A stretch of 64,000 bases of DNA from Convolutriloba macropyga (GCF_964194025.1 NC_134468.1:77686001-77750000); one strand, 5' to 3'; positions 1 through 64,000 are shown, counted from the stretch's first letter. Numbers and translations: made by a program. Notes: generated from the sequence alone by a model not told the origin.

Positions 1-146
1 GTTGTGTCGATTTCTAACCTAATTGAAGTTATGACTTAAACTAGAAAAATAGACGGCCAATGTACCTTTAATCCTATCAACGATTTTTCAAATAAAACAG
101 AAGAAGGAAATTGTTCCCCTGTTCTACCCTTTTGATCTAAAATCAT

Positions 147-151
147 AAAAA
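147..151 (-). terminator. RNA polymerase III oligo-T terminator (T5) after the type A tRNA, present in every ~535-bp unit
   Basis: The minus strand reads ...TGGTCGCA ATTTTT directly after the discriminator base. Confidence 0.6.
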
Positions 152-152
152 T

Positions 153-225
153 TGCGACCAGTGAGTCTCGAACTCACGTCCTTAAGATTACGAGACTTAC
201 GCGCTGCCGACTTCGCCATGGTCGC
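153..225 (-). tRNA. tRNA-Met-derived gene with anticodon CGT (Thr-reading), type A
   Basis: Minus strand reads GCGACCA TG GCGA AGTCGGCA GCGC G TAAGT CT CGT AA TCTTA AGGAC GTGAG TTCGAGA CTCAC TGGTCGC A. The acceptor and T stems pair fully, U33 and the B box are intact, and a T5 run follows. Confidence 0.6.
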
Positions 226-686
226 GGAGTTCAATACGTTACTGCCTCTCTTTTTTTAAAAAAAGTGGTAGCGTATTTTTCTGATGTAATGCAAGTCTTA
301 AGTTAAGTCTGAAATCGAAACAGCTCAGCCATTTCAAACTTTTTACCTTCAAATTTTAATGTTTTTGCTATGATAGACTTGAGGTATCTATTTTAGAGTG
401 AAAATTCTGAGACCAAAATACGAGCCGATTGTCAACATTTTAAAATCAACACTTCGGACAAATGATAGCCAAAACCCTATAATTTGAGCACTGAAAACTT
501 GAAATTATTGAGTTGTGTCAATTTCTTTGGCTGAGTTGTGCCGATTTCGAAACTAATTGAAGTTATGACTAAAACTAGAAAAATAGACGGCCAATCTAAG
601 TTTAATCCTATCAACGTTTTTTCAAGTAAAACAGGAGCAGGAAATTGTTCCCCTGTTTTACCCTTTTGATCTTAAATCATAAAAAT

Positions 687-759
687 TGCGACCAGTGAGT
701 CTCGAACTCACGTCCTTAAGATTACGAGACTTACGCGCTGCCGACTTTGCCATCGTCGC
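687..759 (-). pseudogene. tRNA-Met-derived copy with CGT anticodon, type B (also 2294-2366 and 5501-5573)
   Basis: The 5' end GCGACGA TG GCAA gives G6.G67 and A12.C23 mismatches. The anticodon loop is CT CGT AA. Confidence 0.65.
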
Positions 760-1223
760 GGAGTTGAATTAGATACTGCCTCTTTTTTTAAAAAAAAAAA
801 TGTGGTAGTGTATTTTTCTGATATAATTCAAAACTTTAGTTAAGTCTGAAATCGAAATAGCTCAGCAACTTCATACTTATTACGTTCAAATTATAGGGTT
901 TTTGCTATCATAGTCTTGAGGTATCTTTTTTAGAGTGAACATTCTGAGACCAAAATACGAGCCGATTGTCAACGTTTTAAAATCAACTTTTCGGACAGGT
1001 GATAGCCAAAACCCTATAGTTTGAGCACTGAAAACTTCAAATTATTGAGTTAAGTCGATTTCTTTTGCTGAGTTGTGTTGATTTCTAACCTAATTGAAGT
1101 TATGACTAAAACTTGAAAAATTGACGGCCAATCTAAGTTTAATCCTATCAACGATTTTTCAAATAAAACAGAAGCAGGAAATTGTTCCCCTGTTCTACCC
1201 TTTTGATCTAAAATCATAAAAAT

Positions 1224-1296
1224 TGCGACCAGTGAGTCTCGAACTCACGACCTTAAGAATATGAGACTTACGCGCTGCAGACTTCGCCATGGTCGC
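1224..1296 (-). pseudogene. tRNA-Met(CAT) copy, type C (also at 2832, 3368, 4434 and 6037)
   Basis: The cloverleaf and CAT anticodon are retained, but the D-loop GG is changed (AGTCTGCA) and A38 is T. Confidence 0.6.
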
Positions 1297-1759
1297 GGAG
1301 TTGAATAAGTTCTTGCCTCCTTTTTTTAAAGAAAAAAGTGGTTGCGTATTTTTCTGATGTAATTCAAATCTTCAGTTAAGTCTGAAATCGAAACAGCTCA
1401 GCAATTTCAAACTTTTTATGTTCAAATTTTAGGGTTTTTGCTATTATTGACTTGAGGTATCTATTATAGAGTGAACATTCTGAGACCAAAATACGAGCCG
1501 ATTTTCAACAATTTGAAATTAACATTTCGGACAGGTGATAGCCAAAACCCTATAGTTTAAGCATTGAAAACTTCAAATTCCTGAGTTAAGTCGATTTCTT
1601 TTGCTGAGTTGTGTCGGTTTCTAACCTAATTGAAGTTATGACTAAAACTAGAAAAATAGACGGCCAATGTACCTTTAATCCTATCAACGATTTTTCAAAT
1701 AAAACAGAAGAAGGAAATTGTTCCCCTGTTCTACCCTTTTGATCTAAAATCATAAAAAT

Positions 1760-1832
1760 TGCGACCAGTGAGTCTCGAACTCACGTCCTTAAGATTACGA
1801 GACTTACGCGCTGCCGACTTCGCCATGGTCGC
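1760..1832 (-). tRNA. tRNA-Met-derived gene with anticodon CGT, type A
   Basis: Same sequence as 153-225. Confidence 0.6.
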
Positions 1833-3900
1833 GGAGTTCAATACGTTACTGCCTCTCTTTTTTTAAAAAAAGTGGTAGCGTATTTTTCTGATGTAATGCA
1901 AGTCTTAAGTTAAGTCTGAAATCGAAACAGCTCAGCCATTTCAAACTTTTTACCTTCAAATTTTAATGTTTTTGCTATGATAGACTTGAGGTATCTATTT
2001 TAGAGTGAAAATTCTGAGACCAAAATACGAGCCGATTGTCAACATTTTAAAATCAACACTTCGAACAAATGATAGCCAAAACCCTATAATTTGAGCACTG
2101 AAAACTTGAAATTATTGAGTTGTGTCAATTTCTTTGGCTGAGTTGTGCCGATTTCGAAACTAATTGAAGTTATGACTAAAACTAGAAAAATAGACGGCCA
2201 ATCTAAGTTTAATCCTATCAACGTTTTTTCAAGTAAAACAGGAGCAGGAAATTGTTCCCCTGTTTTACCCTTTTGATCTTAAATCATAAAAATTGCGACC
2301 AGTGAGTCTCGAACTCACGTCCTTAAGATTACGAGACTTACGCGCTGCCGACTTTGCCATCGTCGCGGAGTTGAATTAGATACTGCCTCTTTTTTTTTAA
2401 AAAAAAAATGTGGTAGTGTATTTTTCTGATATAATTCAAAACTTTAGTTAAGTCTGAAATCGAAACAGCTCAGCAACTTCATACTTATTACGTTCAAATT
2501 ATAGGGTTTTTGCTATCATAGTCTTGAGGTATCTTTTTTAGAGTGAACATTCTGAGACCAAAATACGAGCCGATTGTCAACGTTTTAAAATCAACTTTTC
2601 GGACAGGTGATAGCCAAAACCCTATAGTTTGAGCACTGAAAACTTCAAATTATTGAGTTAAGTCGATTTCTTTTGCTGAGTTGTGTTGATTTCTAACCTA
2701 ATTGAAGTTATGACTAAAACTAGAAAAATTGACGGCCAATCTAAGTTTAATCCTATCAACGATTTTTCAAATAAAACAGAAGCAGGAAATTGTTCCCCTG
2801 TTCTACCCTTTTGATCTAAAATCATAAAAATTGCGACCAGTGAGTCTCGAACTCACGACCTTAAGAATATGAGACTTACGCGCTGCAGACTTCGCCATGG
2901 TCGCGGAGTTGAATAAGTTCTTGCCTCCTTTTTTTAAAGAACAAAGTGGTTGCGTATTTTTCTGATGTAATTCAAATCTTCAGTTAAGTCTGAAATCGAA
3001 ACAGCTCAGCAATTTCAAACTTTTTATGTTCAAATTTTAGGGTTTTTGCTATTATTGACTTGAGGTATCTATTATAGAGTGAACATTCTGAGACCAAAAT
3101 ACGAGCCGATTTTCAACAATTTGAAATTAACATTTCGGACAGGTGATAGCCAAAACCCTATAGTTTAAGCATTGAAAACTTCAAATTCCTGAGTTAAGTC
3201 GATTTCTTTTGCTGAGTTGTGTCGGTTTCTAACCTAATTGAAGTTATGACTAAAACTGGAAAAATAGACGGCCAATCTAAGTTTAATCCTATCAACGATT
3301 TTTCAAATAAAACAGAAGCAGGACATTGTTCCCCTGTTCTACCCTTTTGATCTAAAATCATAAAAATTGCGACCAGTGAGTCTCGAACTCACGACCTTAA
3401 GAATATGAGACTTACGCGCTGCAGACTTCGCCATGGTCGCGGAGTTGAATAAGTTCTTGCCTCCTTTTTTTAAAGAAAAAAGTGGTTGCGTATTTTTCTG
3501 ATGTAATTCAAATCTTCAGTTAAGTCTGAAATCGAAACAGCTCAGCAATTTCAAACTTTTTATGTTCAAATTTTAGGGTTTTTGCTATTATTGACTTGAG
3601 GTATCTATTATAGAGTGAACATTCTGAGACCAAAATACGAGCCGATTTTCAACAATTTGAAATCAACATTTCGGACAGGTGATAGCCAAAACCCTATAGT
3701 TTAAGCATTGAAAACTTCAAATTCCTGAGTTAAGTCGATTTCTTTTGCTGAGTTGTGTCGGTTTCTAACCTAATTGAAGTTATGACTAAAACTAGAAAAA
3801 TAGACGGCCAATGTACCTTTAATCCTATCAACGATTTTTCAAATAAAACAGAAGGAAATTGTTCCCCTGTTCTACCCTTTTGATCTAAAATCATAAAAAT

Positions 3901-3973
3901 TGCGACCAGTGAGTCTCGAACTCACGTCCTTAAGATTACGAGACTTACGCGCTGCCGACTTCGCCATGGTCGC
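3901..3973 (-). tRNA. tRNA-Met-derived gene with anticodon CGT, type A
   Basis: Same sequence as 153-225. Confidence 0.6.
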
Positions 3974-4966
3974 GGAGTTCAATACGTTACTGCCTCTCTT
4001 TTTTAAAAAAAGTGGTAGCGTATTTTTCTGATGTAATGCAAGTCTTAAGTTAAGTCTGAAATCGAAACAGCTCAGCCATTTCAAACTTTTTACCTTCAAA
4101 TTTTAATGTTTTTGCTATGATAGACTTGAGGTATCTATTTTAGAGTGAAAATTCTGAGACCAAAATACGAGCCGATTGTCAACATTTTAAAATCAACACT
4201 TCGGACAAATGATAGCCAAAACCCTATAATTTGAGCACTGAAAACTTGAAATTATTGAGTTGTGTCAATTTCTTTGGCTGAGTTGTGCCGATTTCGAAAC
4301 TAATTGAAGTTATGACTAAAACTAGAAAAATAGACGGCCAATCTAAGTTTAATCCTATCAACGTTTTTTCAAGTAAAACAGGAGCAGGAAATTGTTCCCC
4401 TGTTTTACCCTTTTGATCTTAAATCATAAAAATTGCGACCAGTGAGTCTCGAACTCACGACCTTAAGAATATGAGACTTACGCGCTGCAGACTTCGCCAT
4501 GGTCGCGGAGTTGAATAAGTTCTTGCCTCCTTTTTTTAAAGAAAAAAGTGGTTGCGTATTTTTCTGATGTAATTCAAATCTTCAGTTAAGTCTGAAATCG
4601 AAACAGCTCAGCAATTTCAAACTTTTTATGTTCAAATTTTAGGGTTTTTGCTATTATTGACTTGAGGTATCTATTATAGAGTGAACATTCTGAGACCAAA
4701 ATACGAGCCGATTTTCAACAATTTGAAATTAACATTTCGGACAGGTGATAGCCAAAACCCTATAGTTTAAGCATTGAAAACTTCAAATTCCTGAGTTAAG
4801 TCGATTTCTTTTGCTGAGTTGTGTCGGTTTCTAACCTAATTGAAGTTATGACTAAAACTAGAAAAATAGACGGCCAATGTACCTTTAATCCTATCAACGA
4901 TTTTTCAAATAAAACAGAAGGAAATTGTTCCCCTGTTCTACCCTTTTGATCTAAAATCATAAAAAT

Positions 4967-5039
4967 TGCGACCAGTGAGTCTCGAACTCACGTCCTTAAG
5001 ATTACGAGACTTACGCGCTGCCGACTTCGCCATGGTCGC
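4967..5039 (-). tRNA. tRNA-Met-derived gene with anticodon CGT, type A
   Basis: Same sequence as 153-225. Confidence 0.6.
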
Positions 5040-6571
5040 GGAGTTCAATACGTTACTGCCTCTCTTTTTTTAAAAAAAGTGGTAGCGTATTTTTCTGATG
5101 TAATGCAAGTCTTAAGTTAAGTCTGAAATCGAAACAGCTCAGCCATTTCAAACTTTTTACCTTCAAATTTTAATGTTTTTGCTATGATAGACTTGAGGTA
5201 TCTATTTTAGAGTGAAAATTCTGAGACCAAAATACGAGCCGATTGTCAACATTTTAAAATCAACACTTCGGACAAATGATAGCCAAAACCCTATAATTTG
5301 AGCACTGAAAACTTGAAATTATTGAGTTGTGTCAATTTCTTTGGCTGAGTTGTGCCGATTTCGAAACTAATTGAAGTTATGACTAAAACTAGAGAAATAG
5401 ACGGCCAATCTAAGTTTAATCCTATCAACGTTTTTTCAAGTAAAACAGGAGCAGGAAATTGTTCCCCTGTTTTACCCTTTTGATCTTAAATCATAAAAAT
5501 TGCGACCAGTGAGTCTCGAACTCACGTCCTTAAGATTACGAGACTTACGCGCTGCCGACTTTGCCATCGTCGCGGAGTTGAATTAGATACTGCCTCTTTT
5601 TTTTAAAAAAAAATGTGGTAGTGTATTTTTCTGATATAATTCAAAACTTTAGTTAAGTCTGAAATCGAAACAGCTCAGCAACTTCATACTTATTACGTTC
5701 AAATTATAGGGTTTTTGCTATCATAGTCTTGAGGTATCTTTTTTAGAGTGAACATTCTGAGACCAAAATACGAGCCGATTGTCAACGTTTTAAAATCAAC
5801 TTTTCGGACAGGTGATAGCCAAAACCCTATAGTTTGAGCACTGAAAACTTCAAATTATTGAGTTAAGTCGATTTCTTTTGCTGAGTTGTGTTGATTTCTA
5901 ACCTAATTGAAGTTATGACTAAAACTAGAAAAATTGACGGCCAATCTAAGTTTAATCCTATCAACGATTTTTCAAATAAAACAGAAGCAGGAAATTGTTC
6001 CCCTGTTCTACCCTTTTGATCTAAAATCATAAAAATTGCGACCAGTGAGTCTCGAACTCACGACCTTAAGAATATGAGACTTACGCGCTGCAGACTTCGC
6101 CATGGTCGCGGAGTTGAATAAGTTCTTGCCTCCTTTTTTTAAAGAAAAAGTGGTTGCGTATTTTTCTGATGTAATTCAAATCTTCAGTTAAGTCTGAAAT
6201 CGAAACAGCTCAGCAATTTCAAACTTTTTATGTTCAAATTTTAGGGTTTTTGCTATTATTGACTTGAGGTATCTATTATAGAGTGAACATTCTGAGACCA
6301 AAATACGAGCCGATTTTCAACAATTTGAAATTAACATTTCGGACAGGTGATAGCCAAAACCCTATAGTTTAAGCATTGAAAACTTCAAATTCCTGAGTTA
6401 AGTCGATTTCTTTTGCTGAGTTGTGTCGGTTTCTAACCTAATTGAAGTTATGACTAAAACTGGAAAAATAGACGGCCAATCTAAGTTTAATCCTATCAAC
6501 GATTTTTCAAATAAAACAGAAGCAGGACATTGTTCCCATGTTCTACCTTTTTGATCTAAAATCATAAAAAT

Positions 6572-9500
6572 TGCAACCAGTGAGTCTCGAACTCACGACC
6601 TTAAGAATATGAGACTTACGCGCTGCCAACTTCGCCATGGTCGCGGAGATGCATAAATTACTGCCTCTTTTTTTAAAAAAAAATTGGTATTGTATTTTTC
6701 TGATGTAATTCGTAACTTCAGTTAAGTCTGTAATCAAAACAACTCAGCAATTTCAAACTTTTTACATTCAAGTTTTAGGGATTTTGCTACCATAGACTTG
6801 AGGTATCTATTTTAGAGTGAACATTCTGAGATTAAAATACGAGCCGATTGTCATCAATTTGAAATTAACATTTCGGAAAGGTGATAGCCAAAACCCTATA
6901 GTTTGAGCACTGAAAACTTCAAATTCCTGAGTTAGGTCGATTTCTTTTGCTGAGTTGTGTCGATTTCTAACCTAACTGAAGTTTTTCTATCAACGATTTT
7001 TCAAATAAACGAAAAGCAGGAAATTGTTCCCCTGCTGGATCCTTTTGCAGTCGACAGCACGTAAGTTTCATAATCTTATTGTTGCAAGTTCGCGCTTCAC
7101 TAGTCCAAAACTTTTTCATTTTAATTCTAACATTCACTAGTCAGGAGAGTAACTAGCTAAGATTTGATAAATGTGTTTTTGTTCCTGCGATGATCTTTCA
7201 CCATAAAGCAAAGAAGATTTTAATTGTTCTATACTCAGCCCAGTTGTAATATTAGAGTTAGTTTTTTTGGTTATCTAAGCCGGCGGCAACTCGTAGCAGT
7301 TCCGATGCAAAAATTGATTCAGAAAATTGATAAGAAATTTCGGTCAATCAGACTAAATAGTTCTCCAAGTTGTTTTTATGTCTCCCTAATATGTCAATGT
7401 TAAAATTTTTACGTTATGATTCTTATTATTTTCGTTTTCAGACAATATTTTGCAAAAATTGCGCCCCTGAAGCTACAAGATAATAAATTGATATATGAGT
7501 ATTAGAATTAGAATCATAAAGTTTGCGACGAATGAGGCTCGAAATCACGACCCTAAGATTATGAGACTTACCCACTGCCGACTGGGTCATGGTCGCGCAG
7601 GTGAAGACATTATAATCTCTTTTTTGAAAAAAAATGCTAGTGAAGTCATCAGAAACCGAAACAACTCAATAGTTTCAAGTGTTTACGTTCAAATTTTAGG
7701 TTTTTGCTATCATGGATTTGAGGAATTTATTTTAGAGTGTGAAGATTCTGAGACGAAAATACAAGCCGATTGTAAACATTTAAAAATCAGAATTTCGGAC
7801 ACATGATAGCAAAAACACTATTGTTGGAACACTGAAAACTTGAAATTTCTGAGTTGTGTCGATTTCTTTTGCTGAGTTGTGTCGATTTCTAACCTAATTG
7901 ATGTTATGACTAAAACTGGAAAAATAGACGGCCAATCTAAGTTTAATCCTATCAACGATTTTTCAAATAAAACAGAAGCAGGAAATTGTTCCCCTGTTTT
8001 TCCCTTTTGATCTAAAATCATAAAAATTGCGACCAGTGAGTCTCGAACTCACGACCTCAAGAATATGAGACTTACGCGGCGCTGCCAACTTCGCCATGGT
8101 CGCGGAGATGAATAAGTTACTGCCTTTTAAAAAAAAATGGTATTGTATTTTTCTGATGTAATTCATAACTTCAGTTAAGTCTGTAATCGAAACAACTCAG
8201 CATTTTCAAACTTTTTACGTTCAAGTTTTAGGGTTTTCGCTATCATAGACTTGAGGTATCTATTTTAGAGTTAACATTCTGAGACCAAAATACGAGCCGA
8301 TTGTCAACAAATTAAAATCAACATTTCGGACAGGTGATAGCCAAAACCTTATAGTTTGAGCACTGAAAACTTCAATTTCCTGAGTTAAGTCGATTTCTTT
8401 TGCTGAGTTGTGTCGATTTCTAACCTCACTGAAGTTTTTCTATCAACGATTTTTCAAATAAACGAAAAGCAGGAAATTGTTCCCCTGCTGGATCCTTTTG
8501 CAGTCGACAGCACGTAAGTTTCAAAATCTTATTGCTGTAAGTTTGCGCTTCACTAGTCGGAAACTTTTTCATTTCAATTCTAACATTCACTAGTTAGGAG
8601 AGTAACTAGCTAAAGTTTGATAAATGTGTTTTTGTTCCTGCGATGATCTTTAACCATATAGCAAAGAAGATTTTAATTGTTCTATACTCAGCCCAGTTGT
8701 AATATTAGAGTTAGTTTTTTTGGTTATCTAAGCCGGCGGCAACTCGTAGCAGTTCCGATGCAAAAATTGATTCAGAAAATTGATAAGAAATTTCGGTCAA
8801 TCAGACTAAATGGTTCTCCAAGTTGTTTTTATGTCTCCCTAATATGTCAATGTTAAAATTTTTACGTTATGATTCTTATTATTTTCGTTTTCAGACAATA
8901 TTTTGCAAAAATTGCGCCCCTGAAGCTACAAGATAATAAATTGATATATGAGTATTTGATTTAGAATCATAAAGTTGGCGACCAATGAGGTTCGAAATCA
9001 CGACCCTAAGATTATGAGGTTTACCCTCTGCCGACTGGGTCATGGTGGCGCAGGTGAAGAAATTACTATCTTTTTTTTTTGAAAAAAATGCAAGTGAAGT
9101 CATCAGAAACCGAAACAACTCAATAGTTTCAAGTTTTTACGTTTAAATTTTAGGTTTTTGCTATCATAGATTTGAGGTGTTTGTTTTAGAGTGAACATTC
9201 TGGGACCAAACTAAGAGCCGATTGTCAACATTTTAAAATCAACGCTTTGGACACATGATAGCCAAACCCCTGTAATTTGAGCACTGAAAACTTCAAATTC
9301 CTGAGTTAAGTCGATTTCTTTTGCTGAGTTGTGTCGATTTCTAACCTAATTGATGTTATGACTAAAACTGGAAAAATAGACGGCCAATCTAAGTTTAATC
9401 CTATCAACGATTTTTCAAATAAAACAGAAGCAGGAAATTGTTCCCCTGTTTTTCCCTTTTGATCTAAAATCATAAAAATTGCGACCAGTGAGTCTCGAAA

Positions 9501-12300
9501 TCACGACCTCAAGAATATGAGACTTATGCGGCGCTGCCAACTTCGCCATGGTCGCGGAGATGAATAAGTTACTGCCTTTTTTTTAAAAAAAAATGGTATT
9601 GTATTTTTCTGATGTAATTCATAACTTCAGTTAAGTCTGTAATCGAAACAACTCAGCATTTTCAAACTTTTTACGTTCAAGTTTTAGGGTTTTTGCTATC
9701 ATAGACTTGAGGTATCTATTTTAGAGTTAACATTCCGAGACCAAAATACGAGCCGATTGTCAACCAATTAAAATCAACATTTCGGACAGGTGATAGCCAA
9801 AACCCTATAGTTTGAGCACTGAAAACTTAATTTCCTGAGTTAAGTCGATTTCTTTTGCTGAGTTGTGTCGATTTCTAACCTTACTGAAGTTTTTCTATCA
9901 ACGATTTTTCAAATAAACGAAAAGCAGGAAATTGTTCTCCTGCTGGATCCTTTTGCAGTCGACAGCACGTAAGTTTCAAAATCTTATTGCTGTAAGTTTG
10001 CGCTTCACTAGTCGGAAACTTTTTCATTTCAATTCTAACATTCACTAGTCAGGAGAGTAACTGGCTAAAATTTGATAAATGTGTTTTTGTTCCTGCGATG
10101 ATCTTTAACCATATAGCAAAGAAGATTTTAATTGCTCTATACTCAGCCCGGTTGTAATATTAGAGTTAGTTTTTTTGTTTATCTAAGCCGGCGGCAACTC
10201 GTAGCAGTTCCGATGCAAAAATTGATTCAGAAAATTGATAAGAAATTTCGGTCAATCAGACTAAATAGTTCTCCAAGTTGTTTTTATGTCTCTCTAATAT
10301 GTCAATGTTAAAATTTTTACGTTATGATTCTTATTATTTTCGTTTTCAGACAATATTTTGCAAAAATTGCGCCCCTGAAGCTACAGGATAATAAATTGAT
10401 ATATGAGTATTTGATTTAGAATCATAAAGTTGGCGACCAATGAGGTTCGAAATCATGACCCTAAGATTATGAGGTTTACCCTTTGCCGACTGGGTCATGG
10501 TGGCGCAGGTGAAGAAATTACTATCTTTTTTTTGAAAAAAATGCTAGTGGAGTCATCAGAAACCGAAACAACTCAATAGTTTCAAGTTTTTACGTTTAAA
10601 TTTTAGGTTTTTGCTGTCATAGATTTGAGGTGTTTGTTTTAGAGTGAACATTCTGGGACCAAACTAAGAGCCGATTGTCAACATTTTAAAATCAACGCTT
10701 TGGACACATGATAGCCAAAGTCCTATAGTTTGAGCACTGAAAACTTGAAACTCCTGAGTTTTGTCAATTTCTTTTGCTGAGTTGTGTCGATTTCTAACCT
10801 AATTGATGTTATGACTAAAACTGGAAAAATAGACGGCCAATCTAAGTTTAATCCTATCAACGATTTTTCAAATAAAACAGAAGCAGGAAATTGTTCCCCT
10901 GTTTTTCCCTTTTGATCTAAAATCATAAAAATTGCGACCAGTGAGTCTCGAACTCACGCCCTCCAGAATATGAGACTTATGCGGCGCTGCCAACTTCGCC
11001 ATGGTCGCGGAGATGAATAAGTTACTGCCTTTTTTTTTAAAAAAAATGGTATTGTATTTTTCTGATGTAATTCATAACTTCAGTTAAGTCTGTAATCGAA
11101 ACAACTCAGCATTTTCAAACTTTTTACGTTCAAGTTTTAGGGTTTTCGCTATCATAGACTTGAGGTATCTATTTTAGAGTTAACATTCTGAGACCAAAAT
11201 ACGAGCCGATTGTCAACCAATTAAAATCAACATTTCGGACAGGTGATAGCCAAAACCCTATAGTTTGAGCACTGAAAACTTAATTTCCTGAGTTAAGTCG
11301 ATTTCTTTTGCTGAGTTGTGTCGATTTCTAACCTTACTGAAGTTTTTCTATCAACGATTTTTCAAATAAACGAAAAGCAGGAAATTGTTCCCCTGCTGGA
11401 TCCTTTTGCAGTCGACAGCACGTAAGTTTCAAAATCTTATTGCTGTAAGTTTGCGCTTCACTAGTCGGAAACTTTTTCATTTCAATTCTAACATTCACTA
11501 GTCAGGAGAATAATTAGCTAAAATTTGATAAATGTGTTTCTGCGATGATCTTTAACCATATAGCAAAGAAGATTTTGATTGTTCTATACTCAGCCCAATT
11601 GTAATATTAGAGTTAATTTTTTTGGTTATCTAAGCCGGCGGCAACTCGTAGCAGTTCCGATGCGAAAATTGATTCAGAAAATTGATAAGAAATTTCGGTC
11701 AATCAGACTAAATAGTTCTCCAAGTTGTTTTTATGTCTCCCTAATATGTCAATGTTAAAATTTTTACGTTATGATTCTTATTGTTTTCGTTTTCAGACAA
11801 TATTTTGCAAAAATTGCACCCCTGAAGCTACAAGATAATAAATTGATATATGAGTATTTGATTTAGAATCATAAAGTTTGCGACCAATGAGGTTCGAAAT
11901 CACGACCCTAAGATTATGAGGTTTACCCTCTGCCGACTGGGTCATGGTGGCGCAGGTGAAGAAATTACTATCTTTTTTTTGGAAAAAAATGCTAGTGAAG
12001 TCATCAGAAACCGAAACAACTCAATAGTTTCAAGTTTTTATGTTCAAATTTTAGGTTTTTGCTATCATGGATTTGAGGAATTTGTTTTAGAGTGTGAAGA
12101 TTCTGAGACCAAAATACAAGCCGATTGTAAACATTTAAAAATCAGAATTTTGGACACATGATAGCAAAACACCATAGTTGGAACACTGAAAAATTGAAAT
12201 TCCTGAGTTGTGTCGATTTCTTTTGCTGAGTTGTGGCGATTTCTAACCTAATTGAATTTGTGACTAAAACTAGAAAAATAGACTGCCAATCTAAGTTTAC
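6572..12300. repeat. ~1453-bp dimeric higher-order repeat (one long plus one short unit), about 3.5 copies, with degenerate tRNA-Met copies
   Basis: Short-type tRNAs with a 3-nt insertion (gcggcgctg) start at 8028, 9480 and 10933 (spacing 1452 and 1453). Long-type tRNAs lie near 7524, 8977, 10431 and 11879. The private spacer ttccgatgcaaaaattgattcagaaaattgataag occurs 4 times. Confidence 0.88.
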
Positions 12301-13253
12301 TCCTATCATCGATTTTTAAAATAAAACAGAGGCTGGAAATTGTTGCCCTTCTCCATCCTTTTGCAGTCGGCAGCACGTTAGTTTCATAATCTTATGATTG
12401 TGAGTTCGCGCTTCACTGATCGAAAACTTTTTCCTTCTAACATTCACTAGTCGAAAGAGTAACTAGCTAAGATTTTATAAATGTGTTTTTGTTCCTTGCG
12501 ATGATCGTTCACAATAAAGCAAGGAATAATTTAATTGTTCTATTCTCAGCCCTGTATTGTGACTTTTTGGTTGTCGAAGCCGGCGCCATCTCGGAGCAAT
12601 TCCTATGTGCTTGATTCAGAAAATTTTTACAAAAGTTCTGTCATTAAGTCTAAATATTTATGCAAGTTGTTTTTATGTCTCCCTAATATGTCCTTGTTAT
12701 CAAAAATTGAAATCTTTACCTTATGATTCCTAATTTTTTTTCGTTTCCAGATGCTATTTTACAATAATTGCGCCACTGAAACTACAAGATGATATATTGA
12801 TTTGTGAGTGTTAGAACTAAAATATTGAAGTTTTTGACCTGTGAGGCTCGAACTCACTACCTTAAGATTATGAGACTTACAAGCTGCCGACTGCGCCATG
12901 ATAGCGCAAATGAAGAAAGTACTACCTCTCCTTTAAAAAATTGTTAGTGTCTTTTTCCAGTGTAAATCATAACTCCAATTAAGTGAGAAATCGAAACAAC
13001 TCAGTAATTTCAAATTTTTACGTTCAATTTTTAGGATTTTTGCTATCATGGAATTGAGGTATTTCTTTTAGAGTGGATATTCTGAGACAAAATTACGAGC
13101 CGATTGTCAACATTTTACAATCAACACTTCGGACACATTATAGCCTAAAACCCTATCGTTTGAACACTGAAAACTTGAAATTCCTGAGTTGTGTCGATTT
13201 CTTTTGCTGAGTTGTGTCGATTTCTAACCCTGTTGAAGTTACGACTTAAACTA

Positions 13254-64000: not shown

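Follow-up and report, generated by a model that had tools for sequence, protein, structure and literature searches.

In Saccharomyces cerevisiae, cells that have lost their only, essential tRNA-Thr(CGU) gene (TRT2) are rescued by A35G in an elongator tRNA-Met, a change that turns the anticodon CAU into CGU, and A35G versions of EMT2 and EMT5 arose repeatedly as suppressors of defective tRNA-Thr(CGU) (PMC8092322). Proteomics of the CGU mutant of elongator tRNA-Met detected no Thr-to-Met mistranslation, and the same CAU>CGU switch has been reported in the tRNA-Met families of Xenopus tropicalis, Danio rerio, Gasterosteus, Gadus, Strongylocentrotus, and two fungi (PMC8092322). Of the 30 alloacceptor shifts that Rogers and Griffiths-Jones (2014) catalogued in eukaryotes, two are between Met and Thr, and just one other identity pair recurs in their survey (PMC3923123). 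In the account of Saks et al. (1998) given in PMC3923123, a single anticodon mutation in Escherichia coli converted a tRNA-Arg into a functional tRNA-Thr(UGU) under laboratory selection. The identity set of yeast tRNA-Thr comprises G1–C72, U3–A70, G5–C68, G35, and U36, and E. coli MetRS can mis-methionylate tRNA-Thr(CGU) via the anticodon nucleotides (PMC9976931, the Giegé-Eriani review).

Here, we describe copies of a tRNA-Met-derived satellite of Convolutriloba macropyga in which the anticodon reads CGT. They are a further example of the known switch, the charging logic of which has already been shown both experimentally and comparatively, and the better preserved of the two main types (type A) has two of the features of an alloacceptor shift, a Met-descended body and an anticodon changed by point mutation. 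The locus departs from the described cases in its setting within a satellite.

Results

A Satellite Built on tRNA-Met

The window, by which we mean the whole 64-kb stretch of DNA analyzed, consists of a tRNA-Met-derived satellite. A search seeded with the T arm found 66 copies, all on the minus strand; of the 50 tRNA-like genes called by ARAGORN, 49 lie on this same strand, and the Rfam tRNA model gave 60 matches in the window. The monomers are arranged head to tail, each with a tRNA-derived segment, and have periods of ~535 and ~945 bp. The only parts of the 64 kb that do not resemble the monomer family are an insertion (23967-26764) and a stretch of 200 bp, and motifs upstream and downstream of the tRNA segment are common to several subfamilies. 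The ~535-bp period characterizes positions 1-7106, whereas the rest of the satellite (7107-64000, minus strand) has mostly the ~945-bp period, with composite 504+949-bp units at 7.5-12 kb. The window contains no runs of N, and a check for protein-coding content found no open reading frame of 110 or more amino acids within it.

We scored the copies with the general Rfam tRNA model and by direct comparison with the canonical copy of the array. The best copies read as standard elongator tRNA-Met(CAU) of the animal type, with G1–C72, T54, and a five-nucleotide variable loop. When stem mismatches and losses of invariant nucleotides were scored, 6 of the 61 in-register copies were free of defects, and all six carry CAT. 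They start at 17146, 22797, 38953, 41789, 42731, and 46158 on the minus strand, within the part of the satellite outside the 535-bp sub-array; the copy at 17146 scores 68.7 bits and those at 22797, 38953, and 46158 score 66.2 bits each. The array is overwhelmingly one of pseudogenes, ~90% of the copies being visibly damaged.

CGT Copies within a Higher-Order Repeat

Seven copies near the left end of the window had been described in the initial annotation as having the loop CT-CGT-AA on a tRNA-Met body. The extracted sequences and the ARAGORN calls agree with this for all seven: tRNA-Thr(cgt) is called on the minus strand at 153-225, 687-759, 1760-1832, 2294-2366, 3901-3973, 4967-5039, and 5501-5573. 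The copies fall into two types. Type A (153-225, with identical copies at 1760-1832, 3901-3973, and 4967-5039) differs from a canonical CAT copy such as that at 22797-22869 by C13A, A35G, T47A, and C60A, leaving 69 of 73 positions identical; its body has the elongator features G1–C72 and T54, and its spacers are homologous to those of CAT monomers. Type B (687-759, with identical copies at 2294-2366 and 5501-5573) has, beyond the type A changes, C6G and G12A, which produce a G6.G67 mismatch in the acceptor stem and A12.C23 in the D stem and bring the stem mismatches to three in total. The tRNA sequence does not vary among the four type A copies, nor among the three of type B. A third type, C, retains CAT and has lost the D-loop GG through G18T in addition to acquiring A38T; it is found at 1224-1296 and further at 2832, 3368, 4434, and 6037, also on the minus strand. 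Under the Rfam model, type A scores 60.2 bits, type B 47.6, and type C 55.4, compared with 66.2-68.7 bits in canonical copies.

The sequence features listed earlier for type A are present. The acceptor, anticodon, and T stems are paired, G18/G19, U33, and the promoter boxes are kept together with the run of five T, twelve invariant nucleotides are intact, and the only stem defect is A13.G22. The immediate T5 is likewise real, a Pol III terminator-like A-TTTTT trailer following directly after the discriminator base (147-152, minus strand, in the first copy), but it does not set the CGT copies apart: the same trailer occurs in every copy of the 535-bp family, the CAT-bearing type C included. In the 945-bp family, the trailer is AACTTT, with a T4 run ~10 nucleotides further on.

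The three types make up a higher-order repeat occupying positions 1-7106 on the minus strand, in the order A B C / A B C C / A C / A B C C*, and this sub-array extends past the left edge of the window. Over the full ~535 bp, spacers included, identity is 99.3-99.8% among monomers of one type and 89-91% between types, so that same-type monomers in separate units resemble each other more than neighbors within a unit do, the pattern of a higher-order repeat. The CGT copies of this sub-array therefore go back to just two sequences, duplicated recently into four A and three B copies.

The CGT anticodon is also found in public sequencing data. Contigs of four runs from one study, the kind of which is unrecorded, were mapped over positions 1-1760. 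Across the type B anticodon, they are identical to the assembly (run X4, 683-747, no differences), and no differing letter was reported from them at the type A anticodon. The CGT variant is therefore probably not an assembly error, with the qualification that the runs may be the source of the assembly itself. The contigs are short, have word depths of hundreds to thousands across spacers and tRNA alike, and contain branch points into other subfamilies; genomic satellite DNA gives such a pattern, which has no bearing on transcription, transcript ends, or CCA addition.

Origin and Recurrence of the A35G Change

We polarized the changes among the types with six outgroup monomers, which identify CAT→CGT (A35G) as the derived state. 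Fifteen changes are private to type A, 13 to type B, and 15 to type C. Four derived states, A35G and T47A among them, are shared by A and B, whereas two are common to A and C and none to B and C. The most likely history behind this pattern of sharing is a single A35G event on the short branch ancestral to types A and B. The reverse scenario, an ancestral CGT converted to CAT by CpG decay, was ruled out: the outgroup monomers all carry CAT, and with an observed/expected CpG ratio close to 1 (0.98 in the spacers), the CAT/CGT pattern is not accounted for by CpG decay.

The two types fared differently after the switch. Type B accumulated two changes in the tRNA, C6G and G12A, both of which break a stem. 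None of the 15 private changes of type A fell within the tRNA, where ~2 would be expected at the spacer rate, a difference that is not significant (P ~0.13). The private changes of type C include G18T in the tRNA.

A second CGT subfamily, absent from the initial annotation, is located at 55722-63272 on the minus strand and consists of seven copies with a period of ~939 bp. Its copies combine G33 and G35 with mismatches in the D and acceptor stems and score 30-46 bits or fall below the threshold. The background is that of C13, T47, C60, and ~940-bp spacers, with U33G and two to three stem mismatches; as this differs from the background of types A and B, the A35G change here is independent of theirs. 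Judged by these defects, the copies would clearly be non-functional as tRNAs. Other mutants of the anticodon loop are C34G (giving GAT) at 18074 and U33A at 38006 and 39899.

Rates of Change within the Monomer

We counted parsimony changes on the monomer trees separately for tRNA columns and for spacer or flank columns. In the 945-bp family, the tRNA shows 0.70 changes per column and the spacer 1.00 (p = 0.0097); in the 535-bp family, the numbers are 0.08 and 0.17 (p = 0.08). Across all 66 copies, the tRNA underwent 1.49 changes per column (109 in 73 columns) and the spacer or flank 2.58. Within the monomer, change is slowest in the tRNA segment, which has rate ratios of 0.58-0.70 and belongs to the lowest 2% of 73-column windows. 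The slowdown is mild, and some constraint or homogenization acts on the segment. Part of the rate gap may stem from alignment noise in the A/T-rich spacers.

The slowdown is not located where tRNA function would put it, and functional tRNA positions are not protected across the array. Among the universally invariant positions, ten were hit (U8, G18, G19, U33, G53, T54, T55, C56, A58, and C61), with 17 changes in all, or 1.7 per column, and the A and B boxes change at ~1.4 per column, compared with ~1.5 for the remaining tRNA positions. Position 35 changed twice among the 66 copies, near the mean of 1.49, and 34 of the 73 positions changed two or more times. With no excess of changes at position 35, the recurrence of A35G is what chance predicts. 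We considered this recurrence as a sign of selection and rejected it, given the near-average count and a second family that is clearly dead.

Predicted Properties of a Type A Transcript

The capacity of type A to act as a tRNA-Thr was assessed from its identity elements and predicted fold. From the yeast threonine set, type A has G1–C72, G35, and U36, along with A73, whereas 3–70 is G–C and 5–68 is C–G; the yeast A35G elongator mutant is nonetheless functional in vivo (PMC8092322). The identity rule for ThrRS cited in the initial annotation is correct in part: G35/U36 and G1–C72 are present in the body, but C2–G71, also named there, belongs to the bacterial set and not to the eukaryotic one (PMC9976931). 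The accompanying statement that MetRS depends on the CAU anticodon is consistent with the literature (PMC9976931).

The A13.G22 mismatch is predicted to weaken the D stem of type A. Computed for unmodified RNA only, its cloverleaf has a predicted free energy of −20.8 kcal/mol, in comparison with −26.8 kcal/mol, 6 kcal/mol lower, for a competing fold. This competing fold includes a 7-bp helix between positions 29-35 and 56-62, which are perfectly complementary because G35 occurs together with A60. In a canonical copy, the cloverleaf (−24.3 kcal/mol) practically coincides with the minimum free energy (−24.4 kcal/mol).

A type A transcript had been proposed to be, if produced, either a functional tRNA-Thr or a Met mistranslator. 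The conditional charging logic behind this proposal is sound and has been published; between its two outcomes, the yeast rescue without Thr-to-Met substitution favors a reader of Thr codons over a mistranslator (PMC8092322).

Discussion

We infer that the CGT copies are probably neutral variants amplified within a tRNA-Met-derived satellite and not a selected new tRNA. This reading is based on the single origin of the change in types A and B, the decay of type B, the appearance of the same change in dead copies, the lack of any excess at position 35, and the unprotected functional positions. The same observations bear on two earlier claims. The amplification seen in the CGT copies goes no further than satellite mechanics, the copies being monomers of a higher-order repeat that descend from one mutation. 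Nor is there a sign that selection maintains them: type B has decayed, a dead subfamily carries the same change, and position 35 is not enriched.

In the process that we propose, the ancestor shared by monomer types A and B would have undergone one A-to-G transition at anticodon position 35. Unequal crossing-over would then have multiplied units of ~0.5-1.6 kb, spacers included, and produced the four identical A and three identical B copies. Type A, lightly damaged by one D-stem mismatch and with the A and B boxes and T5 kept, may be transcribed by Pol III. Going by the yeast case, Thr is the amino acid that such a transcript would most likely carry, and ACG would be read correctly; being harmless in that case, the CGT variant could have been tolerated. 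Judged from its sequence, type A is a candidate for a tolerated, perhaps weakly expressed look-alike of tRNA-Thr(CGU). Some observations count against neutrality. Type A is among the best preserved of the damaged copies, with full acceptor, anticodon, and T stems, invariant nucleotides, promoter boxes, and T5; the tRNA segment evolves more slowly than the spacers; and yeast demonstrates that the same change can give a working tRNA-Thr(CGU).

A rival reading takes type A to be an expressed, working tRNA-Thr(CGU), recruited from tRNA-Met and contributing to ACG decoding; this was the main reading of the initial annotation, and we regard it as unlikely. The body does keep G1–C72, A73, C32, U33, U36-A37-A38, the A and B boxes, and T5, and its tRNA has not changed since the switch, but the four A copies come from one event and their sister type B decayed after it. 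Likewise, the replacement of TRT2 by the yeast CGU mutant, the occurrence of this switch among tRNA-Met genes of several animals (PMC8092322), and the two Met/Thr cases among the 30 eukaryotic shifts (PMC3923123) all provide precedents, whereas type A itself has the A13.G22 mismatch and a rival fold predicted to lie 6 kcal/mol lower than its cloverleaf, has neither U3–A70 nor G5–C68 of the yeast acceptor determinants, and sits in an array where functional positions are in general unprotected.

The segment might instead matter as DNA or as a unit binding Pol III/TFIIIC, for instance by marking a chromatin boundary, giving rise to small RNAs, or favoring amplification, in which case the anticodon would be irrelevant and drift freely. 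The slowest rate in the monomer (lowest 2% of 73-column windows, ratios 0.58-0.70) and the flanking motifs common to subfamilies on both sides would agree with such a role. We nevertheless hold it to be quite improbable, as the A and B boxes change like the other tRNA positions (1.4 and 1.5 per column) and the rate gap may in part be alignment noise in A/T-rich spacers.

That type A is transcribed, charged with Thr, and takes a real share of ACG decoding, so that the satellite would be a maker and amplifier of a tRNA of new identity, strikes us as very doubtful. It is extremely unlikely that type A is transcribed and charged with Met, inserting it at ACG Thr codons: the body is tRNA-Met by descent and E. 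coli MetRS can mis-methionylate tRNA-Thr(CGU) through anticodon nucleotides, but MetRS identity rests on the CAU anticodon (PMC9976931), the same mutant in yeast shows no detectable Thr-to-Met substitution in proteomics (PMC8092322), and selection would be expected against a multi-copy mistranslating tRNA.

With the CGT copies as probable neutral variants, the locus indicates that in large tRNA-derived arrays, repeat dynamics alone can spread anticodon changes. If the copies were functional, they would be a natural animal case of tRNA identity recruitment inside a satellite and multiplied by it, with consequences for the turnover of tRNA gene sets; if type A decodes ACG, tRNA-bearing satellites would keep a reserve of anticodon variants available to selection. 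Whatever their function, annotation pipelines and tRNA finders will count the CGT copies as extra tRNA-Thr genes, which calls for caution when tRNA genes are counted or codon adaptation is estimated in this genome.

Among known systems, the CAU>CGU switches of yeast and animal elongator tRNA-Met (PMC8092322) share with the C. macropyga copies the identical A35G change, an elongator tRNA-Met body with G1–C72, and membership in a multi-copy tRNA-Met family; unlike those, the CGT copies sit in a satellite of mostly pseudogenes, carry the additional A13, A47, and A60, and are known from sequence alone. The alloacceptor shifts (PMC3923123) are similar in that a tRNA of one identity gains the anticodon of another by point mutation, but they were defined by synteny between species, whereas the present data are one window of one genome. 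The E. coli recruitment attributed to Saks et al. (1998) likewise took one anticodon mutation toward tRNA-Thr but, as far as that account goes, was bacterial, led from Arg to Thr(UGU), and took place under laboratory selection. In architecture, the closest parallels are the Entamoeba arrays (PMC2652664) and the 0.4-kb tRNA-Cys cluster of Arabidopsis (PMC10701932), with head-to-tail units of a few hundred base pairs that contain a tRNA gene and are both amplified and homogenized by unequal exchange. In contrast to those, the C. macropyga array has one tRNA species per unit, a higher-order repeat, and damage in ~90% of its copies, and it resembles a satellite and not a working gene cluster.

Anticodon Changes outside Types A and B

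A second subfamily of tRNA-like copies with the CGT anticodon, independent of the type A and B monomers of the 535-bp family, was found on the minus strand at 55722–63272, where seven copies recur with a period of ~939 bp. These copies carry U33G and A35G together with mismatches in the D-stem and the acceptor stem. They fall into sub-variants of their own, one with G41 (copies 59445, 60384, and 62261) and another with T56 (58507 and 61323), and this pattern in the sequence suggests another higher-order repeat. In the single copy with a GAT (Ile) anticodon (18074–18146), C34G created that anticodon, and T54A and a mismatch in the anticodon stem accompany it; the copy is thus damaged, and its altered anticodon is again a random change.

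Organization of the Satellite Families

The 3′ trailer of the 535-bp family is ATTTTT, placing T5 immediately 3′ of the discriminator base (e.g., 147–152). The trailer of the 945-bp family is AACTTT, with no more than a T4 run ~10 nt downstream (e.g., 22786–22796); this applies to the defect-free CAT copies as well. Across the whole window, the spacers showed a CpG observed/expected ratio of ~1.0 at 33% G+C, and thus there was no sign of methylation-driven CpG loss in the satellite.

The sole long stretch of the window dissimilar to the satellite, 23967–26764, contains a 406-bp tandem repeat of 5.5 copies (23965–26200) and a plus-strand tRNA-His(gtg)-like call (24609–24680). Elsewhere, three tRNA-like units (8028–8103, 9480–9555, and 10933–11008) reach a length of 76 nt through 3 nt inserted into the D arm (GCGCCGCG), and their alternation with a more decayed type (7524, 8977, and 11879) forms composite units of ~1453 bp.

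Each 945-bp monomer also contains, at the same offset (monomer positions 527–602; e.g., 39479–39554), a decayed second tRNA-Met-like segment. As this runs in the opposite orientation to the main tRNA segment, the 945-bp unit includes two tRNA-derived segments in inverted arrangement. The part bearing the second one is absent from the 535-bp family.
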